A stretch of DNA of 64,000 bases, taken from an uncultured Alphaproteobacteria bacterium (GTDB taxonomy: Bacteria; Pseudomonadota; Alphaproteobacteria; RF32; CAG-239). Under the pieces are notes generated by a model. It was given only the letters and a program-made list of their open reading frames with translations, made no database searches and was not told the origin of the DNA. Numbering within the stretch: the stretch's first letter is position 1; every line of letters begins with the position of its first letter. Location of the stretch: NCBI GenBank assembly GCA_934277545.1, contig CAKQUG010000008.1:6862-70861 (forward strand), written 5' to 3'. Both the position numbers and the translations under genes were made by a program. Shown one piece after another: positions 1 through 64,000 of the stretch.

Positions 1-459
1 TAAGGTTAGATTAGAGAGTTGAACCAAACCCCCGTTAACATTCAGTATATCAGCATTATTTCCGGCCGTAACGCTGTTTTTATCTGCAGTTTTAATTTCT
101 TCGCCTGCCGGTTCTTTTCCGCTCAAAATCAAAACGCCGTCATTTTCAACCAAAAACAAATTATTAGCGGCATCATCAAGCGCTGCAGAAATATTATAAT
201 CATTCAGCTGTATTTCTATACCATTATTTGAACTGACAACAATTTTAGAATTTATGACAATATCGTGGGGTAAAATATAAACACCGCCCGAATTAAAAGC
301 CTCATCTAAAGACATCGGCATCGGCAGCGTCTCGTCCCCTGTGCCGGCATTTGCAACATTCATAGTGCCAAACCAAATTGCCAGCGCATACCAAGCCGTA
401 TGCTTAAAAGTATTTTTCAACCAGCAACATTTGAAAATGCCATAAAAATTTGTCACCAT
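1..459 (-). CDS. Partial (N-terminal part) secreted protein, Asn/Gly/Val-rich, possibly a beta-helix adhesin; the ORF runs off the window start
   Basis: Minus-strand ATG at 459 gives MVTNFYGIFKCCWLKNTFKHTAWYALAIWFGTMNVANA, a signal-peptide-like hydrophobic stretch with an ANA|G cleavage site. The frame stays open with no stop down to position 1. It is absent from the supplied ORF track, probably because it is truncated by the window edge. Confidence 0.4.
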   Translation of the reverse strand, partial: MVTNFYGIFKCCWLKNTFKHTAWYALAIWFGTMNVANAGTGDETLPMPMSLDEAFNSGGVYILPHDIVINSKIVVSSNNGIEIQLNDYNISAALDDAANNLFLVENDGVLILSGKEPAGEEIKTADKNSVTAGNNADILNVNGGLVQLSNLTL

Positions 460-678
460 AACATCTAGCACTCTAAAACAACAAAAAAATTATACGCTCT
501 ATCTGATATTTCTATAAAATACAAAAATTATTACGTCAACAGATATTAAATGTTAATCCTCATTTTATCAACTAAAAATAACATGATAAAATGCCTTGTA
601 TACGTTCTCAAGAATATAACTATATAAAAATAATCCCCAAGTTGTCCTAAAAAAAACGACTTGAGGATTATTTTTATA

Positions 679-1911
679 TTACAAGGAATAGAGGCGATGT
701 TTTTCCTCTTTAGCACATTCCTGCAGCAACGGAATAAATTTATTCAAGGAGTTGCTGTTATAAAACACACAATAGTCAATAGCTTTTTGCAGAATTTTAC
801 ATCGTTCCGAACTATTATAGCGACAGTTGCTATAAGTGTTGTACATTTGCAGACACAGCACCAACATAGACACCTTATTGATTTTTTTACCGTGCATCAA
901 ATTGCAGTTCTTGCGATTTTTCAACAATGCGGAAACATATTCCGGCAAAATTGCAACTTTCTTTTCATACGAATTTTCAATAAACGCCGCATACGCAGTT
1001 TCAGCAAGTAAAATCTCGGCTTTCAATTCCGGATAAACGGATAGCACAAGATTTTTTCCGTTTTTCAACCAGCTGTGCGCCAATATCTCACGCAGAACAT
1101 TCACATCGTTCAGTTTAAGAAAACGTCTGATTGCGTTTTCTGACGGAGTATTGTCCATATTATAATGGCTCAGCGCATATTGAGCAAAAGGACGATTGCT
1201 GATTTTATCTTCTTTATTCCACACCAACACATCCAAAAGTTTCAGCTGCAAATCAAGATTTTCCAACGCGTTTTTACCATATTCACGCGCCAAAACTTCT
1301 AATGCAATCTTCAAATAACAACGACTGAAATACGGATATAGTTTCATTCGGTTATAAGACACTCTGTCAACCAAATACTCAAAAGACGCGGAAGAAAGAC
1401 GAATACGCTCTAAATAAGTTTTTAAATTTAAAAACATTATTTTGAGTTTATTGCTGTTGTTGCGTATAAGCCGTTCTGTTTCATTTTTTGCCTCACTGAC
1501 ATTGTCAAAAATATTATATGAGGTGGAAAGCACCTGAAGATTAAGTCCGTAAACCACTTGATTAGTATTTAATTCAAGAAGTTTCCGTTCATTTTCTTCA
1601 CTCAAAGCATGCGGAATTTTGAGAAAGACAAAGTTTTCAGACACCGCCTTTTGCAACAAAACCCGCTCCACTTCTTTAGCAAAGGGCTTATATTCCGTAG
1701 TTTTGAAATACAGTTCCCATAAATTGCCGGTATGCACCTCTCCTCCATATAAACATAAGCAATTTGCCACTTCCGCCGTTGACATTTTCTGCCATATCTC
1801 TTTGATTTGAGAGGCGACAGCTTCTGATTTATGCCGCATATATTTTTGGCACATATAGACAAACTCTTGGTTTGACAAAACAGAGGTGTTTTTAACATTA
1901 AAATTTACCAT
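679..1911 (-). CDS. Hypothetical protein (410 aa), predicted alpha-helical, no recognisable motif
   Basis: Long uninterrupted ORF with plausible codon usage and no overlapping competing ORF of similar length. Confidence 0.5.
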   Translation of the reverse strand: MVNFNVKNTSVLSNQEFVYMCQKYMRHKSEAVASQIKEIWQKMSTAEVANCLCLYGGEVHTGNLWELYFKTTEYKPFAKEVERVLLQKAVSENFVFLKIPHALSEENERKLLELNTNQVVYGLNLQVLSTSYNIFDNVSEAKNETERLIRNNSNKLKIMFLNLKTYLERIRLSSASFEYLVDRVSYNRMKLYPYFSRCYLKIALEVLAREYGKNALENLDLQLKLLDVLVWNKEDKISNRPFAQYALSHYNMDNTPSENAIRRFLKLNDVNVLREILAHSWLKNGKNLVLSVYPELKAEILLAETAYAAFIENSYEKKVAILPEYVSALLKNRKNCNLMHGKKINKVSMLVLCLQMYNTYSNCRYNSSERCKILQKAIDYCVFYNSNSLNKFIPLLQECAKEEKHRLYSL

Positions 1912-2018
1912 AAGAATAAAAGATTATAAAATAATTTGAATTTGCCTCAAATATAGACAAACATCTTTCATTTGTCAATTAAAAAAGAGACCCACGCATA
2001 AAATGCGTGGGTCTCTTT

Positions 2019-2444
2019 TTAATTTGCAATATTGTCTTCAAATTCCGGTGTGTAAATCTTTTCATCATTTTTTTGAATCAACTTACGCACCTTGTCGCCT
2101 TCTTTGACCATACACCATTTTTTATAGTCTGCATAACAGCAACCGTTATTCTTTTCAACTTGAACAACATATCCATCTGAAAGTTTTATATAGGTTACTT
2201 TTTCTTCTTGCTTTAAAGAAACAACCGTAACCACAACTTCCTTAACAATTTGCTTTTCACTATTCTGCTTGGAACTAAGCCAAAAACCCAGACCGGTAAG
2301 TCCTCCTAATAATATAAATATAAAGGACAATACAAATAATACAAATTTAGTATCATTATTCAATGAACATAACCTTGTACCCAGTTCTTTTCTGTAAGCA
2401 ATTATCAAAATAACGACAATCGCAACAATCCATAAATATAACAT
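2019..2444 (-). CDS. Small two-TM membrane protein, paralog of the 3563..4078 product (conserved C-terminal KEGDKVRKL..YTPEF motif)
   Basis: N-terminal TM helix, second TM helix, then a soluble domain whose C-terminus aligns with that of the 3563..4078 product. Lies directly downstream of the SPFH gene on the same strand. Confidence 0.6.
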   Translation of the reverse strand: MLYLWIVAIVVILIIAYRKELGTRLCSLNNDTKFVLFVLSFIFILLGGLTGLGFWLSSKQNSEKQIVKEVVVTVVSLKQEEKVTYIKLSDGYVVQVEKNNGCCYADYKKWCMVKEGDKVRKLIQKNDEKIYTPEFEDNIAN

Positions 2445-2472
2445 ACTTAATTAGTTTTAAGGGTTAAACATT

Positions 2473-3363
2473 TTACTTACCGATTTTCATAAACGGTAAG
2501 ACTGGGAAACCGCCTCCTTCGTTAGCACCTTTCATAATGGTCAATGTCTGCGGAAGCGAGATGTTGCCGTTCCATTTTTGCAAAGCCTTAGCCATTTCAT
2601 ATTGCGCTACAAACGGATTGTCTTTAAGAGCCTCTGCCTGAATTTGAATTTTCAAGCCCTCGGCTTTAGCCGCAGCCGCTAAACGTTCATAAGCCTGAAT
2701 TGCTTCCAACTTAACACGTTCCGTAGCCTGACGAGCCATCTGCACCTTATACTCTTCAAGTTTTACGCCTTGCTTGGCCTGAGCTGTCTGTTCCACCAGT
2801 TTTTCAAACTCAGGAGATGCCTGATAACTCAAAAGTCTGAAGGTTTTGACCGCCACCAAATTATCCGCCAACAACTGGTCGTTGACAATATATTTGACAG
2901 CATCCATGGTCATAGACTCTTCACGCCCCACAAAAGACCATATATCGGTTAAAGAAGACAAAGCCAGCATTGTGCTGTTGACCATATCTTTAATAACCTT
3001 TTGTTCATAAGCGTCATAGCCTTGATATTTATCGTAAAGGCGGTGAACTTTTGAATCGTTCAACTCACACAAAACGGCACATTTCAAATCTATTTGCTGC
3101 AAGTCTTTGGTACGCACCTTAAAGGTATATTCATAGCGATGAGGCACAATATCCACCAAAACAACCTCGTTGCCCATTTCCTGACTGTACGGGATATACC
3201 ACACCAGCCCCGGAGCATACGACGAGTCTTGAATTTGTCCCCACTGCCTTTTAATTCCTCGCTGTCCGGGGTCTACCTTAACAAACGAGTGTTTCGCCAC
3301 ATTTGAACCAACCGCACCGATTATTATTAAAATAACCAGCAGCCACGCAACTTTTTTATCCAT
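2473..3363 (-). CDS. SPFH/band-7 (prohibitin/HflC-like) family membrane protein
   Basis: N-terminal TM anchor, an SPFH-like core, and a C-terminal Ala/Glu/Lys-rich coiled-coil region (..AQAKQGVKLEEYKVQMARQATERVKLEAIQAYERLAAAAKAEG..). Confidence 0.75.
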   Translation of the reverse strand: MDKKVAWLLVILIIIGAVGSNVAKHSFVKVDPGQRGIKRQWGQIQDSSYAPGLVWYIPYSQEMGNEVVLVDIVPHRYEYTFKVRTKDLQQIDLKCAVLCELNDSKVHRLYDKYQGYDAYEQKVIKDMVNSTMLALSSLTDIWSFVGREESMTMDAVKYIVNDQLLADNLVAVKTFRLLSYQASPEFEKLVEQTAQAKQGVKLEEYKVQMARQATERVKLEAIQAYERLAAAAKAEGLKIQIQAEALKDNPFVAQYEMAKALQKWNGNISLPQTLTIMKGANEGGGFPVLPFMKIGK

Positions 3364-3478
3364 AATGTTTTTGATTTAAGTTATACAAAAAGAAATAAAC
3401 TCAAAACAAGCCCGATTGCAAACTAATTTACATATAGGACTAAATAATAGAAATCATAATTTTTTGACAAGTCGTAAT

Positions 3479-3504
3479 TTGACATATTTACGACAAAATG
3501 TCAA
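3479..3504. promoter_or_regulatory. Palindrome TTGACATATTTACGACAAAATGTCAA (TTGACAT-N12-ATGTCAA) within a duplicated terminator-promoter module, upstream of the SPFH gene
   Basis: A near-identical roughly 70-bp module recurs at about 4180..4255 (a second palindrome copy at 4185..4210). The TTGACA arms double as -35-like hexamers. Confidence 0.5.
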
Positions 3505-3562
3505 GTATTTTACACAAAAAAAGACTGTGTTTTTTATAACACAGTCTTTTTTTTGTGCTTAG

Positions 3563-4078
3563 TTACTTCTTTGCATTGTCTTTATTGATATCATCATCAA
3601 ATTCAGGCGTATACTCCGTCTCTTTATTTGCATAAGTCAATTTACGAACCTTATCGCCTTCTTTGGTCAGCATCCATTCTGTATCATAATCTTTATCAAC
3701 TTTAATGGTATGCCCATCTGAAAACTTAACATATTTATATCCATGACCTTTGCCATCATCTTTAACATTTGAGATAGTCAGCACAACTTCTTTAAGCGGA
3801 GGCTCATTTTCTATCTTATTCAAATGATCAGAACCTACAATCACTAAGATAAAGAGAAGAACTACAAGCACCATCCCTCCCGTTGTCAAGATTAACGCAT
3901 TACCATCGCAGTGTTCGCAATCATGCTTGCAATGTTTTAAGTCATGCATAGCATGCTTAACAAAAGAATCTTCACTGTCTTTTTTCTTAATTTTCTGCTT
4001 GCCGAAGAAAGACTTTAACTCACTTTTATAAGCAATCGCTAAAATAACAACGACTGCTGCAATGCTAAAATACAACAT
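3563..4078 (-). CDS. Small two-TM membrane protein with a His/Cys-rich insert (HDLKHCKHDCEHCDG), paralog of the 2019..2444 product
   Basis: Same architecture and conserved C-terminal motif (KEGDKVRKL..YTPEF.D.I) as the 2019..2444 product. The insert has metal-binding-like His/Cys. Confidence 0.6.
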   Translation of the reverse strand: MLYFSIAAVVVILAIAYKSELKSFFGKQKIKKKDSEDSFVKHAMHDLKHCKHDCEHCDGNALILTTGGMVLVVLLFILVIVGSDHLNKIENEPPLKEVVLTISNVKDDGKGHGYKYVKFSDGHTIKVDKDYDTEWMLTKEGDKVRKLTYANKETEYTPEFDDDINKDNAKK

Positions 4079-4184
4079 ATTAAATAAATTTTAAAGGTTA
4101 AACAATAAACTGCAACTAATCAGTAACTTCTTTTATATCTAAGCCTGAATAATACTCATCATAATTTTTTTGATAAATCATAAA

Positions 4185-4210
4185 TTGACATATTTATGAC
4201 AAAATGTCAA
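4185..4210. promoter_or_regulatory. Second copy of the TTGACAT-N12-ATGTCAA palindrome/promoter module, upstream of the 3563..4078 gene
   Basis: Roughly 93% identical to the module at about 3465..3545, including the flanking hairpin-plus-T-run. Confidence 0.5.
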
Positions 4211-4265
4211 GTATTTTACACAAAAAAAGACCATGTTTTTTATAACATAGCCTTCTTTGATTTTT

Positions 4266-5147
4266 TTATATTTTCGTTTTTTTGCAATAACCAACCTGCT
4301 GCAGACGAAACATAATTTCCTCGTCGGCTTTTTTGAGTTCTGCCGCATCGGAACCGCTTTCTTTCAGCAAACCGGAATAAGCATCTAAAATCAACTGCAT
4401 ATCATTTGCCGGAATATTACACTCCACACTATAATCTTTAAAGCTGTCATTCATACTTAGTTGATTCAGCAAACGAATGGTACAGCCCCCCTTTTCCACC
4501 TTAGAAGTAAGTCCCTTGGTTATAGCAATATCGTTATTGGTGCGGCGGTGTAAATATGCGTTATGTCCGCTGCCGCTTTTACTGCACAAATTAAGTTCTT
4601 GCAGCAAGCCTGCATATTCATATTGCGGTTGATATGTTGTAATGTCATTATTTATGAGCAACTGTCTAATATCTGTCATACTATGAATATTCGGCAGTAA
4701 TTCAGTCGGAACAGACAGTACAAAATCATCATAGCGAAGCTGACATTTACCATTTACTTTTCCTACAACCTCAATTTCTTCAAATCCGGCTAAATTCTGC
4801 CATTCTCTTGCCGATTGACACTGATACAGCGCACCCATAAAATCTGCCGAAAAATTACTCGGGTTCGGAGCATATTCCACCGGTTTCGGTTCAGGTTCAG
4901 GTTCAGGTTCAGATTCAGGCTCTTGTTCCGCTGTTTCTGACGCATTTTCATCATCTGCCGCAGGAGTTTCAGTATTGTCTGCATTATCTGAATTTATATT
5001 TTCATCTTCCTCATCAGTTAAATAAGCACTCTCTTCATCAATCGCCGAATTTTCCGTTCCGGTTTTAGGCTCTTCCATTAACAACGGTTCGGCAAACGCC
5101 GGAAACGTTAGCATAAAAGCAAGTAAAATAACCAAATGTTTTTTCAT
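4266..5147 (-). CDS. Secreted acidic protein with an (EP)n low-complexity tract
   Basis: Signal peptide MKKHLVILLAFMLTFPAFA. PEPEPEPEPKP is encoded by a (TTCAGG)n-type hexanucleotide repeat near 4880..4910. Strongly acidic N-terminal half. Confidence 0.6.
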   Translation of the reverse strand: MKKHLVILLAFMLTFPAFAEPLLMEEPKTGTENSAIDEESAYLTDEEDENINSDNADNTETPAADDENASETAEQEPESEPEPEPEPKPVEYAPNPSNFSADFMGALYQCQSAREWQNLAGFEEIEVVGKVNGKCQLRYDDFVLSVPTELLPNIHSMTDIRQLLINNDITTYQPQYEYAGLLQELNLCSKSGSGHNAYLHRRTNNDIAITKGLTSKVEKGGCTIRLLNQLSMNDSFKDYSVECNIPANDMQLILDAYSGLLKESGSDAAELKKADEEIMFRLQQVGYCKKTKI

Positions 5148-5170
5148 TTAAACTTCCTTTCATCATTATT

Positions 5171-6172
5171 TTACAACAATTTTGTTTTATGACTGCCATA
5201 GCTCTGCCCTATGGTTCGTCCTATACTCATAATTTTCAGCCCGATACAGCTGCGGCAATGCGCCGGCGTATCGTTAACACAAATTTTTCCGGGATATAAT
5301 TCATACAATTTACGATATTCACCTTCGGTAATATTCGGCATAACCACATTGGCTCCGCTTTGCAAAGCCTTAATACGCCCCTGCGGGTGCAAACTTTCCA
5401 TAGCGGTGGTCGCCGGAATATTGATGTCCGGCAGCATAATCCGCATTAAAGCCATTGTCCGCAAGGCTAAATCCAAAGTTCCTCCGGCGGTGTCTTTCAG
5501 CGGTGTTTGCTGATGTGGAATAAACGGACCTATACCGGCCATATCAACCTCCAATTTCTGCATAAACAGCAAATCGTCGGCTATAGATTCCACACTTTGT
5601 CCCGGCAACCCCACCATACTGCCCGAACCGAGTTCATAGCCCAGCTCTTTCAGCATTAACAGACATTCATAGCGGTACTGCCAGCTCATAGCGGGGTCAA
5701 GTCTATGATATAAGTCTTTATCGGTTGTTTCTATACGCATTAAATAGCGGTCGGCACCGGCGTTGCGAAAATCTTTATATTCTTCATATTTACGTTCGCC
5801 TAAACTAAGCGTAACAGCCACGTCAAACTTTTTAATTGTTTCAATAATTCGGCACATTCTGCCAGTGTCATAATACATATCTTCGCCCGACTGCATAACA
5901 ATGGTTTTGAAGCCCAACTCGGTGCCGCGGCGCGCTGTTTCTATAAGCTCGTCTTCACTCATCCGATAGCGCTGCAGCAGTTTGTTATCACGGCGAATAC
6001 CGCAATACAGACAGTTGTTACGGCAAATATTGGAAAACTCAATAAGCCCGCGCAAATGCACTTCGTCTCCGACATTATCATGGCGAACCTTGTCGGCTTC
6101 CCGCAACAATTTTTCCTGTCCGACATCGTCTTTTAACCGACGCACGATTTCTTCTTTATTTAATTTTGTCAT
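5171..6172 (-). CDS. hydE: [FeFe]-hydrogenase maturase HydE (radical SAM, biotin-synthase-like)
   Basis: CxxxCxxC radical-SAM motif (CRNNCLYCGIR). The length and biotin-synthase-like architecture are typical of HydE, and a HydG gene is present in the same window. Confidence 0.7.
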   Translation of the reverse strand: MTKLNKEEIVRRLKDDVGQEKLLREADKVRHDNVGDEVHLRGLIEFSNICRNNCLYCGIRRDNKLLQRYRMSEDELIETARRGTELGFKTIVMQSGEDMYYDTGRMCRIIETIKKFDVAVTLSLGERKYEEYKDFRNAGADRYLMRIETTDKDLYHRLDPAMSWQYRYECLLMLKELGYELGSGSMVGLPGQSVESIADDLLFMQKLEVDMAGIGPFIPHQQTPLKDTAGGTLDLALRTMALMRIMLPDINIPATTAMESLHPQGRIKALQSGANVVMPNITEGEYRKLYELYPGKICVNDTPAHCRSCIGLKIMSIGRTIGQSYGSHKTKLL

Positions 6173-6226
6173 ACATTTAACATAGCAAAAAGCCGATAAA
6201 ACACAAGTTATTTTACCGACTTATCC

Positions 6227-8074
6227 TTATTTATAAAACCTTAAAGCCCGCATGGCGTTAAGAATGGAAATTACCGATACTCCGACATCGGCAAACACCG
6301 CCGCCCAAATAGAGGCGTATCCGGCAGCGCCGAGTCCAAGCACTGCAAATTTCACAGCTAAAATAAACACCACGTTTTCATGTACCAGGCGCAAAGTTTT
6401 TTTAGAAATTTCAATCGCTTTGGCAATTTTTAACGGCTCGTCGGTCATAATAACCACATCCGCCGCCTCAATAGCCGCGTCCGAGCCAAGCCCGCCCATG
6501 GCTACACCTATATCCGAGCGCGCTAAAACCGGCGCGTCGTTAATGCCGTCGCCCACAAACAATACCTTGCCTTTCGGCGTTTTAACCGACAGCAGTTCTT
6601 CAAATTTCCGCACCTTATCCGCCGGCAATAATTCGGCATAAAACTTATCTAAACCTAATTTTTCGGCCACTTTCCGCGCCGTACTTTCGCGGTCGCCGGT
6701 CAGCATAACAGTTTGCGCCACGCCTAATGTTTTCAGCTGACGCAAAGCCGGTTCGGCATCTTGTTTTATTTCGTCTTCAATCAACAAACACCCTTGATAT
6801 TGCCCGCTTTTCAAAACATGAATCACCGTTCCTACAGTTTTAATTTGCGGAACCTTAAAGCCTTTGTCTTTCAGCATTTGCACGTTTCCGAGCACAATTT
6901 CATGCCCATCCAGCTTTCCACACAAACCTTTGCCGAAACAATCTTTAATTTCTGACACGCGCGGCAATTCAATTTTTTTACCGTAAGCCTGTTTAATTGA
7001 AACTGCAATCGGATGTAAAGAATAGGCTTCCATATAAGCTGCGGTTTCTAATAATTCTTCTGGCGAAACACCGTGTTCCGGCTTGATTTCGGTTACAGCA
7101 AACACGCCTTTGGTTAAAGTGCCGGTCTTGTCAAAAACCACGGTTTCCGCCTGCGCCAAAGCCTCAAGGTAATTGCTGCCTTTTATTAACACACCGCACT
7201 TAGACGCCGCTCCGATACCTCCAAAAAAGCTGAGCGGCACGGAAATAACCAAAGCGCACGGACAGGAAATTACTAAAAATGTAATCGCGCGGTATACCCA
7301 AACTTGCAAAGGCTCGGCAAACAGCAATGGCGGAATAAAAGCCAGCAGCATCGCAACAATTACCACCGACGGTGTATACCAATGAGAAAACTTTGTTATA
7401 AAGTTTTCGACATCAGCTTTTTTAGAAGAGGCGTTTTCCACCAAATCTAAAATTTTCGCCACGGTCGATTCCGCATATACGCCGGTAGTTTTTACCTGCA
7501 GCACTCCACCTAAATTTATAGCTCCGCTTAAAACAGTGTCGCCGGATTTTACTTCCCGCGGTAAAGACTCCCCGGTTAAAGAAGATGTATCCAAACTTGA
7601 ACAACCGTTAACAATTACTCCGTCCAAAGGCACTTTTTCGCCGGAACGAATTTCTATGACACTGTCTTTTTTTACTTCTTCCGGACTGACTTCAAGCCAT
7701 TCTCCGTTTTTTTGCACACGAGCAAAATCGGGGCGAATATCCATAAGCGCGGCAATGGATTTGCGCGAACGATTTACGGCATAGCTTTGGAAAAATTCGC
7801 CTATCTGAAAAAACAGCATAACCGCCACGGCTTCGGGATATTCTCCAAGCGCGACAGCTCCAAACGTGGCAACGGTCATTAAAAAATTTTCATCAAAAAC
7901 TTCGCCGTTGCGAATATTATAAAAGGCTTTTTTAATAATAGGCAGACCGACTATCAAATAAGACAAAGCAAAACCAGCCAATTTCACGACTTGGGGCATT
8001 GGCAACATAGCTGCTGCAAATAATGCCGTCGCCAACAAAATTTTATGCAAATCTCTGCGTAATTTTTTAGTCAT
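6227..8074 (-). CDS. Heavy-metal (Cd/Zn/Pb-type) translocating P1B-type ATPase
   Basis: Has the CPC transmembrane metal site (SCPCALVISVP), the DKTGTLT phosphorylation motif and the GDGINDAP hinge. The track ORF begins at 8107; the more likely start is the MTKKLRR methionine at about 8074, which avoids overlap with the upstream HMA gene. Confidence 0.85.
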   Translation of the reverse strand: MTKKLRRDLHKILLATALFAAAMLPMPQVVKLAGFALSYLIVGLPIIKKAFYNIRNGEVFDENFLMTVATFGAVALGEYPEAVAVMLFFQIGEFFQSYAVNRSRKSIAALMDIRPDFARVQKNGEWLEVSPEEVKKDSVIEIRSGEKVPLDGVIVNGCSSLDTSSLTGESLPREVKSGDTVLSGAINLGGVLQVKTTGVYAESTVAKILDLVENASSKKADVENFITKFSHWYTPSVVIVAMLLAFIPPLLFAEPLQVWVYRAITFLVISCPCALVISVPLSFFGGIGAASKCGVLIKGSNYLEALAQAETVVFDKTGTLTKGVFAVTEIKPEHGVSPEELLETAAYMEAYSLHPIAVSIKQAYGKKIELPRVSEIKDCFGKGLCGKLDGHEIVLGNVQMLKDKGFKVPQIKTVGTVIHVLKSGQYQGCLLIEDEIKQDAEPALRQLKTLGVAQTVMLTGDRESTARKVAEKLGLDKFYAELLPADKVRKFEELLSVKTPKGKVLFVGDGINDAPVLARSDIGVAMGGLGSDAAIEAADVVIMTDEPLKIAKAIEISKKTLRLVHENVVFILAVKFAVLGLGAAGYASIWAAVFADVGVSVISILNAMRALRFYK

Positions 8075-8088
8075 ATCCCCCTCGCCCG

Positions 8089-8304
8089 TTATAAAACCAC
8101 TGTACAATCCGGCTCGATTTTTGCCACCACTTTAACAACTTTTTTCATCAGCTCGTTAATATCCTGATTTGTTTCAATCGTCATTTTCTGAGTCATAAAG
8201 TTAACACTGACCTTATCCACTCCCTCCACTTCTTTAACGGCCGCTTCTATTTTGGCGGCGCAAACCGCACAATCCAAATCTTCCAACTCATACACTTTTT
8301 TCAT
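8089..8304 (-). CDS. Heavy-metal-associated (HMA) domain protein, CopZ-like metallochaperone
   Basis: 71 aa with a CxxC metal-binding motif (DCAVCA) in the betaalphabetabetaalphabeta-type context. It sits immediately upstream of the P-type ATPase in the same orientation, as a separate gene rather than the usual N-terminal fusion. Confidence 0.75.
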   Translation of the reverse strand: MKKVYELEDLDCAVCAAKIEAAVKEVEGVDKVSVNFMTQKMTIETNQDINELMKKVVKVVAKIEPDCTVVL

Positions 8305-8409
8305 TTTTTCCTCTCTGCTTTACTTAAACGATTAAATATATGTTTAATTGTATAGTAAAAAAGCTCGGTTGTCAAGACTATATTTAAAGCATATTTTTTA
8401 TAGCAAAAA

Positions 8410-8441
8410 CACCGCTGATTAAAAAATCGGCGGTGTCTTTG
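8410..8441. terminator. Hairpin (caccgctgatt..aatcggcggtg) with flanking T/A runs; bidirectional terminator downstream of the 8447..9373 gene
   Basis: 10/11-bp stem read directly from the sequence, U-rich on both sides. Confidence 0.5.
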
Positions 8442-8446
8442 ATTAG

Positions 8447-9373
8447 TTAAGCCTCTAAAAACGGATTATTGATTATCTGCTTATAATCGTGAACAAACTC
8501 CGTATTTATGGCTTTAGGACTGAATTTTTGCGCAGTTTGAGTAAAAATCTGATTTTTACGGTGCAAAACTTCAACACATTTTTGCAGGTTGATTTTTTGT
8601 TTGCGGCGCTTTGCCAAATACTCAAGCGTTTTCAAGAACAAATCAACCGGTTTCATCAGCGTGAAATTCGCCGGAATATCCTCCAAAATGCGTGAAAATG
8701 AAATGTTTCGTTCTTTCATCAACGCAATGTTTTCATCAAGCCCCTGAACCACACTGGTTATAATGCGGCACGTTTTGTTATAAGCGGCTTCATTTGAGGC
8801 GTCGCGCGGCAATTCATCAAAAAGCGATGATGTGTATTCCGCAAAAGGTTGCGTATTAACCTTGTCGCCAAACAGATAAGCCTCGTATTTTTGCTTGCGC
8901 GCTTCATCCAAATCGGCAATTTCCGGCTGGACAGCTTCAACATCAACCGCCAGACACACCGGCAGCATAAGCGGTAGTTTGTCGCGATAAAAATGCAACA
9001 AGGTGGCAAACGCGTTCAGCGGCTTATCAGGCTTTGTTAACGCAGCGCAATCCCAGTCAATATAAGTTTGCAGCAGTTGCTTTACCTTATATTGCGGATA
9101 GTCAACATGGTGCGATTGGTGCCTACGGTGGAAAGATTGGATTTGCTTTTCGTTCATCCACGGCAGCAGATATAAAACCAATTTGTCGCAGTCATGCAGC
9201 CAACCACTCAGTGAACAGCCGCCGGTAAGTTCGCGCTCTTTTTCCAAAAACGCCAGCTTGTGCTCAAGCGTATAGGCAATAGACGGAATTCGCCAGGGAC
9301 CGTTTGGATTCCAACGATTACTGACTTTGGTTAAAACTCGCCGAAACGGGGGATTTAAAAAATTTATAGCCAT
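8447..9373 (-). CDS. Hypothetical protein (308 aa); possible HD-like metal-binding motifs (..GWLHDCDK.., ..HRRHQSHHVDY..)
   Basis: Long ORF. The HD/His clusters are only suggestive of a phosphohydrolase-type fold. Confidence 0.45.
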   Translation of the reverse strand: MAINFLNPPFRRVLTKVSNRWNPNGPWRIPSIAYTLEHKLAFLEKERELTGGCSLSGWLHDCDKLVLYLLPWMNEKQIQSFHRRHQSHHVDYPQYKVKQLLQTYIDWDCAALTKPDKPLNAFATLLHFYRDKLPLMLPVCLAVDVEAVQPEIADLDEARKQKYEAYLFGDKVNTQPFAEYTSSLFDELPRDASNEAAYNKTCRIITSVVQGLDENIALMKERNISFSRILEDIPANFTLMKPVDLFLKTLEYLAKRRKQKINLQKCVEVLHRKNQIFTQTAQKFSPKAINTEFVHDYKQIINNPFLEA

Positions 9374-9539
9374 AATAAGAAAAATTAAAAATTACATATT
9401 GTCTGCAAGTATATAATATATTTATAAAAAGTCAACTGTTTTGTCTAAAGTTTCAGCTTGTGGAATAATCTGATAAGAGATATTGACAATAATTCAACTT
9501 GTCTGTATTTTAGAACAAAAATAGAACAATGAGGCAAAT

Positions 9540-10691
9540 ATGTCTACCATAGCATTAGTTGATTGCGATAGTTTTTTTGTTTCGTGCGAACAAGCGGATA
9601 ACCCGAGTTTGCGCGGTAAAGCCGTATGCGTGGTTTCGGGCGGCAACGGCTGTGTGGTTTCGCGGTCGCGAGAAGCCAAACAGGCCGGCGTCAAAATGGG
9701 GCAACCTCTTTTTATGGCAAAAAAGGAATTTCAGCAGGTTATTTATGTTAACGGCCGGCACGAACGCTACAAAGAATATTCCGTCAAAGTTATGGCCTGT
9801 CTCAAAAATTTTACGCCGGATGTGGAAATTTGCTCTATTGATGAAGCCTATATGAATCTGCACGGGTTAGATAAGCTGTATAAAAAAGATTTTGCTTCTT
9901 TGGCCGCCGCTATCCGCCTGTCGGTTTGGCAAAACTGTCAAATTCCGGTGTCCATAGGCGTCAGCTCGTCCAAATTACTGGCAAAATTAGCCAGCGACAA
10001 AGCCAAAAGCAACGGAGGCGTCTATTTGATAGAATCAACAGATTTACCGAAAGTCTTAAGAGAAACACAGCTGGAAGATGTCTGCGGTTTCGGGCGTCAG
10101 CATACGGCAAAAATGAAAATGTCCGGAATTTTTAACTGCCGGGAGTTTGTGGAACAAACGGACAGCTGGGTGCGGAAAAATTTAGGAATCAGCGGACTCA
10201 ATTTGAAATATGAACTGCTTGGCTTTGCTGTAAACAAACTGGAAACTTCTCACGGTTTGCCTAAATCCATCCAAAACACTTCGGCACTAAGTAAATTCAC
10301 TTCTGACATTGATGTTTTGCGCTCGTCTTTAAAATATCACGTTCACACCGCCGGTAAAAAACTGCGTGAATATAACTGTTTTTGCAAAAGTGTCGGCGTA
10401 ATGCTGCGTACTAAAGACTTTAGAGTTTACAGCGATTATATAAAGCTGCCGCAGCCGACCAATGGCGAACGGGAACTGTTTTTGGCGGCGCAAAACCTCT
10501 TGCCGAAAATATATTTACCGAACACGCTTTACCGCAGCACCGGTGTAATGTTGGAAAATTTATTGAGTGATAAAGATTTTCAACCGCTGTTGTTTGCCGA
10601 ACCGGAATATAAAGATGATAAAATCAGCCGCGTTTTGGATGAACTGGAACAAAAATTCGGCAAAGATGTGGTAAAAAACGGATTATTTTGA
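9540..10691 (+). CDS. Y-family DNA polymerase (UmuC/DinB-like translesion polymerase)
   Basis: N-terminal ALVDCDSFFVSCEQ and SIDEAY catalytic motifs, characteristic of the Y-family (UmuC-like) palm. No umuD-like gene is adjacent. Confidence 0.85.
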   Translation: MSTIALVDCDSFFVSCEQADNPSLRGKAVCVVSGGNGCVVSRSREAKQAGVKMGQPLFMAKKEFQQVIYVNGRHERYKEYSVKVMACLKNFTPDVEICSIDEAYMNLHGLDKLYKKDFASLAAAIRLSVWQNCQIPVSIGVSSSKLLAKLASDKAKSNGGVYLIESTDLPKVLRETQLEDVCGFGRQHTAKMKMSGIFNCREFVEQTDSWVRKNLGISGLNLKYELLGFAVNKLETSHGLPKSIQNTSALSKFTSDIDVLRSSLKYHVHTAGKKLREYNCFCKSVGVMLRTKDFRVYSDYIKLPQPTNGERELFLAAQNLLPKIYLPNTLYRSTGVMLENLLSDKDFQPLLFAEPEYKDDKISRVLDELEQKFGKDVVKNGLF

Positions 10692-10779
10692 AATATACGC
10701 GTGTTCTTTTATGCTTTACATTTTTGTTTTTGCCCCTTAATATACATGTATCAATTAACCCAAAAATGAGGAAAGAAAG

Positions 10780-10842
10780 ATGAAAAATAAGCTATTCAAA
10801 GGTCTCTCTCTCTCTCTCTGCAAATCCTATATCTCTAATTAG
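10780..10842 (+). other. Short upstream ORF (MKNKLFKGLSLSLCKSYISN*) with a strong RBS (GAGGAAAG), out of frame by one relative to the downstream pilin-like ORF; contains the (TC)8 tract
   Basis: ATG at 10780 is preceded by gaggaaagaaag. The pilin-like reading frame is open from 10784 to 11581 but has no ATG before 10985. Adding one TC unit to (TC)8 fuses the ATG at 10780 to the pilin-like frame. Confidence 0.5.
10803..10818. repeat. (TC)8 dinucleotide simple sequence repeat (candidate slipped-strand phase-variation tract)
   Basis: ggTCTCTCTCTCTCTCTCtgcaaatcc read directly. It lies between the RBS-linked ATG and the conserved pilin-like coding region. Confidence 0.8.
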
Positions 10843-10984
10843 AGGCACTTTTTTCGCCGTTGCAGAGGTATTTACAGAGTTTTACGCTAAAATCAGCAAA
10901 CTGTCCCCTCGCCTGTTCAGACGTCATTATACAACCTCGCCCTTTGCTCGCAATGACGAAAGACAAGGCGAAGTTGGTAGAAGC

Positions 10985-11581
10985 ATGATTGAAATGCTGG
11001 GCGTTTTGGCTATCATAGGCGTATTATCTGTCGGCGGTATTGCAGGATATACCAAAGCCATGGAAAAGTTTAAATACAACAAAATAACACAAGAATACAC
11101 AGATTTGATATTTGGTTTGTTGCCTTTTATCAATACTCTTCCCGATCAAAATGGCGAAAATAATGTAGTAAATGAAGGTATAACAGAGTTAGCCGATTCC
11201 TTAAATTTAATTCCTAAAACTTGGCGCATAACATCAAGTAAAGTGGTAATGGATGAATATGGCAACAATTTGAACTTATTTATCAGAAACGGACAACTTG
11301 TTTTAGATGTTTACTTGTCTGTAAGCGGAGAAAGTCAACAATTTTACAAATTTTGCCAAGAATTTACAACAAACTTTATTCAGCCTTTACACTCTGTTTT
11401 ATATCGTTTGAGAATGTATAAAGCATCAGGCGTGGGCACTGTACGCGTTTATTACGGCAGCGATTATTGCACTGCAGATAATAAATGTATTAAAGACTTA
11501 ACCGTTGCAGAAACCGATAATTATTGCAGAAGCTGCGGTGAAAGTGGAAAATGCGCCTTAGCTTTTGAATTTCCTAAATAA
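10985..11581 (+). CDS. Type IV pilin-like / pseudopilin-like protein (class III prepilin N-terminal domain); the expressed form probably extends upstream (open frame from 10784)
   Basis: ..GEVG|RSMIEMLGVLAIIGVLSVGGIAGYTKAMEKFK matches the prepilin processing and hydrophobic-helix consensus (G at -1, E at +5, roughly 20 hydrophobic residues). Paralog of the 23086..23859 gene. C-terminal Cys pair. Confidence 0.6.
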   Translation: MIEMLGVLAIIGVLSVGGIAGYTKAMEKFKYNKITQEYTDLIFGLLPFINTLPDQNGENNVVNEGITELADSLNLIPKTWRITSSKVVMDEYGNNLNLFIRNGQLVLDVYLSVSGESQQFYKFCQEFTTNFIQPLHSVLYRLRMYKASGVGTVRVYYGSDYCTADNKCIKDLTVAETDNYCRSCGESGKCALAFEFPK

Positions 11582-11636
11582 ACAACAAACACGGGGTAAG
11601 TTGCCCTGCCCCGTGTTTTGCGCTATAAGCAGCAAA

Positions 11637-14243
11637 TTAAAGTTTGAAATCAATAACACCGTCATAAGCATAACGATACATCTGCTCAATTTCCTTAAAC
11701 AGCGGATAACGCGGATTAGAAACCGTGCATTGGTCATCAAACGCCAATTCCGGCAGAGTTTTCATTGCTTCTTCCCAATCTTCCTCTTTAATACCCCATT
11801 CGCGGATAGAGGCCGGAATATTGAGTTTGCGCTTCATTTCCTCCAAGGCTTTAATTAAATTATCAACAGCCTCGTCATCGGTTTTGCCTTTTAGGCCAAT
11901 ACCGCGGGCAAACGCCGCATACGCCGCTTTAGTGTTCGGGAAACGATATTGCGGGAATGTTGCCTGTTTGGTCGGACAGTCGTTGGAATTGAAACGAATC
12001 ACCTGACAAATCAGCAAGGCGTTGGCAAAACCATGCGGAATATGGAAAGCCGCACCAAGTTTATGCGCCATGGAGTGGCAAACACCCAAAAAGGCATTGG
12101 CAAACGCCATACCGGCAATCGTAGCCGCGTGATGTACTTTTTCACGAGCTTCCGCGTCGCCGGTTTCATACGATTTAATCAAGTTTTCATAAATCAAACG
12201 ACCGGATTCGACGGATAAGCCGCGGGTGTAGTCTGTCGCCATGCTGGAAACATAAGATTCCAACGCGTGTGTCATAACGTCAATACCGGAAGCGGCGCAC
12301 AAACCTTTAGGCATTGTCAACACCAAATCCGTATCCACAATAGCCATAGTCGGAGTCAAAGCGTAGTCGGCAATCGCATATTTTACGCCGGTAGCATCAT
12401 CGGTAATAATAGAGAACGGCGTAACTTCCGAACCCGTACCCGAAGTTGTCGGTACAGCCACCATTTCTGCTTTTTGCCCCATTGGCGGAAATTCAAAAAT
12501 ACGTTTGCGGATATCCATAAAACGGCGCGCCAAATCTTCAAATTTAAGTTCCGGATGCTCATACATAATCCACAAAATTTTGGTTGCGTCAATCGGAGAA
12601 CCGCCGCCCAGCGCGATAAACACATCAGGTTCAAAACTGTTTACCATATCGCGGGCTTTGTTAATGGTAGACAAATCCGGATCCGGCTTAACATCGCTGA
12701 ATATTTTATATTGAATGCCCAGCGGCTCTAAAATATCAGTCAATTTTTTTGTATAACCCAAATCAAACAACGGCTTATCGGTTACGATAAAGGCTTTTTT
12801 ACGACCTTTTAATTCTTTGAGCGCAAAAGACAAACATCCCGGTTTGAAATAAACTTTCGGCGGAACTCTGAACCAAAGCATATTTTCTTCACGTTTAGCC
12901 ACATTTTTAATATTCATCAGATGTTTTACTCCCACGTTTTCACTAACCGCATTTCCGCCCCAAGAGCCGCAACCCAAAGTCAAAGACGGATCAAGTCTAA
13001 AGTTATAAATATCGCCGATAGCACCTTGCGCCGACGGACAGTTAATCATCACGCGGCCGGTCGGCATAACATCGCCGTAGCGTTTTATTCTGTCATCGTT
13101 GCGCACGTTTGTATACAAAACCGAAGTATGACCGCAGCCGGCAAATTCTACCAAAGATTTAGCTTTTGCCATGGCGTCTTCAAAATCTTTGGCCTTATAC
13201 ATTGCCAAAACCGGAGAAAGTTTTTCGTATGAAAACGGCTCTTCCGTTCCGATTTTAGAAACTTCACCTATAATAACCTTAGTGTTTTCCGGAACTTTTA
13301 CGCCGGCCATTGCAGCAATTTTAGCCGCCGGCTGGCCAACGATATCCGCATTGATTCTGCCGTCTTTCAAAATTGTGGCAGCCACTTTTTCACGCTCTTT
13401 GGCATTCAAAATATAGGCGCCGCGTTTTACAAATTCTTCTTTAACATCATTATAAACAGCCTCACAAACCACGACAGATTGCTCAGAGGCACAAATCATA
13501 CCGTTATCAAATGTTTTAGACATCAAAACCGAACTAACTGCCATCTGAATATCGGCAGATTCGTCAATTACTGCCGGAGTATTACCAGGTCCCACGCCCA
13601 AAGCCGGAGTTCCTGACGAATATGCGGATTTAACCATTCCCGGACCGCCGGTAGCCAAAATCAAATCAGCCTGCTGCATAAGATATTGAGTGCGCGGTAA
13701 ACTCGGCTCGTCTATCCAAGCGATAATATCTTTCGGAGCGCCGGCTTTTACAGCTTCTTCCAAAATCATTTTTGCAGTTTCAATGGTGCATTTTTTAGCG
13801 CGCGGGTGCGGCGAAAAGATAATGCCGTTACGAGTTTTGAGGGCTATCAAGGATTTGAAAATAACTGTAGAAGTCGGGTTTGTGGTCGGAATAACACCGG
13901 CAATCACACCGATTGGTTCGGCAAATTTAATCAGGCCGTTTTCTTTATCTTCTTCAATAATACCGCAGGTTTTGGTATCTTTGTATTTATTATAAATATA
14001 TTCAGAAGCAAAGTGATTTTTAATTACCTTATCTTCTGCTACGCCCATTCCGGTTTCTTCCACAGCCATTTTAGCAAGCGGAATACGCATAGAACTGGCT
14101 TTCAAAGCCACGCGGCGAAAAATTTCATCTACCTGTTCCTGAGTAAAAGTTGCAAATTTCTTTTGAGCGGCGCTGACTTTTTTAATCAAACCGCCGATAT
14201 ATTCTTGTTCTTTTTGTTCATCAACATTCAAAATTTTATCCAT
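11637..14243 (-). CDS. adhE: Bifunctional acetaldehyde-CoA / alcohol dehydrogenase AdhE
   Basis: 868 aa with an N-terminal aldehyde dehydrogenase domain and a C-terminal iron-containing alcohol dehydrogenase domain (GGGSPIDA..; His-rich Fe site). Typical AdhE length. Confidence 0.9.
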   Translation of the reverse strand: MDKILNVDEQKEQEYIGGLIKKVSAAQKKFATFTQEQVDEIFRRVALKASSMRIPLAKMAVEETGMGVAEDKVIKNHFASEYIYNKYKDTKTCGIIEEDKENGLIKFAEPIGVIAGVIPTTNPTSTVIFKSLIALKTRNGIIFSPHPRAKKCTIETAKMILEEAVKAGAPKDIIAWIDEPSLPRTQYLMQQADLILATGGPGMVKSAYSSGTPALGVGPGNTPAVIDESADIQMAVSSVLMSKTFDNGMICASEQSVVVCEAVYNDVKEEFVKRGAYILNAKEREKVAATILKDGRINADIVGQPAAKIAAMAGVKVPENTKVIIGEVSKIGTEEPFSYEKLSPVLAMYKAKDFEDAMAKAKSLVEFAGCGHTSVLYTNVRNDDRIKRYGDVMPTGRVMINCPSAQGAIGDIYNFRLDPSLTLGCGSWGGNAVSENVGVKHLMNIKNVAKREENMLWFRVPPKVYFKPGCLSFALKELKGRKKAFIVTDKPLFDLGYTKKLTDILEPLGIQYKIFSDVKPDPDLSTINKARDMVNSFEPDVFIALGGGSPIDATKILWIMYEHPELKFEDLARRFMDIRKRIFEFPPMGQKAEMVAVPTTSGTGSEVTPFSIITDDATGVKYAIADYALTPTMAIVDTDLVLTMPKGLCAASGIDVMTHALESYVSSMATDYTRGLSVESGRLIYENLIKSYETGDAEAREKVHHAATIAGMAFANAFLGVCHSMAHKLGAAFHIPHGFANALLICQVIRFNSNDCPTKQATFPQYRFPNTKAAYAAFARGIGLKGKTDDEAVDNLIKALEEMKRKLNIPASIREWGIKEEDWEEAMKTLPELAFDDQCTVSNPRYPLFKEIEQMYRYAYDGVIDFKL

Positions 14244-14412
14244 AATGTCCTCCTGTTAATTCGCCTACATTGTATTAGATAAATAATAAAAAAGAAGTAA
14301 ATTTTAGCATTTTGCGCTTCACATTTTATTACCAATTATAACGGCCATCTTGAAAGCCCGCTTTTAGCCCATATATCGTATGCGTAAGTTTTTATAAAGA
14401 GGAGACAAAAAT

Positions 14413-14802
14413 ATGAAACATACATTTTTAAGCCTGTTGGCAATTTGCGGATTAGCTTTGAGTGTTAATAACGCAATGGCCGCAGATTCCGCTAAAACCG
14501 AAACTAAACCGGTAAGCAAAATTTCTGATGTCAAAGCCATGCCCGATGACACCGAAGTTGTAATTCAAGGTGTGATTGTGCAAAATTTGGGCGATGACAA
14601 TTATCTGGTCAAAGATGACAGCGGTACCGTTAATATTGAGATTGACGAAGATTTGGTGCAAGGAAACACCATCACTCCGGAAGCCGAAGTTTTAATTACC
14701 GCCACTGTTGACCAAGAAGGCAATGTAACATCTTTGGAAGCCGAAGAAATACAGTTTGTGCCGACAGACCAGGCAAATATGCCGAATAAAACCAAACACT
14801 AA
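14413..14802 (+). CDS. Periplasmic OB-fold (BOF / YgiW-YdeI family) stress-tolerance protein
   Basis: Signal peptide followed by a roughly 100-aa domain of the type VTIQGVIVQNLGDDNYLVKDDSGTVNIEIDED, typical of the YgiW/BOF family. Confidence 0.6.
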   Translation: MKHTFLSLLAICGLALSVNNAMAADSAKTETKPVSKISDVKAMPDDTEVVIQGVIVQNLGDDNYLVKDDSGTVNIEIDEDLVQGNTITPEAEVLITATVDQEGNVTSLEAEEIQFVPTDQANMPNKTKH

Positions 14803-14909
14803 CTGATAAAGTAAGTTATAAAGCCGTCTCTAAAGGACGGCTTTATATTCATAAAACCTATTTAAAAGCAAAAGTCGGCATACTATCATTTGGCAAATGA
14901 TTTTGTTTG

Positions 14910-15809
14910 TTACACTGTATGCAAATAGCGGGAAAGCCGAAAGTATTGACGCAAACTCCAAAGCAGACACATTTCCTTGCGAAAGCTGCCGTGTTTTTTG
15001 GAGTTGATTAAGCGACGGTAGAGATGATTGAGATAAAACAGCTGCACGCCGTAAAGCCAATATTCAGCACTGATTTCATTTTTCAACAGCGATTCAATCA
15101 TTTTCCGCAGCTTGGCAAAACGCCCTATTCTGCCCCATAAGCCGCGAAAACCGCTCAGTTGTAAAAACAGGTAACAAATATCTTCAGTTTCGTAACCATA
15201 GCGGATTTGTTCAAAGTCAAGCAAATACGGCGTTCCGTTTTTATCCAGCAAAATATTGTTTTCCGTCAAATCGCCGTGAATAAACTCGGCACTGCTTTCC
15301 AAACACACAAGTTCCGGCTCTATTTTTTGCCAAAAATATTTATTTAGTAAACGTCCGGACAAACTTTGGTCTTTTTGCAGACATTCTGAAATTTTTGCAA
15401 TCATTTTCGGCATATTTTGCTGCGGCTGAATAAATTCCGCCGGCAAATCGCAAGCCCGAAACTTATTATATTCCGCCTGCAGTTTGGTAAACAGCTCGGG
15501 CGAGCAATCTTTATATTTCAGCTTACGTCCAACCACATACGGCATTGCCAATAAATAAAAATTTGCAAACTTTTCCACAGACAGCGGATACAAAAAATCT
15601 AGCTGCGACAACACCTTTTTCATATACAAAAATACGCCTCTCTCTCTCTCTGCAGAAATCAGCTTCAAGAAGAATACGCCTTGTACCGTTTTAATGCAAA
15701 AATTATACGAACTGCCGCCTAAACAAACTTCTTTAATACTCAATATTTGAGGAAAAATTTGCTTTTTTCGTAGGAAATCGGCTAATTCTTTGTTTTGAGC
15801 AAACTTCAC
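14910..15809 (-). CDS. Choline/ethanolamine-kinase / aminoglycoside-phosphotransferase (APH/ChoK) family kinase; contains an in-frame (CT)7/(GA)7 tract
   Basis: Brenner-type catalytic motif IHGDLTENNILL plus a downstream DFE. Roughly 300 aa, as in LicA-type choline kinases. The start overlaps the pheA stop by 4 nt. Confidence 0.65.
   Translation of the reverse strand: MKFAQNKELADFLRKKQIFPQILSIKEVCLGGSSYNFCIKTVQGVFFLKLISAERERGVFLYMKKVLSQLDFLYPLSVEKFANFYLLAMPYVVGRKLKYKDCSPELFTKLQAEYNKFRACDLPAEFIQPQQNMPKMIAKISECLQKDQSLSGRLLNKYFWQKIEPELVCLESSAEFIHGDLTENNILLDKNGTPYLLDFEQIRYGYETEDICYLFLQLSGFRGLWGRIGRFAKLRKMIESLLKNEISAEYWLYGVQLFYLNHLYRRLINSKKHGSFRKEMCLLWSLRQYFRLSRYLHTV
15638..15651. repeat. (CT)7 dinucleotide repeat inside the kinase CDS (encodes ERER on the coding strand)
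   Basis: cgcCTCTCTCTCTCTCTgcagaaatc read directly. Flanks resemble those of the (TC)8 tract at 10803. Confidence 0.8.
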
Positions 15810-16648
15810 TTGTTTTTACGCTCCCGATATGGATTTGCCTTGTAACACCCCAAAATTTGATATTCTTCCGAAAAAAATTTCAGCTCTTCCAAAGCATAGC
15901 GCAAGGCTTTTGATTCTACATGCTGTTCAACCTCAATATAAAACTGCGCCGAAAAGAAATGACCGTTCAACAAATAGCTTTCCAACTTGCAAATATTGAT
16001 ACCGTTGGTAGCAAAGCCGCCCAAAACCTTGTACAACGCTGCCGGAATATGTTTTGTTACAAACACAATGCTGGTAATAAACTTACTGCCGTCATCAACC
16101 GGCACAACCTCTTTTTTTTGCATAATCAAAAAACGCGTCGTATTATTATCGGCGTTTTCAATATTAGACGCCAAAATCTGCAGACCGTAAATTTCTGCCG
16201 CCAATTTTGAGGCAATCGCCGCCTTGGTTTTGTCTTGTTCTTGGGCTATTTTTTCACAAGATTTTGCTGTGTCAATGCGGCTCAAGGCCTTGATATTATG
16301 CTTTTGCAAAAACTCCGAGCATTGCGCCAATGCCTGCGGGTGCGACGCCGCGCAAACAATATCTTCAAGCTGCGCGCCTTTGACGCCTATCAGCTGATGT
16401 TCCACCCGCAGAAAATGCTCACCCACGATATGCAAACCGGCTTTCGGTAGCAAAAAATGTACGTCGGTAACACGTCCGGCGTTGGAATTTTCTACCGGAA
16501 TAACAGCCTTATCAACACTGCCGTTTGTAACCATTTCCATGGCAATTTCAAAAGAATCACATGGTACATATTCTTGATTTGGAAAAAGCTGCCGGCAGGC
16601 AATATGCGAATAAGCTCCGGGCGCTCCTTGATATGCGATTTTCAGCAT
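15806..16648 (-). CDS. pheA: Prephenate dehydratase
   Basis: PDT catalytic domain (MLKIAYQGAPGAYSH.., ..TRF..) followed by a C-terminal ACT regulatory domain with an ESRP-like region. Confidence 0.85.
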   Translation of the reverse strand: MLKIAYQGAPGAYSHIACRQLFPNQEYVPCDSFEIAMEMVTNGSVDKAVIPVENSNAGRVTDVHFLLPKAGLHIVGEHFLRVEHQLIGVKGAQLEDIVCAASHPQALAQCSEFLQKHNIKALSRIDTAKSCEKIAQEQDKTKAAIASKLAAEIYGLQILASNIENADNNTTRFLIMQKKEVVPVDDGSKFITSIVFVTKHIPAALYKVLGGFATNGINICKLESYLLNGHFFSAQFYIEVEQHVESKALRYALEELKFFSEEYQILGCYKANPYRERKNK

Positions 16649-16785
16649 TTTTACTCCTTTATTTTACAGCTATAGTAGTGCAAATAATAAATATGTCAAG
16701 AATTTGCATGATTTTGTGGTTAATTACGAATGTAAAAAAGCGGCTGTACTTTTTTACAACCGCTTTTACTGTCAGTTTAATCAAA

Positions 16786-17751
16786 CTATTCGGCAACAGA
16801 TGTTTCAGAATCTTCTGTTTCGGTTTTCGGCATAATATCCGGTAACTGCCCGACAGCTTGTTTGCGTTTCAATTTATTTACAAACTTAATAGAACGTTGA
16901 GCGTCCCATTTTCTTTTACCTTCTTCGCTTTGATAAATCAGTTTATATACCTCAATAGCCTGATCAAATTCGGAAAGTTTAGTCAAGCAAGACGCCAAAC
17001 CGTCATAAAGTTTGTGTGTATAGCGGCCGCCGACAATAGCTTGAGCCTTTTTATAGCATTTCAACGCATCTTTGAATTTGAACATTTTTTGATATACATA
17101 GCCAATACTAATCCAGGCTTGCAATTCTTGACTGTTAATGTTCAGAATTTTTGTAAAGCATTTCAAAGCGGAATCGTTGTCGCCCATCAGCTGATAGGTT
17201 ACACCAATACCATTCCAAGCCTTGGTGTTATATTTATCGCCTGCCAAAACTTTTTTGAAGAAAGAAATAGAGCGGTCGTATTGTTTTAATTTTTGCAAAG
17301 TTACGGCAATACTTAACAGAGTCTGCGGATGTTTGCTGTCAATTTTCATAGCCTCTTCCAGCACATCTAAGGCTTCTTTATATGAGAACATGTGCTGCAG
17401 AGCAATAGCTTTGCCGTTAAGAGCTTCCAAAGAGGTGCGGTCATTGGCAAAAGCCTCGTCAAAACAAGTTATTGCCTCTTTATACAGACCACGCATACTT
17501 AAAGTTACGCCTTTATTATTTAAAACTTCAACAGACTTAGGGTTAACCATTAAAGCCCGGTCAAAACATTCAACCGCGTCTGTATATTTACTCATTTTTT
17601 GATATGCAAATCCCTGGCTGTTCATAGCTTTCCAGGCTCTTGGATTTTCTGCTATCACTTCTGCAAATTTTTGGATAGCTTCTTCATATTGGCCGGCGTC
17701 TAAAAGTTCCTGCCCTCTTTTGTATGCTGTGTTTTCGTTTAATTTAACCAT
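16786..17751 (-). CDS. TPR-repeat protein (BatB/BatC-like partner of MoxR-DUF58)
   Basis: Multiple 34-aa TPR repeats (..AW.N.G..Y....Y..A...F..AL..NP..). Likely start is MVKLNE with RBS AGAGG; the track ORF starts 16 codons further upstream. Confidence 0.75.
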   Translation of the reverse strand: MVKLNENTAYKRGQELLDAGQYEEAIQKFAEVIAENPRAWKAMNSQGFAYQKMSKYTDAVECFDRALMVNPKSVEVLNNKGVTLSMRGLYKEAITCFDEAFANDRTSLEALNGKAIALQHMFSYKEALDVLEEAMKIDSKHPQTLLSIAVTLQKLKQYDRSISFFKKVLAGDKYNTKAWNGIGVTYQLMGDNDSALKCFTKILNINSQELQAWISIGYVYQKMFKFKDALKCYKKAQAIVGGRYTHKLYDGLASCLTKLSEFDQAIEVYKLIYQSEEGKRKWDAQRSIKFVNKLKRKQAVGQLPDIMPKTETEDSETSVAE

Positions 17752-17824
17752 TTTTACCTCTTTATTATACAATAATAATACTTCTGAAAGTGTTAGCACA
17801 ATAATCTTATTATGTCAAGATTTT

Positions 17825-18745
17825 TTACATTAAGCGTAACTGTTTGAATATCGGTATATATGTGCGGATTTCGATATATTTGCACAAAAATTTTTGGCAA
17901 TTTCTTCTAATATTTTCTCGATTTTGGGCAAAATATTGCTGATAGTCGGAACTAAACGCTTTGGAAGCACTGCTGAAAACAAGTTCTTCACCTTTATACA
18001 CCGCCGCATAGTCCCCTTTTGGCGGAGCATTTTCCTCCAATTTATCAAAGATATTCACACAATACACTTTATTATTTTTAGCTAAAGCCGCCAGATTCTT
18101 AAACTGCTCGCCGCCAAAATTGTGAAAATCACTCAAAATAAAAATCGTTCCTTGTCCTTTTTGATGATATTTCAAAGTCTTCAACGCCGAACCTAAATCT
18201 CCGCTTGAAGCATTATTCAATATATCATCACCGACTTCGGCTATTTTATTAAATATCGCCATCAAATTTTTAACACTGCTCTGCGGTTTAAAATAATACG
18301 AATTTTTACCGTCAAAAATCAAAATGCCGAAGCGATCTTTATTACGAACTGAAAGCCACCCCAACAAAGCAGCTATTTTTGAGGCCGTAACCGATTTAAG
18401 TTCTTTTTTGGTGCCAAAAACCATTGTTGCCGATAAATCCAGCAACACATTGATTACCCGGTCTTTTTCTTCGGCATAAACTTTGGTAAAAGGCTCAGAC
18501 TTTCGAGCGGTAATGCGCCAATCAATGTCGCGAATATCGTCGCCGAAATTATAGGCGCGCACCTCTTCCAGCTCTATTCCCCTGCCCTTAAACGCCGATT
18601 TTACATTTCCGGCTTGGGCGGAGGTTAAAAAATTCTGCCGCTGCTGCAAATAAGGCAAATAGCGCTGTTGCTCTATCAATTCAGGCACCGTTACCGCCAA
18701 ACCGGTTTTATCGTTCTGCTTTTTATCTTTTTTAAAAAACAGCAT
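17825..18745 (-). CDS. DUF58-family protein (vWA-like, MoxR-associated)
   Basis: Conserved DUF58 features (..FKGRGIELEEVRAYNFGDDIRDIDW..) directly downstream of the MoxR ATPase. Confidence 0.75.
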   Translation of the reverse strand: MLFFKKDKKQNDKTGLAVTVPELIEQQRYLPYLQQRQNFLTSAQAGNVKSAFKGRGIELEEVRAYNFGDDIRDIDWRITARKSEPFTKVYAEEKDRVINVLLDLSATMVFGTKKELKSVTASKIAALLGWLSVRNKDRFGILIFDGKNSYYFKPQSSVKNLMAIFNKIAEVGDDILNNASSGDLGSALKTLKYHQKGQGTIFILSDFHNFGGEQFKNLAALAKNNKVYCVNIFDKLEENAPPKGDYAAVYKGEELVFSSASKAFSSDYQQYFAQNRENIRRNCQKFLCKYIEIRTYIPIFKQLRLM

Positions 18746-18761
18746 TTTTCAAATCCTTATT

Positions 18762-19751
18762 TTACGGCAGAGGAACGATTTTCAGCAAACGAGTAATAAT
18801 ATCATCTGCCGAAAGCCCGGATGCCTGCGCTTCAAAGCTCAATATAATTCTGTGGCGCAACACATCATAAACCACGGCATGTACATCTTCAGGCGTTACA
18901 AAATTGCGTCCGGCAAGCCAAGCGTTGATTTTGGCGCACTTATCCAAGGCAATGGTCGCACGCGGGCTGGCGCCGAAAGCAATAGTGTTTTTCAAAGATT
19001 CATCATATTTTTCCGGATGACGGGTTGCCATAATCAGCTGAATCAAATATTCTTCCACCGAATCGCTGCAGTGAATTTTATAGGCTTCCTGACGCGCGGC
19101 AAAAATATCTTCTGCTTTAATAGAGCCGAATTTAGCTTTAAATTGCGCCACGCTGTCGGCAGCGGTCTGCGTGCTGTTTTCTTCATTGCGCACCAGTTGT
19201 AAAATTTTGCGTTCGGTAGCCGCTTCCGGTTGGTCAATTTTGATATACATTAAAAATCTGTCGAGCTGAGCTTCCGGCAAATTATATGTGCCTTCATGTT
19301 CAATCGGGTTCTGCGTAGCCATTACCATAAACAATTTAGGCAATTTATATTGTTTTCCGCCCACGCTGACTTGACGCTCGGCCATAGCCTCCAGCAAAGC
19401 CGACTGCACTTTGGCCGGCGCGCGGTTAATTTCATCAGCCAAAATCAGATTGGCAAAAATCGGTCCTTTGCGAAACTCAAATTGTCCGGTTGAGGCCACA
19501 TAAATATCACTGCCGGTAATATCAGACGGCAGCAAATCCGGCGTAAACTGAATACGGCTGTAAGCAGCTTCAATACACTCTGACAAAGTTTTTATAGCCT
19601 TGGTTTTCGCCAGCCCCGGAGCGCCCTCTACCAACGCATGGCCGTCGGCCAGCATGGTTATAATCAGTTTTCTGACAAGCTCTTCCTGACCTAAAATCCG
19701 GCTTTCCATAAATTGTTTCAAATTGGTGATTTTATCTCTGACTTCTGACAT
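18762..19751 (-). CDS. MoxR-family AAA+ ATPase
   Basis: Walker A GAPGLAKT, Walker B and arginine-finger regions, with the typical MoxR N-terminus ..ILGQEELVRKLIITMLADGHALVEGAPGLAKT. Confidence 0.85.
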   Translation of the reverse strand: MSEVRDKITNLKQFMESRILGQEELVRKLIITMLADGHALVEGAPGLAKTKAIKTLSECIEAAYSRIQFTPDLLPSDITGSDIYVASTGQFEFRKGPIFANLILADEINRAPAKVQSALLEAMAERQVSVGGKQYKLPKLFMVMATQNPIEHEGTYNLPEAQLDRFLMYIKIDQPEAATERKILQLVRNEENSTQTAADSVAQFKAKFGSIKAEDIFAARQEAYKIHCSDSVEEYLIQLIMATRHPEKYDESLKNTIAFGASPRATIALDKCAKINAWLAGRNFVTPEDVHAVVYDVLRHRIILSFEAQASGLSADDIITRLLKIVPLP

Positions 19752-19858
19752 TTTACGCCTTTCAAAAAATTGTATGCAAGTCTAAATAAAGACTTTTCTT
19801 TCTCTTATATTTACGATATATAAGTTTTAAAAATGTTAAAAACAAGAAGATTTCAAAA

Positions 19859-22189
19859 ATGAGCGATATATTTGATTTAGACGACAGCAGCTGCGCGCCG
19901 CAGCTTTATGACAATATCAGCGCTTTACGCCCGTCCGCCCCGTGGCTGAACGAGCTTAATCCCGAGCAAAAGCAAGCTGTGGAAACAACCGAAGGCCCGT
20001 TACTGGTGCTTTCGGGCGCAGGTACCGGAAAAACCAAGGTTTTAACCACCCGCTTAGCCTATATTTTGACTATGCAAAAAACGCAGCCGTGGAATTGTTT
20101 GGTTGTTACCTTTACCAACCGTGCCGCTAAAGAAATGAAAGAACGTGTGCAAAATCTTATCGGCGATATGGCTAACAGCGTTTGGCTCGGTACTTTTCAC
20201 AGTATCTGTGTTAAAATCTTGCGGGCGCATGCCGAAGTGGTCGGCCTTCATTCCAACTTTACGATTTTAGGCGAAGACGACCAAAAACGTTTGATTAAGC
20301 AAATTTGCGAAGCCTCCGGCATAGACGAGAAAAAATATCCGGCGCAAAGCCTGATGGAAAGAATCGCCCGCCTCAAAGATAAAGGCATAACCGTGGATAA
20401 AGCCGAACAGGAATATCGTTCCAACACGCTTTTGGAAGTTTATAAAAAATATCAAGCCCGCCTGGTGGAACTGAACTGCGTCGATTTCGGCGATATTTTG
20501 CTGGATACGCTCACTATTTTGATGTCTGACGCCGAGATTTTGCGCAAATACCAAGAAAAATTCAAATATATTATGGTTGATGAGTACCAAGACACCAACG
20601 TTACGCAATATCTGTTTTTGCGCCTACTTTCGCAAAAATATCGCAATTTGTGCTGCGTCGGCGATGACGATCAATCCATTTATTCTTGGCGCGGTGCGGA
20701 AATAGAAAACATTATGCGCTTTCAAAAAGATTTTGAGGACGCTAAAATTATCCGCTTGGAGCGCAACTATCGTTCAACCGCCAATATTTTAAACGCAGCT
20801 TCGGCTCTGATAGCCCATAATTCCACTCGTTTAGGCAAAACTTTACGCGTGGCCGAAAATAGTCCGGCGTGCCGAGGGGCTAATGAAAAAATCAAAGTCT
20901 TAAGCATTTACAGCGGCGAAGAAGAAGCTAAATGGATAGCCTCTGAAATTGAGCGTCTGCACCGCGGCGGACACCCCTACTCCGATTTTGCGGTTTTGGT
21001 GCGCACGGCCTTTCAAACCCGCGAATTTGAAGAAAAATTTATCAGTGAAGCCATACCATATCAAGTTATCGGCGGGCCTAAATTCTATGAGCGCGCGGAA
21101 ATCCGTGATTTATTGGCTTATTTCAGGGTTATTTTACAGCCGAGCGACGATTTGGCGTTTGAACGCATTATCAATAAGCCGGCGCGCGGCATAGGGGCTA
21201 AAACTATTGAAAAACTGCAAGAAACCGCCCGCGATAATCACACTTCCATGTTTGCTGCGGTTAATATTCTGCTTGAAAACGGCGGATTAAGCGGAAAAGC
21301 CAAAGCAAATTTAAGCGAACTCATGGCAAAATTTGCCGAATGGCAGCGCATTGCCAACGCTGTTTCGCCAAACGATTTAGCCGAGCAGGTTTTGGAAGAT
21401 TCCGGATATTTGGAAATGCTGAAAAATGATACTTCGGCTGACGCTCCGGGGCGTATTGAAAACTTGAAAGAACTTGTCGGCGTGATGAGCGATACCGAAA
21501 ACTATCCGAATTTGGCGGAATTTTTGGAACACGTCAGTTTGGTTATGGATAACGACAACGCAGTTGACAACAATAAAGTTATGCTGATAACTCTGCACTC
21601 CGCCAAAGGTTTGGAGTTTAACATTGTCTTTTTACCGGGGTGGGAAGAAGGCTTGTTTCCACATCAAAAGAGCCTTGATGAAGGCGGCACCAACTCGCTG
21701 GAAGAAGAACGCCGTCTGGCGTATGTGGCCATTACCCGCGCCAAGCAAAAACTCTATATCACCACCACTTATTGCCGCCGCGTTTACGGACAATGGCAAA
21801 ACAATATGCCGTCACGCTTTTTGAATGAAATTCCGACTTCAACACTGGATATTGTCAACCAAACCAGCAGTTGCTACAACGGCGGCGGTTCGGGTTACAA
21901 TTCATACGGCAACAACAGCGGATATAAAAAATACGGCAGCAAATACAGCAACAAGCCAAAGTTTTCGACCAAACCCAGCTATCAAGCAGACTATGACTAT
22001 GAACCTGACGATTACGCCGATTATGATTCATATCAAAGCAGCAAAGCCTCCAGTCTGGTTGGCACAAGAGTATATCACGAAAGTTTTGGCTATGGTAAAA
22101 TAACCAACGTAGAAGGTCAGACTTGCGAAGTTGAATTTGAAAAATTCGGCCGCCGTAAAATTATGGGGACTTACCTTCGAAGAGCCTGA
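19859..22189 (+). CDS. ATP-dependent DNA helicase, UvrD/PcrA/Rep family, with a Tyr/Gly/Ser-rich low-complexity insert before the C-terminal Tudor-like domain
   Basis: SF1 helicase motifs (GAGTGKT Walker A, DEYQDTN, ..). The C-terminus has ..YNGGGSGYNSYGNNSGYKKYGSKYSNKPK..DYDYEPDDYADYDSY.. followed by a conserved ..VYHESFGYGKI..EVEF.KFG.. domain. Confidence 0.85.
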   Translation: MSDIFDLDDSSCAPQLYDNISALRPSAPWLNELNPEQKQAVETTEGPLLVLSGAGTGKTKVLTTRLAYILTMQKTQPWNCLVVTFTNRAAKEMKERVQNLIGDMANSVWLGTFHSICVKILRAHAEVVGLHSNFTILGEDDQKRLIKQICEASGIDEKKYPAQSLMERIARLKDKGITVDKAEQEYRSNTLLEVYKKYQARLVELNCVDFGDILLDTLTILMSDAEILRKYQEKFKYIMVDEYQDTNVTQYLFLRLLSQKYRNLCCVGDDDQSIYSWRGAEIENIMRFQKDFEDAKIIRLERNYRSTANILNAASALIAHNSTRLGKTLRVAENSPACRGANEKIKVLSIYSGEEEAKWIASEIERLHRGGHPYSDFAVLVRTAFQTREFEEKFISEAIPYQVIGGPKFYERAEIRDLLAYFRVILQPSDDLAFERIINKPARGIGAKTIEKLQETARDNHTSMFAAVNILLENGGLSGKAKANLSELMAKFAEWQRIANAVSPNDLAEQVLEDSGYLEMLKNDTSADAPGRIENLKELVGVMSDTENYPNLAEFLEHVSLVMDNDNAVDNNKVMLITLHSAKGLEFNIVFLPGWEEGLFPHQKSLDEGGTNSLEEERRLAYVAITRAKQKLYITTTYCRRVYGQWQNNMPSRFLNEIPTSTLDIVNQTSSCYNGGGSGYNSYGNNSGYKKYGSKYSNKPKFSTKPSYQADYDYEPDDYADYDSYQSSKASSLVGTRVYHESFGYGKITNVEGQTCEVEFEKFGRRKIMGTYLRRA

Positions 22190-22198
22190 TTTAAGAAT

Positions 22199-22552
22199 CT
22201 ATAACGGGCATTTAATGTCTAAAATATCGTCCAAGGCGTGGTGCAGTAAGGCGGCTTCGGCGGTATTTGCCAGCTTATAATACATTTCTTTACCCTCACG
22301 GCGGCTTTCCAGTAAACCGGCTTGTTTTAGCAATCGCAAATGATGAGACACAGCCGGCGAGCTCATATTTACCAAAACCGCAATATTGTTCACACAAATT
22401 TCATTATGACACAGCAGCCACAAAATTTTTAAGCGTGTGGCGTCGGAAATCAGCTGAAAAGTCTCCGCCGTGCGAGCAAAAGTCTTGTCATCAGGAGTAT
22501 TTTGCAAATGTTTTTCATTATTATGATGATGTAAATGCGGTGTGTTTTCCAT
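22199..22552 (-). CDS. ArsR/SmtB-family metalloregulatory transcriptional repressor
   Basis: Winged-HTH region ..LISDATRLKILWLLCHNEICVNNIAVLVNMSSPAVSHHLRLLKQAGLLESRREGKEMYY.. with Cys/His at metal-sensing positions. Confidence 0.75.
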   Translation of the reverse strand: MENTPHLHHHNNEKHLQNTPDDKTFARTAETFQLISDATRLKILWLLCHNEICVNNIAVLVNMSSPAVSHHLRLLKQAGLLESRREGKEMYYKLANTAEAALLHHALDDILDIKCPL

Positions 22553-22609
22553 TATATTTCTTTCATTTTTACTGATATTACCGAATTGATTTTATGCTGT
22601 CAACCAAAT

Positions 22610-22981
22610 TTAAGGAATATATCTATATGACTGCGGAGCCACAAAATCAGCCATAAAATCTTTTGGTTCCAATGGCTCAGCGTAACGCACAACATCTTCT
22701 GTTTGCAAAGCGTAAGCCTTTTTACGATTCCGATAATAAACATCAAAAAAAGATTTATGTATACCGGAAAACTTTTCAGTTTGCTGCCAAATTTGTTCAG
22801 GTGTCCCCTCGAGCACAGCTTTTAACTTAAATTCACCGACAATTTTGCCAACCGGCTTAGTAGCATATATAACAACCGTTTCTACATTTTTAGAGAAATT
22901 TTGTTTGCGAAACTCATATCGCTTAGTTCCATTTAAAATTTTTTCAGCAAATTCCGGCTTTATAGATAGTAAAACTCGCAT
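22610..22981 (-). CDS. ASCH-domain (PUA-like) protein
   Basis: MRVLLSIKPEFAEKILNGTKRYEFRK.. is the canonical ASCH N-terminal beta-barrel signature; 123 aa. Confidence 0.6.
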   Translation of the reverse strand: MRVLLSIKPEFAEKILNGTKRYEFRKQNFSKNVETVVIYATKPVGKIVGEFKLKAVLEGTPEQIWQQTEKFSGIHKSFFDVYYRNRKKAYALQTEDVVRYAEPLEPKDFMADFVAPQSYRYIP

Positions 22982-23085
22982 ATTTTTTCCTTTTTCTTAA
23001 TTTAATCAACAATTCTTATGTAATGCAAGCAAAAAATTCTTAACCGATTGCTAAACAGCTGTTTTTACAAGTTTATTTAATTTTT

Positions 23086-23859
23086 TTACAAAAACTCCAT
23101 TACAAATATGCATAAATCATTATTTAACCGGCAAGTATTGCAAACATTTTGAATTTCGGTCATTGACGCGTTTACCAAACAATTATTACCGGAACAATAT
23201 TTATCGCCTAAAAAGTATGTTCCGTCGACCTGGTCTCGATAAACACCGGCACGAAAAACAATGCCATGCAACGGCTGCAGCAAGTCTCTTAACAAATTCG
23301 TACACATTTTATAGGAAAAAGTTTCCGTAATATATTTATTATTAACGGATTTACCTGTTCCCAAGTGAACATCAAAAACAAGATGCTGCGACCGAATAAA
23401 GGGTACAACCTGATTTCCGGTTGAATCATAAAAAACAGAACCTGATTTTTTCCAGCTTCCGGGAACAAGATTCATCCCTTCAACCACATTTGCAATTATA
23501 TATGATTCTGAAATAGAGGAAAGCGGTGTAAAAGAACTTTCATGTTCAAGCAAACCGCTGATTAAATAACTGTATTCTTCCAACAATTTATTCAGCTTAA
23601 ATTTTTCCATAGCTTTGGAGTAACCGGCAATTCCACCGACACTCAGCACGGCGATAATCGCCAGAACACCAAGCATTTCTATCATTGACCGACCAACCTC
23701 GCCTTGTTTTTCGTCATTATGAGCACAGCGAAGCAATGACGATAGAGTATGGGGCAAAGTTGATTGATTGCATCGTTTTACTCGCAATGACGATAGAGTA
23801 TGGGACAAAGTTTTAAATGTCCTACTCTTCTTCAATAAAAATTCTATACCTTTCAACAC
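23086..23859 (-). CDS. Type IV pilin-like / pseudopilin-like protein with a 58-aa N-terminal extension (GTG start, RBS AAGGAGG); paralog of the 10985..11581 gene
   Basis: ..HNDEKQGEVG|RSMIEMLGVLAIIAVLSVGGIAGYSKAMEKFK aligns with the other paralog. Differences in the NDE-K/R-QGEVGRS codons are synonymous (aga/cgg, agc/tca, gaa/gag). The extension contains a 17-aa tandem duplication (TLSHTLSSL / TLPHTLSSL). Confidence 0.6.
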   Translation of the reverse strand: MLKGIEFLLKKSRTFKTLSHTLSSLRVKRCNQSTLPHTLSSLLRCAHNDEKQGEVGRSMIEMLGVLAIIAVLSVGGIAGYSKAMEKFKLNKLLEEYSYLISGLLEHESSFTPLSSISESYIIANVVEGMNLVPGSWKKSGSVFYDSTGNQVVPFIRSQHLVFDVHLGTGKSVNNKYITETFSYKMCTNLLRDLLQPLHGIVFRAGVYRDQVDGTYFLGDKYCSGNNCLVNASMTEIQNVCNTCRLNNDLCIFVMEFL

Positions 23860-23876
23860 GTTGTTCCTCCTTGGTG

Positions 23877-23896
23877 GTGTAAAAAAAACGACCGTT
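23877..23896. repeat. Left 20-bp inverted repeat GTGTAAAAAAAACGACCGTT bounding a 134-bp segment (candidate invertible promoter or MITE)
   Basis: Perfect 20/20 reverse complement of 24031..24050. Starts 17 bp upstream of the pilin-like gene start codon. Confidence 0.8.
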
Positions 23897-23970
23897 ATTT
23901 TTACACACTTCGAACAACCATCTGAAAATTCTTAAAAATCAGCAAAAAATCTCGTAATTATAAAAAGTTA

Positions 23971-23999
23971 TTGCAAAAACAGCAAACCTTTGCTAAATT
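23971..23999 (+). promoter_or_regulatory. Sigma70-like promoter (TTGCAA-17 bp-TAAATT) inside the IR-bounded segment, currently pointing away from the pilin-like gene and toward gltX
   Basis: Hexamers and 17-bp spacer read directly. No comparable promoter is seen on the opposite strand of the segment. Confidence 0.4.
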
Positions 24000-24030
24000 G
24001 CAAAAAGAAGCTATTTTAAAGTCCGATTTA

Positions 24031-24050
24031 AACGGTCGTTTTTTTTACAC
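24031..24050. repeat. Right 20-bp inverted repeat AACGGTCGTTTTTTTTACAC
   Basis: Perfect complement of 23877..23896. The AACG/CGTT arms flank an asymmetric central dinucleotide. Confidence 0.8.
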
Positions 24051-24183
24051 ACTTTTGACAAAACATCCCTAAAATTCAAAATCTTTTTACAAGTTAAAAA
24101 CTCCATAAAAATCTTGCAATACGCAAATTTTAGTCTATTCTAAGGATAATTAACTATAAACCAGATTAGAGGATTGTTATAAA

Positions 24184-25623
24184 ATGAAAAATAGAACCAG
24201 ATTTGCGCCAAGTCCGACCGGATATATGCACATCGGCAACCTGCGCACTGCTTTATATGAATATTTAATCGCTAAATCAGCCGGCGGAGATTTTATTCTG
24301 CGTATTGAAGATACTGACCAAAAACGCTATGTTGAAGGCGCAACCGATATTATTTTCAAAACATTAAAACGTGTCGGTATGGACTGGGATGAAGGTCCGG
24401 ATATCGGTGGCGAATTTGGTCCGTATGTGCAATCAGAACGCCGTAAAATTTATCAAGAATACGCTCACAAATTGGTTGAACTTGGCGGAGCACATTATTG
24501 TTTCTGCGCTCAAAAAGAAGAAAATGAAGAAGTCGATGAAGATACTCCGGAAGCACACATCAAATTTAAAGACCCATGCTTAAAAATCTCTTTGGAAGAA
24601 GCTAAAAAGCGAGTTGCCGCCGGCGAACCTTACACAATTCGCCAAACCATTAGCAAAAAAGGCACATCAATTTTTCATGATGTCGTTTACGGCGATATTG
24701 AAATTGACTACGATGAGCTTGACGAAGGCGTGTTATTAAAATCTGACGGACTGCCGACTTATAACTTTGCCAACGTAGTGGACGACCATTTAATGCAAAT
24801 CACTCATGTTGTGCGCGGCAATGAATATATTTCTTCCACCCCTAAATATAATCTGATTTATGAAGCGTTTGGCTGGACACCGCCGATTTATGTTCACGTT
24901 CCGCCGGTTATGAAAGATGCGCAACACAAATTAAGCAAACGCAACGGCGACGCCTCTTTCCAAGATTTGGTAGCCAAAGGCTATTTACCTGAAGCAATTT
25001 TAAATTATATCGCCCTGCTCGGCTGGAATCCGGGAACAGAGCAAGAAATCTTTTCATTAGAAGAACTTAAACAATGTTTCTCAAGTGAAAGATTAAACAA
25101 ATCTCCGGCAATTTTTGATATTACCAAACTTACTTGGATGAACGGTTGCTATATCCGTAACCTTTCTGAAACAGACTTTTATAAGCTGGCTTTACCGTAT
25201 TATAAAGATTTAGAAAACAAAAATATGGATTTAGCCTTTTTAAGCAAAGTGTTACAGCCGCGTATTGAAGTCTTAAATCAAATTACTGAACAGACAGATT
25301 TCTTAGCCCAAATGCCGGAATATGATGTTGCTTTGTATGAAAATAAAAAGATGAAAACAAATCCGGAAATTGCCGCTAAAGCCTTGCAGCTGGTTTTACC
25401 CGTATTGGAAAACATTACCGATTGGACTAATGAAAACTTGTTCAACACCCTGAAAGAAACAGCCGTTGCCAATGAAATGAAAAACGGTCAAATTCTTTAT
25501 CCGGTGCGCATTGCCCTTTCCGGCAAAGAAACCACACCGGGCGGAGCGACAGAATTAGCGCATATTTTAGGCAAAGACGAAACTTTAAAACGCCTTAAAG
25601 CCGCCATATCAAAATTGGCATAA
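24184..25623 (+). CDS. gltX: Glutamate--tRNA ligase
   Basis: Class I HIGH motif (P.GYMHIGN) and KMSKS motif (KLSKR). Length and domain order are typical of GltX. Confidence 0.9.
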   Translation: MKNRTRFAPSPTGYMHIGNLRTALYEYLIAKSAGGDFILRIEDTDQKRYVEGATDIIFKTLKRVGMDWDEGPDIGGEFGPYVQSERRKIYQEYAHKLVELGGAHYCFCAQKEENEEVDEDTPEAHIKFKDPCLKISLEEAKKRVAAGEPYTIRQTISKKGTSIFHDVVYGDIEIDYDELDEGVLLKSDGLPTYNFANVVDDHLMQITHVVRGNEYISSTPKYNLIYEAFGWTPPIYVHVPPVMKDAQHKLSKRNGDASFQDLVAKGYLPEAILNYIALLGWNPGTEQEIFSLEELKQCFSSERLNKSPAIFDITKLTWMNGCYIRNLSETDFYKLALPYYKDLENKNMDLAFLSKVLQPRIEVLNQITEQTDFLAQMPEYDVALYENKKMKTNPEIAAKALQLVLPVLENITDWTNENLFNTLKETAVANEMKNGQILYPVRIALSGKETTPGGATELAHILGKDETLKRLKAAISKLA

Positions 25624-25647
25624 CCGATAAAAACAGGAGTATGGCGC

Positions 25648-26451
25648 ATGCCGAGTTTGCATGTTTTACGACGGGTAAAACCCAAGGAAAAAGCCGTAAA
25701 AAACAGCACGATTATTTGCATAGCAGCTATACTTCTGTTTTTCTTTCCGGAATACCCTAAACGCCTGTTCTATCCGCTTTTATTCGGACATACAACAACT
25801 GAAAAACTTGTAATTTCATCAGACGGAACCTACAAAGATATTGAGCCGGCAAATTTTAATTTTTCTCGAAATGACTATATTTATGAGTTACAGCCTAAAA
25901 CTCAATACAGTATAACCGCGAAAATCGGCTATGTTGACCATTACGATACCTGGTTTAATAAAATGTATCGCGGACACAGCCAAGGCAAATACATCAATCT
26001 GGTACCTATTGATTTGCTATTGATTTACGGCGATATGGCAAAACCGGAAATTTATAAGCTGTTTGAGTTTGACCACGAAGAACGTACCGGTATTATTAAA
26101 TGCAAAGGCGTAAAATATAAAGAATCTTTTTTCTCATTTTATTCTTCCGCCTCCGAACGTGAAGAAAGTGAAAAGAATTATACAATTTGCAATCCTCATA
26201 TAAATTCCAATCAATTCAACAACTATCACCCGATTCCGGCAAATGAAAAGATAAACAAGGGATTGCACACACTGCTTACCGGAGATATTGTATATTTAGA
26301 AGGCTATCTGGTTGACGTACCGTCCATGGGTATGCACACCGGCACACGCACCAACCAACATCACGAGTATGTAATGAACGGACAAAATCCGGGAATGTGC
26401 TTTATTTTATTTACCACAAAGTTAATTGTAAACGGCTATGTTTACGAATAG
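25648..26451 (+). CDS. Hypothetical membrane-anchored protein (267 aa)
   Basis: N-terminal TM segment (TIICIAAILLFFFPEY). RBS AGGAG lies 8 nt upstream of the ATG. Confidence 0.45.
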   Translation: MPSLHVLRRVKPKEKAVKNSTIICIAAILLFFFPEYPKRLFYPLLFGHTTTEKLVISSDGTYKDIEPANFNFSRNDYIYELQPKTQYSITAKIGYVDHYDTWFNKMYRGHSQGKYINLVPIDLLLIYGDMAKPEIYKLFEFDHEERTGIIKCKGVKYKESFFSFYSSASEREESEKNYTICNPHINSNQFNNYHPIPANEKINKGLHTLLTGDIVYLEGYLVDVPSMGMHTGTRTNQHHEYVMNGQNPGMCFILFTTKLIVNGYVYE

Positions 26452-26452
26452 T

Positions 26453-26884
26453 TTAAACAAGCTCCAACGCCTGTTTATAGCGGTCATACCATGACATATA
26501 ATCCAACACCAGCTGATTTATTTCCGCTACTTTTTCGTCTTCTATCTGCAGAGCTTTGCCGACTTTGATAACCAAATCAATTTCTTTATCGTCTAAATCT
26601 TCATCAGAATTTGCCACTGTCAGCAATTCTTTAATCAAATACAATGATTTTTGCCTGTTCAGCAAGTTTTTAGCCTGTTCCATCAACGCATCTTCCGACA
26701 TAACTTGGTTGATTTGCGCACTGCATTCTTTAGGAATCTGATATTGTTTTGCAAGTTCCTTCATAAAAGAGCGTTCATTGTCATCTATTTTGCCATCTTT
26801 GCCTATCAAGCGGATAATCATGCGCAAAAACAATAATTTTTCTTCCAAACTCAAATTTACAACATATTCAAAACCATTCGTCAT
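26453..26884 (-). CDS. TerB-like (tellurite-resistance TerB / DjlA N-terminal domain family) protein
   Basis: ..LRMIIRLIGKDGKIDDNERSFMKELAKQY.. and a second ..DEDLDDKEIDLVIKVGKAL.. repeat resemble the tandem TerB helical motifs. Confidence 0.45.
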   Translation of the reverse strand: MTNGFEYVVNLSLEEKLLFLRMIIRLIGKDGKIDDNERSFMKELAKQYQIPKECSAQINQVMSEDALMEQAKNLLNRQKSLYLIKELLTVANSDEDLDDKEIDLVIKVGKALQIEDEKVAEINQLVLDYMSWYDRYKQALELV

Positions 26885-27039
26885 AACAATATCTCCTCAT
26901 ATTTTTTATTATTTTACTTTAAATTAGTTAATTTTTCCTTTTTTATATATTATTATTGACAAATACACCTCTTTACCGCATTACGGCAATAAAAAAAACT
27001 AACCGCATATTAAAATATGAGGTTAGTTTTTTTTATTAG

Positions 27040-27513
27040 CTATCTGAGTCTCAGCAAACGAGGATAATGGCTCATAACCGAGTTTCTATCCCTTAAAAAT
27101 TTTGCGACCTCCAAATTTTGCGCGCACCATCTGCGGGCTTCATCAACACGACTCTGAAACGGCAACGAATCATCACATTTAACCAAATAGATGAACGGAC
27201 CTTGCTTCCAAAGCATTACAAAATCACCGGCCGAAACGCGCAATGACGAATTAGCATACTTTGCTTGAGCAATTTTTGCAGCTTCCACAACCTGTACCGA
27301 ACGAAGATTACCATTTTCATCTTCTTCAGTTGCGTAAAAAGCACTGTTCTGATTGTCCAACACGCCTTTTACCACCTCATCATTCAGAATTTTGTTTATA
27401 TAACAAAATTCTGCATCTTTCTGTAAGGAGTACCCCTTGAAACAATGATGGGAACAAGAAGTAAACGTAAGAACCAACATCATTGCCATAAAGCAAAAAA
27501 CGAGTTTTTTCAT
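27040..27513 (-). CDS. Putative lipoprotein (157 aa)
   Basis: Signal peptide with a lipobox-like LTFTSC. Confidence 0.5.
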   Translation of the reverse strand: MKKLVFCFMAMMLVLTFTSCSHHCFKGYSLQKDAEFCYINKILNDEVVKGVLDNQNSAFYATEEDENGNLRSVQVVEAAKIAQAKYANSSLRVSAGDFVMLWKQGPFIYLVKCDDSLPFQSRVDEARRWCAQNLEVAKFLRDRNSVMSHYPRLLRLR

Positions 27514-27807
27514 AAAAATAAACTAAAAATTTGAAAAATTATTATTAAAACAACTTTGTTTTAGCACAGAAAAAAGCAAAGTCAAGCCCTGCACCCAAAA
27601 AAAGTTAAACATATCTTTGAAAAAGGCATATCCGAATATTATCCGCAAAATGTTTCAAACAAAAACTATTACCGATTGGACGTTGCCGAAAATATAAAAC
27701 AAAGCCTGATAGGCGTCATTTAGACAAATACCGGCTTGACAAAAAATACGATTATGATATATCATAATCGTATTTTTTTATTATTGTTTCACTAAAATTA
27801 TATCATT

Positions 27808-29019
27808 ATGTTTTGGAATTATTTTCATAACCGCTTTGCAAAACTAGTGCAAAAAGGTACTACTGATGAAGTTTTTCAACTGATGGATTCAGACTATAAA
27901 TTTTCGAAAAAAGCGCAAGAGGCTCTTATTTTACGCAAAAATGAAGCTGAGATAAGAGGCTATTTTATCAGGAAACGCGTTTTAAGCGATGAGAATCAAG
28001 TTCTTTTGATAGAACAGATGCCTTCAGAGATTTTCGATTTGATAGAACATCAATCTGTCTGCGACAAAGCTGCTGAAATGATTGTGCAAAATGGCAACAG
28101 CGACAATATAAAACTATTGCTGCATAATCAAAAAGTTCCCGAAAACGTTCAGAATGCTGTTATGAAACGAGACATTGAAGCTGAAATCAAGCATTTGCTT
28201 ATCTTTCAGAGAGATATCTCAATCGGCGTCATTAAAATGGTTGCCGAGCACGGCCGTCTGGATGAAGCGGAAACATTGATGGATAATCATCGCGTTTTTG
28301 ACATAATCGATCTTCGATGTCAAACAGCTACTACCTTGCTGCAGCTGAAAAATCGAATAGAGATAAAACGCAATGCAGAAATTGTCAACAAAGGAACTTC
28401 TCAAGAGATTATCCTGATGCTGAAATCATTGAAAAAAAACATTAACTCTGTTTTAGATAAAGAAAGCCGTGACAAAATTATTTTACGCGGCAATTCTGAA
28501 GAAATCATCGCTTATTTGGATTGTGGCTTTTTACCTAGTGAAAAAGCCATCGTGTATTTGATTGACAATGGTTTTTATCAGCTTGCAGCGCGATGTCTGA
28601 ACATTGATTGCGGCGGCTACATGCCTTTTACAGAAAAAATCATTGCGGCTGTGCTTGAAAAAGGTGATGAGTTATTGGTTTTTGCTTTGCTTCGCCATAG
28701 CAACCAGCTATCTCATTTACTGAAACAAATGAAGAAGCAGGAATGGTTTGAAAAACAAATTCTTGCTCGCGGCTCTAAAGATGAAATTGCCTGTATGGCG
28801 CGGATTTATAAGGTTTCTAAATACACTGTTAATGAAATTTTGCACCGCAACATCGGACAAGAAATCAAAGCTTTGATTGACGGTAACAACATCAGCGACG
28901 CTTATATCTATAATTTAATAGACCTGAAGCGTTATGATTTACTTGAAAATTATGCTCGCTATGTTCAGAATAATCCGACTTTATATTTTTTAATCAAATG
29001 CCGGAAACGAAACATCTAA
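27808..29019 (+). CDS. Hypothetical helical-repeat protein (403 aa)
   Basis: Internal repeats of the form [KR]G[NTS]S.EEII..L (KGTSQEIILML, RGNSEEIIAYL, RGSKDEIACMA) suggest an ARM/HEAT-like fold. Confidence 0.5.
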   Translation: MFWNYFHNRFAKLVQKGTTDEVFQLMDSDYKFSKKAQEALILRKNEAEIRGYFIRKRVLSDENQVLLIEQMPSEIFDLIEHQSVCDKAAEMIVQNGNSDNIKLLLHNQKVPENVQNAVMKRDIEAEIKHLLIFQRDISIGVIKMVAEHGRLDEAETLMDNHRVFDIIDLRCQTATTLLQLKNRIEIKRNAEIVNKGTSQEIILMLKSLKKNINSVLDKESRDKIILRGNSEEIIAYLDCGFLPSEKAIVYLIDNGFYQLAARCLNIDCGGYMPFTEKIIAAVLEKGDELLVFALLRHSNQLSHLLKQMKKQEWFEKQILARGSKDEIACMARIYKVSKYTVNEILHRNIGQEIKALIDGNNISDAYIYNLIDLKRYDLLENYARYVQNNPTLYFLIKCRKRNI

Positions 29020-29111
29020 ACTGCTTACAGAGCGCTTTTTTTTCAAGGCATCAGATTTTCTGATACATTTTATAAACAGCTGTTTGTTGTTTTTTGAATT
29101 GTAAAATATTA

Positions 29112-29149
29112 AACTCCCTTTCTGTTCATACAAAAAGGGAGTTTTTTTA
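29112..29149 (+). terminator. Rho-independent terminator (aactccctttc..aaagggagtt + T7)
   Basis: 10-bp stem followed by a T-run, between the 27808 gene and tig. Confidence 0.55.
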
Positions 29150-29183
29150 TAAGTGCTTAATATCAAAGCCAAATCGAAAAAAT

Positions 29184-30524
29184 TTAAGCTGACTTTTTAG
29201 CTCCGGCTTCGCTGAAGTCATAAAGTTCTTCAACAGAAACTTCTTTATCAGCCACATTAGCTTTTTCCAAAACATAATCAACGATTTTTTCTTCGTATGC
29301 AGGAGCTTTCAATGCTTCAACAGCGTCTTTATTCTTTACATAGTATTCAAAAACCATTTTTTCCTGTCCCGGGTAACGCTTAGCTTCATTCATAATAGCT
29401 TTGTTTACATCATCTGCAGACAGTTGCAATTTGGCGTCAGCACCGATTTCAGAAAGCAACAAACCCAATTTAACACGACGCAAAGCAATTTCTTTATATT
29501 CAGCCAAAATATCTTTTTCATCACGAGCTTTTTCACTTTCATCAAGCTGATTTTTAGCTTTAGCGTCTTGATATTGCTTTTCAATAGCGGAATATTCAGC
29601 GTCAATCAATTTTTGCGGAACATCAAAGTTATATTCTTTATCCAAAGCATCCAACAAATCGCGTTTCAATTTAATGCGAGAAGTTGCATTGTAGTCTTCC
29701 AAAATACGAGCTTCAATTTTAGATTTCAAATCAGCCACATCTTTTGCGCCCATAGATTTTGCAAATTCATCATTCAATTCCACCGGCTTATATTCGCGAA
29801 TTTCTTTGATTGTTGTAACAAACAAAGCCTCTTTTCCAGCCAAATCTTTAGCGTGATAATCAGCAGGGAAAGTGGTTTTAACTTCAACGGTTTCACCGGC
29901 TTTTTTACCGATTAACTGGTCTTCATAGCCCGGAATAAAGGAATTAGAACCCAATTCTAACGGATAAGAATTGCCTTTTCCGCCCTGGAATTCAACACCA
30001 TCAATAGAACCTACGAAATCAATAACGGCAATATCGCCTTTTTTAGCAGCTCTGTCTTCTTCTACTTTTGCAGAATCACGACGAGAATCTGTCATATATT
30101 TAACAGCTTTTTCAATTTCTTCGGCCGGAACTTTGGCAACATATTTATTCAAAGTAATCTTAGAAAAATCACCTACTTTAATTTCCGGCAAAACTTCAAC
30201 TTCTACCGTAAATTCAATATCTTTTCCGTCTTCAAATTTTTCAATTTTAATATCCGGAGTAACCGCCGGACGCAATTTGTTATCGCTAATAACCTGATTA
30301 ACCGCATCGCGAATCATATCATCAAGAACTTCGCCTAAAACGCTTGGACGATATTGTTTGTCAATCATAGCTTTTGGCGCATGACCTGCTCTAAATCCCG
30401 GTAATTTAATTTTTTTAGCAACCTGTTCCAATTTTTTATCAACAGCATTGGCAAAATCAGCAGCAGCCAAAGTAACATTATACTTTTTATTCAAACCTTT
30501 TGCTTTTTCTTCTTTTACATTCAT
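29184..30524 (-). CDS. tig: Trigger factor (ribosome-associated chaperone / PPIase)
   Basis: N-terminal ribosome-binding signature ..GFRAGHAPKAMIDKQY.., central FKBP-like domain, C-terminal helical arm; 446 aa. Confidence 0.9.
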   Translation of the reverse strand: MNVKEEKAKGLNKKYNVTLAAADFANAVDKKLEQVAKKIKLPGFRAGHAPKAMIDKQYRPSVLGEVLDDMIRDAVNQVISDNKLRPAVTPDIKIEKFEDGKDIEFTVEVEVLPEIKVGDFSKITLNKYVAKVPAEEIEKAVKYMTDSRRDSAKVEEDRAAKKGDIAVIDFVGSIDGVEFQGGKGNSYPLELGSNSFIPGYEDQLIGKKAGETVEVKTTFPADYHAKDLAGKEALFVTTIKEIREYKPVELNDEFAKSMGAKDVADLKSKIEARILEDYNATSRIKLKRDLLDALDKEYNFDVPQKLIDAEYSAIEKQYQDAKAKNQLDESEKARDEKDILAEYKEIALRRVKLGLLLSEIGADAKLQLSADDVNKAIMNEAKRYPGQEKMVFEYYVKNKDAVEALKAPAYEEKIVDYVLEKANVADKEVSVEELYDFSEAGAKKSA

Positions 30525-30579
30525 TGTGATTTTCTCTAAAATAAATTGTTATTAACACAACACCACCAAAAAACAATGA

Positions 30580-30664
30580 TGGTGCGGGTAAAGAGACTCG
30601 AACTCTTAAGCCTCGCGGCACCAGATCCTAAGTCTGGCGTGTCTACCAATTTCACCATACCCGC
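30580..30664 (-). tRNA. tRNA-Leu (anticodon UAG), class II with a long variable arm, CCA encoded
   Basis: The reverse complement folds as GCGGGTA acceptor, anticodon arm CCAGA-CTTAGGA-TCTGG, long variable arm, T-arm GAGTTCGAGTCTC and 3' ACCA. Confidence 0.85.
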
Positions 30665-30809
30665 GCTGGGATTATATCCCAATTACCGCGGATTAGAACA
30701 TAAAACTTTTTATAAATCAAGCAATTTTTAGCACTTACTCCACAAAAATCTTGCAAATCGGCAAATTTTGTTTATAACAAGCACTAATAAATAAAGTACA
30801 GAGGAAAAT

Positions 30810-32399
30810 ATGCCAGAACAAATTGTCAATAAACGCAAAACTTTTGCCATTATTTCACACCCGGACGCAGGTAAAACTACTTTAACCGAAAAATTGTTGC
30901 TGTTCGGCGGCGCAATTCAGCAAGCCGGAGCCGTTAAAGCCAGAGGCGAAAACCGCCACGCTCATTCCGACTGGATGAAAGTGGAACAAGAACGCGGTAT
31001 TTCAGTAGCTTCTTCCGTGATGAATTTCAATTATAATAACATCACATTTAATTTACTGGACACTCCTGGACACGAAGACTTTTCCGAAGATACTTACCGT
31101 GTTTTAACTGCTGTTGATTCGGCTGTAATGGTGCTGGATTCCGCCAAAGGTATTGAAACTCAAACAAAAAAGCTGTTTGAAGTCTGCCGTTTGCGCAATA
31201 TCCCGATTATTACCTTTATCAACAAATTGGACCGCGAAGGCCTTGATCCTTTTGAATTATTAGACGACATTGAAAAAACTTTGGCTCTTGATGTTACTCC
31301 GGCCAGCTGGCCGATTGGCAGCGGTAAAGATTTTTTGGGCTGTTATGATTTGATTAACGATCAACTGATTTTAATGAATAAAAACGGTTCTAAATCGCTG
31401 ATTAACGACACTATTGAAACCTGTAAAGGCTTAGATGACCCGAAACTTGACATGCTATTGCCGGCTCACGCCGTAAAAAAACTGCGCGAAGATGTGGAAA
31501 TGGTACGCGAGCTCTGTCCGGCGTTTGATTTAGAGTTATACTTAGCCGGCGCCCTAACTCCGGTATTTTTCGGCAGTGCCGTCAACAATTTCGGCGTACG
31601 CGAAGTATTAAACGGTTTGCATAAATTTGCGCCATCTCCTCGTCCTCAGCCAAGTGCCGAACGCGTGGTTAACGCCGACGAAAAGAAAGTTACCGGCTTT
31701 GTCTTTAAAATTCAAGCCAACATGGACCCTAAACACCGCGACCGCATTGCTTTTATGCGTATTTGTTCCGGTCATTTTAAACGCGGCATGAGTCTGTTAC
31801 AGGTTCGCACCGGTAAAGATATTAAAGTGCCGACACCGGTTATGTTTTTGGCGCAAGAACGAGAACTTGCCGAAGATGCTTACGCCGGCGATATTATAGG
31901 TATTCCTAACCACGGACAGCTGCGTATCGGCGATACATTGACTGAAGGCGAAAAACTGCATTATACGGGAATTCCGAGTTTTGCTCCGGAACTTTTGAAA
32001 TCCGTCCGCGCTAAAGATCCGTTAAAATCCAAACACCTGGCTAACGCTTTGCAGCAAATTGCCGAAGAAGGCGGTGCCAGCATTTTCAAGCCTATTGTCG
32101 GTTCTGAATATATTGTCGGCGTGGTCGGCGCGCTGCAATTTGAAGTTATCGCTGACCGTCTGCGCACCGAATTTAATATTGATGTGATTTTCGAACCTAC
32201 TCAATATTATACGGCACGTTGGGTCAGCAGTACGGACAAAGCGGAATTGGAAAAATTTTATAACACCAATCAGCTGAACATTGCCGACGATTATGACGGC
32301 GAAAAAGTCTTTTTAGCCCGCAACGCTTGGCATTTGGGCAAAATCAAAGAAGATTTCCCGCATTTGGAACTGCATAAAACCCGCGAACAGGTATTTTAA
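30810..32399 (+). CDS. prfC: Peptide chain release factor 3 (GTPase)
   Basis: N-terminus ..RTFAIISHPDAGKTTLTEKLLLFGGAIQ.AG.V.. with G1-G4 GTPase motifs; 529 aa. Confidence 0.9.
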   Translation: MPEQIVNKRKTFAIISHPDAGKTTLTEKLLLFGGAIQQAGAVKARGENRHAHSDWMKVEQERGISVASSVMNFNYNNITFNLLDTPGHEDFSEDTYRVLTAVDSAVMVLDSAKGIETQTKKLFEVCRLRNIPIITFINKLDREGLDPFELLDDIEKTLALDVTPASWPIGSGKDFLGCYDLINDQLILMNKNGSKSLINDTIETCKGLDDPKLDMLLPAHAVKKLREDVEMVRELCPAFDLELYLAGALTPVFFGSAVNNFGVREVLNGLHKFAPSPRPQPSAERVVNADEKKVTGFVFKIQANMDPKHRDRIAFMRICSGHFKRGMSLLQVRTGKDIKVPTPVMFLAQERELAEDAYAGDIIGIPNHGQLRIGDTLTEGEKLHYTGIPSFAPELLKSVRAKDPLKSKHLANALQQIAEEGGASIFKPIVGSEYIVGVVGALQFEVIADRLRTEFNIDVIFEPTQYYTARWVSSTDKAELEKFYNTNQLNIADDYDGEKVFLARNAWHLGKIKEDFPHLELHKTREQVF

Positions 32400-32501
32400 T
32401 TTATTATCTGTTAAGAAATTCAAAGCAAACCTTGCGTTTTTTCGGGGTTTGCTTTAATGTTTTAAAATAAATATGGTCAGTAAATTATAGGAGATAAACT
32501 G

Positions 32502-34214
32502 ATGAAGTTTGCAGCAGGTTTAATCAAAATTTTCAGCGGAATACTGTCCGCCTTTGTTTTTGGCGCATTTTTGTACTATACCTATCAATATCAAATTACC
32601 AAAGACGCCGACAATTTGTTTACGGCAAATTTGGCGCTGGCGGTGTTTTTAATTTCGTCCGTAACCTTTGCCCTGCTTTTTGTTTTGTTTGATGTCTACC
32701 AAAACAAAAATACCGAAAGCGAACTGGCAAAATTGCTTAAAGGCGCGGATTTAACCAAAAACAGCGAAAACAGCAACATTACCGACCTACTGGTTAAAAT
32801 AGCCTCGTTCAACAACCAAACCAACCAGCTTTTAGACCACCGCCTGACTGAAATCAACACCGGATTAAGCTCGTTAAACAACAGTTCAGAAGTCAACAGC
32901 ACTAATTTTCAATCATCATTAGAGCAGCTGACAGCTATATGCGGCGAAATTTCACAATATGTGGACAACATCAAAAACGAAAACACCAAAGAAAATCAGC
33001 GTAACGCCGGGCACAACGGCAACTTTGATGTGTTGGTGGCAACGGTTTCCCGCTTGAGTTCTGACTTGAACGACTTAAACGGACGTTTGCTGGATGTTGT
33101 TAATCAAATCAGCAAAAACGTTACGACCAGTATTCAAAGCCATACCGATATAGACAATGAAATCAAGAATTTATTAAAAGAAATTCTTATGGCTAAAACC
33201 GGTGAAACTACGGCTTCGGCATTGCCGGTTTCTGAGCCTGCGGCTGATGTTGCCGCCGTTGAATACGAGGACAAAAACGAACCTGCTCCGCAGTCTGTAG
33301 CCGATTTTTATAAAGAACGATTTAAGGACATAAAAGAAAATCAAGAAGAGCAAGCAGAAGCCGCGCCGGATGAAGTTACGGATGACTCCGAAATTTTGCA
33401 AGGCAACGAACAACGTATTGACAACCTGCTTAACACGCCGGAACAAACTGAAACTTTCGCGCCGCAGCCGCTGGATTTAACCGAACCGCAAGAAGATGCG
33501 CAAGCCGAAAAGCAAGCAGCTGATGAAACTACGGAAATTAAAGAAAAAGAACCGTGGAATGCCACTCTTGACAAAGAAATTTCCGAAGCAGAACAAGAAT
33601 ATATGCCGCAGCCTGCCGAAGATAACGATTCTGCATCAGAACAAAACTCTTTTGCCGAACCGATTGTTAATAATTTTGACAATACGGCTGAGCCTGTTTT
33701 TTCAAATACGCCGGTTACTGATGAAACCGTAGATACTCCGCTTGATTTTGATGTAAATACCGACATTTCCGACAGCTTTGAATTACCAACCGAATCTGAA
33801 ACACCTGCTTCGTCAGTTCAGCCGAATTATTCTGCGGAATCTAAAACTGAACCGTACTTTGAACAACCGGTTGCAGCAGTTGCTTCCGAACCGGCTCCGG
33901 CAAGTGATTTTTCATTGGCGGCCAGCGACCCGTTTAATCCGTCGCCGGAACATTTTGAAGATTTGAAACAAGCGGTACAAACAAGCGACGCAGATTCGGT
34001 ATCTCTTGATTTACAGGATGAAGAACCGGTTTCGATGGATTTACCGAATGAAGAAAGCAATGTCAAACTTGATGATATTTTCAACGATGATTTTGCCAAT
34101 GAAATGGCAAACTTAGACATTTTGAAGGATGATAACAATAACAAAAACACGGGAGAAATCTCGGTAGAAGATTTGCTTGCCGACGACAACGACCCATACA
34201 ATCCCAATAAATAA
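32502..34214 (+). CDS. Membrane-anchored, highly acidic low-complexity protein (570 aa)
   Basis: Two N-terminal TM helices, a coiled-coil segment, then a long D/E/P/T-rich tail. Confidence 0.5.
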   Translation: MKFAAGLIKIFSGILSAFVFGAFLYYTYQYQITKDADNLFTANLALAVFLISSVTFALLFVLFDVYQNKNTESELAKLLKGADLTKNSENSNITDLLVKIASFNNQTNQLLDHRLTEINTGLSSLNNSSEVNSTNFQSSLEQLTAICGEISQYVDNIKNENTKENQRNAGHNGNFDVLVATVSRLSSDLNDLNGRLLDVVNQISKNVTTSIQSHTDIDNEIKNLLKEILMAKTGETTASALPVSEPAADVAAVEYEDKNEPAPQSVADFYKERFKDIKENQEEQAEAAPDEVTDDSEILQGNEQRIDNLLNTPEQTETFAPQPLDLTEPQEDAQAEKQAADETTEIKEKEPWNATLDKEISEAEQEYMPQPAEDNDSASEQNSFAEPIVNNFDNTAEPVFSNTPVTDETVDTPLDFDVNTDISDSFELPTESETPASSVQPNYSAESKTEPYFEQPVAAVASEPAPASDFSLAASDPFNPSPEHFEDLKQAVQTSDADSVSLDLQDEEPVSMDLPNEESNVKLDDIFNDDFANEMANLDILKDDNNNKNTGEISVEDLLADDNDPYNPNK

Positions 34215-34306
34215 CTTCCTTAATTAAATTATTGCAAACAAAAAAATACAGTGCTATCTTAGCGCTGTATTTTTTATTTTGATGTTTCATTTTTAATATA
34301 ATCATT

Positions 34307-35737
34307 ATGGAAAAATTTGCTTATAATCCAAAGTCTTCCAAGGCTGAGGAATTTATCTCGCATGACGAAATCTACGCCACGCTTGACTATGCCGACCAAA
34401 ACAAAAACAACCTTGCTTTAATTCGGCAGATTCTTGACAAAGCCGAACTGGAAAAAGGTTTGACACACCGCGAGGCTTCGGTTTTGCTGGCTTGCGACAA
34501 TCCGGAAATTGAAGCGGAAATTTTTGCGCTGGCCGAGCGTATAAAACAAAACTACTACGGCAACCGCATTGTGCTTTTCGCTCCGCTCTATCTTTCCAAC
34601 TATTGCGTAAACAGCTGCGTTTACTGCCCTTATCATGTCAAAAACAAGCATATCTTCCGCAAAAAGATGACACAGGATGAAATACGCCGGGAAGTTATTG
34701 CTTTGCAGGATATGGGACATAAGCGCTTGGCGTTGGAATTGGGAGAAGACCCGGTAAACAATCCGATTGAATACGTTTTGGAAAGTATCAAGACTATTTA
34801 CGGTATCAAGCACAAAAACGGAGCAATCCGCCGCGTCAATGTCAATATTGCCGCCACCACGGTAGAAAATTATGCCAAACTGCACCAAGCAGGTATCGGC
34901 ACCTACATTCTGTTCCAAGAAACCTATAACAAGGAATCTTACGAACAACTGCACCCGAAAGGCCCTAAGCACGACTATGCTTGGCATACCGAGGCTATGG
35001 ACAGAGCCATGCTGGGCGGAATTGACGACGTCGGGCTTGGTGTTTTGTTTGGTTTGTCAACCTATCGTTACGAATTTAGCGGTTTGTTGATGCACGCCGA
35101 ACATCTGGAAGCCGTTTTCGGGGTCGGTCCGCACACTATCAGCGTCCCTCGCCTGCGTGCGGCAGATGATATTGACCCGAGTCAATTCAGCAACTGCGTG
35201 CCGGATAATATTTTTGCTAAAATCGTAGCTTTAATCCGCATTGCCGTGCCTTATACCGGAATGATTGTTTCTACCCGCGAAAGCCAAAAAACGCGCGAAC
35301 AGGTTTTGAAACTCGGTATTTCACAAATTTCCGGCGGCTCTAAAACCTCTGTCGGCGGCTATGCAAAACCGGAAGCAGATGATGAACGTTCCGAGCAGTT
35401 TGAAGTTGAAGACACTCGTTCGCTTGATGAGGTTATCAACTGGCTGATGCTGATGGGTTATGTGCCGAGTTTCTGCACCGCCTGCTATCGTTCAGGACGC
35501 ACCGGAGACCGCTTTATGGAACTTTGCAAAGCCAAGCAAATTCACAATTGCTGCCATCCTAACGCGCTTATGACCTTGGAAGAGTTTTTGACCGATTATG
35601 CTTCGGCAGAAACCAAAGCCATCGGCGAAAAACTGATTGACAGCGAACTAAAAACATTTCCGCCCAAACTTGCCGCGGCTATTCTGGAAAGATTGGAAAA
35701 AATCCGCAGCAATCAGGGAAATGATTTCTACTTTTAA
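34307..35737 (+). CDS. hydG: [FeFe]-hydrogenase maturase HydG (radical SAM tyrosine lyase)
   Basis: N-terminal CxxxCxxC (CVNSCVYCPY) plus the C-terminal auxiliary cluster cysteines (..CTACYRSGRTGDRFMELCKAKQIHNCCHPN), diagnostic of HydG rather than ThiH. Confidence 0.8.
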   Translation: MEKFAYNPKSSKAEEFISHDEIYATLDYADQNKNNLALIRQILDKAELEKGLTHREASVLLACDNPEIEAEIFALAERIKQNYYGNRIVLFAPLYLSNYCVNSCVYCPYHVKNKHIFRKKMTQDEIRREVIALQDMGHKRLALELGEDPVNNPIEYVLESIKTIYGIKHKNGAIRRVNVNIAATTVENYAKLHQAGIGTYILFQETYNKESYEQLHPKGPKHDYAWHTEAMDRAMLGGIDDVGLGVLFGLSTYRYEFSGLLMHAEHLEAVFGVGPHTISVPRLRAADDIDPSQFSNCVPDNIFAKIVALIRIAVPYTGMIVSTRESQKTREQVLKLGISQISGGSKTSVGGYAKPEADDERSEQFEVEDTRSLDEVINWLMLMGYVPSFCTACYRSGRTGDRFMELCKAKQIHNCCHPNALMTLEEFLTDYASAETKAIGEKLIDSELKTFPPKLAAAILERLEKIRSNQGNDFYF

Positions 35738-35784
35738 CCTGTAAAAAAATCCGCCTGCTTTTATAACAGACGGATTTTTTATTG

Positions 35785-36687
35785 CTACTCGCAAGCCTTA
35801 TGCTCTGGCATGGCTAAATATTTTTGATATTCATTCGCCGAATATTCATCAACATACGCCGCAATTTTGGCGTTGGCATTTTGCTGTTTCTTTACCAAAT
35901 TCCAAACTTCAGCACTCAAATAAGGTTGCATTTTTGCGTATGGAATTACAAAAGCAACCATACCATCGGCATAGCTGGCAATTTCATATTGCTGATAGGC
36001 AAAACCGACACCGCTGTCCGTTAAAAACGGCTTGCTTGCCGGCAGAGGTAAATTGTTCACATCCACTTCACCAAACACCGCGTCTTGCAGTTTTTCCGGC
36101 TGAAATTCACATTGATAAACAGCGGCTTTCTGCGTGCTGAAATAAGCAGAAACCCCTTGCTTCAACAATTGTTTAAATTCGTTAGAAGACACTCTTTCAT
36201 TCAGTATATGTTCATTAAGCAGCACACCATCTGATTTACGGATACTCGCAGCACCCCATTCAGGCATTCCGTGCGCTCCGCCCGTAAACACATATGCATT
36301 TTTTTCATAAGTTATAAATCGAGGAGTTTGAACAACAACTTTTACATTTGCAGTATAAGTTGATTTAAATGTCTGAACATAATCTTCAGCAGGATAATCT
36401 TCAGCAGGAGCGGTTGTCAATTCAGCCGTCTTTTCTGCGACAAACTGCTGCAAAAATTTTTTTCCGTCATTTAATTGCCCTTTGTAATCTGCAATAAGCA
36501 AATCCGCAACATGCTGACGAATAGAATTAAGCGCAGTATCATCGCCTTTTTGCGGATATTCCATTTCAACTGTAACCTGTACATTTTCATTTCCTTTAGA
36601 AATGCCGTATTTTTCAGTTGTTATGGTATTATCATTATGACATGCCGCCACAGCCAGTATAAACACTGCGCTCAAAATTCTATTCAT
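35785..36687 (-). CDS. DUF3298/DUF4163-domain lipoprotein (RsiV/PdaC C-terminal-domain-like)
   Basis: Lipoprotein signal (..LAVAAC) and the hallmark ..YVFTGGAHGMPE.. motif of DUF3298. Confidence 0.6.
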   Translation of the reverse strand: MNRILSAVFILAVAACHNDNTITTEKYGISKGNENVQVTVEMEYPQKGDDTALNSIRQHVADLLIADYKGQLNDGKKFLQQFVAEKTAELTTAPAEDYPAEDYVQTFKSTYTANVKVVVQTPRFITYEKNAYVFTGGAHGMPEWGAASIRKSDGVLLNEHILNERVSSNEFKQLLKQGVSAYFSTQKAAVYQCEFQPEKLQDAVFGEVDVNNLPLPASKPFLTDSGVGFAYQQYEIASYADGMVAFVIPYAKMQPYLSAEVWNLVKKQQNANAKIAAYVDEYSANEYQKYLAMPEHKACE

Positions 36688-36763
36688 ATATTTTCTCCTT
36701 GTTCATTATATATTTTTATAATAATAAGTCTGCCAAATTAAATGTCAATATTTATAAAAAAAA

Positions 36764-36783
36764 TGTCAATATATCTATTGACA
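36764..36783. promoter_or_regulatory. 20-bp palindrome TGTCAATA-TATC-TATTGACA overlapping a -35-like TTGACA, upstream of a small membrane-protein gene; an extra half-site lies at 36743..36751
   Basis: 8-bp arms are perfect reverse complements. Resembles an operator overlapping the promoter. Confidence 0.4.
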
Positions 36784-36862
36784 AGTCAAAAAATGATGCT
36801 ATTTTACAGCCGTTTTGCAATTATTTTTTAATTATTTTTCACAATAAAAATTTTTTATCATT

Positions 36863-37078
36863 ATGGAATTAAAAGCAATTTTCGGAGTTAGCGTGTTAGT
36901 CGTATTTATTGTTATCGCCGTTGTCGGAATTATCCTCAACCGCAAAGAATGTCGCCGCGTCTCCATTTCACACCCCAAGCAAGTCGGTGATTTTACCAAA
37001 GGATATATATGTATATATTCCGTTTTGATTATCGCCACCGGTTTTATACTTGCTAAAGCAGGATTTTTCGGCTGCTGA
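36863..37078 (+). CDS. Small two-TM membrane protein (71 aa)
   Basis: Two hydrophobic helices. The conserved ttttatcattATG start context is shared with the next small ORF. Confidence 0.35.
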   Translation: MELKAIFGVSVLVVFIVIAVVGIILNRKECRRVSISHPKQVGDFTKGYICIYSVLIIATGFILAKAGFFGC

Positions 37079-37196
37079 GGAATTTGCCTTGGAAACTTAT
37101 AATTGTTCCAAGGCCATTTTTTTTATTCTTTTATTGACAAAATAAACAAAACATTCTACACTGCAGACATAGTTTAATTTTTAATCTTTTATCATT

Positions 37197-37415
37197 ATGA
37201 ACAATCTTACTTTTGCCATCTGCTTGGTTATCGGCTTTTTTATTGTGCTCGGCTTCGGCTCATACCTTGACAGCAACGCTTACAAAAAAGCCATAGCCGC
37301 CAGGAAAAAAACTAAAATCGGTCAACCGAATTACTCCGGTAATTTTATGGTATGTTACCTGATTTTATGCGTCATCGTCAGTATCATTTTAAAGTGTTTC
37401 AACCTGATTGAATAA
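37197..37415 (+). CDS. Small two-TM membrane protein (72 aa)
   Basis: Same size, topology and start context as the 36863 ORF. Preceded by TTGACA-17-TACACT. Confidence 0.35.
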   Translation: MNNLTFAICLVIGFFIVLGFGSYLDSNAYKKAIAARKKTKIGQPNYSGNFMVCYLILCVIVSIILKCFNLIE

Positions 37416-37496
37416 CGTAAAAAAAACAAAAAACTGCCCCATTTTTTGATGGCGCAGTTTTTTGTTTATATCTCAGTCATTTTCAATTCATCACAG

Positions 37497-38402
37497 CTAC
37501 TGCTTTTGCTTGTTTTTTATACTTTTGGAATTATCGCCTAAAACAATCATCAATACAGCCGCCAAAATCAGGATAATTCCGCAGACAATGCGTACGGATA
37601 AATGCTCGCCGAACACAAAAACACCGATAAACACAGCGGTAACCGGCTCTAAAGCGCCCAAAATCGCTGACAGAGTCGGACCAATCAGTTTTATGGCGAT
37701 TGTCATTGTTTCAAGCGAGATAATAGTCGGTATAATCGCCGAACCCAGCAAACAAGCCAGCATAAACCAGGAATTTATCGGCTGTAACTCTATTCCGAAA
37801 TTAGAGGCAAAAAAGAACACGAACAACCCAAAAAACATCACATAAAAAGTCAGCTTGGAATATTGCACGCGCTTCAGCATTTTTACATTTTTCAGCGCCA
37901 CCATATAAACCGCATACGCCAATGCCGAAATAAGTACCAACCCCACGCCGGTCAAATTTAACGTCTGTCCGTCTTTGCCTTCATAAAACAGACCGATTCC
38001 AACCGTAGTCAAAACAATAGCCGCCACTGTTTTGAACGAGATTTTTTCGTGAAAAAACATAGCCATCATCAGTGCTACTATAATCGGATATATAAATAAA
38101 ATGGTTGAGGCAATGCCAGCGCCGATATAAATATAGCTTTGAAACAAGGTTAAAGATGAAATGGCAAACACCACGCCCAGCGGCATTAAAACTCCGGCTT
38201 CACGCAGCGAAATTTTCAGAGAGATTTTTTTGTGCAGTGTCAACCACAAACCAAAAATAATCAGAGCCAAACCATAGCGGTAAAACAGCACAGAATTAGA
38301 CGTTATGCCGGCGGCAAACAGCGGCAAAGCGAACAGCGGATTCATACCGTAACAGCAAGTTCCCCAAATTCCCAGTAAAATTCCCCTATTTTTTCTTTTC
38401 AT
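37497..38402 (-). CDS. EamA/DMT-superfamily transporter
   Basis: Ten predicted TM helices in two EamA-like halves; 301 aa. Confidence 0.7.
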   Translation of the reverse strand: MKRKNRGILLGIWGTCCYGMNPLFALPLFAAGITSNSVLFYRYGLALIIFGLWLTLHKKISLKISLREAGVLMPLGVVFAISSLTLFQSYIYIGAGIASTILFIYPIIVALMMAMFFHEKISFKTVAAIVLTTVGIGLFYEGKDGQTLNLTGVGLVLISALAYAVYMVALKNVKMLKRVQYSKLTFYVMFFGLFVFFFASNFGIELQPINSWFMLACLLGSAIIPTIISLETMTIAIKLIGPTLSAILGALEPVTAVFIGVFVFGEHLSVRIVCGIILILAAVLMIVLGDNSKSIKNKQKQ

Positions 38403-38529
38403 TTTCCCCTCTTTTTCAGATTATATTTTTATAAAAGCGAGTGCTACTACCTGACCTGTGTTTTGTCAATATAAAAAAACGGCACATATTATAGAATGTA
38501 CCGCTTAAATAAAATATCACAGACTTGTT

Positions 38530-39867
38530 TTACGCTGCTTTTTTAAGTGTTTTTGCAGACTTGTCATATTTTTTGCCGATACCCTGATATTTAAATCCCA
38601 GCGCTTGCGCCTGTTCGGCCTCCAACAAATTACGGCAATCCACTATATTTTTATGTCTCATTAAGTTTGCCGCCAAATTCAAGTCCAAAGTCTTAAACTC
38701 GTTCCACTCGGTTAAAACGGCCAAAACATCAGCGTCTTTAAGGCAAGCGTACATATCGTCGGCATAACCGATTTTATCGCCCAACAAACGACAAGCCGTG
38801 CCCATAGCCTTTGGGTCATACGCCATAATATCGGCGTTTTTTTCTAACAAATTACCCACAATTTCCAGCGCAGGACTTTCACGGCAATCATCAGTGCCGT
38901 TTTTAAACGCCAGTCCCAACACGGCAATTTTAGGATTTTTCAAATCTTTAACTTCATTCCAAATCCGCTCGGCCATGCGTTTTTTACGTTTTATGTTTCC
39001 GGCTATTGCCGCGTTAATCAGCGTCATTTCCACATTATTTTGCCGCGCCATATAGGCCATTGCCATAGTGTCTTTCGGAAAACAACTGCCGCCATAACCG
39101 GGACCTGCATTCAAAAAGCGATTTCCAATACGATTATCCAGCCCCATGCCCTGTGCAACTTCACTGATGTCTGCTCCCGTTTTTTCACAAAAATCCGCCA
39201 TTTCGTTAATATAATGAATTTTCATTGCCAAAAAAGCGTTTGAAGCATATTTAATGGTTTCGCTGGAACGGCGCTTTACAAACAACATATTGGTTTTACC
39301 GGCAAACGGCTGATACAGTTCTTTAATAACATTGCGCGCACGCTCGGTGTCTGCGCCGACAACTATTCTGTCCGGATTAAAGAAGTCATGCACGGCAAAG
39401 CCTTCGCGCAAAAATTCCGGTAAAGAAATCACATCAAAATCAGCAAACGGATTTTTCTTTGATATTAAAGCCTCCACATCGTCTCCGGTTCCAACCGGCA
39501 CGGTAGATTTGGTAGCAATCACCGTATATCCGGTCAAATACTCGGCCAATTCGGTGGCTGCGGCGTGAATATATTTCATATCTGCTTCTTTAGTTACGGG
39601 ATGTGGAGGAGTTCCTACGGCAATCAGCACCACATCAGCATCGGCCACGCCCTCTTTCATGGAAGTGGTGAATTTAATTCTGCCGGCTTTTACATTTTTT
39701 TGAAATAACTCTTCCAAACCGTCTTCATACAGTGTTAATTTTCCGGCTTGCAAGGCTTCAATTTTTTTCGGTTCACGGTCTATGCACACCACCAAGTTAC
39801 CAAGCTCAGCCAAGCCGACTCCTGTTGGCAGCCCGACATATCCGGTTCCGATTATTCCCACTTTCAT
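38530..39867 (-). CDS. UDP-glucose 6-dehydrogenase (nucleotide-sugar dehydrogenase family)
   Basis: N-terminal Rossmann motif MKVGIIGTGYVGLP, catalytic Cys motif GGSCFPKD, and the C-terminal UDP-binding domain. Confidence 0.85.
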   Translation of the reverse strand: MKVGIIGTGYVGLPTGVGLAELGNLVVCIDREPKKIEALQAGKLTLYEDGLEELFQKNVKAGRIKFTTSMKEGVADADVVLIAVGTPPHPVTKEADMKYIHAAATELAEYLTGYTVIATKSTVPVGTGDDVEALISKKNPFADFDVISLPEFLREGFAVHDFFNPDRIVVGADTERARNVIKELYQPFAGKTNMLFVKRRSSETIKYASNAFLAMKIHYINEMADFCEKTGADISEVAQGMGLDNRIGNRFLNAGPGYGGSCFPKDTMAMAYMARQNNVEMTLINAAIAGNIKRKKRMAERIWNEVKDLKNPKIAVLGLAFKNGTDDCRESPALEIVGNLLEKNADIMAYDPKAMGTACRLLGDKIGYADDMYACLKDADVLAVLTEWNEFKTLDLNLAANLMRHKNIVDCRNLLEAEQAQALGFKYQGIGKKYDKSAKTLKKAA

Positions 39868-39896
39868 TTTTATTCCTTTTGTTGAAATTTACACAT

Positions 39897-40364
39897 TTAA
39901 TAAATTGTTTTAGATTTTTGCTGATATTCTTCAAATAGTTTCAAACAATCAGTTCTATCCAATTCCACCATATCCAACACTGATTTGTCGTTGCATTTAT
40001 TTTCTATATAACGATAAATAAAATCATCTCTAAAACCGATGTGTTCTGCGTCTTCGGGCCGGCATCCGAAATATACTTTTTTAATGTTTGCCCAAATAAT
40101 GGCGGATAAACACATCGGACAAGGATAAGCCGTAGTATATAAAACACAACCGCCTAAATCATAACTGCCGATTTTTTTGCAGGCAGTACGGATAGCATTA
40201 ACTTCCGCATGCGCGGTTGGGTCATTGTCGCGCAGAACCGAATTTGAAGTAACAGCTAAAATTTCGCCGGCTTCTGAAATTACTGCCGCACCGAACGGAC
40301 CGCCGATATTTTCATTCATCGTCTTGCGTGCCTGTTCCATAGCCAAACGTAAAATTTCGTTCAT
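39897..40364 (-). CDS. Zinc-dependent nucleoside/nucleotide deaminase (CDA/TadA/guanine-deaminase family)
   Basis: HAE..(N)..PCPMC zinc-binding signature (HAEVNAIRTA..YPCPMCLSAI). Confidence 0.75.
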   Translation of the reverse strand: MNEILRLAMEQARKTMNENIGGPFGAAVISEAGEILAVTSNSVLRDNDPTAHAEVNAIRTACKKIGSYDLGGCVLYTTAYPCPMCLSAIIWANIKKVYFGCRPEDAEHIGFRDDFIYRYIENKCNDKSVLDMVELDRTDCLKLFEEYQQKSKTIY

Positions 40365-40376
40365 AAAAAAACACTC

Positions 40377-40811
40377 CTAGTAATTATAATATATCGTTTC
40401 GCCCAAACTGTTTTGATGAGATGTCTTCTTCAGTTGTCCGGTACTGTCCCGATACTCTGTATCTCCCAAACTGTTTTGATGTGAAGTACCCATCAGCATA
40501 CCACTGTTATCACGATATTCGGTATCACCCAAACTATTTTGTCTGGAAGTTCCGGTAAGCATACCGCTACTGTTGCGATATTCGGTTTCGCCTAAGCTGT
40601 TTTCTCGTGAAGTACCGACCAAACGTCCGCTATTATCACGATATTCGGTTTCACCCAATCCATTTTGGCGAGAAGTTCCCACCAAACTGCCGTTACTGTC
40701 TCTGTACTCGGTATCGCCCAAACTATTGGTATGATGACTTCTGACCTCGCCAAAACAAAAAGCCTGCGCTGACAACGGCAACAATAAGCATGCTATCAGT
40801 AAATATTTCAT
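40377..40811 (-). CDS. Secreted tandem-repeat protein (5.5 copies of a 21-aa unit NSLGDTEYRDNSG.L.GTS.Q)
   Basis: Signal peptide MKYLLIACLLLPLSAQA, then 63-bp DNA tandem repeats spanning about 40380..40727. Confidence 0.55.
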   Translation of the reverse strand: MKYLLIACLLLPLSAQAFCFGEVRSHHTNSLGDTEYRDSNGSLVGTSRQNGLGETEYRDNSGRLVGTSRENSLGETEYRNSSGMLTGTSRQNSLGDTEYRDNSGMLMGTSHQNSLGDTEYRDSTGQLKKTSHQNSLGETIYYNY

Positions 40812-40883
40812 AAATTACTCCTTATTACAATTATTGTATATAATACAACCGACTTTTAAAGTAGCAAGGAAATTTTTATAAAT

Positions 40884-41381
40884 TCACAGTGTTAAATCGG
40901 CAAATTCGGCACCGATTACAGCCGCCAAGGCTTCTGCGTTTAACTCCAAAGTTACGCCTATTTTTCCGCCCGAAAGACAAATTGTGTCAAACAATATCGC
41001 AGTTTCATCAATAAAAACCGGAAATTGTTTTTTCATTCCAATCGGAGAGCACCCGCCGTGTATGTAACCTGTGAGCGGCAAAAGTTTTTTCAGCGGCAAC
41101 ATTTCTAAATTTTTCACACCGGCGGCATGAGCGGCTTTTTTAACGCTAAGTTCGGCATTTGCCGGAATCACAAATACAAAATGCTCAAACCCATGCTGGT
41201 CGTTTGGCGCCTGCGTTACCAAAGTTTTAAACACCTGTTCTTCCGGCTTTTGCAAATATTGCGCCACACTTTTAGCATCAACGCCGTCTGTTACTTCATA
41301 TTCATACACTTTATACGGAATTTTGGCTGTTTCCACAATCCGCATGGCATTTGTTTTTATCATTTTATCTACGTTTTTCAT
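40884..41381 (-). CDS. ybaK: YbaK/EbsC-type Cys-tRNA(Pro)/aminoacyl-tRNA deacylase
   Basis: Conserved ..HGGCSPIG.. and ..K...... motifs of the YbaK family; about 160 aa. Confidence 0.8.
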   Translation of the reverse strand: MKNVDKMIKTNAMRIVETAKIPYKVYEYEVTDGVDAKSVAQYLQKPEEQVFKTLVTQAPNDQHGFEHFVFVIPANAELSVKKAAHAAGVKNLEMLPLKKLLPLTGYIHGGCSPIGMKKQFPVFIDETAILFDTICLSGGKIGVTLELNAEALAAVIGAEFADLTL

Positions 41382-41535
41382 AATTTTTTTTATATAAATT
41401 TTAACTTAAACTGTCAACCCTGTTTTTTATGCAAAAAATTTACAAAAAATTGAAAAAAGGTATTGCAATTTAGTAATAAAGATAGCTATATAAGTAAATG
41501 ATTTTTTGAACATATTTTTAGATTGGAGATAAAAC

Positions 41536-42483
41536 ATGAAAGTTGGTATTATCGGTGCCGGTTCAGTTGGAAGCGCTGCGGCATTTTCTTTGATGATGAC
41601 AGGCGTTGCACATAAAGTAATTTTGATTGACATGAACGAGAAAAAAGCTCAGGCAGAAGCTATGGATATTGCTCATGCCGCTCCGTTCGGTCATGCCGGA
41701 AAAATAAAAGCCGGAACTTATGAAGATTTGGAAGGTTGCGAAGTCGTTATCGTAACTGCCGGCGCCAATCAAAAACCTGGCGAAACCCGTATTGACCTTT
41801 TGGGCCGCAACGTTAAAATTTTTGAAAGCATTATTCCGCAAGTTGCAAAATACGCTCCGGATTCAATTTTACTGATTACCGCCAACCCGGCAGACATTAT
41901 GACTGAAGTTGCTCGCAAACTTTCCGGTTTTCCGAAAGAACGCGTTATCGGCAGCGGTACGGTTTTGGATACTTCTCGTTTCAGAACATTGCTGGCCTTT
42001 TACTTGGGTGTTTCCACAAAATCCGTACATGCCGATGTTATCGGTGAACACGGCGACAGCGAAGTTTTGATTTGGTCTAACGCCGAAGCCGGAACTTTGT
42101 CTTTGGACGAATATGCTGCCAGCGTAAACAAAGTATTAGATGACGCTAAAAAAGCAGAAATCAAAGACGGTGTTGTTAACGCTGCTTACAAAATTATTGA
42201 AGGCAAAGGCGCTACTTTCTATGGTATAGCCGGTGCTCTGACACAAATTTGCCGTGCTATCAGCAATAATGAATATGCTATTTTGACAGTATCTTCTCAC
42301 CACGATGATATTGAAGGTGTTAAGGGTGTAAGTCTGTCTTTGCCGACAGTTATTAACAAAAAAGGTATATTCCACGTTATTTCTCCAAAACTTTCTGACG
42401 ATGAACGCGCAAAATTGAAATCCAGCGCCGAAATTATGAAAGAATATACCGACAAAGCATTAGCAATGATTGCCGACAAATAA
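41536..42483 (+). CDS. ldh: L-lactate dehydrogenase
   Basis: GxGxxG NAD motif, GANQKPGETR loop with Gln (LDH-type rather than the Arg of MDH), and IGEHGDS catalytic His. Confidence 0.85.
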   Translation: MKVGIIGAGSVGSAAAFSLMMTGVAHKVILIDMNEKKAQAEAMDIAHAAPFGHAGKIKAGTYEDLEGCEVVIVTAGANQKPGETRIDLLGRNVKIFESIIPQVAKYAPDSILLITANPADIMTEVARKLSGFPKERVIGSGTVLDTSRFRTLLAFYLGVSTKSVHADVIGEHGDSEVLIWSNAEAGTLSLDEYAASVNKVLDDAKKAEIKDGVVNAAYKIIEGKGATFYGIAGALTQICRAISNNEYAILTVSSHHDDIEGVKGVSLSLPTVINKKGIFHVISPKLSDDERAKLKSSAEIMKEYTDKALAMIADK

Positions 42484-42505
42484 GTTTTGTTGCTTTATGT
42501 AGAAA

Positions 42506-42531
42506 AAGAGGTCGGACACCGGCCTCTTTTT
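42506..42531 (+). terminator. Rho-independent terminator after ldh
   Basis: gaggtcggacaccggcctc hairpin followed by TTTTT. Confidence 0.6.
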
Positions 42532-42658
42532 CAATTTTAAAAGATTCTCAATGTCAAATCAAATCATCTTTATTTTTCGGAATAGTTTTGTTTTTTGCCT
42601 TGAAAGGTTAGATTTTTCGTATTATTATATCGGCGAAAATAATTAAAAAAGGATAATT

Positions 42659-43828
42659 ATGCCTATGAAAAAAATTGTTCTTTGCTGTATGTTCTCAATG
42701 GCTTTCACAGCAAATTCTTACGCTCAAGCAGTTGACTTGTTTGATGACGATACATTAAATTCTCCGTCGGCGACAGAAGTCAAAACCGAGCAAAAAGCTC
42801 AGCAGTTAAATGAAAATTCCACTGAAACTCAAAATGAAACCGCAGATGAAGGAATGTTCAGCTTTATCACAAAGCCGATTTCTCTTTTATTTTCTGCCGA
42901 AGATAAAGTTACCTCGCCAGACGGCAAAGAGGAGACTTTTTTAGAAAAAAGCACACGTCAGGCACACGAAGGCAAACTTGAAGACCAAATGAACCTGGCT
43001 TATATGTATTTATACGGAACCAACGGCGTAAATCAAGATTTTGCCAAATCTTTTGAGTTTTATCAAATGGCAGCGGCGCAAAACGACCCGGTAGCTCTCA
43101 ATAATTTGGGAAGTTTATATTTTAACGGTATCGGCACCGAAGCAAATGCTAAAAAGGCTATTGAAATGTTCGGCAAAGCGGCGGAACTCGGCAACGATAA
43201 TGCTGCCACCAACTTGGCGTTTATTTATCTTAAAGGCGGAGTAAAAGACCCTGCCCGCAACAAAATTGCCATGGGATTATTCAAAAAAGCTGCCGAATCC
43301 GGTAATAATGTAGCTAAATTTATGCTGGGATACGCCTACTATATTGGTTTTGTATATGAACAAAACTATGATTCTGCATACAAATTGATACGCAGCGCCG
43401 CCGGAAAAAACAGCAATCTGGATGAAGCGGAAATTGTGCTGGCCGAAATGTATATCAACGGCCGCGGCACCGTGCAAAACTATAACAAAGGCATTGCCGC
43501 TTACCGCGCTGCCGTAAATCAGGGAAATTCCGAAGCCTATATGAAACTTGCCCGCATTTACGCTACAGGAAAAATAACCATGCCGAATTTGTTAATGGCG
43601 CATTCACTTTATAATATTGCCGCTGTGCAAGAAGAACCTGATGCCGCCAAATACCGCGATGAAATCGGCAAAAAATTACAGCTTGAACAGCTGCTGCAAG
43701 CGCAAAATGATGCTCAAAGTTTTAAACCGAAACCTTCGGAATTAACTTCTTATGTGCGCAAAACTTTCGGTTTCAATATTCGAAGCTATATTGATATGAA
43801 CATCTTAACACCTAAGGAAAATAAATAA
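42659..43828 (+). CDS. Sel1-like repeat (SLR) protein, secreted
   Basis: Signal peptide, then repeated ..A...Y..AA..G...A...LG..Y..G.GV..D...A...F.KAAE.G.. SLR units. Confidence 0.7.
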   Translation: MPMKKIVLCCMFSMAFTANSYAQAVDLFDDDTLNSPSATEVKTEQKAQQLNENSTETQNETADEGMFSFITKPISLLFSAEDKVTSPDGKEETFLEKSTRQAHEGKLEDQMNLAYMYLYGTNGVNQDFAKSFEFYQMAAAQNDPVALNNLGSLYFNGIGTEANAKKAIEMFGKAAELGNDNAATNLAFIYLKGGVKDPARNKIAMGLFKKAAESGNNVAKFMLGYAYYIGFVYEQNYDSAYKLIRSAAGKNSNLDEAEIVLAEMYINGRGTVQNYNKGIAAYRAAVNQGNSEAYMKLARIYATGKITMPNLLMAHSLYNIAAVQEEPDAAKYRDEIGKKLQLEQLLQAQNDAQSFKPKPSELTSYVRKTFGFNIRSYIDMNILTPKENK

Positions 43829-43829
43829 A

Positions 43830-44804
43830 ATGCAAAAAATAAGCAAAAAAAGAATTTTCAAAAAAATTTTATCATGGTCCGGTTTGTTTTTCTTTGGCCT
43901 GGCCGCGTTTATGATTTATAACCAGCTTTCAAAATATTCGCTGGATGAAATTAAAAACGCTATCATCGATGTTCCGGCAAAAAACATTATTTATGCTTGT
44001 ATCGCCTCATTTTGCGGCTATGTTGCCCTATCCTCTTATGATTTTTTAGCCTTACAATACATTCATAAAAAACTTGCCGCCTGGAAATGGATTTTTGCCG
44101 GATTCTTAGGCTTTGCCGTCAGCAATAATGCCGGACACGCCATAATATCCGGCGGAGCGATTCGCTATCGTTTATACACCCGCTGGCGCGTCAATACTTC
44201 CGATATTGTAAAAATGGTTACATTTTCCGGTTTTACTTATCTGGTAGCCTGTTTCTTTTTGGTACTACTTGGCTTCATCTGCTCTCCGCACCATGTCCTT
44301 TCTACCATCTCGTCTCCTTGGATAAACTGGACATTGCTTTTGGTTTCCGGCGGTGGTTTAGCTTTTTATATTTGGGGCAGCACCTATTATAAAAAGCCGA
44401 TTATTATAAAAGAAATCGAGTTTGATACTCCAGGCTTCAAAATGGCCTTAGCGCAGGTAATTATCGGAAGTTTGGATATTTTAATGGCCTCATTGGTACT
44501 TTATTCGGTTTTGGAACACTACATTGAAATTCCGTTTGTAACTTTCATCGGTGCTTTTATCATAGCGCAGATTCTAGGCGTTTACAGTCAAGTTCCGGGT
44601 GGTTTGGGCGTGTTTGAAATTGTATTTGCAAAATTATTGCCGGATGACCAAAATCAAGCAACTTTATTTGCTATTTTAATTTTATACCGCATAATTTATT
44701 ATTTACTTCCATTGTTAATTTCAGGCATAGCTTTGGTTACTTATGAGCTGAAATTAGCCGGACGTTTTTCAATTATAAAAAAAATTAAAAATAAGCAAAA
44801 ATAA
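43830..44804 (+). CDS. UPF0104 / lysylphosphatidylglycerol-synthase-TM-like (flippase-like) membrane protein
   Basis: Eight TM helices with a conserved ..SNNAGHAIISGGAIRYRLY.. region, characteristic of the MprF N-terminal-domain-like family. Confidence 0.6.
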   Translation: MQKISKKRIFKKILSWSGLFFFGLAAFMIYNQLSKYSLDEIKNAIIDVPAKNIIYACIASFCGYVALSSYDFLALQYIHKKLAAWKWIFAGFLGFAVSNNAGHAIISGGAIRYRLYTRWRVNTSDIVKMVTFSGFTYLVACFFLVLLGFICSPHHVLSTISSPWINWTLLLVSGGGLAFYIWGSTYYKKPIIIKEIEFDTPGFKMALAQVIIGSLDILMASLVLYSVLEHYIEIPFVTFIGAFIIAQILGVYSQVPGGLGVFEIVFAKLLPDDQNQATLFAILILYRIIYYLLPLLISGIALVTYELKLAGRFSIIKKIKNKQK

Positions 44805-44848
44805 TTATTGACAATGAACAAAATATAAGTTATTAAGGTTTTGTTCTT

Positions 44849-44925
44849 GGCGGGGTAGCTCAGTTGGTTAGAGCGGTGGAATCATAATCCATGTGTCGAG
44901 AGTTCGAATCTCCCCCTCGCTACCA
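44849..44925 (+). tRNA. tRNA-Met (anticodon CAU; an elongator Met or lysidine-modified Ile2 assignment cannot be distinguished by eye)
   Basis: Cloverleaf: acceptor GGCGGGG/CCTCGCT (two G.U pairs), D-arm GCTC-AGTTGGTTA-GAGC, anticodon arm GTGGA-ATCATAA-TCCAT, T-arm GAGAG-TTCGAAT-CTCCC, discriminator A, CCA encoded. Confidence 0.85.
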
Positions 44926-45456
44926 TAACAAAAAAGGTCCTCTTTTGAGGGCTTTTTTTTGTTATAGGATAGCCGGAGATTTGAACTCGGAAAGAGAGTT
45001 CGAGAACAAACGAAAGGCAGACTTTAGGATGCCGGTCAGCAAAGCTGATGAGTGCCGTGTCGACGAAACGAAGTGCAGTCAATCTCCCCCTCGCTACCAT
45101 AACAAAAAAGGTCCTCTTTTGAGGGCTTTTTTTTGTTATAGGATAGCCGGAGATTTGAACTCGGAAAGAGAGTTCGAGAACAAACGAAAGGCAGACTTTA
45201 GGATGCCGGTCAGCAAAGCTGATGAGTGCCGTGTCGACGAAACGAAGTGCAGTCAATCTCCCCCTCGCTACCATAACAAAAAAGGTCCTCTTTTGAGGGC
45301 TTTTTTTTGTTATAGGATAGCCGGAGATTTGAACTCGGAAAGAGAGTTCGAGAACAAACGAAAGGCAGACTTTAGGATGCCGGTCAGCAAAGCTGATGAG
45401 TCCGTGTCGACGAAACAAAGTACAGTCAATCTCCCCCTCGCTACCATAACAAAAAA
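44907..45456. repeat. Tandem array: three 174-bp units (44907, 45081, 45255) plus a 30-bp partial fourth. Each unit begins with the last 19 nt of tRNA-Met (AATCTCCCCCTCGCTACCA) followed by the tRNA terminator hairpin
   Basis: Units 1 and 2 are identical. Unit 3 has a 1-nt deletion and 2 substitutions. The two long track ORFs across this region (both strands) are repeat artefacts. Confidence 0.85.
44936..44960 (+). terminator. Rho-independent terminator of tRNA-Met (ggtcctcttttgagggc + T8), re-duplicated in every repeat unit
   Basis: Hairpin and T-run read directly. Confidence 0.6.
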
Positions 45457-45506
45457 ATGTTAAACTTTGAGCGGATTTCAAACATTGTTTAACATTTTAG
45501 TGAAAA

Positions 45507-45938
45507 TTACTTCTTTTGCCATTGCATTAAAAATTCTTTTTCATTGGTAACATCATCTAATTGCTCACGGATGAAATCAAACTCATTTTGCTTATAAAAT
45601 TTGTAGGCAAGTTCATTTTTTTGATAAACCGATAATCTCAAACTATGATTCAATGATTTTGCATAATTCAGTAATTGCTTTCCAATTCCTTGCGCTCTGG
45701 CATCTCTTTGCACAAAGACGCCTGCGATAAATTCATCTTGCAAGCCTATAAAGCCCTTTATTTGATTATTTTTTTCATCTTCATAAACATAAACTTTGCT
45801 TTGCGGCAGCATTTGCTTAACAAAATCATAGTTTTGCTGCCAATATTCCGCTGCAATAAAATGATGCGCTTGCAGATTACCATCAAGCCATATCTGCATC
45901 ACCGTGTCTAAATCTGTTATTTTCAGCGGTCGTATCAT
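45507..45938 (-). CDS. GNAT-family N-acetyltransferase
   Basis: Acetyl-CoA-binding motif A (..VFVQRDARAQGIGKQLL..); 143 aa. Confidence 0.75.
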   Translation of the reverse strand: MIRPLKITDLDTVMQIWLDGNLQAHHFIAAEYWQQNYDFVKQMLPQSKVYVYEDEKNNQIKGFIGLQDEFIAGVFVQRDARAQGIGKQLLNYAKSLNHSLRLSVYQKNELAYKFYKQNEFDFIREQLDDVTNEKEFLMQWQKK

Positions 45939-46321
45939 TTTTTTCTCGGTGTCGGTAGTTCTTCGTAAATTGCTTTTATCAGTTGGCAGAGAAAATCACT
46001 GTCCTCCACATTATCCACAAGCATCATTTCCTTTGCGTCATCATAGGGAAGTTCCATACTTGCGTTTGGCATCATAGTCATAGCGGCTTTCCCAGGTTTT
46101 ACTAAAAATCTGTCGTCATCAATTCCGCCAATTACTTTGTCACAATAATAAATGATATATTCCCCCATCATCGCCAGATAGAAAACTTCATTCAATTCTG
46201 ACAGTTGGTCAACTATAAAATCCAAGAATTCTTTGCTTAATACCATTATTTTTCCCATTTTGAGAGTAATATTAAGGCAATTTTGGTTTAAAAAGGCATA
46301 AATTGGCTGTGATAAAATCAT
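45935..46321 (-). CDS. TfoX/Sxy N-terminal-domain-like protein
   Basis: ..MMGEYIIYYCDKVIGGIDDDRFLVKP.. resembles the TfoX_N core (FGG.G.Y.DG..FA.I.DD.LYLK). Confidence 0.4.
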   Translation of the reverse strand: MILSQPIYAFLNQNCLNITLKMGKIMVLSKEFLDFIVDQLSELNEVFYLAMMGEYIIYYCDKVIGGIDDDRFLVKPGKAAMTMMPNASMELPYDDAKEMMLVDNVEDSDFLCQLIKAIYEELPTPRKK

Positions 46322-46323
46322 TT

Positions 46324-47859
46324 TTATAAGTGCTGATTATTTATCTGTTTTTTACCGTTTGTGCGCTGTTTGGATTTTTGCGGCTGTAACATATCAGCTA
46401 ATCCGTTTACAGCAATATACGCCATTTGCGGACGATAAATAACTTCGTAATTTACTTCATATAAATTTTTACGCAAAACCTCCAGCCCCAGCCACGGCTC
46501 TTTTAAGCTATGCCCATTCAAAACCAAACGAGACGCCTCATTCATCAGCGGTTTAATTGCTTTTTCGGCATAGCTGCGGCGAGCTTTAGCGCTGACTTCG
46601 TCTGACGCTTCGGCCACAAATTCTTCAACACTTGCACTGCCCAAATAACCTTTAATTGAACGATACATACCGGCCAAATCTCGCACGGATATATGTTTTT
46701 GCGAACGTTCTTCCATAGGCGCAGCCGGCTCTCCGGCAAAATCTATAAAACGCAGGTCATTGTCTTTTGTAACCATTACCTGCCCCAAGTGGAAATCGCC
46801 GTGAACACGCACTAATTTATCATTGCTGTTTGCCACACCCGCTATTTGTTTTTTAACATATTCTCCGGTCAACTTATCCCAATTTTGCAAAAGATGCGAC
46901 GCCTTGTCTTTTGTCGGCTGCGGTAAATTTTCTAAATTATCACGAATTACATTGCGTGTTTTTGTCAACAAAAATTCCAAATGCTTTTGATAATGATGGA
47001 CTATTTTTTCGTTGACTGTTTCCGGTGTAAACGCAGGATTTTCATCTGCTCGAGACAAACATTCGGACATTTCTGCCGTTTTATCGCCAAGAATTTTCAT
47101 CAAACGCATAAAATGCGGATTTTCTTCCGGCATTAAATCTTTTTGCATTAAATAGCCAGCTGTCAGACGTTTTTTCAAATATGACAGAGCATAATTCCAT
47201 AAATCTCCCTGATTTTTGACATATTCTTGAACAATACCGGCAGATGATTTTGTATCATTCTGCAGATTACTTAACACAAAATAGCCGTATGTTTTCGGCA
47301 TAACCGAGCTGTTTTCCCTCATCAGCTTTTCATTCATTTCAAATTCGGGATTTTCTTTTTTGGAAAACTGCAGCATACGTTCCAATTTAAATGCAATTTC
47401 ATCATCGCCCACCGACAAAGTAGTATTACTTTGCTGTACGCCCAAAGGACGGGATTGTGCTTTACCATGCTCTTCCATGAAATTTTCGTCAACCAAATTC
47501 TTATAGGTCAGCTGCCAGCCGTTCGGAAAAGTTATAACATTATTGTTTTGGCGCAAAAATTCATTCATTTTCTGCCAATAGTCAGAACACTGCAAAGCGT
47601 CAACATATTTTTGACCGTCAATTTCAATAGTATCTGTTTCATTTTTTTCGGCTTTTGCCAGCGGCATCATAAAATAACGCACCGGCTCTTCAGAATGCAA
47701 AGACAAATTTACTTTACCAATGGTCAGCATTTTATTACCCTTATCAAACGGCAATGACATATAGCTGATATTTTCTACATTATCCAACCTGATTTCTTCT
47801 TTAAAATTACACCAACGTTGACGGAATAAATAATCCGCTGTATTTTTATCTATTGACAT
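46324..47859 (-). CDS. Maltokinase-like (Mak/Pep2 family, maltose 1-phosphate-forming) kinase
   Basis: N-terminal QQSNTTLSVGD (the EQSNTS motif of Mak) and catalytic ..RVHGDFHLGQVMV..IDFAGEP....ER...S.RDLAGMYRS.. matching maltokinase signatures. Confidence 0.6.
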   Translation of the reverse strand: MSIDKNTADYLFRQRWCNFKEEIRLDNVENISYMSLPFDKGNKMLTIGKVNLSLHSEEPVRYFMMPLAKAEKNETDTIEIDGQKYVDALQCSDYWQKMNEFLRQNNNVITFPNGWQLTYKNLVDENFMEEHGKAQSRPLGVQQSNTTLSVGDDEIAFKLERMLQFSKKENPEFEMNEKLMRENSSVMPKTYGYFVLSNLQNDTKSSAGIVQEYVKNQGDLWNYALSYLKKRLTAGYLMQKDLMPEENPHFMRLMKILGDKTAEMSECLSRADENPAFTPETVNEKIVHHYQKHLEFLLTKTRNVIRDNLENLPQPTKDKASHLLQNWDKLTGEYVKKQIAGVANSNDKLVRVHGDFHLGQVMVTKDNDLRFIDFAGEPAAPMEERSQKHISVRDLAGMYRSIKGYLGSASVEEFVAEASDEVSAKARRSYAEKAIKPLMNEASRLVLNGHSLKEPWLGLEVLRKNLYEVNYEVIYRPQMAYIAVNGLADMLQPQKSKQRTNGKKQINNQHL

Positions 47860-47967
47860 ACAGTATTCTCCTTGCTTTTTGATTTTTTGTCAATATATCA
47901 TAAAAAATAGGTATTGTAAAGTAAGTTTTTTACTGCTAGGATAAGCATAATTTTGAAGGAGAAAACA

Positions 47968-50112
47968 ATGCAAAATTTGCAAACTTTAGCAGAAAAAGCC
48001 GGAATATCATCATCTTATATTGACAAAACCGGACAAATTCATTACACATCAGATGAAGTCAGAAAATTTTTTTTGAAAAACATGGGGTATAAAGCCGATA
48101 ATCAAGAAGAAATTGCAAAGTCTTTGCAAATTTTAGAAAAACAGTTGCCCGTTCCAGAAGTTTTGTCTTTTTACGAAAATGAAACACCAGAATTCCATTT
48201 AAACGGTACCGAATGTTATTTTCTTAAACTGTTTAACGAAAAAAAACAATGTGTGTGGCAAACCAAAGCCGACGGAGGACAAAAAATTATAATCCCCGAT
48301 TTAAAAATCGGCTACTATACGCTATTGACAAAAAACGAAAACTTTGAACAGGAAAGCCTTTTAATTTACGCCCCTCAAAAATGCTGGCAGCCGCAGTTTT
48401 TACAAAATCACGAACATATTTTCGGCACCGCCGTAATGCTTTACGCCCTGCACTCTCAAAACAGCATGGGTATCGGTGATTTTTCTGATTTAGCCGAAAT
48501 CGTGCGCTTAACCGCGCAAAACGGCGGCGACATTGTCGGTGTAAATCCTTTGGGCGTCATGAGTCCGTTCACGCAAAATGAAGAGCGTTTTGCTTCCGGC
48601 AAACAAAGCGACGTTTCGCCCTACCGCACGTTGAGCCGTCTGTTTGTCAACTATATTTATTTGGATTTGCGTGCAGAAGAAGACTATAAAAATTCGCCGT
48701 TGGTTCAAGCCTTTGTTTCTCTGCCTGAAATCGCAGCCGAAATTAAACGCTTAAATGAAAGCCCCAAAGTTGAATATGCTGCAGTTCTGCTGTTAAAAAA
48801 ACAAATTTTGGAAATGATGTTTGCTTATTTTCAAAATAACGCCACGGCCGAACGTCGGCATGAATTTGACACTTACCGGCACGAAAAAGGCATTGAGCTG
48901 GAAAATCTTGCCGTTTTTGAAACTTTATTGGAAAAACTTGAGCCTGTTGACTATTGGCGCTTTTGGAATCAAGCCTATTCCTCTCCGCAAGCCGTTGAAA
49001 CCACTGATTTTAAAGAACAAAATTCAGATAAAATAGAGTTTTATCAATATTGCCATTGGCTGGCTGACCGACAAGTTAAAAAAGTTCAGCAACTGGCGGT
49101 ATCCTTAAACATGAAAATAGGCTTATACACCGATATGCCTATCGGCGCCGCTTCTAATGGTGTCGAAGTTTGGGAAAATCAAAGAGCTTATGTGCTTGAC
49201 GCCGGTATCGGAGCTCCTGCCGACCCGATGCGTCCTCGCGGACAAAGCTGGGGCTTTACGCCGTATCATCCGCAGCAGTTGCTTAAACAGCACTACGCGC
49301 CATTTATTAAGCTGGTACAGGAAAATATGCAATATTCCGGAGCTTTACGCATTGACCACGCCATGGGGCTGCGCCGACTGTTCTGGGGATTTTTCAGCGC
49401 TGATAATCCGGTGGTGCAAGGTGCTTATATTTATTATAACATCAAAGACTTGGTTGCGATTTTAACCTTGGAAAGCACTCGCCGCCGCTGCCTGGTTATC
49501 GGCGAAGACCTCGGCACCGTGCCGGAAGGTTTCAGAGAATATATGGCGGAACACGGCTTGCTGTCTTATAAAGTTTTCTGCCGCCAAAAAGAAAAAGACG
49601 GCAGCTTTATTACCCCCGAAAAATATATGTATTTATCGCTGGCTCAGCCTTCTACCCACGACCAAGCCACAGCTTGCGGATTTTGGCAAAACGAAGATAT
49701 TGAAGTGTTTAACCGCTGCGGTTTATACGTTAACCAAGAACAATATAAAGACAATTTGGTCGGACGTTTTAAAGACCGTAAAAACATGGTTGCGGCCTTT
49801 GAACAACAGCATCTTTTAAGCCCTGCCGAACAGCAGGAAATGACACAAACAGTTGACAGCGGACAAACTGCCCCCGGCGGAATTGAATTGAAAATAAACG
49901 AATATTGTGCCCGCACCAACAGTGCTTTGTTTTTAGTCCGCCTTAATGACATATACCGTCAAAAAGTTTTGGACAATGCTCCGGGAACTGTGCAGGAATA
50001 CCCGAATTGGCGCATAAAAATGAGCCTTTCGGTTGAAGACATCGCCGATTCGACGGAATTTAAAAATATGCTGAATTTAATCAAAGAAAATCGTCCGCAG
50101 CAAGGAGAATAA
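47968..50112 (+). CDS. malQ: 4-alpha-glucanotransferase (amylomaltase, GH77)
   Basis: GH77 motifs ..GALRIDHAMGLRRLFW.. and ..DVSPYRTLSRLF..; 715 aa from the ATG at 47968 (RBS AAGGAG). The track ORF starts at an upstream TTG. Confidence 0.85.
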   Translation: MQNLQTLAEKAGISSSYIDKTGQIHYTSDEVRKFFLKNMGYKADNQEEIAKSLQILEKQLPVPEVLSFYENETPEFHLNGTECYFLKLFNEKKQCVWQTKADGGQKIIIPDLKIGYYTLLTKNENFEQESLLIYAPQKCWQPQFLQNHEHIFGTAVMLYALHSQNSMGIGDFSDLAEIVRLTAQNGGDIVGVNPLGVMSPFTQNEERFASGKQSDVSPYRTLSRLFVNYIYLDLRAEEDYKNSPLVQAFVSLPEIAAEIKRLNESPKVEYAAVLLLKKQILEMMFAYFQNNATAERRHEFDTYRHEKGIELENLAVFETLLEKLEPVDYWRFWNQAYSSPQAVETTDFKEQNSDKIEFYQYCHWLADRQVKKVQQLAVSLNMKIGLYTDMPIGAASNGVEVWENQRAYVLDAGIGAPADPMRPRGQSWGFTPYHPQQLLKQHYAPFIKLVQENMQYSGALRIDHAMGLRRLFWGFFSADNPVVQGAYIYYNIKDLVAILTLESTRRRCLVIGEDLGTVPEGFREYMAEHGLLSYKVFCRQKEKDGSFITPEKYMYLSLAQPSTHDQATACGFWQNEDIEVFNRCGLYVNQEQYKDNLVGRFKDRKNMVAAFEQQHLLSPAEQQEMTQTVDSGQTAPGGIELKINEYCARTNSALFLVRLNDIYRQKVLDNAPGTVQEYPNWRIKMSLSVEDIADSTEFKNMLNLIKENRPQQGE

Positions 50113-50115
50113 AAA

Positions 50116-50460
50116 ATGGAAAAGCCTGAAACCGAATTAGAAGTGTTTTCACCGCTGTCCCTAATGGAATATGTACGGTTGATGACGGCGGCGCATTACA
50201 TCAATCAAGGTACGAACTCCGGCGTCGCGCGTTTTAAGATTTCGGCAGAAAATTATGCAAAAATGAACGCTGAACCGTTAAAAGCACCTTTAATCGGCTT
50301 AACGTTTAATTATAATGACGCTGAACAAACTTTGGAAGTTTGCGCCGATGAAGCGTTTTTACACCTTTATGAAAATAAAATAATGAATGAAGTGGCGCGT
50401 GTTTTTGCCGTTAATTACAAAAATCGCTATGCTTCAGTAATTATGGCCGAAAATGTTTGA
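50116..50460 (+). CDS. Hypothetical protein (114 aa), translationally coupled to the next gene
   Basis: Starts 4 nt after the malQ stop. Its stop overlaps the next ATG (ATGTTTGA). Confidence 0.45.
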   Translation: MEKPETELEVFSPLSLMEYVRLMTAAHYINQGTNSGVARFKISAENYAKMNAEPLKAPLIGLTFNYNDAEQTLEVCADEAFLHLYENKIMNEVARVFAVNYKNRYASVIMAENV

Positions 50461-50803
50461 AGAAGTTTTTGCAAAACTGGAAAAGTCAGCCTTTCGTCGT
50501 AAGTTTAAGCTGACAGACACTGATAAACAATATATAGAAACCAAAGGTTATGATGTTATTCGCCGTCATGCTGAAGATTTTGTGAAAAAACGCTTATCGC
50601 CTCCGGTTTCTCAGCTTAAAAACGACGGCAAACAGACTCCCATGCGCGGACACCCTGTTTTTACGGCTCAGCACGCCTGCGCTTGTTGCTGCCGGCAATG
50701 CCTTTATAAATGGCATCGCATTTATCCTGACCATTGGCTGACCGAAGCAGAACAAAAATATATTGTCAGCCTGCTGATGAGCTGGATTGAAAAAAACAGC
50801 TGA
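50453..50803 (+). CDS. DUF4186-family protein
   Basis: ..GHPVFTAQHACACCCRQCLYKWH.. Cys cluster typical of DUF4186; about 116 aa. Confidence 0.5.
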   Translation: MFEEVFAKLEKSAFRRKFKLTDTDKQYIETKGYDVIRRHAEDFVKKRLSPPVSQLKNDGKQTPMRGHPVFTAQHACACCCRQCLYKWHRIYPDHWLTEAEQKYIVSLLMSWIEKNS

Positions 50804-50836
50804 ATTACTGCAGACGGCATTGTTTTATTCTTAATT

Positions 50837-51310
50837 TTAAACCTGCGAACGCTGGCGAAATGAATAATATTTATGCAGTATAAAAGTTGTGATGGTTGAA
50901 AAAGTTAAATATAATGCTTGCGCCACCAGCGGAGACAAGCCGACAACCACCATCAAAAAACTCAAAATCGGCGAGTTTATCAAATATAAAAACAAATACA
51001 CCGACCAGGCCTTGACAAACTCTTTTTTCCAATCGCCATGGCTTTGAAAAACATAGTAGCGCATAGTTAAAAAAGAAACATTGATAGTAATAACATATTG
51101 TACGAACAACGCCGCATTAGCCACCCAAACCTGAGCAAATTCCAACCCCGCCGAGGTGTTGATATTTTCAAACAGCCACAGAATTAAGGCTAAAATCGTA
51201 TAAGCAAAAACAGTATTAAAACCGCCGACAAGCAAAAAACGCAGCTTTTGCGGCAGCTTAAACCAAATATTTTCTGCCCATAGATAAAGTTTGATAAAAG
51301 GCTTAATCAT
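50837..51310 (-). CDS. GtrA-family membrane protein (polyprenyl-phosphate-sugar handling)
   Basis: Four TM helices with a conserved ..RFLLVGGFNTVFAY.. N-terminal motif. Confidence 0.7.
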   Translation of the reverse strand: MIKPFIKLYLWAENIWFKLPQKLRFLLVGGFNTVFAYTILALILWLFENINTSAGLEFAQVWVANAALFVQYVITINVSFLTMRYYVFQSHGDWKKEFVKAWSVYLFLYLINSPILSFLMVVVGLSPLVAQALYLTFSTITTFILHKYYSFRQRSQV

Positions 51311-52166
51311 TTATCCCCTCCGCCACATTTTTATCTAAAAGTGTTTCTAATTCCACCGTGCGATATGGCGATAAAATATTTTCGTCCCACACGTCCTCGG
51401 GATATTGCCTGTCAATTTCAGGCATACCCGGGTGAATCATAATTTCCACCGCTTTATATCCGGACGGTATTTTTACATTATTAAACTGCTCTTTAGCTAT
51501 TTTGCAAGTATACATAAGCGTATAAAAATACACATCGTTTTTATAGCCGTTCCACCAACATAAAAAACGCAACAATACATATTTTATCAGAGCTCCGTCA
51601 AACAACCAGCTTTTATTTTTGTTATATTTCAAGGTGTTGAAAATATTTTCATTCATCACTCGAATACGCGGCACGGCAAACTCTTTCTGTAATTCACGCA
51701 TTGCTTTGAAAATTTGCGGAATTAAATGCACATGCCGATGGCTATCGATATGCTGCAAAGACAAACCGGTTGCCAGATATTTGACAATTTGCGCACGCAT
51801 TTCAATTTCCGCCTGCTGACGCAGCTGCCGCGGTTTCAAAAACGAAAGCAGCAGCAAATTAACAAATCCGTTTTTCAATTTGCCCTGCCCGTCCACCAGC
51901 AGCGGAATTTGCTGCACCGGCGCCGCCGGATATTCATTGGTCAGGTTAACATGCAGGCCGATTTCCAAATCCGGCATTTCTTTAGCCGATTTCACGGCTT
52001 CAGCGGCGTATTTTTGATTTATCATCAAACTGGCGCTGTTCAAAATTCCCTCGCGATGAGCTTTAACGATTGCCGCGTTCACACCTTTGCTGATACCAAA
52101 ATCATCGGCGTTAAATATCTTTTTTATCGTCATGTTTATCTTCTTTCGCCACATAATCAGCCACAT
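51303..52166 (-). CDS. YdjC/ChbG-family carbohydrate deacetylase (NaxD/LgmC-like)
   Basis: ..FNADDFGISKGVNAAIVKAHREGILNSASLM.. and ..LHVNLT.. metal-site motifs of the YdjC superfamily. A start at internal Met12 (MTIKK, better RBS) is possible. Confidence 0.7.
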   Translation of the reverse strand: MWLIMWRKKINMTIKKIFNADDFGISKGVNAAIVKAHREGILNSASLMINQKYAAEAVKSAKEMPDLEIGLHVNLTNEYPAAPVQQIPLLVDGQGKLKNGFVNLLLLSFLKPRQLRQQAEIEMRAQIVKYLATGLSLQHIDSHRHVHLIPQIFKAMRELQKEFAVPRIRVMNENIFNTLKYNKNKSWLFDGALIKYVLLRFLCWWNGYKNDVYFYTLMYTCKIAKEQFNNVKIPSGYKAVEIMIHPGMPEIDRQYPEDVWDENILSPYRTVELETLLDKNVAEGIND

Positions 52167-53079
52167 AAAGCGGACGTTTTTTCACTTCCATGTGAATTTT
52201 ACCTATATATTCGCCGATAATTCCCAAGCAAATCAGCTGCACTGAGCCCAAAAAAATCACCGTAATCATAATGGTGGCATAACCCGGGGTCGGATTATGC
52301 ATAAAGAAATGTTCAACAAACACATAAACTCCCAGCAAAAAAGCCGTAGTTGCCGCCAGCAATCCCAAATATATGGCAAAACGTAGCGGCAACACCGAAA
52401 ACTGAACAATGCTGTTAACCGCCAAATGCAGCGACTTAAAAAAGTTATATTTAGATTCGCCGCTGAAACGTTCCGGCGCCACAAAATCAATAATCGCCAC
52501 ATGGTCGTGCGGCATAATCCAGCTTAAAAGCCCTCTGAACAAGCGGTCTTGTTCGTTAAATCCTTTCAAAAAATCCACATACTTACGATCCAGCAGCCGA
52601 AAATCCGGCGCGCTTTCCATAATTTTAGTATCCGACAGCTTGTTTAAAATAAAATAGAAAGTCTTGGCGCAAAACTTATACAGCTTGGAAGTTGCTTTGT
52701 TGTCCACCCTCTTGGTCAGCACGATTTCCTTGCCCTTCTGCCATAACTCAATCATTTTCGGAATATAAACCGGCGGATGCTGCAAATCTGAATCCATAAA
52801 GATAACTGCGTCGCCTTTGGCATAGTCCATACCGGCTGTCATAGCGATTTCATGTCCAAAATTGCGTTTGAGTTGCACAACTTTAACCCGACTGTCTTTT
52901 TCTTGTAATTTTAAACAATTGGAATAGGTTTTATCCGAACTGCCGTCATCCACATACAAAAACTCAAAATCCACATTTTTAACCTTTTCCAGCTTTTTAA
53001 GCAGTTGGTTATAAAGCTCTCTCACATTATCCTGCTCATTATAAGCTGAAATAACTATGCTAACCAGTTTATTCGGCAT
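52111..53079 (-). CDS. GT2-family polyprenyl-phosphate glycosyltransferase (ArnC/LgmA/DPM1-like)
   Basis: ..VSIVISAYNEQDNV.., DxD-type ..YVDDGSSD.. and ..DSDLQHPP.. motifs, plus two C-terminal TM helices. Confidence 0.8.
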   Translation of the reverse strand: MPNKLVSIVISAYNEQDNVRELYNQLLKKLEKVKNVDFEFLYVDDGSSDKTYSNCLKLQEKDSRVKVVQLKRNFGHEIAMTAGMDYAKGDAVIFMDSDLQHPPVYIPKMIELWQKGKEIVLTKRVDNKATSKLYKFCAKTFYFILNKLSDTKIMESAPDFRLLDRKYVDFLKGFNEQDRLFRGLLSWIMPHDHVAIIDFVAPERFSGESKYNFFKSLHLAVNSIVQFSVLPLRFAIYLGLLAATTAFLLGVYVFVEHFFMHNPTPGYATIMITVIFLGSVQLICLGIIGEYIGKIHMEVKKRPLYVADYVAKEDKHDDKKDI

Positions 53080-54535
53080 TTTTCGCCTCCTTTACATTAT
53101 AAAATCCCACAAACAAATCACGAATTTTCATTCTGCCGCTAAGCGACGTATATGCGGCTTTTATATTTTGCGGAGTTGTGAGTTTGTCTCCGAATTTTTC
53201 TTTATATTTCATATAATCGCGGTAATTTGAAGACACTACCAACGCCCCTTTTTCTTCAAAATCTGCAGTGTCAAACCAAGGATTATTGTCGGGACTGAGC
53301 CAAATCATCGGTTTTACCTCATGTCCGGCATAAAGCGCAAACATATCGGCAAACCACACATCGGCTCCGACATATTCCAATTTTTGCCCGCCGGTGTATT
53401 CCGTCCATTTCTGCTCCAGCATATTAACCATGGTAGGACAATCCGTGCGAAAACGCTCGCTGGTAGTGATTAGACACTGCACGCCGTAAGCAATGGCAAA
53501 CAGCAAGCTCCACCCGGCCATAACCGCCGAATAGCGCAAAGTTTTGCTCTCATTGACTTTTATAGGCCAAAAATATACCAGCATAATTCCGATTAAAAAT
53601 TGGCACGGAAATCCCCACATACTTTTTAACGGAGTACCTGCCACCATACTTATTGTCATAAAAACCATCATAGGTAAAAAACCGCAAATCAGTAAAAAAC
53701 GTCCGTTTTCATCATTACACGCCGGTTTATTTTCCTTTTCTGAAAATTTATAAAATACCGCATAGCAAAGCAAAGCTGCGCCCGCAAACAAAATCTGCGC
53801 GCCGGCGAATTTCAGCGGATACAGCAAATGCCGCCATTCACTGTCCATAATTTTAGTTGAAGTGTTGCGCATTAAAATATAGTTAAGCATTTCAAAATTA
53901 TGCTCGGCCAGCCACCAAATATGCGGCGTCAGTACTGCAACCACACACAGCACCGCTGCATACGCCTTATAGTTTATAAACTGCTTCCAACCTTTGACGC
54001 CGGTCAGTAAAAAAACACCTATAGCTCCCAAAAGCAAAACGCCTGTATATTTATTCAGCAGGTTAATTCCTCCGAACAGCCCGAACAGCAACCAATCTTT
54101 CAGCCGGTTTTGCCGATATGCCTGCAAAAAGTAATAAGTACACATCGGCCATAGCGCCAATGATATGACGTTTACGTTAAATTCAACGCTGGAAAAATCA
54201 TAGTAAATAATCCCAAACTGCAGCATTGCCGCCAAAACGGCTTTATATTCATCCATAAACAAGCGCGCCAATTTATAAATATAGACAATTCCCAGCGCCG
54301 TAAAAATTTGGCTTAGCAAATACATAGCACCGTCAAATCTGCCGAACATCAAATAAAAGTAATATGCGATAATCCCCGAAAACGGCGGATGCTTGGTGGT
54401 TCCGAGCAAGCTGTATTTTCCCCACACAATAGCCTCCTGCGTGTCCATCGGCAGGCTTAGACGCAGCAGCGGCACCACACTCCACAACACCAAATTACAT
54501 AACAAGAACAGTCCGAATTTCTTTTTTAGCGACAT
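53069..54535 (-). CDS. GT-C-fold glycosyltransferase (ArnT/PMT, GT83/GT39-like) integral membrane protein
   Basis: About 12 TM helices with a conserved N-terminal periplasmic-loop region. First gene of the four-gene minus-strand cluster. Confidence 0.7.
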   Translation of the reverse strand: MSLKKKFGLFLLCNLVLWSVVPLLRLSLPMDTQEAIVWGKYSLLGTTKHPPFSGIIAYYFYLMFGRFDGAMYLLSQIFTALGIVYIYKLARLFMDEYKAVLAAMLQFGIIYYDFSSVEFNVNVISLALWPMCTYYFLQAYRQNRLKDWLLFGLFGGINLLNKYTGVLLLGAIGVFLLTGVKGWKQFINYKAYAAVLCVVAVLTPHIWWLAEHNFEMLNYILMRNTSTKIMDSEWRHLLYPLKFAGAQILFAGAALLCYAVFYKFSEKENKPACNDENGRFLLICGFLPMMVFMTISMVAGTPLKSMWGFPCQFLIGIMLVYFWPIKVNESKTLRYSAVMAGWSLLFAIAYGVQCLITTSERFRTDCPTMVNMLEQKWTEYTGGQKLEYVGADVWFADMFALYAGHEVKPMIWLSPDNNPWFDTADFEEKGALVVSSNYRDYMKYKEKFGDKLTTPQNIKAAYTSLSGRMKIRDLFVGFYNVKEAKNAE

Positions 54536-54728
54536 TTTTTCACCCGATTAACTTATCTTAAACACTCTGTTTATATCATAGCCTGCAAAAAAGTATAGTT
54601 AAAAAATGAATTAACTAACTGTTTGCCTAAAAAAGTGTACAAAAATATTTTTTGTCATTTTTTTATTGCAAAATGTAAAAATTTAGGCTATACTAAACAA
54701 AAATGAGTTATATTTGTGGAGAATAAAA

Positions 54729-57700
54729 ATGGTTGACACTGCTGATAACAAAGAATTGTATGACGATATTGCTGCAATTCAAGCCAAAGAAAAGGCAAAC
54801 AATCCGGTTTCGGATGAAGAAAAAGCCGCTTTATTGGCCAGACTTAATGAAATGGCAAACAGTTCGGTAGATTTTGACCCCGACCGTTTGGAAAGTATAG
54901 AGGCCTTTGCCGCAAGTTTCGGCAACAATTCCAACGCCGAGGCAATCTTAAAGAGAATCGCCGAACAAAAAGCCAAAGCCGAAGCAAATTCCGCTCAACA
55001 GCAGAACACACCAACCAATCAACCGAACGAACCGACGGCGGAAGAAAAGAAACTTGATATAGCCAACGAGCCGTCTTACAGCGTTTATAAAGAATATGAA
55101 GCCTTGAAAGGCAAAGAAAACCTGACCGACGACGAAAAAGCCCGTATGACACAAATTGAGCAGTTTTCTTCACAAATGCTTGATAATGTCGACACAAAAA
55201 ACATTGAACCTGACGCGGCCGTTGCTTTGTCTGACTATTTAGGCGTGGCAAGTCTTGCCAACCCGGAAGCGGCTCAGGAAAAATATCAGGAACTGCAAAG
55301 CGTTTTAGGCTCAAAATTACAGGAATATGACCAAGCTAACGGTTTGGAAAACGCCGCCGGCAAAACACCGGAAGAGATGAAAGCAAATGAAGATGCTTGG
55401 AATCAGGTTGCGACACAAATCGACGTCAAACCTGTACTGAAAGAATTAAACCCTATTCTAAGCGAATTGCCTAAAGAAGAACAACTTGAAATTCTGAGCA
55501 CTCTGCAAAGAACCGTAATTTTCGATTTAAAGGACAATGCTCCGGACGCCAACGGCGTTCAAACCATGCAAACCGCTTTAGAAAACAATGTGGCGGAATT
55601 CAATAATCTCGTCAAAGCAGAATATCTGAAACAAACTGCCAAAGCTCAATTTTGCGAACAAAATAAAATTGAACCGAAAAAATTTGAAGAATTGTTGATG
55701 AAAAGCGCCAAAGGCGAAACCTTAAGCGAAGAAGAAAAAGGCACCTTAACAAAATATAACGAACACACCGCTAAGGTTATGAGCGACAATCTGCAATTTA
55801 ACGGTCCGTACAAAAACAAAGAATTTTTGAAAAATGCCATTGAACTAACCCGGGCTCAAATGATAAGCCGTTCAACAACCAAAGAGTGTCGCCGCTCTCG
55901 TTTGATGAACGCGCAAAACATTTCTTCCCGCGTTGCCAAAATGAATAAGGATTTTGCCCTAAATTATCCGAAAACTTATAAAGTCGTAAACATTGTCAAA
56001 AATATGGGTGTAAATGCTTTGCGCACTGCTGCTATCGGCGCCGCATTGGGACCTGTCGGACTAACAGCCTACTCTGCATTTAAAACCATGAAAACCATCC
56101 GCAAAGCCTATAAAGAACATCAGGCTGAAAACGGCGGAAACTTCAAAGACTTTGTAAAATCTTTAGCCAAACCGGAAAACCGCTCAAAAGCCTTAACGTT
56201 GGCCGGTCAGGTTGCCGCCACGGCAATTTCCGGATATTTTTCACTTGGCGGAGGCATGGACGGCATTGTCGATAATTTAGGACTTGCCGGAAAAGCAATT
56301 CACAGTGCAACCGGCGCCGGCACGGAACATATTGCAAACGCTGCGGCGCAAGCCACACAACACATAGATTCGGTAGGCGGAGCATTAAAAGCCGGTGCTG
56401 CTAAAATTTTCAACTCACCGCGGCGTCTTGTATCCATGTCAACTTCTTTAGGTATCGGTATTGTAAAAGGCTTGTCGGAAAAATACAACTTAAACAAAGC
56501 CCATAAAAATATGACCAAAATTTTGGAAGCCAACGGAGTTGCGGCAGATAAAAAACTGCTTAAAGCCTTTGAAAAAGCACAAGCTCCTGAAGAATTTCAA
56601 GCCTTGTTAAAAGAGGTTGTTCCGAATATCAGTCAGGAACAAGCGCAAGAATTGCTGAATAATGCCGACTTGGCACGTAAATCTAACCCGAAATCGGTTG
56701 CCGCCGCCACCATCGCGGGCGCTACCTTGGGATTGGTTGCTTCAGCTGCTGCCGAAACCTATTCTTCTCACGTCGCTGAAGCAAACGCAGCCGCGGGAAA
56801 TGCCGACACCGGTAACACAGCACTTGATGCAGAAATGAAAAGCACCTTAGCTCACCAAGAAACTATAGATGGCTGGAATAAAGGCTCTGACCATCGTTTT
56901 GAATCTTTCGGCATAGACGCCGAAGGAGCCAATAAAATGCTGCGAGAAATGGGGATTATTAAAGAAGGCGACCATACTTTCTATAAGCAAAGCGGCTTAA
57001 CCAAATTAGTCAGCGGTGCAAACCTGACTGATGAACAGCGCAACCAAATTCAAGGCTGGGCTAATGACCGAGAATCACGCGTTGCCAACATGCTGAAATG
57101 TATTCGTGAACATCATCACGGCGGACACAGAAGCTCCGAAAGTGCTGGTCATACAGGAATAGAGGTAAAAAGTGTTGATCCTAAATCACTTGGTAATTTA
57201 AATAACAATGAAGAAGTATTAAAAGTTAATCCGAATGAAAAAATCATTCAACCAACCACAGATAATAACTATCATGTTGAAGGCGTTATCAATAAAAACA
57301 GCAGCATCAACGGCGATGTCCAAGCCAACGACCCGTTAAGCGCGGCTTCGGCTGTAGCTCATGCCAACGGAGCAAACGGCGCCCGACGTTCCGAATTTAC
57401 CGTAACTGACGGCAGAGGCAATCAAACCGAAATCAACTCAAAAGTAGGCTCTCGTTCAACCGTTGTTAAAGCCACATATCACAAAGGCGATGCAGAAAAC
57501 GGAGATGTCATCGGCAAACAAAAAATTAAATCTTACACCTCCGGCAAATCTGAAGGCAGCACCAAAATTGTGGAACGCCGTGATATTGACGGCGACGGCA
57601 AAAAAGATAAGATTGAAACCGTTATCAGTAAGGACGGCAGCAGAGTTACATACGCTAAACTGTCCCGCAACGGAGACCGCATTTTAGCAACCGATGACGG

Positions 57701-57836
57701 ACACGGCAACAGAACCGCTGTTTCAGCTAATGAAAAAGCCGAACAGGACGGTACCGGTAAGTCATCTGCTCGTCAAGCTCTGAAAAGCACTTTCAACAAC
57801 TTGAGCAGACATTTCAGAGGAAAAGGCGGACGCTAG
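54729..57836 (+). CDS. Large hypothetical protein (about 1035 aa) with an N-terminal coiled-coil region and Ala/Gly-rich hydrophobic (glycine-zipper-like) segments
   Basis: ATG at 54729 with RBS GGAGA; the track ORF starts at an upstream TTG. No signal peptide. Segments such as ..ALRTAAIGAALGPVGLTAYSAF.. and ..VAAATIAGATLGLVASAAA.. are present. Confidence 0.55.
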   Translation: MVDTADNKELYDDIAAIQAKEKANNPVSDEEKAALLARLNEMANSSVDFDPDRLESIEAFAASFGNNSNAEAILKRIAEQKAKAEANSAQQQNTPTNQPNEPTAEEKKLDIANEPSYSVYKEYEALKGKENLTDDEKARMTQIEQFSSQMLDNVDTKNIEPDAAVALSDYLGVASLANPEAAQEKYQELQSVLGSKLQEYDQANGLENAAGKTPEEMKANEDAWNQVATQIDVKPVLKELNPILSELPKEEQLEILSTLQRTVIFDLKDNAPDANGVQTMQTALENNVAEFNNLVKAEYLKQTAKAQFCEQNKIEPKKFEELLMKSAKGETLSEEEKGTLTKYNEHTAKVMSDNLQFNGPYKNKEFLKNAIELTRAQMISRSTTKECRRSRLMNAQNISSRVAKMNKDFALNYPKTYKVVNIVKNMGVNALRTAAIGAALGPVGLTAYSAFKTMKTIRKAYKEHQAENGGNFKDFVKSLAKPENRSKALTLAGQVAATAISGYFSLGGGMDGIVDNLGLAGKAIHSATGAGTEHIANAAAQATQHIDSVGGALKAGAAKIFNSPRRLVSMSTSLGIGIVKGLSEKYNLNKAHKNMTKILEANGVAADKKLLKAFEKAQAPEEFQALLKEVVPNISQEQAQELLNNADLARKSNPKSVAAATIAGATLGLVASAAAETYSSHVAEANAAAGNADTGNTALDAEMKSTLAHQETIDGWNKGSDHRFESFGIDAEGANKMLREMGIIKEGDHTFYKQSGLTKLVSGANLTDEQRNQIQGWANDRESRVANMLKCIREHHHGGHRSSESAGHTGIEVKSVDPKSLGNLNNNEEVLKVNPNEKIIQPTTDNNYHVEGVINKNSSINGDVQANDPLSAASAVAHANGANGARRSEFTVTDGRGNQTEINSKVGSRSTVVKATYHKGDAENGDVIGKQKIKSYTSGKSEGSTKIVERRDIDGDGKKDKIETVISKDGSRVTYAKLSRNGDRILATDDGHGNRTAVSANEKAEQDGTGKSSARQALKSTFNNLSRHFRGKGGR

Positions 57837-57858
57837 TTCAAAAGATATATTCCAGATT

Positions 57859-57891
57859 AAATCCCGGTTGTATACAACTGGGATTTTTTTT
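57859..57891 (+). terminator. Rho-independent terminator after the large protein gene
   Basis: aatcccggttgtatacaactgggatt hairpin followed by T8. Confidence 0.6.
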
Positions 57892-57955
57892 ATTGTAATT
57901 AAAAAAAAACACATTTACACTGACTATATTGCAATTATTTATAAAGGAGAAAAAA

Positions 57956-58894
57956 ATGGAAACTTTAGCAGTCGTTTTAATCGCTTTGGTTTTGGTCGTT
58001 TTAATCAAATCCGTTGTCATTGTTCGTCAGGGTTATGAATATACAGTTGAAAACTTTGGCCGTTTTACCCGCTCTTTGCATCCGGGATTTCACCTTTTGA
58101 TTCCGGTACTGGAAACTATCGGCGCCAAAATCAACCGCAAGGAACAAGTTTTGGAAGTTTCTTCGCAGGAAGTTATTACCAAAGATAACGCCATGGTAAC
58201 CGTTAACGGCGTGTTGTTCTATCAAATTCAAGACGCCACAAAGGCCGCCTATCAGGTAGAAGATTTGGACTATGCCATTATGAACCTGGTTATGACTAAC
58301 ATCCGTACGGTTATCGGCAGTATGGAAATTGATGAACTGCTGTCGCAGCGCAATATCATTAACCAAAAATTGCTGTCGGTTGTGGATGAAGCCACTATTC
58401 CTTGGGGCGTGAAAGTTACCCGTGTGGAAATAAAAGATATTACTCCGCCGAAAGATTTGATTGACGCCATGGCTCGCCAGATGAAAGCCGAACGTGAAAA
58501 ACGCGCTAACATTTTGGAAGCCGAGGGTTTGCGTCAGGCCGAAATTTTACAGGCGGAAGGTTCTAAACAGTCGGTAATTCTTGAAGCTGAAGGTAAAAAA
58601 GAAGCAGCTTTCCGTGAGGCTGAAGCCCGTGAGCGTTCTGCCCAAGCTGAAGCAATGGCAACACAACTCATTTCCGACGCCATTGCCAAAGGCGACCCTA
58701 AGTCCCTTTCCTATTTCCTGGGTCAGCAATACATCAACGCTTTGCAAGGCATTGTAACCTCGCCGAACGAAAAATTGCTTATGCTGCCGGTTGACACCAC
58801 TCAGGTTATGGGCACTGTTGCCGGAATTTCCGAACTGGTAAAAGATGTCATGAACGGCAAAACCTCTGCTAAAAAATCTGCCGGCAAGGAGTAA
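57956..58894 (+). CDS. Stomatin/SPFH-family protein (QmcA/YbbK-like)
   Basis: N-terminal TM anchor, SPFH core (..[35 protein letters not shown]...IDELLS.R..I...L...), C-terminal coiled coil. ATG at 57956 with RBS AAGGAG. Confidence 0.85.
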
Positions 58895-58900
58895 TAAAAG

Positions 58901-59344
58901 ATGTTTGACTCACCTGTTGTCAACTGGGTAATCGCCGGGCTTGCGCTTTCTTTGTTGGAGCTGATTGTTCCGGGAGTATACCTGATTTGGTTTGGTTTTG
59001 CGGCTTTTGTGGTCAGCATTGCCGTATATTTTATGCCGCTGGAATTTACCACGCAGCTGATTGTTTTTGCCATAGCCTCCGGCATTTTCGCCGTTATCGG
59101 CGTGGCGGTTTACCGCTATATATTCAGCAAAGCCCAAGTACCTGCCGAATATAAAAACCTGAACAACACCGCCGAACAATATGTCGGACAGCTGGTTACG
59201 GTTGCCGAAGACACGGCGGACAACCGCACTAAGGTAAAAATCGGCGACACCTATTGGCTGGCCTCGTGTCAAAAACCTTTCAAACAAGGCGACACGGCCA
59301 AAGTTGTCGGTGTTAAAGACAGCTTGATTTTAATTATTGAATAA
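58901..59344 (+). CDS. NfeD-like (YbbJ-type) membrane protein
   Basis: Three to four TM helices followed by a C-terminal OB-fold-like beta domain. Canonical partner position immediately downstream of the stomatin gene. Confidence 0.75.
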   Translation: MFDSPVVNWVIAGLALSLLELIVPGVYLIWFGFAAFVVSIAVYFMPLEFTTQLIVFAIASGIFAVIGVAVYRYIFSKAQVPAEYKNLNNTAEQYVGQLVTVAEDTADNRTKVKIGDTYWLASCQKPFKQGDTAKVVGVKDSLILIIE

Positions 59345-59353
59345 GAGGGAAAA

Positions 59354-60187
59354 ATGCTGCATATCGGTTGTCATTTATCTATTTCCAAAGGTTTTGCCCA
59401 TATTGGCAAAGAGGCTTTATCGATTAAAGCTGACACTTTCCAATTTTTTACGCGCAATCCGCAAGGTGGAAAAGCCAAAGATATAGACCTCGCTGATGTG
59501 GCAAAATTCCGTACCTTAGCTGCAGAAAATCACTTTGCTCCGCTGGTTGCGCACGCTCCCTACACTCTTAACCCGTGTTCGGATAATCCGCAAACCCGCG
59601 AATTTGCCGAAATGGTATTTGCCGACGACTTAAAGCGTATGGAACATATTCCTAACAATTATTACAATTTTCATCCCGGCTCCCACGTCGGGCAAGGCGC
59701 CAACGCCGGCACGGCCATGATTATCGACTTGCTTAACCGTATTTTAACACCTGAGCAAAACACCGTAGTTTTACTGGAAACCATGTCCGGAAAAGGCTCG
59801 GAAATAGGACGTAGTTTTGAAGAGCTTGCAGAGATTCGCGCCGGCGTCAAGCTCAAAAACAAGCTGGGCGTTTGCCTTGACACCTGCCACATTTTTGCCG
59901 CCGGTTACGATATTGTAAACAACCTTGACGGCGTCATGGCTGAATTTGATAAAATAATCGGCCTGCAGCATTTAAAAGCCGTGCATTTAAATGACAGCTT
60001 AATGCCGCTAGGCTCAAACAAAGACCGTCATGCCCCAATCGGCGCCGGAGAAATCGGCGCGGAAGCGCTTATCCGCTTTGTAAATTACCCGGCCGTAAAA
60101 AATTTGCCGTTTATATTGGAAACCCCGAACGATTTAGCCGGTTACGCCTCCGAAATCGCTCTTATGCGAAAAAATTACACTGACTAA
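59354..60187 (+). CDS. nfo: Endonuclease IV (AP endonuclease, TIM-barrel)
   Basis: [15 protein letters not shown]-terminus and the His/Asp/Glu metal-ligand pattern (..HAPY.., ..HPGSH.., ..[13 protein letters not shown].., ..HLNDS..). Confidence 0.85.
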
Positions 60188-60337
60188 AAATAACCAAGTC
60201 AACAGTAAGAATTAAAATCAAAACTAATTATAAGTTTATCTAAAAAAGACTAAAATTGACATTTATTTTATACATATTTCATCACATCAAAAAGTAAAAG
60301 CTCCACCGACATAAGCCGGCAGAGCTTTTACACAAAA

Positions 60338-61228
60338 CTAGATTTTTTCATCTAAAGCGTATCCCAGTGTCGCAGCATAATGCTCTCGAGACTGGATTTT
60401 TCCAAACTCATACGGATAATTCGCAACAATAGACTTAAATGAGCTTTCCATTGAAGCAATCAAGCCGAAACAATCTTCTTTTACCAGGCAATCCAATCCT
60501 TTTGGATGGCTGGCGAAAATGCGGAATTTACTGAGCTCGCTCATTTTTTCAGGCGATTGTTTTAAGAACTTGAACAACTCTTCTTCCGGCACTAAAGCTG
60601 CCCAACTGCAAACAATCACTCTAATCCGCGGGTCGGTAACCTTTGCTATATCAAACTTGTTTAAATAAGATATAACAAATCCGGCTTGCCCTGCTTCAAT
60701 CAATGCTTCAATTTCTCCGCAATGCAGAAGTATACCGAAACAACCATCCTGAACCAAACGCTTTACCGGGAAAACTCCGCGCCAAGACTCCGCCGTGGCA
60801 ATATTTGTGCTTTTAACCACATTGAACACATTACCGACAGCATGATGAACATTCATTGTTGCTCGCCACCAATCATAAGCCAACTCATTACACATCACCT
60901 TGTCTGCGGCAATCTTATACCCGATAAGCTGCCAAAAGTGACACAATGCGTTGTTCCAACCTCTGACATCGCTTGCATTATGTATTCCCTGCGGAATAAT
61001 GAGGTGATTGTTAAAGAAGTTTTCCACCCAACCTGCAGACTCCGGCACATTTTTTTGCCGCAGCATTTTCTTATACATACGCAGCAGGCGCTGGACATCT
61101 CTCAAAAACATTTTTTGAGGAACTGAGCAAAAGTCTTTAAGCAAGCTGTAATCATTGCGGCTGACCACAAACAACAGAAACTCCGAGACAGTTTTCTGCT
61201 TTTCTTTAGCTGAAATTTGTTTAACCAT
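60338..61228 (-). CDS. Hypothetical protein (296 aa)
   Basis: Long ORF with no recognised motif, isolated between nfo and the ftsB-like gene. Confidence 0.45.
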   Translation of the reverse strand: MVKQISAKEKQKTVSEFLLFVVSRNDYSLLKDFCSVPQKMFLRDVQRLLRMYKKMLRQKNVPESAGWVENFFNNHLIIPQGIHNASDVRGWNNALCHFWQLIGYKIAADKVMCNELAYDWWRATMNVHHAVGNVFNVVKSTNIATAESWRGVFPVKRLVQDGCFGILLHCGEIEALIEAGQAGFVISYLNKFDIAKVTDPRIRVIVCSWAALVPEEELFKFLKQSPEKMSELSKFRIFASHPKGLDCLVKEDCFGLIASMESSFKSIVANYPYEFGKIQSREHYAATLGYALDEKI

Positions 61229-61330
61229 GTTTTACAAAATTATAAAGTGAATAATAGATTTATACTTTTTCTATTACCACATCTAAAAGCTCTCGTCAAC
61301 TTTATAATAAAAAAAACGGCCGTCAGCCGC

Positions 61331-61645
61331 TTATTCGTCATCTAATATAATAAATTCGTCATCGCCGATAACGTTCAAAACCGCGCGGGCACGTTCATCC
61401 AGCAAATCTAAATCCAAACTTGAAGAAGAAAGCAAATCAACCTTTTGTTTCCAATCCTGACGCTGTTTATCATAGTTTTCATTAACTTTTTCCGCCTCGG
61501 CGACCTTGTCCAGCAAATACATATAGCGGAAAAACCCTCTGTCGCCCTTAATGGCAAAATAGGTAAAATAGGAAAATAAAGCCATCAGCAATACAATAAA
61601 GCCTGAGCTTTTACACTTTGCGACAATATATGACCACAATCCCAT
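61331..61645 (-). CDS. ftsB: FtsB/DivIC-like septum formation initiator
   Basis: Single N-terminal TM helix, coiled coil, and C-terminal ..DLDLLDERARAVLNVIGDDE.. motif. Confidence 0.6.
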   Translation of the reverse strand: MGLWSYIVAKCKSSGFIVLLMALFSYFTYFAIKGDRGFFRYMYLLDKVAEAEKVNENYDKQRQDWKQKVDLLSSSSLDLDLLDERARAVLNVIGDDEFIILDDE

Positions 61646-61718
61646 TTTTACCTCTGTACATCTTATTTTTTTAAGTATTAGAACGTATTTTTATTAAAAA
61701 AAAGTTAGTTTCGCCGAC

Positions 61719-62438
61719 TTAATAAAAATTTTCCGTATTCTTCAAAAAATTACTGCTGCGGTTTTCTATCAGAGTTCCGTCCTTCAAATTCACCACCCTA
61801 TCCATTTTGTTCGCCAAATCAATGTTATGCGTGGCAATCAGCGCAGAAAGCCCGGTTTCTTTTACCACTTCAAGCAGTGTGAAAAACACATTGTCCGAAG
61901 TGTTAGGATCTAAATTTCCGGTAGGTTCGTCTGCTAAAAGCAGTTTCGGAGTATTCGCCAAAGCGCGGGCGATAGCGACTCGCTGCTGTTCGCCGCCCGA
62001 AAGCTCAGCCGGACGGTGATGTTCTCTTTCACTCAAGCCCAAACGCTGCAGCAGCCACATTGCTTTATCGCGCGCCTCTTTATATTTTACCCCGGCAATC
62101 AGCTGTGGAATAATCACATTTTCGGCCGCGTCAAAATCCGACAGCAAATTATGATATTGATAAACAAAGCCCAAATAATCGCTGCGCAAAGCCGTGCGCA
62201 CATTGTCTGAATTTCCGGTGCAGTTTTCGCCGTCAATATAAACTTCGCCGTCGGTCGGATTTTCCAGCAAACCGGCAATTTGTAGCATTGTCGATTTACC
62301 GGAGCCGGATGGTCCTATTAGCGCCACAACTTCTTTTGGTTTAATATCCAAATTCACATTTTTCAGCACTTCCAAAACTTCATTACCCTGCCGGAAAGTT
62401 TTGTTAATATTTTTCAAGGTCAAAGTAGTATTATTCAT
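61719..62438 (-). CDS. lolD: ABC transporter ATP-binding protein, LolD-type (lipoprotein release)
   Basis: Walker A GPSGSGKST, ABC signature LSGGEQQRVAIARAL, Walker B LLLADEPTGNLD. Overlaps the permease gene stop. Confidence 0.75.
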   Translation of the reverse strand: MNNTTLTLKNINKTFRQGNEVLEVLKNVNLDIKPKEVVALIGPSGSGKSTMLQIAGLLENPTDGEVYIDGENCTGNSDNVRTALRSDYLGFVYQYHNLLSDFDAAENVIIPQLIAGVKYKEARDKAMWLLQRLGLSEREHHRPAELSGGEQQRVAIARALANTPKLLLADEPTGNLDPNTSDNVFFTLLEVVKETGLSALIATHNIDLANKMDRVVNLKDGTLIENRSSNFLKNTENFY

Positions 62439-63675
62439 AACGCAAAGCCTCCGAAGGGTCTAATTTTGCGGCACGGTAAGCCGGATATAAGGTTGCTAAA
62501 AAAGACAAAATCAAAGTCAGCGCCACCACCAGGCTGACTTCTACCGCATCCACTTTTGCCGGCAGTTTTGATAAAAAGTAAATTTCCGCCGAAAATAAAT
62601 CGCGCCCCAGCATATTTTGCAAAAACTGTCTGATATTTTCGATATTGTCGCAAAACAATAAGCCCAACGCCACGCCGATAGAAGTTCCGACCAAGCCGAT
62701 AAAAGCGCCGTCTAAAAAGAAAATGCGCATAATCATTCCGCGGGTTGCCCCCATGGTGCGCAGCACAGCCACATCACGGCTCTTATCTTTTACCAACATA
62801 ATCAAACCGGTAATAATATTAAACGCCGCCACCAAAATAATCAGCGTCAAAATCAAAAACATCACGTTGCGTTCCACGTCTATCGCGTTAAAAAAGGCGG
62901 AATTAGTCTGTTTCCAGTCATAAACATAGGCATCCAAACTAACGCTCTTTTCAATCATGGCGCGCAGTTTCGGCAGTTGTTTTTCATCTTTTAAGCTAAC
63001 ATCAATCACGGTTGCCGAATCTTTTAAGCCAAAATATTTTTGCGCCGCTTCCAAAGGCATAAAAACATAGTTGGCGTCATATTCATACATTCCCATATTG
63101 AAAGTCCCGATAATTTGATAAGACTTTATTCTCGGCACCGAACCGAACGCCGTAACTTTGCCGTTCGGCGAAATCAAAGTAATCTCATCACCGACAAATA
63201 CGCCGAGCTTTTGTGCCAGTTTTTCGCCCAAAACCACCACATCTCCTTCAAAACCTTCTATATCCAATGCAGCAAAACCGTCGCGCATAACTTTTTTCTT
63301 GAGAATATCCGCTTTTTCAATGCCGCGCACCATTGCGCCTTCCGCTCCGCGCGCTGACGAAACCAACAGCTGTTTTTCAATCATTGGCAAAGCCATTTCA
63401 ATACCGTCTATGCTTTCCAGCGTGCTTACGGCTTGTTTATAGTTATTAAACGGAAAACCGGCTGACGCCACAATGGCGATATGGCCGTTAATACCCAAAA
63501 TACGGTTAAGCAGCTCGGCTTTAAAACCATTCATCACCGACATCACAATAATCAGTGTAGCCACGCCGAGCGCGATACCGGTAAAAGCAAAACCGGTAAT
63601 TACCGAAATAAATCCTTCTTTTCGTTTAGCCCGCAAATAGCGCCAGGCTGCCAACCGTTCAAACTTTGAAAACAA
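62431..63675 (-). CDS. LolC/LolE-family (FtsX-like) ABC transporter permease
   Basis: N-terminal ..FERLAAWRYLRAKRKEGFISVITGFAFTGIALGVATLIIVMSVMNGF.. is the canonical LolC/E start. Four TM helices with a large periplasmic domain. Confidence 0.8.
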   Translation of the reverse strand: MFSKFERLAAWRYLRAKRKEGFISVITGFAFTGIALGVATLIIVMSVMNGFKAELLNRILGINGHIAIVASAGFPFNNYKQAVSTLESIDGIEMALPMIEKQLLVSSARGAEGAMVRGIEKADILKKKVMRDGFAALDIEGFEGDVVVLGEKLAQKLGVFVGDEITLISPNGKVTAFGSVPRIKSYQIIGTFNMGMYEYDANYVFMPLEAAQKYFGLKDSATVIDVSLKDEKQLPKLRAMIEKSVSLDAYVYDWKQTNSAFFNAIDVERNVMFLILTLIILVAAFNIITGLIMLVKDKSRDVAVLRTMGATRGMIMRIFFLDGAFIGLVGTSIGVALGLLFCDNIENIRQFLQNMLGRDLFSAEIYFLSKLPAKVDAVEVSLVVALTLILSFLATLYPAYRAAKLDPSEALRYE

Positions 63676-63765
63676 TGCAATTCTCCCATATTTTTGTTGA
63701 ATGTAGCTAAAAGCGGTAAATTTTGCAAGTTTTTCAAACGGATATGCACAAGGTTAATTTTATGT

Positions 63766-63996
63766 TCACATCCCGATTTTTTGATTTAGTTTTAAAATGT
63801 CAACAACTGAAAAAACGGTATAAAACTGTTCAAAAACCCGGTCAATTTTCTTTTTATTCACATTGCTTCTGAAAAAAGAACAAGCCTCAAACATATCCTG
63901 CTTGGTCGGAATTGCCAGCAGCAGCCGGTTGTCATCAAAGCTGAACTGTATGGACTTTCCGCCGTACAATTCGCTTAATTTCAGCATCCGTTCCAT
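63766..63996 (-). CDS. Small hypothetical protein (76 aa) at the window edge
   Basis: Track ORF only; no motif recognised. Confidence 0.3.
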   Translation of the reverse strand: MERMLKLSELYGGKSIQFSFDDNRLLLAIPTKQDMFEACSFFRSNVNKKKIDRVFEQFYTVFSVVDILKLNQKIGM

Positions 63997-64000
63997 AAAC

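Follow-up and report, generated by a model that had tools for sequence, protein, structure and literature searches.

The gene at 10780–11581 on the plus strand of the window (the whole 64-kb stretch of DNA that was analyzed) encodes a type IVb-like pilin, unrecognized by curated sequence models, and a (TC)8 tract lies between its start codon and the pilin reading frame. Judged from the sequences of the gene and its relatives, it is likely a slipped-strand, translationally phase-variable prepilin gene that is gated by the number of TC units. The initial annotation had proposed the tract as a mutable switch, and this view was strengthened: 7, 8, or 13 units are present at orthologous loci, and ON and OFF alleles are found for four other paralogs. 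The features of the gene, the control tract, and the second pilin gene of the window are listed below.

10715–10743, plus strand: putative sigma-70 promoter for the pilin gene, with TTTACA and TAATAT separated by 17 nt, from a consensus scan
10768–10775, plus strand: ribosome-binding site GAGGAAAG, read off the sequence and nearly invariant across the aligned module copies
10780–10782, plus strand: start codon ATG, which would open the prepilin when ON and opens a 20-codon abortive ORF in the present OFF state
10780–10842, plus strand: abortive OFF-state ORF MKNKLFKGLSLSLCKSYISN, closed by TAG at 10840–10842
10803–10818, plus strand: (TC)8 simple-sequence repeat, the proposed frame switch; alternatively read as T(CT)8 at 10803–10819
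10820–10975, plus strand: leader-peptide coding region ANPISLIRGTFF...NDERQGEV, stop-free and without amino-acid constraint
10976–10984, plus strand: Gly(−1), Arg(+1), and Ser(+2) codons, the predicted prepilin-peptidase cleavage site G|RS, from codon diversity and short-leader paralogs
10979–11581, plus strand: mature type IVb-like pilin and stop codon, 200 aa from Arg(+1), with Glu(+5) at 10991–10993
11588–11617, plus strand: terminator-like hairpin with its 3′ arm running into a U tract, in the gap that separates the pilin gene from the convergent adhE gene (RNA folding energy −23.5 kcal/mol, z −3.98)
15638–15651, plus strand: control tract (CT)7, outside the switch, inside the APH/choline-kinase-like gene at 14910–15809 (minus strand)
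23086–23859, minus strand: paralogous pilin gene with a "B-type" 5′ module (GTG start after GGAGGA, 56-aa leader, G|RSMIEML, no repeat tract)

Reading frame and tract length at the pilin locus

The (TC)8 tract starts 23 nt past the first base of the ATG at 10780, at the third position of codon 8. The open stretch of the pilin-like frame spans 10784–11581, with no ATG, GTG, or TTG upstream of the ATG at 10985. The distance between the two ATG codons (10985 − 10780) is 205 nt, or 1 mod 3, and the frames are joined by the gain of 2 nt (one TC unit) or the loss of 1 nt. The in-frame tract lengths are 6, 9, or 12 units, and 8 units correspond to the OFF state. The initial annotation had described the strong ribosome-binding site and the ATG, the short ORF ending at 10842, the (TC)8 tract between this ATG and the pilin frame, the open frame from 10784 with its first ATG at 10985, the joining of the frames by one TC insertion or a 1-nt deletion, and the OFF state of the sequenced allele. 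All of these were recovered here, and the absence of GTG and TTG codons is added to them.

In 100 shuffles, the expectation for a 12-nt TC run was 0.00 per window. Besides the pilin tract, the window contains one other such TC/CT tract, (CT)7 at 15638–15651; its only further SSRs are A9 at 57901 and (GGTTCA)4 at 4888. A search for further (TC)n or (CT)n tracts at gene 5′ ends had been proposed earlier; such tracts are present in the many module copies of related genomes, and the second tract of the window lies within the APH-like gene.

The syntenic locus dinB/pilin/adhE was compared as consensus sequences in 12 metagenome assemblies, the window and 11 others. The tract has 7 units in six assemblies (L003, L004, L005, L075, L077, and L078), 8 units in five (the window, L073, L074, L079, and L080), and 13 units in one (L002), and all 12 states at the pilin locus are OFF. 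Invariance of the tract across related strains, which would have spoken against a switch, was thus not found; of the earlier expectation of 8 versus 9 units, the variation in length stood, and 9 units were unseen at this locus. When the repaired ON form was used as the protein query, no in-frame version of the window's pilin gene was found. A leader-only protein query for ON alleles of 6, 9, or 12 units gave just seven short matches and was uninformative.

The tract is the only indel in pairwise strain alignments of ~3.6 kb. The window allele (8 units) has 26–30 mismatches to the 7-unit strains and 115 to the 8-unit L074, and the 588 nt of the mature coding sequence are the same in L074 (8 units) as in L075 (7 units). 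Tract length does not track relatedness and has therefore changed repeatedly.

The 5′ module and the leader in related genes

The pattern ATGAAAAAYAARCTNTYNAAAGKT(CT)n was searched in one-per-species genomes and in metagenome contigs. It occurs 47 times in the one-per-species genomes, all in three Hadza-gut MAGs named "uncultured Alphaproteobacteria bacterium" (28 copies in CAKQDU01, 18 in CAKQRZ01, and 1 in CAKQLF01), and another 24 times in the metagenome contigs. The host lineage is abundant in Hadza and Nepali samples. Each module copy has its own promoter, ribosome-binding site, and ATG. The promoter of ~40 related copies consists of TTGACT, a spacer of 16 or 17 nt, and TATAGAAT, with conserved hexamers and a variable spacer. 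The tract is pure in all 77 module copies examined, and its flanks are always GGT/GTT and GCA. Orphan modules without a pilin are present at L017, L031, and L047, and contigs often break at or near the module, as in L006, L014, L022, L052, L063, and L068.

The tract of the 53 complete genes with this module has 6 units in 5 genes, 7 in 38, 8 in 8, 9 in 1, and 13 in 1, which places 6 genes in the ON state and 47 in the OFF state. ON genes account for 1–2 of the 28 copies in CAKQDU01, none among the complete genes of CAKQRZ01, and 3 of 10 in sample ERZ1034949, which also has one 6-unit copy cut by a contig end. Four orthologous pairs, with at least 93% identity in the mature part, combine an OFF allele of 7 units in a MAG with an ON allele of 6 units in another sample (L007/L065, L009/L059, L015/L067, and L025/L048). 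Five homologs (P0008 with 9 units; P0009, P0011, P0012, and P0021 with 6 units) begin MKNKLFK(G/V)LSLS... and continue in frame into the pilin. The presence of 7 units in 38 of the 53 genes is a narrower spread than that of a freely drifting tract, and this dominance could come from homogenization by gene conversion rather than from frequent slippage. The rarity of ON alleles in the assemblies fits the expression of few members per cell, with each locus OFF in the majority of cells, and it also fits selection against constitutive expression.

The leaders of the same 53 genes were compared. The leader is 66 aa long in the ON form of the window gene, 66–230 aa in module-A genes, and 6–9 aa or ~32 aa in other paralogs. 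In 52 of the 53 genes, no stop interrupts the pilin frame between the tract and the Gly-Arg-Ser codons, a distance of 54 to ~230 codons. Over 4794 leader codons in total, this frame contains 4 stops, all of them in one locus; the other two frames contain 383 and 255. For the first 33 leader codons, pN/pS is 0.77, near the wrong-frame values, and pS is only 0.23; for the first 33 mature codons in the same paralog comparison, pN/pS is 0.15 and pS is 0.67, with synonymous sites near saturation. The low pS and the pN/pS of 0.77 indicate that the leader is conserved as DNA and not as protein, most likely by homogenization of the module. A 7-bp inverted repeat is present in the leader region (CGTCATT at 10922–10928 and AATGACG at 10952–10958). 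Generic genome-wide MITEs were rejected as the source of leader pieces; in the sequence examined, the pieces occur almost only 5′ of pilin genes.

The best placed of the alternatives is decay, in which the gene would be a pseudogene inactivated by the frameshift in the tract, with length differences that are neutral noise; it is nevertheless improbable. Decay would agree with the out-of-frame state of 12 of 12 tracts at the locus and of 47 of the 53 complete module genes, and with the orphan modules. Against it, pN/pS is 0.12 in the mature region of seven alleles of the window gene, where 23 polymorphic codons are synonymous only and 9 change the amino acid. This purifying selection among OFF alleles therefore identifies the gene as no dead pseudogene. 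Furthermore, the leader frame is kept free of stops in 52 of the 53 genes, even across a 255-nt insertion in L002, the tract is unbroken in every copy and is always the sole lesion, and ON alleles exist for orthologs of other paralogs.

At the Gly-Arg-Ser position, the 53 genes use 4 codons for Gly, 5 for Arg (AAA occurs as well), and 5 for Ser, drawn from both Ser families (AAT occurs as well). The paralog at 23086–23859 encodes ...HNDEKQGEVGRSMIEML and ...NDEKQGEVGRSMIEML. The segment NDEKQGEVGRS, noted previously in this paralog, is present with all of its synonymous differences (aga/cgg for Arg, agc/tca for Ser, and gaa/gag for Glu). Swaps of the 5′ module between genes occur; in P0129, a B-type leader precedes the same mature gene. 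Canonical short prepilin leaders of the pattern M-x5-7-G|RS, such as MKQNQF-G|RS and MYKNFEK-G|RS, are found in many family genes. Because these short leaders end there, G|RS is fixed as the predicted processing site. The codon evidence shows that the extension is translated, and in the simplest reading, ribosomes that start at the module ATG would need a stop-free path into the pilin.

The claims of the initial annotation for this region were upheld in part. Translation of the extension is supported by the retention of Gly-Arg-Ser through synonymous codons in the 53 paralogs and by the essentially stop-free leader frame, and the putative cleavage site G|RSMIE coincides with the end of the canonical short leaders. 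The extension had also been called conserved, which applies to Gly-Arg-Ser but not to the remainder, where pN/pS resembles that of the wrong frames. In the dN/dS comparison proposed for the region 5′ of MIEML, the leader likewise has no excess of synonymous change, and synonymous replacement is found in the Gly-Arg-Ser codons. The leaderless product from the internal ATG was not sustained; it is unlikely, since the SD core is found upstream of the internal Met in 4 of the 53 genes and upstream of the module ATG in 44.

The same counts bear on a reading that places the normal start of translation at the ATG at 10985 (or at Met+7); a small regulatory ORF would then lie in a 5′ UTR upstream, and the pilin would not be gated by the tract. 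Gene callers choose 10985 (P0003 and P0032), and a Met is conserved at this position in at least 90% of the members. This start is nonetheless very improbable. Upstream of the Met, Gly-Arg-Ser is retained through synonymous changes that span two codon families each for Ser and Arg; stops are excluded from the leader frame, and Ile replaces the Met in some homologs (P0104). The product would also have its Glu at +3 and would lack Gly(−1), a residue that is critical for processing (PMC4471445).

Recoding is given the same very low probability. In this reading, a tRNA on (UC)n could re-pair perfectly after slipping by +2 or −2, and the 7- and 8-unit alleles could have a low, constant expression with the DNA unchanged; in principle, the frame would be regained from 7 units by a +2 slip and from 8 units by a −2 slip, and these are the two commonest lengths. 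The sequence, however, contains no stimulatory structure and no known slippery heptamer, and Rfam has no match in the region around the pilin gene. The 6- and 9-unit alleles differ from the OFF alleles only in the DNA tract, as a DNA switch predicts; with recoding, there would be no need for such alleles. A −1 ribosomal frameshift at A-AAA-AAT was rejected because the −1 frame meets TAA at once. An alternative upstream start for the 7-unit frame was rejected as well; TAA at +8 to +10 closes that frame, with the exception of the rare AAC variant in P0014.

Least probable of all is that the tract lengths are errors of sequencing or assembly: repeats are hard to assemble and contigs do break near the module, but such breaks are explained by a module repeated 18–28 times, the same discrete values recur in independent assemblies (7 units in six, 8 units in five), and the control (CT)7 tract, at a distance of 4.8 kb, keeps its 7 units in the window, L002, and L003, where the pilin tract has 8, 13, and 7, an invariance that argues against assembly noise. 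Pseudogene decay, internal initiation, ribosomal slippage, and artefact are each contradicted by at least one direct result, and even jointly they are unlikely.

The pilin family

The predicted processed N-terminus is G|RSMIEMLGVLAIIGVLSVGGIAGY, in which a Gly is followed by a hydrophobic stretch with Glu at +5. In class III signal peptides, a leader with a terminal Gly precedes ~21 hydrophobic residues, among which a Glu stands at +5 (PMC4471445). Across 68 aligned family members, Glu6 (equivalent to +5), Met7, Leu8, Gly9, and six cysteines are invariant, and Gly1, Arg2, and Ser3 are each at least 90% conserved. Arg at +1 is unusual for a pilin. Scans of both paralogs of the window with curated models gave prepilin matches below the cutoffs only; the scores were 9.7 bits for PF07963 (N_methyl; cutoff 21.2) in the Pfam scan and 12 bits for TIGR02532 (cutoff 16.3) in the NCBIfam scan. 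A profile search of PDB sequences gave no relative. Unlike this search, the fold comparison was informative, and the long N-terminal helix packed on an antiparallel β-sheet that defines the pilin fold was found. Type IVb prepilins are ~180–200 aa long with leaders of ~15–30 aa, and prepilin leaders are generally 6–26 aa long (PMC4471445). The mature part of 200 aa is within the type IVb size range, and the leaders (66 aa in the ON form of the window gene, 66–230 aa in other module-A genes, and 6–9 aa or ~32 aa in other paralogs) are outside the type IVb leader range.

The protein would be cleaved by a prepilin peptidase at G|RS and would be assembled into a pilus. Genes for a prepilin peptidase or for pilus assembly were found neither among 10 ORFs of the window that were examined nor in ~594 kb of the window and related loci, which represent only part of any genome. 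Motif scans of the 594 kb for a GspE/PilB-type ATPase, a CpaF-type ATPase, and the GxGD motif of A24 peptidases gave no match. A possible Tad operon among the ten window ORFs was rejected, as Pfam identifies a glycosylation cluster and unrelated genes.

More than 7000 homologs are present in databases, all of which are unannotated or labelled as "Alphaproteobacteria bacterium" MAG proteins; the NCBI name for one family member is FimT/FimU or GspH-family. The 594 kb of related sequence contains 110 family genes. Literature searches on the family motif and on pilins of RF32 or gut Alphaproteobacteria returned nothing relevant. The family, for which no paper was found, is previously undescribed and unusually large.

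Proposed switching and comparison with known systems

In the proposed mechanism, the gene is a self-contained unit composed of promoter, ribosome-binding site, ATG, tract, long cleavable leader, G|RS, pilin, and terminator. Slipped-strand mispairing in replication would add or remove TC units. A ribosome starting at the ATG would cross the leader and reach the pilin at 6, 9, or 12 units (ON) and would stop after ~18–22 codons at 7, 8, or 13 units (OFF). The 8 units of the window are one insertion from ON and the dominant 7 units one deletion from ON. The leader would be cytoplasmic and would be removed at Gly(−1), so that only stop codons are excluded from it. A leader that needs only freedom from stops would therefore tolerate mosaic insertions. 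Most module copies are OFF in the consensus, and each cell line would probably express a few pilin variants at random. Switching within a population is expected on these grounds, and a benefit such as immune or phage evasion or variation in adhesion may follow.

A broader proposal concerns the family as a whole and is evenly balanced between right and wrong. Dozens of scattered pilin genes, about half of them behind one homogenized module, would vary the fiber combinatorially through independent frame switches. The leaders of 66–230 aa, far longer than the known 6–30 aa, would be mosaics of leader-specific insertion modules, free of sequence constraint, and would serve only as a stop-free bridge and perhaps as a recombination scaffold for swaps of the 5′ module.

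The Neisseria opa family comprises up to 12 constitutively transcribed genes, each with its own promoter and with CTCTT repeats in the leader-coding region; gain or loss of units shifts the frame, each gene switches alone, and a cell expresses none to several of them (PMC5354566). The pilin genes resemble opa in the multicopy family, the individual promoters, the tract in the coding region of a removed leader, and the independent switching, which is predicted here. They differ from opa in the repeat unit (2-nt TC versus 5-nt CTCTT), in the leader of 66–230 aa of unconstrained mosaic sequence, in the 18–28 modules per genome, and in the host, an uncultured gut alphaproteobacterium.

In Helicobacter pylori, oipA is switched on and off by slipped-strand frameshifts at CT repeats in its 5′ coding region (PMC10564699). 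A CT/TC unit in the 5′ coding region and, as proposed here, switching by frameshift are shared with the pilin genes. The CT tract of the oipA/hop genes encodes Leu-Ser repeats in the signal sequence. The protein class of these genes is unrelated to pilins, and the hop genes do not share an identical promoter/ATG/repeat module.

No sequence similarity to the type IVb pilins TcpA (Vibrio cholerae), CofA (ETEC), and PilS (Salmonella Typhi) is detectable. The family described here differs from these also in the Arg at +1, in leaders of 6 to >200 aa versus ~15–30 aa, and in the occurrence of dozens of scattered single-gene paralogs versus one major pilin in a pilus operon. We know of no gating of TcpA, CofA, or PilS by a repeat tract. 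As in Neisseria pilE/pilS, there are many variants per genome, with a conserved N-terminal coding segment and divergent C-terminal parts. In Neisseria, the silent pilS copies have neither promoter nor 5′ end. In the present family, by contrast, each copy has a conserved −35/−10, ribosome-binding site, and ATG, and the variation would come from frame switching.

The mechanism of phase variation is itself known, as that of an SSR contingency locus; the pilin family is new, and the long mosaic leaders are unexpected. Gene callers truncate such genes systematically, and databases list the window gene as a 195-aa fragment with its start inside the transmembrane helix. The family suggests that a class III leader may be hundreds of residues of arbitrary sequence and yet, presumably, be processed. 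The TC units at ~20–30 loci provide a marker, countable in reads, of the on/off states of strains in metagenomes. Most known examples of phase-variable surface structures come from cultured pathogens, and the present host is an uncultured, nonpathogenic alphaproteobacterium of the human gut. By the evidence of its genes, this bacterium probably switches its individual pilus variants on and off randomly, in the manner of surface proteins in some pathogens.

Leader mosaics and the predicted cleavage site

The leaders of the pilin genes, which precede the predicted prepilin cleavage site at Gly-Arg-Ser, have a mosaic structure built from recurring insertion modules, and copies of these modules lie almost exclusively 5' of pilin genes. 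Mosaic leaders are present in the related loci L002, L012, L019, L025, and L032, among others, and examples of the modules are ...AERNNIAFKGLDVVRQY...LYAVSA, ...PVILGLVPRILLQ...DSRDKPEND..., and ...VMDTRLPQPAGCGDKYD.... The pilin frame contains no stops within these modules in every case. The window gene's allele in L002 contains an insertion of 255 nt of the same type (L002 4850-5170 versus window 10890-10920).

Most leaders end in variants of a short palindromic DNA motif, CGTCATT...AATGACG, and these variants read as LLRVARND or LLRRYTPRND; the (A/H)RND(E/D) stretch preceding Gly-Arg-Ser is part of this motif. The two copies in the window are as follows:

10922-10958, palindromic motif before Gly-Arg-Ser in the window's pilin gene
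23711-23793, palindromic motif before Gly-Arg-Ser in the second pilin paralog, with arms of 27 nt and a complementarity of 78%

The motif is possibly a small repeat element, or it may form an RNA hairpin.

An element of approximately 110 nt encoding GRS-LLPQCALDATGFLSDVYKRSTRAKKFLADDVQ(G/S) is placed exactly at the predicted cleavage site in L014:7181(-), L050:360(-), L034, L051, and L066. Gly-Arg-Ser is duplicated, with one copy on each side of the element, and this arrangement resembles that of a targeted insertion that duplicated its target site.

The inverted-repeat cassette of B-type pilin genes

The second pilin paralog carries the B-type 5' module, and a cassette is located immediately 5' of its ribosome binding site:

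23877-24050, perfect 20-nt inverted repeat, arms 23877-23896 (GTGTAAAAAAAACGACCGTT) and 24031-24050 (AACGGTCGTTTTTTTTACAC), enclosing 134 nt

The same cassette is found 5' of all B-type pilin genes identified (approximately 20 copies), often back-to-back with a (TC)n-module gene. The cassette could be an invertible promoter, or it could be an operator. All copies found have one constant orientation relative to the B-type gene, and a flipped orientation was not seen among them.

Other repeats and a possible glycosylation cluster in the window

Three other simple repeats and one gene cluster were recorded in the window:

4888-4911, (GGTTCA)4, a frame-neutral unit inside the coordinates of the ORF at 4266-5147 (minus strand)
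15638-15651, (CT)7, near codon 53 of the APH/choline-kinase-like gene at 14910-15809 (minus strand)
57901-57909, A9 run
50837-54535, minus strand, GtrA-like, YdjC-like, family-2 glycosyltransferase, and PMT_2 genes

GCA lies directly 3' of the (CT)7 tract, as it does after the pilin tract. Three strains share the same (CT)7 length, and the ORF is unbroken. PMT_2 is a dolichyl-phosphate-mannose-type protein mannosyltransferase, and the cluster possibly encodes a system for surface or protein glycosylation.

Distribution and implied exchange of the 5' modules

The promoter, ATG, (TC)n, and leader module also occurs with no pilin gene behind it, at L017:5664(-), L031:355(+), and L047:5684(+). In these orphan modules the leader continues into unrelated sequence and then reaches a stop; the copy in L031 has 9 TC units and is in frame. 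Many contigs terminate inside the (TC)n module or within approximately 100 nt of it (L006, L014, L022, L035, L038, L052, L055, L057, L060, L063, L064, L067, and L068). These ends fit the breaking of assemblies by a repeat of 18-28 copies, and the pilin gene counts of the MAGs are therefore underestimates.

Alleles of the window's pilin carry wholly different leaders (homologous proteins P0129 and P0130 in its cluster, and also P0001, P0002, and P0004), and their mature parts are 88-97% identical to it where measured. Among the alternative leaders are a B-type leader (MLEGIEFLRRKSRG...), MTGGRGANAS-, and MSICVAYDNKVMDT.... The presence of completely different leaders on the same pilin implies that 5' modules are swapped between pilin genes.

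Follow-up and report, generated by a model that had tools for sequence, protein, structure and literature searches.

The window, by which we mean the whole 64,000-nt stretch of alphaproteobacterial DNA that was analyzed, carries a short segment enclosed by inverted repeats between a pilin-like gene on the minus strand and gltX on the plus strand. The features of this locus, with positions counted from the first nucleotide of the window, are the following:

23086–23859, minus strand: ORF of a type IVb pilin-like gene (257 aa), the 'close' gene, whose ribosome binding site (RBS) abuts the left site
23733–23812, minus strand: small palindromic repeat duplicated in tandem (51 bp) within the leader-coding region, with the frame kept
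23866–23872, minus strand: RBS AAGGAGG, separated by 6 nt from the GTG start and by 4 nt from the left site
23877–23906, no strand: left crossover-type site, with outer arm GTGTAAAAAAAACG (23877–23890), core AC (23891–23892) and inner arm CGTTATTTTTACAC (23893–23906)
23893–24034, no strand: candidate invertible segment between the core dinucleotides, 144 bp from core to core
23957–23985, minus strand: second promoter-like pair, TTGCTG-17-TATAAT, pointing toward the pilin-like gene and not conserved in the family
23971–23999, plus strand: conserved promoter-like element, TTATTGCAA-17-TAAATT, which reads in the direction of gltX, away from the pilin-like gene
24021–24050, no strand: right crossover-type site, with inner arm GTCCGATTTAAACG (24021–24034), core GT (24035–24036) and outer arm CGTTTTTTTTACAC (24037–24050)
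24055–24082, plus strand: promoter-like site outside the segment, TTGACA-16-CAAAAT, from a consensus scan (10 of 12 positions)
24184–25623, plus strand: ORF of gltX (glutamyl-tRNA synthetase), downstream of the segment

The sequence GTGTAAAAAAAACGACCGTT at 23877–23896 returns as its exact reverse complement at 24031–24050, with 134 nt in between, so that both the coordinates and the perfect complementarity given in an initial interpretation of this DNA (the sequence-only reading) were confirmed. A repeat search combined with shuffles of the 64-kb window placed this perfect 20-bp inverted repeat far above chance. Allowing up to three mismatches, the 20-mer was confined to this locus within the window (shuffles expect 0.05), and none of 100 shuffled windows gave three matches to it. 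The distance of 17 nt from the left repeat to the GTG (23859) of the minus-strand ORF 23086–23859 and the position of AAGGAGG (23872–23866) were likewise as reported. What had been missed is that the left repeat forms half of a 30-bp palindrome, GTGTAAAAAAAACG-AC-CGTTATTTTTACAC (23877–23906), which is palindromic at 13 of its 14 arm positions. In the right site, GTCCGATTTAAACG-GT-CGTTTTTTTTACAC, the inner arm is degenerate, and strain variants of this arm read CGTT[T/A]TTTTT and T7. The proposed serine-invertase layout of the repeats nevertheless stood, with A/T-rich arms around an asymmetric core, AC in the left site and GT in the right one; because the two cores differ in this way, the sites of the window are in inverted orientation. 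Rfam and tRNA scans gave no match at the locus, and a terminator scan of the locus found none.

On the plus strand of the segment, TTGCAA (23971–23976), a spacer of 17 nt and TAAATT (23994–23999) were found as described before. The −35 hexamer, the 17-nt spacing and a TAnnnT motif are kept in all element classes, and on the strength of this conservation we consider the element a candidate promoter. The accompanying statement that the opposite strand has no comparable −35/−10 pair proved wrong: TTGCTG (23985–23980), 17 nt and TATAAT (23962–23957) read toward the pilin-like gene. The −35 of this minus-strand pair is TTGCAG, TGTCGG or TTGCGG in strain variants, and a properly spaced −35 is absent from the other element classes. 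Both promoters within the segment, plus and minus, score under the threshold of the consensus scan. The site at 24055–24082 agrees with the earlier view that gltX has a promoter-like site of its own outside the segment, and it could serve gltX in either segment orientation. In most other copies of the element, a second, (CT)n-gated pilin-like gene stands where gltX is found here; orthologous pilin–element–gltX arrangements are present at three further loci (L051, L116 and L146).

The protein encoded at 23086–23859 is a member of a very large family, with >7400 homologues among 8000 candidates scored, which share an invariant N-terminus (GRSMIEMLGVLAI, G|RSMIEMLGVLAI); database sources attribute homologues to 'Alphaproteobacteria bacterium' metagenome-assembled genomes (MAGs). 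It has a 55-residue leader ending ...GEVG|RSMIEMLGVLAIIAVL, and this stretch is invariant in 13 aligned homologues. The hallmarks of a class III signal, namely a leader ending in Gly, a Glu at +5 and a hydrophobic N-terminal helix, are all present. Searched by sequence against Pfam and the PDB, the protein gave sub-threshold N-terminal matches only, and sub-threshold matches to Pfam N_methyl occurred in 10 of 13 family members. In the AlphaFold model of one homologue (pLDDT 85), a long N-terminal helix (residues 11–57) is packed on a beta-sheet. The best fold match of this model in the PDB was 3fhu, the type IVb pilin of S. typhi (Salmonella typhi; probability 1.00, TM 0.61 on the target), and an Xcp pseudopilin came next. 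Given these two fold matches, the model justifies labeling the 23086–23859 product pilin-like and specifically type IVb-like, an assignment that the long leader peptide fits. Pilin-like ORFs whose RBS abuts a site as in the window are intact in 108 of 111 distinct copies, which suggests that they are expressed at some time. By exact-protein matches, the window locus also recurs in human-gut metagenome assemblies. As a separate observation, small palindromic repeats are inserted in frame in leader-coding regions of the family; strains with one unit of the 51-bp repeat encode a 240-aa protein.

The element is far from unique. In other genomic contexts (L012–L016), the repeats and the internal promoter-like element recur upstream of pilin homologues, and a scan of one genome per species found GTGTAAAAAWAACGACCGTT in at least 108 8-kb blocks, nearly all of them from gut alphaproteobacterial MAGs; blocks in bins labeled Bacteroidaceae, R. 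gnavus and Eubacteriales were assumed to come from mislabeled or contaminated bins. The search for further copies of the 20-mer beyond the window, which the sequence-only reading had called for, revealed dozens per genome in related gut MAGs, with at least 72 sites in CAKQRZ, at least 47 in CAKQDU and at least 36 site pairs in one MAG. The 20-mer nearly always adjoins the RBS of a pilin-like gene, with 4–6 nt between RBS and site, and the RBS–site geometry of the window recurs in about 90 distinct homologous junctions. Among the matches listed, the only one outside the gut lineage was in an Acaryochloris MAG, where the 20-mer belongs to a near-palindrome (14-2-14) located 128 nt upstream of a gene for a Hin-like invertase.

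We aligned the 47 copies that have the exact spacing of the window. Both sites are conserved to at least 90% at each position, as opposed to an interior that varies in places; conservation also extends to the degenerate inner arm, GTCC-N-TTTTAAACG. Homology continues beyond the repeats, on the left for at least 60 nt through the RBS into an MFKGIEF leader and on the right into a flank that often has a second promoter. Across the family, the core-to-core spacing is 144 bp in 96 of 117 site pairs, and 288 of 293 sites have the core AC or GT. In all 117 pairs, with sites 90–320 bp apart, the cores are opposed, and equal cores occur in no pair. For a serine invertase, opposed cores are needed for inversion rather than deletion, and in the subclasses with perfectly symmetric arms the core alone gives the direction of a site. 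The module of the window is thus defined, on its left, by a pilin-like gene with its RBS 4–6 nt from a palindromic site with core AC and, on its right, by a promoter-away segment, a half-degenerate GT site and a flank that usually has a second pilin-like gene. The cassette is one copy of a large family of inversion switches next to genes for pilin-like surface proteins.

A different origin had also been suggested for the element, namely a 174-bp MITE with 20-bp terminal inverted repeats; on this view a non-autonomous transposon would have spread through the genome and would carry an outward promoter by chance. The element is indeed small and non-coding, has terminal inverted repeats, reaches dozens of copies per genome and often coincides with contig breaks, all of which would be in line with a MITE. 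Unlike a MITE, however, it is conserved together with its flanks, as homology extends leftward into the RBS and the MFKGIEF leader and rightward into a second promoter. None of the 47 aligned copies is bordered by a duplicated target site, their left flanks ending ...ATTAT or ...AATT and their right flanks beginning ACTT..., and the copies occupy one fixed genic context, 4–6 nt from the RBS of pilin-like genes. Moreover, a transposase partner was not found, but an invertase family that matches the sites was. Because the homology exceeds the repeats, target-site duplications are missing and the context is constant, we rejected the MITE, which we regard as barely credible. A reading at the RNA level, in which the repeats would place the same hairpin or protein-binding motif in both divergent 5′ leaders, draws on the left palindrome, which, immediately before the RBS on the pilin strand, folds into a hairpin of 13 pairs (−8.5 kcal/mol, z = −3.2). 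The right copy, however, is without a partner arm in its transcript, its leader folds worse than shuffled sequences (z = +1.37), and the strict AC/GT opposition of an unpaired core has no RNA rationale. The observed inversions described below and the presence of an invertase explain the anatomy better, and we consider an RNA element very unlikely. REPIN/RAYT elements and integron attC sites were discarded as well: their hallmarks are absent from the sites, which match the recombinase family present.

Inverted segments were found directly at sister elements. Between L024 and L115, the orthologous flanks are collinear and 92% identical, and the 179-bp element, 96.6% identical, lies in opposite orientation. 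At L065, compared with L100, L096, L135 and L109, the segment is flipped at 99.4% identity, and its flanks are about 80% identical; these elements lie upstream of MFKSVKK pilin-type genes. The segment is also inverted in L040 and L067 relative to L103. Finally, in L036 versus L111, the segment aligns with a score of 32 in the forward and 147 in the reversed direction, with the left flank and gene collinear, so that class-4 elements with one degenerate half-site flip too. As segments are inverted between orthologous or paralogous loci in these four independent cases, we conclude that the sites mediate inversion. In the sister classes as a whole, the promoter points toward the RBS-abutting gene in 6 elements and away from it in 10.

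The copy in the window presents a different picture. Neither the window nor the 12 other assemblies of the same locus (13 consensus assemblies in all) contained a flipped copy; the same-locus contigs were retrieved by exact gltX, ASCH and pilin proteins, and contigs with the same neighbors were collapsed, which hides minor variants. No flipped orientation was seen at the orthologous L051, L116 and L146, from three other species-level genomes or contigs, either. For the subclass to which the window element belongs, the promoter points away at 90 distinct junctions flanked by the RBS and leader, and the sole promoter-toward exception, L019, has an extended repeat and abuts a gene for a non-pilin membrane protein. 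In a metagenome collection, the flipped left junction (CCTCC-N6-IR-TAAA) had 0 matches, as compared with 49 contigs for the unflipped form. Against the sister classes (6 toward, 10 away), the orientation bias of the subclass gave a Fisher p = 5e-6, a value that uses 0/90 and was calculated before the L019 exception was inspected. The opposite orientation of the 23897–24030 segment, for which the sequence-only reading had proposed a search of raw or long reads, was found in neither consensus assemblies nor metagenome contigs. Its broader claim of an invertible promoter held in part: sister segments with the same sites occur in both orientations, but the window copy and its subclass were never seen flipped. 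Contig ends were considered as a sign of inversion heterogeneity and set aside, as breaks induced by the repeats explain them equally well. Four Logan contigs begin inside the right repeat, three CAKQRZ contigs stop exactly at the inner edge of a repeat, others stop 0–38 nt past it, and a left-side Logan contig stops in the conserved leader.

The promoter points away in all junctions and assemblies of the pilin-adjoining subclass, and continued inversion of the window copy and its half-degenerate subclass is thus inferred rather than observed. With no flipped copy in any consensus assembly, any inversion must be strongly biased to the observed state. The degenerate right inner arm could instead signify a locked switch, that is, a module of the same family that no longer inverts as its right inner half-site has degenerated and that now acts as a fixed, divergent regulatory region. 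In that case the promoter on the plus strand would feed the downstream gene and the weak minus-strand promoter the pilin-like gene, and the repeats would persist through concerted evolution or as operators bound by a protein. Such a static module would agree with the 90 promoter-away junctions, with the non-pilin neighbor of the one exception, with the identical orientation in three species at the gltX locus and with the finding that it is the fully palindromic sister classes that are flipped in 6 of 16 cases. The decent TTGCTG-17-TATAAT on the minus strand of the window also means that the pilin-like gene may not need inversion, and the conservation of the degenerate arm GTCC-N-TTTTAAACG makes another role for it possible. 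The minus-strand promoter is, however, not conserved over strains or classes, and half-degenerate elements of class 4 do flip (L036 versus L111). In addition, the 20-bp repeats are at least 90% conserved in the 47 copies while the interior varies, as expected if a recombinase still uses them. All-OFF consensus assemblies would also arise if dozens of members were each ON in a few percent of cells, and a strong OFF bias would be natural if each cell had few of its many dozen genes switched ON. We think it rather unlikely that the module is locked, and more likely than not that it still inverts. What favors continued inversion is that the repeats are conserved far above the interior, that class-4 elements with one degenerate half-site flip, and that the RBS-abutting ORFs are intact in 108 of 111 copies, yet in the orientation observed no conserved promoter serves them.

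No serine recombinase was detected in the 64-kb window by tblastn with Hin and gamma-delta resolvase, so the earlier statement that the window has no recombinase gene holds for serine recombinases, and any recombinase must act in trans. The suggested search for Hin/Gin-type invertases elsewhere was productive, as related MAGs encode members of the 'master DNA invertase Mpi family' (NCBIfam NF009949, cutoff 272). CAKQRZ has a serine recombinase of 219 aa (L032:3048–3707) that scores 293.6 bits on this model, and CAVKTH has one (L124:1958–2605) that scores 275.8 bits; at L032, 3.8 kb separate the Mpi-like gene from the element closest to it. Homologues bear the same NCBI name in other alphaproteobacterial MAGs, and one of them, 94% identical, is on a 305,597-bp contig putatively of CAKQDU, the MAG that also bears the orthologous pilin–element–gltX locus L116.

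Taken together, the window element is probably a module from a set of Mpi/Hin-type serine-invertase switches distributed over the genomes of uncultured gut Alphaproteobacteria. In such a module, two sites of roughly 30 bp, with A/T-rich arms ending ACG/CGT and a 2-bp asymmetric core, would bracket a 144-bp segment with the conserved promoter TTATTGCAA-17-TAnnnT. A trans-encoded master invertase of the Mpi family would bind both sites, cleave the cores at 23891–23892 and 24035–24036 and rotate the 144-bp segment between them; the recombination chemistry and the role of the cores at the window sites are presumed by analogy with the Hin-family serine invertases. As the sequence-only reading had it, the conserved promoter in the window is aimed away from the RBS-abutting pilin-like gene. 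In this orientation it would fire toward gltX, leaving the pilin-like gene without a conserved promoter and thus OFF, reliant at best on the non-conserved minus-strand pair. Inversion would place the conserved promoter upstream of the pilin-like gene, at a distance of about 60 nt from its start, in what would be the ON state, and would create the flipped junctions TTCCTCCTTGGTGGTGTAAAAAAAACGACCGTTTAAATCGGACTTTAAAATAGC and GGTTGTTCGAAGTGTGTAAAAATAACGGTCGTTTTTTTTACACACTTTTGACAAAAC.

The closest relative among known systems is the Mpi (FinA) regulon of Bacteroides. In B. fragilis, Mpi inverts 13 dispersed promoter regions in trans, seven of which are capsule promoters (PMC4747536), and the repeats of the Mpi regulon are termed hix-like in a title cited by PMC3090145. 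One Mpi-controlled promoter of B. fragilis is strongly OFF-biased (PMC10403206), which provides a precedent for the strongly biased subclass of the window. As in Bacteroides, inverted repeats of roughly 20 bp enclose a short segment with a candidate promoter (144 bp from core to core in the window), a single small serine 'master' invertase encoded at a distance would serve many dispersed copies, the invertase of the related genomes passes the NCBIfam Mpi equivalog cutoff, and the targets are surface structures of a gut commensal. The Bacteroides core consensus of the inverted repeat, ARACGTWCGT, resembles the AAACG(AC/GT)CGTT of the window family. In contrast to Bacteroides, the host is an alphaproteobacterium and not a member of the Bacteroidales, the targets are single type IVb pilin-like genes instead of polysaccharide operons, and the copies in each genome are far more numerous, with at least 36 pairs in one MAG. 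Many modules lie between two divergent genes of which the second is (CT)n-gated, and in the subclass of the window one half-site is degenerate and no flipped copy was seen. The kind of element, a candidate Bacteroides-type invertible promoter acted on in trans, had thus been guessed correctly, as judged by the site anatomy, the Mpi-family genes and the inversions of sister elements.

Hin/hix and Gin/gix share with the present sites the two A/T-rich half-sites around a 2-bp core and their inverted orientation, and in hixR one half-site of a pair may be poorly conserved. As with Hin, the DNA that would be inverted carries a putative promoter, and the identical 20-mer adjoins a Hin-like gene in Acaryochloris. 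The genes for Hin and Gin, however, lie inside or beside a single segment of 1–3 kb, and both need a Fis-bound enhancer; here the segment has 144 bp, the recombinase is distant, the targets number dozens and no enhancer was identified. The characteristic Hin/Gin arrangement, with the invertase in or next to the segment, was not found, there being no serine recombinase in the window. The fimS switch of E. coli, to which the locus had also been likened, resembles it, as we propose it to work, in placing an invertible promoter by a fimbrial or pilin gene, in its ON/OFF logic and in its OFF bias. fimS has 9-bp repeats with recombinase, IHF and Lrp sites beside them, and its tyrosine recombinases, FimB and FimE, are encoded next to the switch. 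Here, by contrast, both the site anatomy and the invertase of the related genomes are of the serine type, so that the comparison with a tyrosine-recombinase switch was wrong and fimS is analogous in logic only.

The partner ('far') pilin-like genes have a conspicuous start of their own, MKNK[LQ][FS]KG followed by a (CT)n tract. Among 43 distinct instances, (CT)6 puts the ATG in frame with G|RSMIEML in 3, with the ORF confirmed in L161; (CT)7 shifts to frame +2 and (CT)8 to frame +1. The window itself has a (CT)8 at 10804–10819, upstream of the ORF 10985–11581 and out of frame. By its sequence, the (CT)n tract of the 'far' genes is a textbook slipped-strand switch. A wider reading, plausible but tentative, is that of a two-layer, genome-wide antigenic variation acting on an expanded family of type IVb pilin-like genes. 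Several dozen Mpi-type, strongly OFF-biased promoters per small genome would each switch the RBS-abutting gene, the partner gene downstream of that promoter would have a gate of its own in a (CT)n frameshift tract, one or few of about 50–100 pilin-like genes would be made per cell, and segments might be exchanged between loci.

Mpi-type invertible promoters are known from Bacteroides; new are the lineage and the target genes, and a text search of the literature found no such switches in gut Alphaproteobacteria or upstream of the pilin genes of this family. The subclass of the window, with its one orientation and its degenerate half-site, offers a natural test case for how site asymmetry leads to inversion bias. 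If the proposed reading is true, it would explain why these genomes assemble poorly, and the junction sequences would allow phase states to be read from existing gut metagenomes. Phase variation by a master invertase would also reach a phylum-level lineage and a class of target genes that are both new to it, with far more switches in each genome than in Bacteroides and with a second, slipped-strand layer. If the cassettes flip, uncultured Alphaproteobacteria of the human and animal gut would vary pilus-like surface proteins in the way that Bacteroides varies its capsules.

Among the 91 junctions compared, the promoter of the candidate invertible segment points toward the RBS-abutting gene in only one, that of L019, a locus retrieved from another assembly. 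Among the copies compared, the L019 element is also the one nearest in type to that of the window. Its inverted repeat is 17 nt longer and takes in the RBS at both ends, and the gene at which its promoter points encodes a non-pilin membrane protein (MFSYRNKILC...). The loci and features concerned are as follows.

Coordinates of the loci and features discussed
1471-1644 of CAKQPS010000001.1 (L019): element nearest to the window's type
592-766 of L065 and 420-594 of L100, both in MAG CAVGVF: paralogous invertible segments
2978-3710 of JANQPU010000188.1 (L039), Acaryochloris MAG: 20-mer and Hin-like serine invertase gene
Window 23695-23859, minus strand: leader-coding region with small palindromic repeats (units 23733-23761 and 23784-23812)
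Window 10780-11581, plus strand: second pilin-like paralogue, with ATG at 10780, (CT)8 at 10804-10819 and ORF at 10985-11581
Blocks L017, L021, L024, L056 and others: elements in bins with non-alphaproteobacterial names

The segments of L065 and L100 are inverted relative to each other and 99.4% identical, whereas their flanks are only ∼80% identical, which suggests from sequence comparison that segments may be exchanged or homogenised between loci. The repeats themselves vary between strains at window positions 24041 and 23886 (L004, L007, L008, L011, L174, L176-L179 and L181). Right-arm variants read CGTT[T/A]TTTTTACAC, with T7 in L177; in the left arm of the same locus, an A to T change at position 10 makes the site perfectly palindromic.

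A 20-mer identical to the window's repeat was found 128 nt upstream of the Hin-like serine invertase gene in L039, as part of a 14-2-14 near-palindrome, in an unrelated cyanobacterial MAG. Alphaproteobacterial-type elements and pilin-like genes were also present in several species-representative bins assigned by name to Bacteroidaceae, Eubacteriales or [Ruminococcus] gnavus; these bins are probably contaminated or mislabelled.

Within the leader-peptide coding region of the window's pilin-like gene, a small palindromic unit (TCGTCATTGCGAG-type) is duplicated in tandem (51 bp). Some strains carry a single unit, giving a protein of 240 rather than 257 aa, and across 111 homologues the leader inserts span 26-129 codons with the frame remaining open in all but 3. 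Together, these observations suggest that the cleavable leader takes palindromic repeat insertions in frame.

The ATG of the second pilin-like paralogue is out of frame with its ORF owing to the intervening (CT)8. Another tract, (CT)7, lies at window positions 15638-15651. Over 43 distinct homologous instances of the paralogue's tract, the frame could be predicted exactly from (CT)n length: in frame for n = 6, frame +2 for n = 7 and frame +1 for n = 8. Such a match between length and frame is, at the sequence level, the signature of putative slipped-strand translational phase variation.

Follow-up and report, generated by a model that had tools for sequence, protein, structure and literature searches.

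The 174-bp unit that is repeated in tandem behind the tRNA-Met gene of the window (the whole stretch of 64,000 nucleotides of alphaproteobacterial DNA analyzed here) is read, tentatively but in preference to the alternatives discussed below, as an undescribed structured RNA element that is anchored to tRNA genes, would be expressed by transcriptional read-through, and would be amplified by crossover, with a non-autonomous selfish element as its favored form. The family of such units, termed here the tRNA-tail element, is apparently undescribed and occurs behind no fewer than eight different tRNA genes; homologues of the unit follow the tRNA-Met, Asn, Gly, Ser(TGA), Ser(GGA), "Ser(CGA)", Arg, and Lys genes of gut and rumen bacteria. 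The family plan consists of an antisense tRNA 3' part, a sense copy that is split at T-loop A58, and a conserved core of ~75 nt in the split. The secondary structure of the core is conserved, the arms are tailored to the neighboring tRNA, and it is the tRNA-sense strand that carries the structure.

In the window, the final 19 nt of the tRNA-Met gene (44907-44925, from T-loop A58 to the CCA end) constitute the first copy of a repeated 19-mer, AATCTCCCCCTCGCTACCA, which occurs at 44907, 45081, 45255, and 45428, with an expected number of 0 (100 shuffles). Each 174-bp unit opens with these last 19 nt of the tRNA, followed by the trailer and a hairpin-U8 stretch, and TRF reports a single array at 44907-45456 with a period of 174, 3.2 copies, 99% matches, and a score of 1079. 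An earlier note on this DNA had described a tRNA-Met gene with 3.2 tandem 174-bp units, the first two identical and the third differing by a 1-nt deletion and two substitutions; the former statement was confirmed by ARAGORN, Rfam, TRF, and the 19-mer search, and the latter by a comparison of the units, in which both substitutions proved to be G>A. The partial copy that had been placed at 45428 is likewise present, its length being amended to the 29 nt that it has in common with the units, through ...ACCATAACAAAAAA. The composition of the array can be written as [A][A][B], and the type of unit 3 is the sole unit in loci L007 and L011. The positions of all features are collected in Table 1.

Table 1. 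Features of the tRNA-Met gene, the tandem array, and the right flank in the window.
Feature	Positions	Strand	Basis or context
tRNA-Met(CAT)	44849..44925	+	ARAGORN; Rfam tRNA, 60 bits
Tandem array	44907..45456	+	TRF, 19-mer search, unit-by-unit comparison
Unit 1	44907-45080	+	
Unit 2, same sequence as unit 1	45081-45254	+	
Unit 3, variant type, 173 bp	45255-45427	+	
Terminal partial copy, 29 nt	45428-45456	+	
tRNA trailer (TAACAAAAAA) plus hairpin GGTCCTC/GAGGGC and T8, intrinsic-terminator-like	44926..44960	+	sequence, fold
Further copies of trailer and terminator	45100-45134, 45274-45308	+	
Antisense arm (segment a): GTTAT and A, then GGATAGCCGGAGATTTGAACTC (44967-44988)	44961..44988	+	sequence, folds
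GA-rich P2 loop, GGAAAGA	44989-44995	+	sequence, folds
Sense copy of T-stem 5' strand plus TTCGA (GAGAGTTCGA)	44994-45003	+	sequence, folds
Conserved core module with junction ACAAACGAAA, P3, P4, and GAUGAG/UGC	44997..45070	+	covariance model R1, covariation
P3: GGCA..UGCC, tandem G.A/A.G, tetraloop	45016-45033	+	
P4: GUCAGC-AAA-GCUGAU	45035-45049	+	
Further core copies	45171-45244, 45345-45417	+	
Variable 3' linker: weak P5 and P6 (GAC...GUC helix holding CGAAG motif)	45050..45080	+	alignments
Sense copy of tRNA 3' end, A58 to CCA	45081..45099; also 45255-45273, 45428-45446	+	
AT-rich inverted repeat (AAATGTTAAAC...GTTTAACATTT)	45455..45498		between array and convergent GNAT gene

As proposed here, the 174-bp unit would be one copy of a non-coding element lying right behind the tRNA terminator on the same strand, in which an antisense tRNA 3' part, a GA-rich loop, a sense T-stem 5' strand with UUCGA, a multi-hairpin core of ~75 nt placed at A58, the sense stretch from A58 to CCA, and the trailer and terminator once again would follow one another in this order. 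The antisense arm, which recurs at +174 and +348 in the array, is an imperfect reverse complement of the tRNA-Met trailer, CCA end, T-stem 3' strand, T loop, and T-stem 5' strand. Hairpin P2 is formed by GAGTTC paired with GAACTC of this arm, and P2-equivalent hairpins at other loci carry the T-stem sequence of the local tRNA; the T-arm-like GAGAGTTCGA pointed out in the earlier note is real and meaningful, since it copies the T-stem 5' strand in the sense direction. The resemblance between GGCAGACTTTAGGATGCC and the anticodon arm of tRNA-Leu, in turn, is coincidental, because the loop of that hairpin (P3) is not conserved and varies freely among the homologues. The terminator folds as GGUCCUC-UUUU-GAGGGC followed by U8 and is lengthened by pairing between the A-tract and the U-tract, and the hairpin-T8 terminator proposed from the letters is upheld by this folding, although a simple terminator scan gave no flag.

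The three cores of the window score 89.6, 89.6, and 79.3 bits with covariance model R1. The variable 3' linker behind each core stops exactly where the next copy of the tRNA 3' end begins, and the middle pair of its P6 helix, as read by eye, is A-U, G-C, or C-G depending on the locus. In the structural model, the sense copy at 45081 is predicted both to close unit 1, through P1 pairing with the antisense arm, and to begin unit 2. The stretch between the 19-nt repeats amounts to only 145–155 bp, and its sole ORFs are repeat artefacts. Beyond the array, the AT-rich inverted repeat represents a conserved right flank that is likewise found after the final core copy in L002, L004, L007, and L032.

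Units linked to tRNA-Met were found in five GTDB species of uncultured gut Alphaproteobacteria, and in a more distant species (L018) the arms and the 3' copy are altered in step with the T stem of its own tRNA. In seven of nine loci, the adjacent tRNA is the best pairing partner of the antisense arm; the mean pairing energy is -28.6 kcal/mol on the diagonal versus -18.4 kcal/mol off it. A generic palindromic outgrowth of tRNA terminators was rejected as the source of this arm, given that the tRNA-Met loci without the core (L019, L020, and L045, a small sample) are also without the arm. The 3' tRNA copy is missing in L041 and L048, and the closed P1 helix is therefore not universal. The core of the window (Met) is 88% identical to that of L038 (Ser) versus 62% to that of L018 (Met), and core likeness therefore does not track tRNA type; in L032, two core subfamilies adjoin each other. 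Tandem duplication is also observed at other tRNAs (L035, L047, and L051), L047 being a low-GC carrier.

The conservation of the core structure was evaluated for 21 distinct sequences, in which 99.1% of the cells of P3 and P4 are paired and double-sided changes occur in 7 of 11 pairs; these values are reached by 0 of 500 shuffles, slid controls drop to 17–56%, and the family sample from which they come comprises ~20 distinct sequences, several of them retrieved by a pattern derived from the core itself. The distinct P3 loops on the + strand conform to GNRA in 9 of 14 cases, and in each of the 12 units compared, the + strand (tRNA-sense) yields a more stable fold than the - strand. Single-sequence folds give the closing helix P1 together with P2–P4 in five of seven full units, and the CCA end is base-paired in the folds of the window unit and of L018. 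GNRA loops and tandem G.A pairs are features characteristic of RNA, and the presence of G.U pairs and GNRA-like loops is not strict proof against a folded form of single-stranded DNA. Searches of Rfam 15 at permissive E-values with the window region and five other loci returned only tRNA matches.

Expression of the element is proposed to proceed by read-through of the terminator from the tRNA promoter, with the transcript ending at the terminator of the element itself. A promoter scan found no promoter-like site within the units and every unit comes after a good terminator, so that transcription is something we infer. The resulting RNA may fold up as a closed junction, the two parts of the sense copy being gripped by the antisense arm through P1 and P2 and the core projecting from the T-loop position. 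Because the unit lies between direct repeats of 29–60 bp (tRNA 3' end, trailer, and terminator), unequal homologous exchange would delete or duplicate it, and such gain and loss of units may have given [A][A][B] here and other copy numbers elsewhere. Among strains of the same species the copy number is polymorphic (1, 1.5, 2, 3.2, and at least 3.5), which bears out the recent amplification that the earlier note had deduced and proposed to check in other strains.

A selfish element of this kind would occupy a harmless, read-through-transcribed spot behind tRNA terminators and would be re-targeted through its tRNA-matching arms. This form is favored by the independence of core likeness from tRNA type and the adjoining subfamilies of L032, as well as by the lack of a conserved protein neighbor, the mostly convergent downstream genes, and the absence of any match to the element in Rfam 15. 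The choice of a selfish element over a host regulator, which is judged less likely, is the weakest step of the argument. No mobilizing enzyme was found adjoining the copies, an "empty" target hairpin was not observed, and we know of no mechanism for rewriting both arms to suit a new tRNA. It is possible, if doubtful, that the family is a re-targetable RNA element of a new class, anchored to tRNAs, that either homes behind tRNA genes by pairing with the tRNA 3' end or directs some activity to the T loop of that tRNA; the homing variant would be RNA-guided, and either protein-less or mobilized in trans. Bacterial class C group II introns, among other elements, insert right after intrinsic terminators, and the unit may be compared to them in its site next to a terminator stem-loop, which is harmless and would be reached by read-through transcription, and in its internal sequences complementary to the flanking target. 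Unlike these introns, the unit measures ~140 nt, lacks a reverse-transcriptase ORF and a domain V/VI signature, and gives no Rfam group II match, and its target-matching arm of 25–30 nt lies outside the inserted core.

A non-coding RNA in the service of the host, tied to tRNA biology and acting on or for the neighboring tRNA, is considered unlikely. Such an RNA could operate as a decoy or sponge with the tRNA 3' strand, as a clamp for 3'-extended precursors, or as a protein platform by means of its core, and the array would merely raise its dosage. The elements keep strictly to one position, strand, and architecture with respect to the tRNA and each array terminates in a terminator, as expected of a host RNA, and purifying selection on the structure is indicated by compensatory changes even in the divergent copies L032d and L047-2; in L032d, the altered 3' copy (CUUCCCC) is answered, as read by eye, by GGGGAA in the antisense arm. 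The few copies seen per genome and the structure retained by every copy, divergent ones included, are also in line with host-level selection. However, the distribution is sporadic, with close relatives carrying the same tRNA-Met locus without the element (most loci of LPG-synthase homologues, checked as empty sites in more species, simply lack the tRNA), and neither the core likeness that ignores tRNA type nor the absence of a conserved partner gene suits a host function. Moreover, the precursor would presumably suffer from an arm antisense to the 3' half of the same tRNA, and the paired CCA end in the window and L018 rules out a conventional acceptor mimic. In E. coli, 3'ETS-leuZ is an sRNA born from a tRNA 3' external transcribed spacer, and the unit may be likened to it as a putative non-coding RNA downstream of a tRNA in the tRNA transcription unit; sRNAs of this type, however, lie before the terminator as unstructured sponges without tRNA copies, whereas the unit lies after the terminator and is made of sense and antisense tRNA pieces.

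Alternatively, although quite improbably, the unit is a folded recombination site of single-stranded DNA or a miniature integrative element, the recombinase of which is supplied in trans. Together, the antisense arm and the sense copy in its two parts would then rebuild a double-stranded image of the T-arm region for recombination with the real gene, and tandem arrays would result from repeated integration, in a manner likened to CTX-phage attP and integron attC. In agreement with such a site, the direct repeat has a common starting point, T-loop A58, at tRNAs that include Met, Asn, Gly, and Lys, the two arms correspond to the target, structure rather than sequence is conserved, the locus is a recombination hotspot with an inverted pseudo-site beside the terminator that was used once (L017), and a GNAT gene is placed cassette-like inside the arrays of L047 and L034. 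Yet the units have no recombinase gene linked to them, the single island seen employs a serine recombinase with the junction CCA/TAAC rather than within the T loop, the loops and G.A pairs of the core are of RNA type, and viral contigs, phages, and plasmids yielded nothing; a branched insert of ~75 nt in the crossover region is, to our knowledge, without precedent, which counts further against this reading. Integron attC and CTX-phage attP are folded single-stranded recombination sites, and the unit may be compared to them in its imperfect palindromes, structure kept over sequence, strand bias, and tandem arrays, and in a folded form that would imitate the double-stranded target. It differs from them in having no linked integron integrase or Xer context, in departing, by eye, from the R'/R'' consensus, and in its large branched middle core with GNRA loops.

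A tRNA 3' end repeated directly is the classic mark of island integration (PMC4383910, PMC9897764), and CIMEs with flanking att sites, as well as tandem accretion, are known (PMC5704250); the unit might accordingly be a scar of integrative elements (a CIME-like remnant or a tandem att array) whose interior was lost and whose remnant was amplified, a reading that is very improbable and largely refuted. The likeness to island att repeats is considerable, in that the direct repeat is identical to the tRNA 3' end from the T loop past CCA, is present in four exact 19-mer copies, and truly serves an island in sister strains. This island encodes DUF2924 and a large serine recombinase, and its junction falls immediately behind ...CTACCA, at the tRNA itself in L005 and L008 and at the copy ending the last unit in L012, L014, and L040, with unit and island side by side in L014 and L040. 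However, neither integrase nor cargo lies between the repeats here, serine-recombinase islands having been seen at this site only in other strains, and the left end (AGTTGAAAAGAGG...) and right arm (GTGTTGACAGCTTTCCACTACCA) of the island are unrelated to the unit. The same core stands behind seven other, unrelated tRNA genes with compensatory changes, GNRA loops, and strand bias, a structure that a decaying remnant would not retain; a scar also leaves the antisense arm unexplained, and since integration does not yield antisense copies, the unit is unlike island att repeats in this respect as well. CIMEs resemble the unit as short, non-autonomous segments between att sites in tandem with incoming islands (PMC5704250), but they derive by deletion from a given ICE or IME and keep its ends, whereas the interior of the unit matches neither island end, recurs in its core at other tRNAs, and shows RNA-type covariation. 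The spacer between the repeats is neither a shrunken island nor an empty att array. The att-site interpretation of the earlier note holds insofar as the repeated tRNA 3' ends are used for island integration, but fails for the interior, which is a conserved structured module; the core does occur at loci without this tRNA context, a finding that the earlier note had named as evidence against an att origin and that speaks against a simple one, and of the alternatives offered, a tRNA-derived satellite or small-RNA locus came nearest to the evidence. In the tRNA-tail element as preferred here, the repeated tRNA ends may double as extra attB sites for the serine-recombinase island.

A hammerhead-like self-cleaving ribozyme, which would cut ...GUC/AAUC at the unit boundary and release unit-length RNAs in satellite or retrozyme style, can hardly be maintained: the window unit contains CUGAUGAG...CGAAAC...GUC with GUC precisely at the repeat boundary, but helix I cannot form, CUGAUGA sits within the covarying P4 and is replaced by CCGAUGA or GCAAUGA in most homologues, GAAAC is not conserved, the nucleotides ahead of the junction vary (GUC, AAC, GCC, and GGC), and Rfam at E up to 10 gave no hammerhead, twister, pistol, hatchet, or HDV match. 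Least credible is a neutral local duplication of ordinary tRNA-downstream spacer without function, a reading in which the identical units 1 and 2 and the variable copy number fit recent slippage or unequal exchange but which accounts for the amplification and not for the unit, and which is already refuted for the unit itself by ~95% conservation between species with flanking genes ~75–80% identical and by structured homologues at other tRNAs.

Several further candidates were considered and rejected. A permuted two-piece tmRNA or tRNA-like gene is not supported, as ARAGORN finds tRNAs only and the CCA end is paired rather than free. Regarding a phage or plasmid origin, phage matches span the tRNA only, plasmids gave no hits, and viral contigs gave none for four search patterns. 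The GNAT gene of the window is YjaB-like and unrelated to the GNAT of the L034 and L047 arrays, which speaks against a tRNA-acetylating toxin partner, and type III toxin-antitoxin (ToxI-like) repeats were dismissed with no cognate toxin adjacent and with unrelated neighbors at the other loci. A coding repeat was rejected as well: an ORF of 190 aa is open in the window, but stops interrupt it in L018, L035, L034, and L041, and residue changes in the repeat ORF follow the stem covariation; spurious proteins translated from the repeats by gene callers are already present in public databases. Insertion sequences are not the source of the unit, ISL3-family copies having been inserted into it instead. 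A MITE or PATE is discounted by terminal arms that differ by locus and match the local tRNA rather than being constant in the family, and all copies seen are located either behind tRNA genes or in a single GNAT-containing array.

If real and expressed, the tRNA-tail element would be a structured RNA linked to tRNAs, or a mobile element, of a new kind in gut and rumen bacteria, with arms rewritten for each tRNA around a constant core, a pattern that normally denotes a guide-plus-scaffold logic. If the proposed reading is true, it would provide a concrete case of short non-coding elements settling in a "safe harbor" behind tRNA terminators, and by multiplying tRNA-borne attB sites, such elements would shape the integration and loss of islands at tRNA hotspots.

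The tRNA-Met gene of the window is followed by tandem 174-bp units that repeat the tRNA 3' end, as the earlier note had read from the sequence, and both Tandem Repeats Finder and a search with the last 19 nt of the tRNA (the 19-mer, T-loop A58 to CCA) bear this out: the 19-mer occurs at 44907, 45081, 45255 and 45428, where chance would give no copy. Comparison of the units likewise agreed with the note, unit 1 being exactly identical to unit 2 and unit 3 differing by a 1-nt deletion and two substitutions, and the terminal partial copy at 45428 is present, with 29 nt in common with the units. Each 19-mer copy is followed by TAACAAAAAA and then, by sequence and fold, a GC-containing hairpin with U8; a simple terminator scan of the window did not flag the hairpin-U8 behind tRNA-Met. 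The flanks are ordinary chromosome, with mdh, a Sel1-repeat protein and an LPG-synthase-TM protein upstream, and a convergent GNAT, two unknown ORFs and MalQ downstream. The minus-strand ORFs at 45935-46321 (128 aa) and 46324-47859 (511 aa), upstream of the convergent GNAT, gave no Pfam match; the former shares 4 nt with the start of the GNAT gene. In the tRNA itself, A50 and C64 are mismatched within the T stem (Rfam alignment), and the acceptor stem has the wobble pairs G1.U72 and G5.U68; this tRNA may be either a Met elongator or an Ile2 tRNA carrying lysidine. A separate 63-bp tandem repeat (40450-40727; 4.4 copies, 70% matches, TRF score 204) falls within a minus-strand ORF (40377-40811, 144 aa) that probably encodes a repeat protein.

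Features of the tRNA-Met locus in the window and of insertions at homologous loci (L001-L051; other strains, species and metagenome contigs)
Feature	Position	Details
tRNA-Met(CAT)	window 44849-44925	ARAGORN and Rfam
Tandem array	window 44907-45456	period 174, 3.2 copies, 99% matches; Tandem Repeats Finder, single array
DUF2924/serine-recombinase island	L005 2392-6270; L008 5097-; L014 1-4860; L017 340-400	joined after ...CTACCA
ISL3-family IS insertions	L001 5348; L003 5173; L013 ~3023 (-); L031 ~8700; L032 ~3260; L017 386	in or beside first hairpin of unit

Every unit starts directly behind the terminator U-tract, and its 5' part, the antisense arm, is an imperfect reverse complement of the tRNA tail in four successive parts: trailer plus CCA end, T-stem 3' strand, T loop and T-stem 5' strand. 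There follow a purine-rich loop, a sense copy of the T-stem 5' strand with TTCGA, a conserved core of ~75 nt and usually, except in L041 and L048, a sense tRNA copy that runs from A58 of the T loop to CCA and on through trailer and terminator. The unit is in effect a tRNA 3' half which the core splits at A58 and which would be held against its own complement. The antisense arm pairs most strongly with its own neighbouring tRNA in seven of nine loci, the two exceptions having near-identical T arms, and single-sequence folds predict a closing helix (P1), a first hairpin (P2) and the core hairpins (P3 and P4) in most units.

The core follows the consensus ...GAC-NAC-AAGCGAAA-P3-G-P4-GAG-YGC..., in which P3 consists of GGCR/YGCC, tandem G.A/A.G, a C-G pair and a tetraloop, and P4 varies among UCAGC/GCUGA, UCGGC/GCCGA, UUGCC/GGCAA, UCGCC/GGCGA and UGUC/GGCA. 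Across 21 distinct sequences, 99.1% of the cells in the core helices are paired, with both-sided change in 7 of 11 pairs, whereas pairs changed on one side only are very rare; these values were reached in none of 500 shuffles, and slid registers drop to 17-56%. On the tRNA-sense strand, 9 of 14 distinct P3 loops are GNRA, and in all 12 units this strand has a more stable fold than the opposite one. The unit is shown to be a non-coding module that is conserved, structured and strand-specific and whose arms differ with the locus. The covariance-model check for known ncRNAs that the earlier note proposed led to no family, since a search of Rfam 15 with the window region and five other loci matched no unit variant. 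A coding role was rejected: the frame open in the window has stops at other loci, and residue changes mirror the stem covariation. ORFs of 199 aa (44882-45481, -) and 190 aa (44891-45463, +) run through the array simply because frames are open within the unit and its length of 174 is divisible by 3; comparable spurious proteins called in public assemblies (e.g., P0121 and P0123) served as a handle to find more units.

A 24-nt unit pattern matched in five GTDB species of uncultured gut Alphaproteobacteria, always at tRNA-Met or array fragments, a host taxonomy that covers the Met clade; the unit is ~95% conserved across these species, while adjacent coding DNA is far more diverged. In L018, where the upstream protein is 79% identical and the tRNA-Met T stem differs (GTTGG/CCGAC), the order is tRNA-Met, terminator, one diverged unit, a 3'-end copy and a second, different terminator, and this copy matches L018's own tRNA from the same start position as in the window (AATCCGACCCTCGCTACCA). 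The search for the unit elsewhere succeeded, homologues lying behind tRNA genes other than Met: the conserved-core pattern found ten true loci in metagenomes, a database search with the spurious translation found ~15 further clusters (sequences of three examined), and by ARAGORN the tRNA genes in front of units are Met, Asn(GTT), Gly(CCC), Ser(TGA), Arg(ACG), Ser(GGA), Lys(TTT) and a peculiar 'Ser(CGA)'. This family sample comprises ~20 distinct sequences, several retrieved by core-derived patterns, and the E-values of model R1, a covariance model built on the core, are rough. The contexts are chromosomal (neighbours include rpoD, dnaB, murA and leuS-holA), with no common neighbour gene across unit loci and the next gene mostly convergent. 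In L019, L020 and L045, related tRNA-Met loci that lack the core, the terminator is plain and the antisense arm is missing too. The 'Ser(CGA)' identity (L047 140-216) is doubtful, as this tRNA has 77 nt and lacks the long variable arm that a tRNA-Ser should have. Two arrays (L047 290-1420, L034 914-1768) enclose a gene for a GNAT acetyltransferase of 168 aa that is unrelated to the GNAT of the window, in the order two units, gene, another tRNA-end copy, terminator and truncated unit; the gene looks like a cassette. Behind tRNA-Lys(TTT) in L051 (2317-2640), the period is 224 bp and the 3' tRNA copy is remodelled to a small terminator of its own (CACCGAGCCGGTG plus T7), so the element's 3' end is evolutionarily flexible.

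The repeats are also used by mobile DNA. An island encoding DUF2924 and a large serine recombinase joins the tRNA end in L005 and L008 (CTCGCTACCA followed by AGTTGAAAAGAGG), bringing its own terminator along; an identical left end stands behind the final-unit 19-mer copy in L012, L014 and L040. The matching right junction in L014 (GTGTTGACAGCTTTCCACTACCA followed by TAAC) adjoins LPS-type cargo, and in L017 the right arm is joined inverted to a quasi-palindromic partner site across the terminator. A search of viral contigs for the island gave zero matches. Since the junctions lie at the tRNA end and unit copies, the suggestion that the repeats are att sites holds for the 19-mer and fails for the DNA between copies. 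An ISL3-family IS (end GGTTCATCGTCAAAGTTGGGGGCAGAG) entered the first hairpin at slightly differing points in L001, L003, L013 (which encodes a DDE_Tnp_ISL3 transposase) and L031, and these nearby positions suggest a local insertion hotspot. In one strain, the units have a cluster of five tRNA genes (Val, Thr, Tyr, Gln, Lys; L032 1408-1832) ~1.4 kb upstream, and a mobile element that entered this locus is its probable carrier.

Island att repeats are displaced copies of tRNA ends, and the repeated tRNA ends of the units behave alike (PMC4383910, PMC9897764); unit-plus-island arrangements also recall CIME accretion (PMC5704250). Of the island and CIME hallmarks tested at the units, an integrase with cargo and an interior derived from an element's ends were absent. 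The units may further be likened to class C group II introns, in that they stand behind a terminator and carry internal sequence complementary to the target, and to attC and CTX attP in conserving structure over sequence and in strand bias; both comparisons are of resemblance only. We know of no system that joins antisense and split sense tRNA copies with a conserved inserted core.

The structured molecule would be an RNA. As no promoter-like site was found within the unit, transcription would read through from the tRNA promoter and would end at the unit's own terminator. A selfish, non-autonomous RNA element is tentatively favoured: presence is sporadic among relatives, core similarity ignores tRNA type (a Met unit and a Ser unit share 88%, Met units 62-66%), two core subfamilies occur within one array, and the site is harmless yet within reach of read-through. 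A host RNA, for which the strict architecture, the structure conserved in every copy, the few copies seen and the absence of a mobilising gene at the units speak, is less probable; a folded single-stranded DNA recombination site is unlikely, and remnant, ribozyme and neutral readings are improbable even jointly.

Copy number in other strains, which the earlier note had wished to see checked, varies from none to at least 3.5 units. Among contigs encoding an upstream protein identical to the window's, L002, L007 and L011 have a single unit, L004 and L006 add a second with an internal deletion, L001 has 1.5 units before an IS end and a large adhesin-like gene, L003 has a truncated unit with ~300 bp of IS remnant, and L005 and L008 have none, the island lying directly behind the tRNA; low counts are lower bounds, as repeats can collapse in short-read assemblies. 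Metagenome contigs hold two units (L040) and at least 3.5 (L031). The window array reads A, A, B; L007 and L011 have type B as their sole unit, and the L002 unit is one base away from type A; this makeup and the strain variants form the pattern that would be expected of unequal exchange. The direct-repeat flanks of 29-60 bp would allow a unit to be duplicated or deleted through unequal homologous exchange with nothing special needed, and with two 174-bp copies in place the array could easily expand and shrink. Tandem copies occur at other tRNAs too (L035, L047, L051, P0133), so amplification is a habit of the family.
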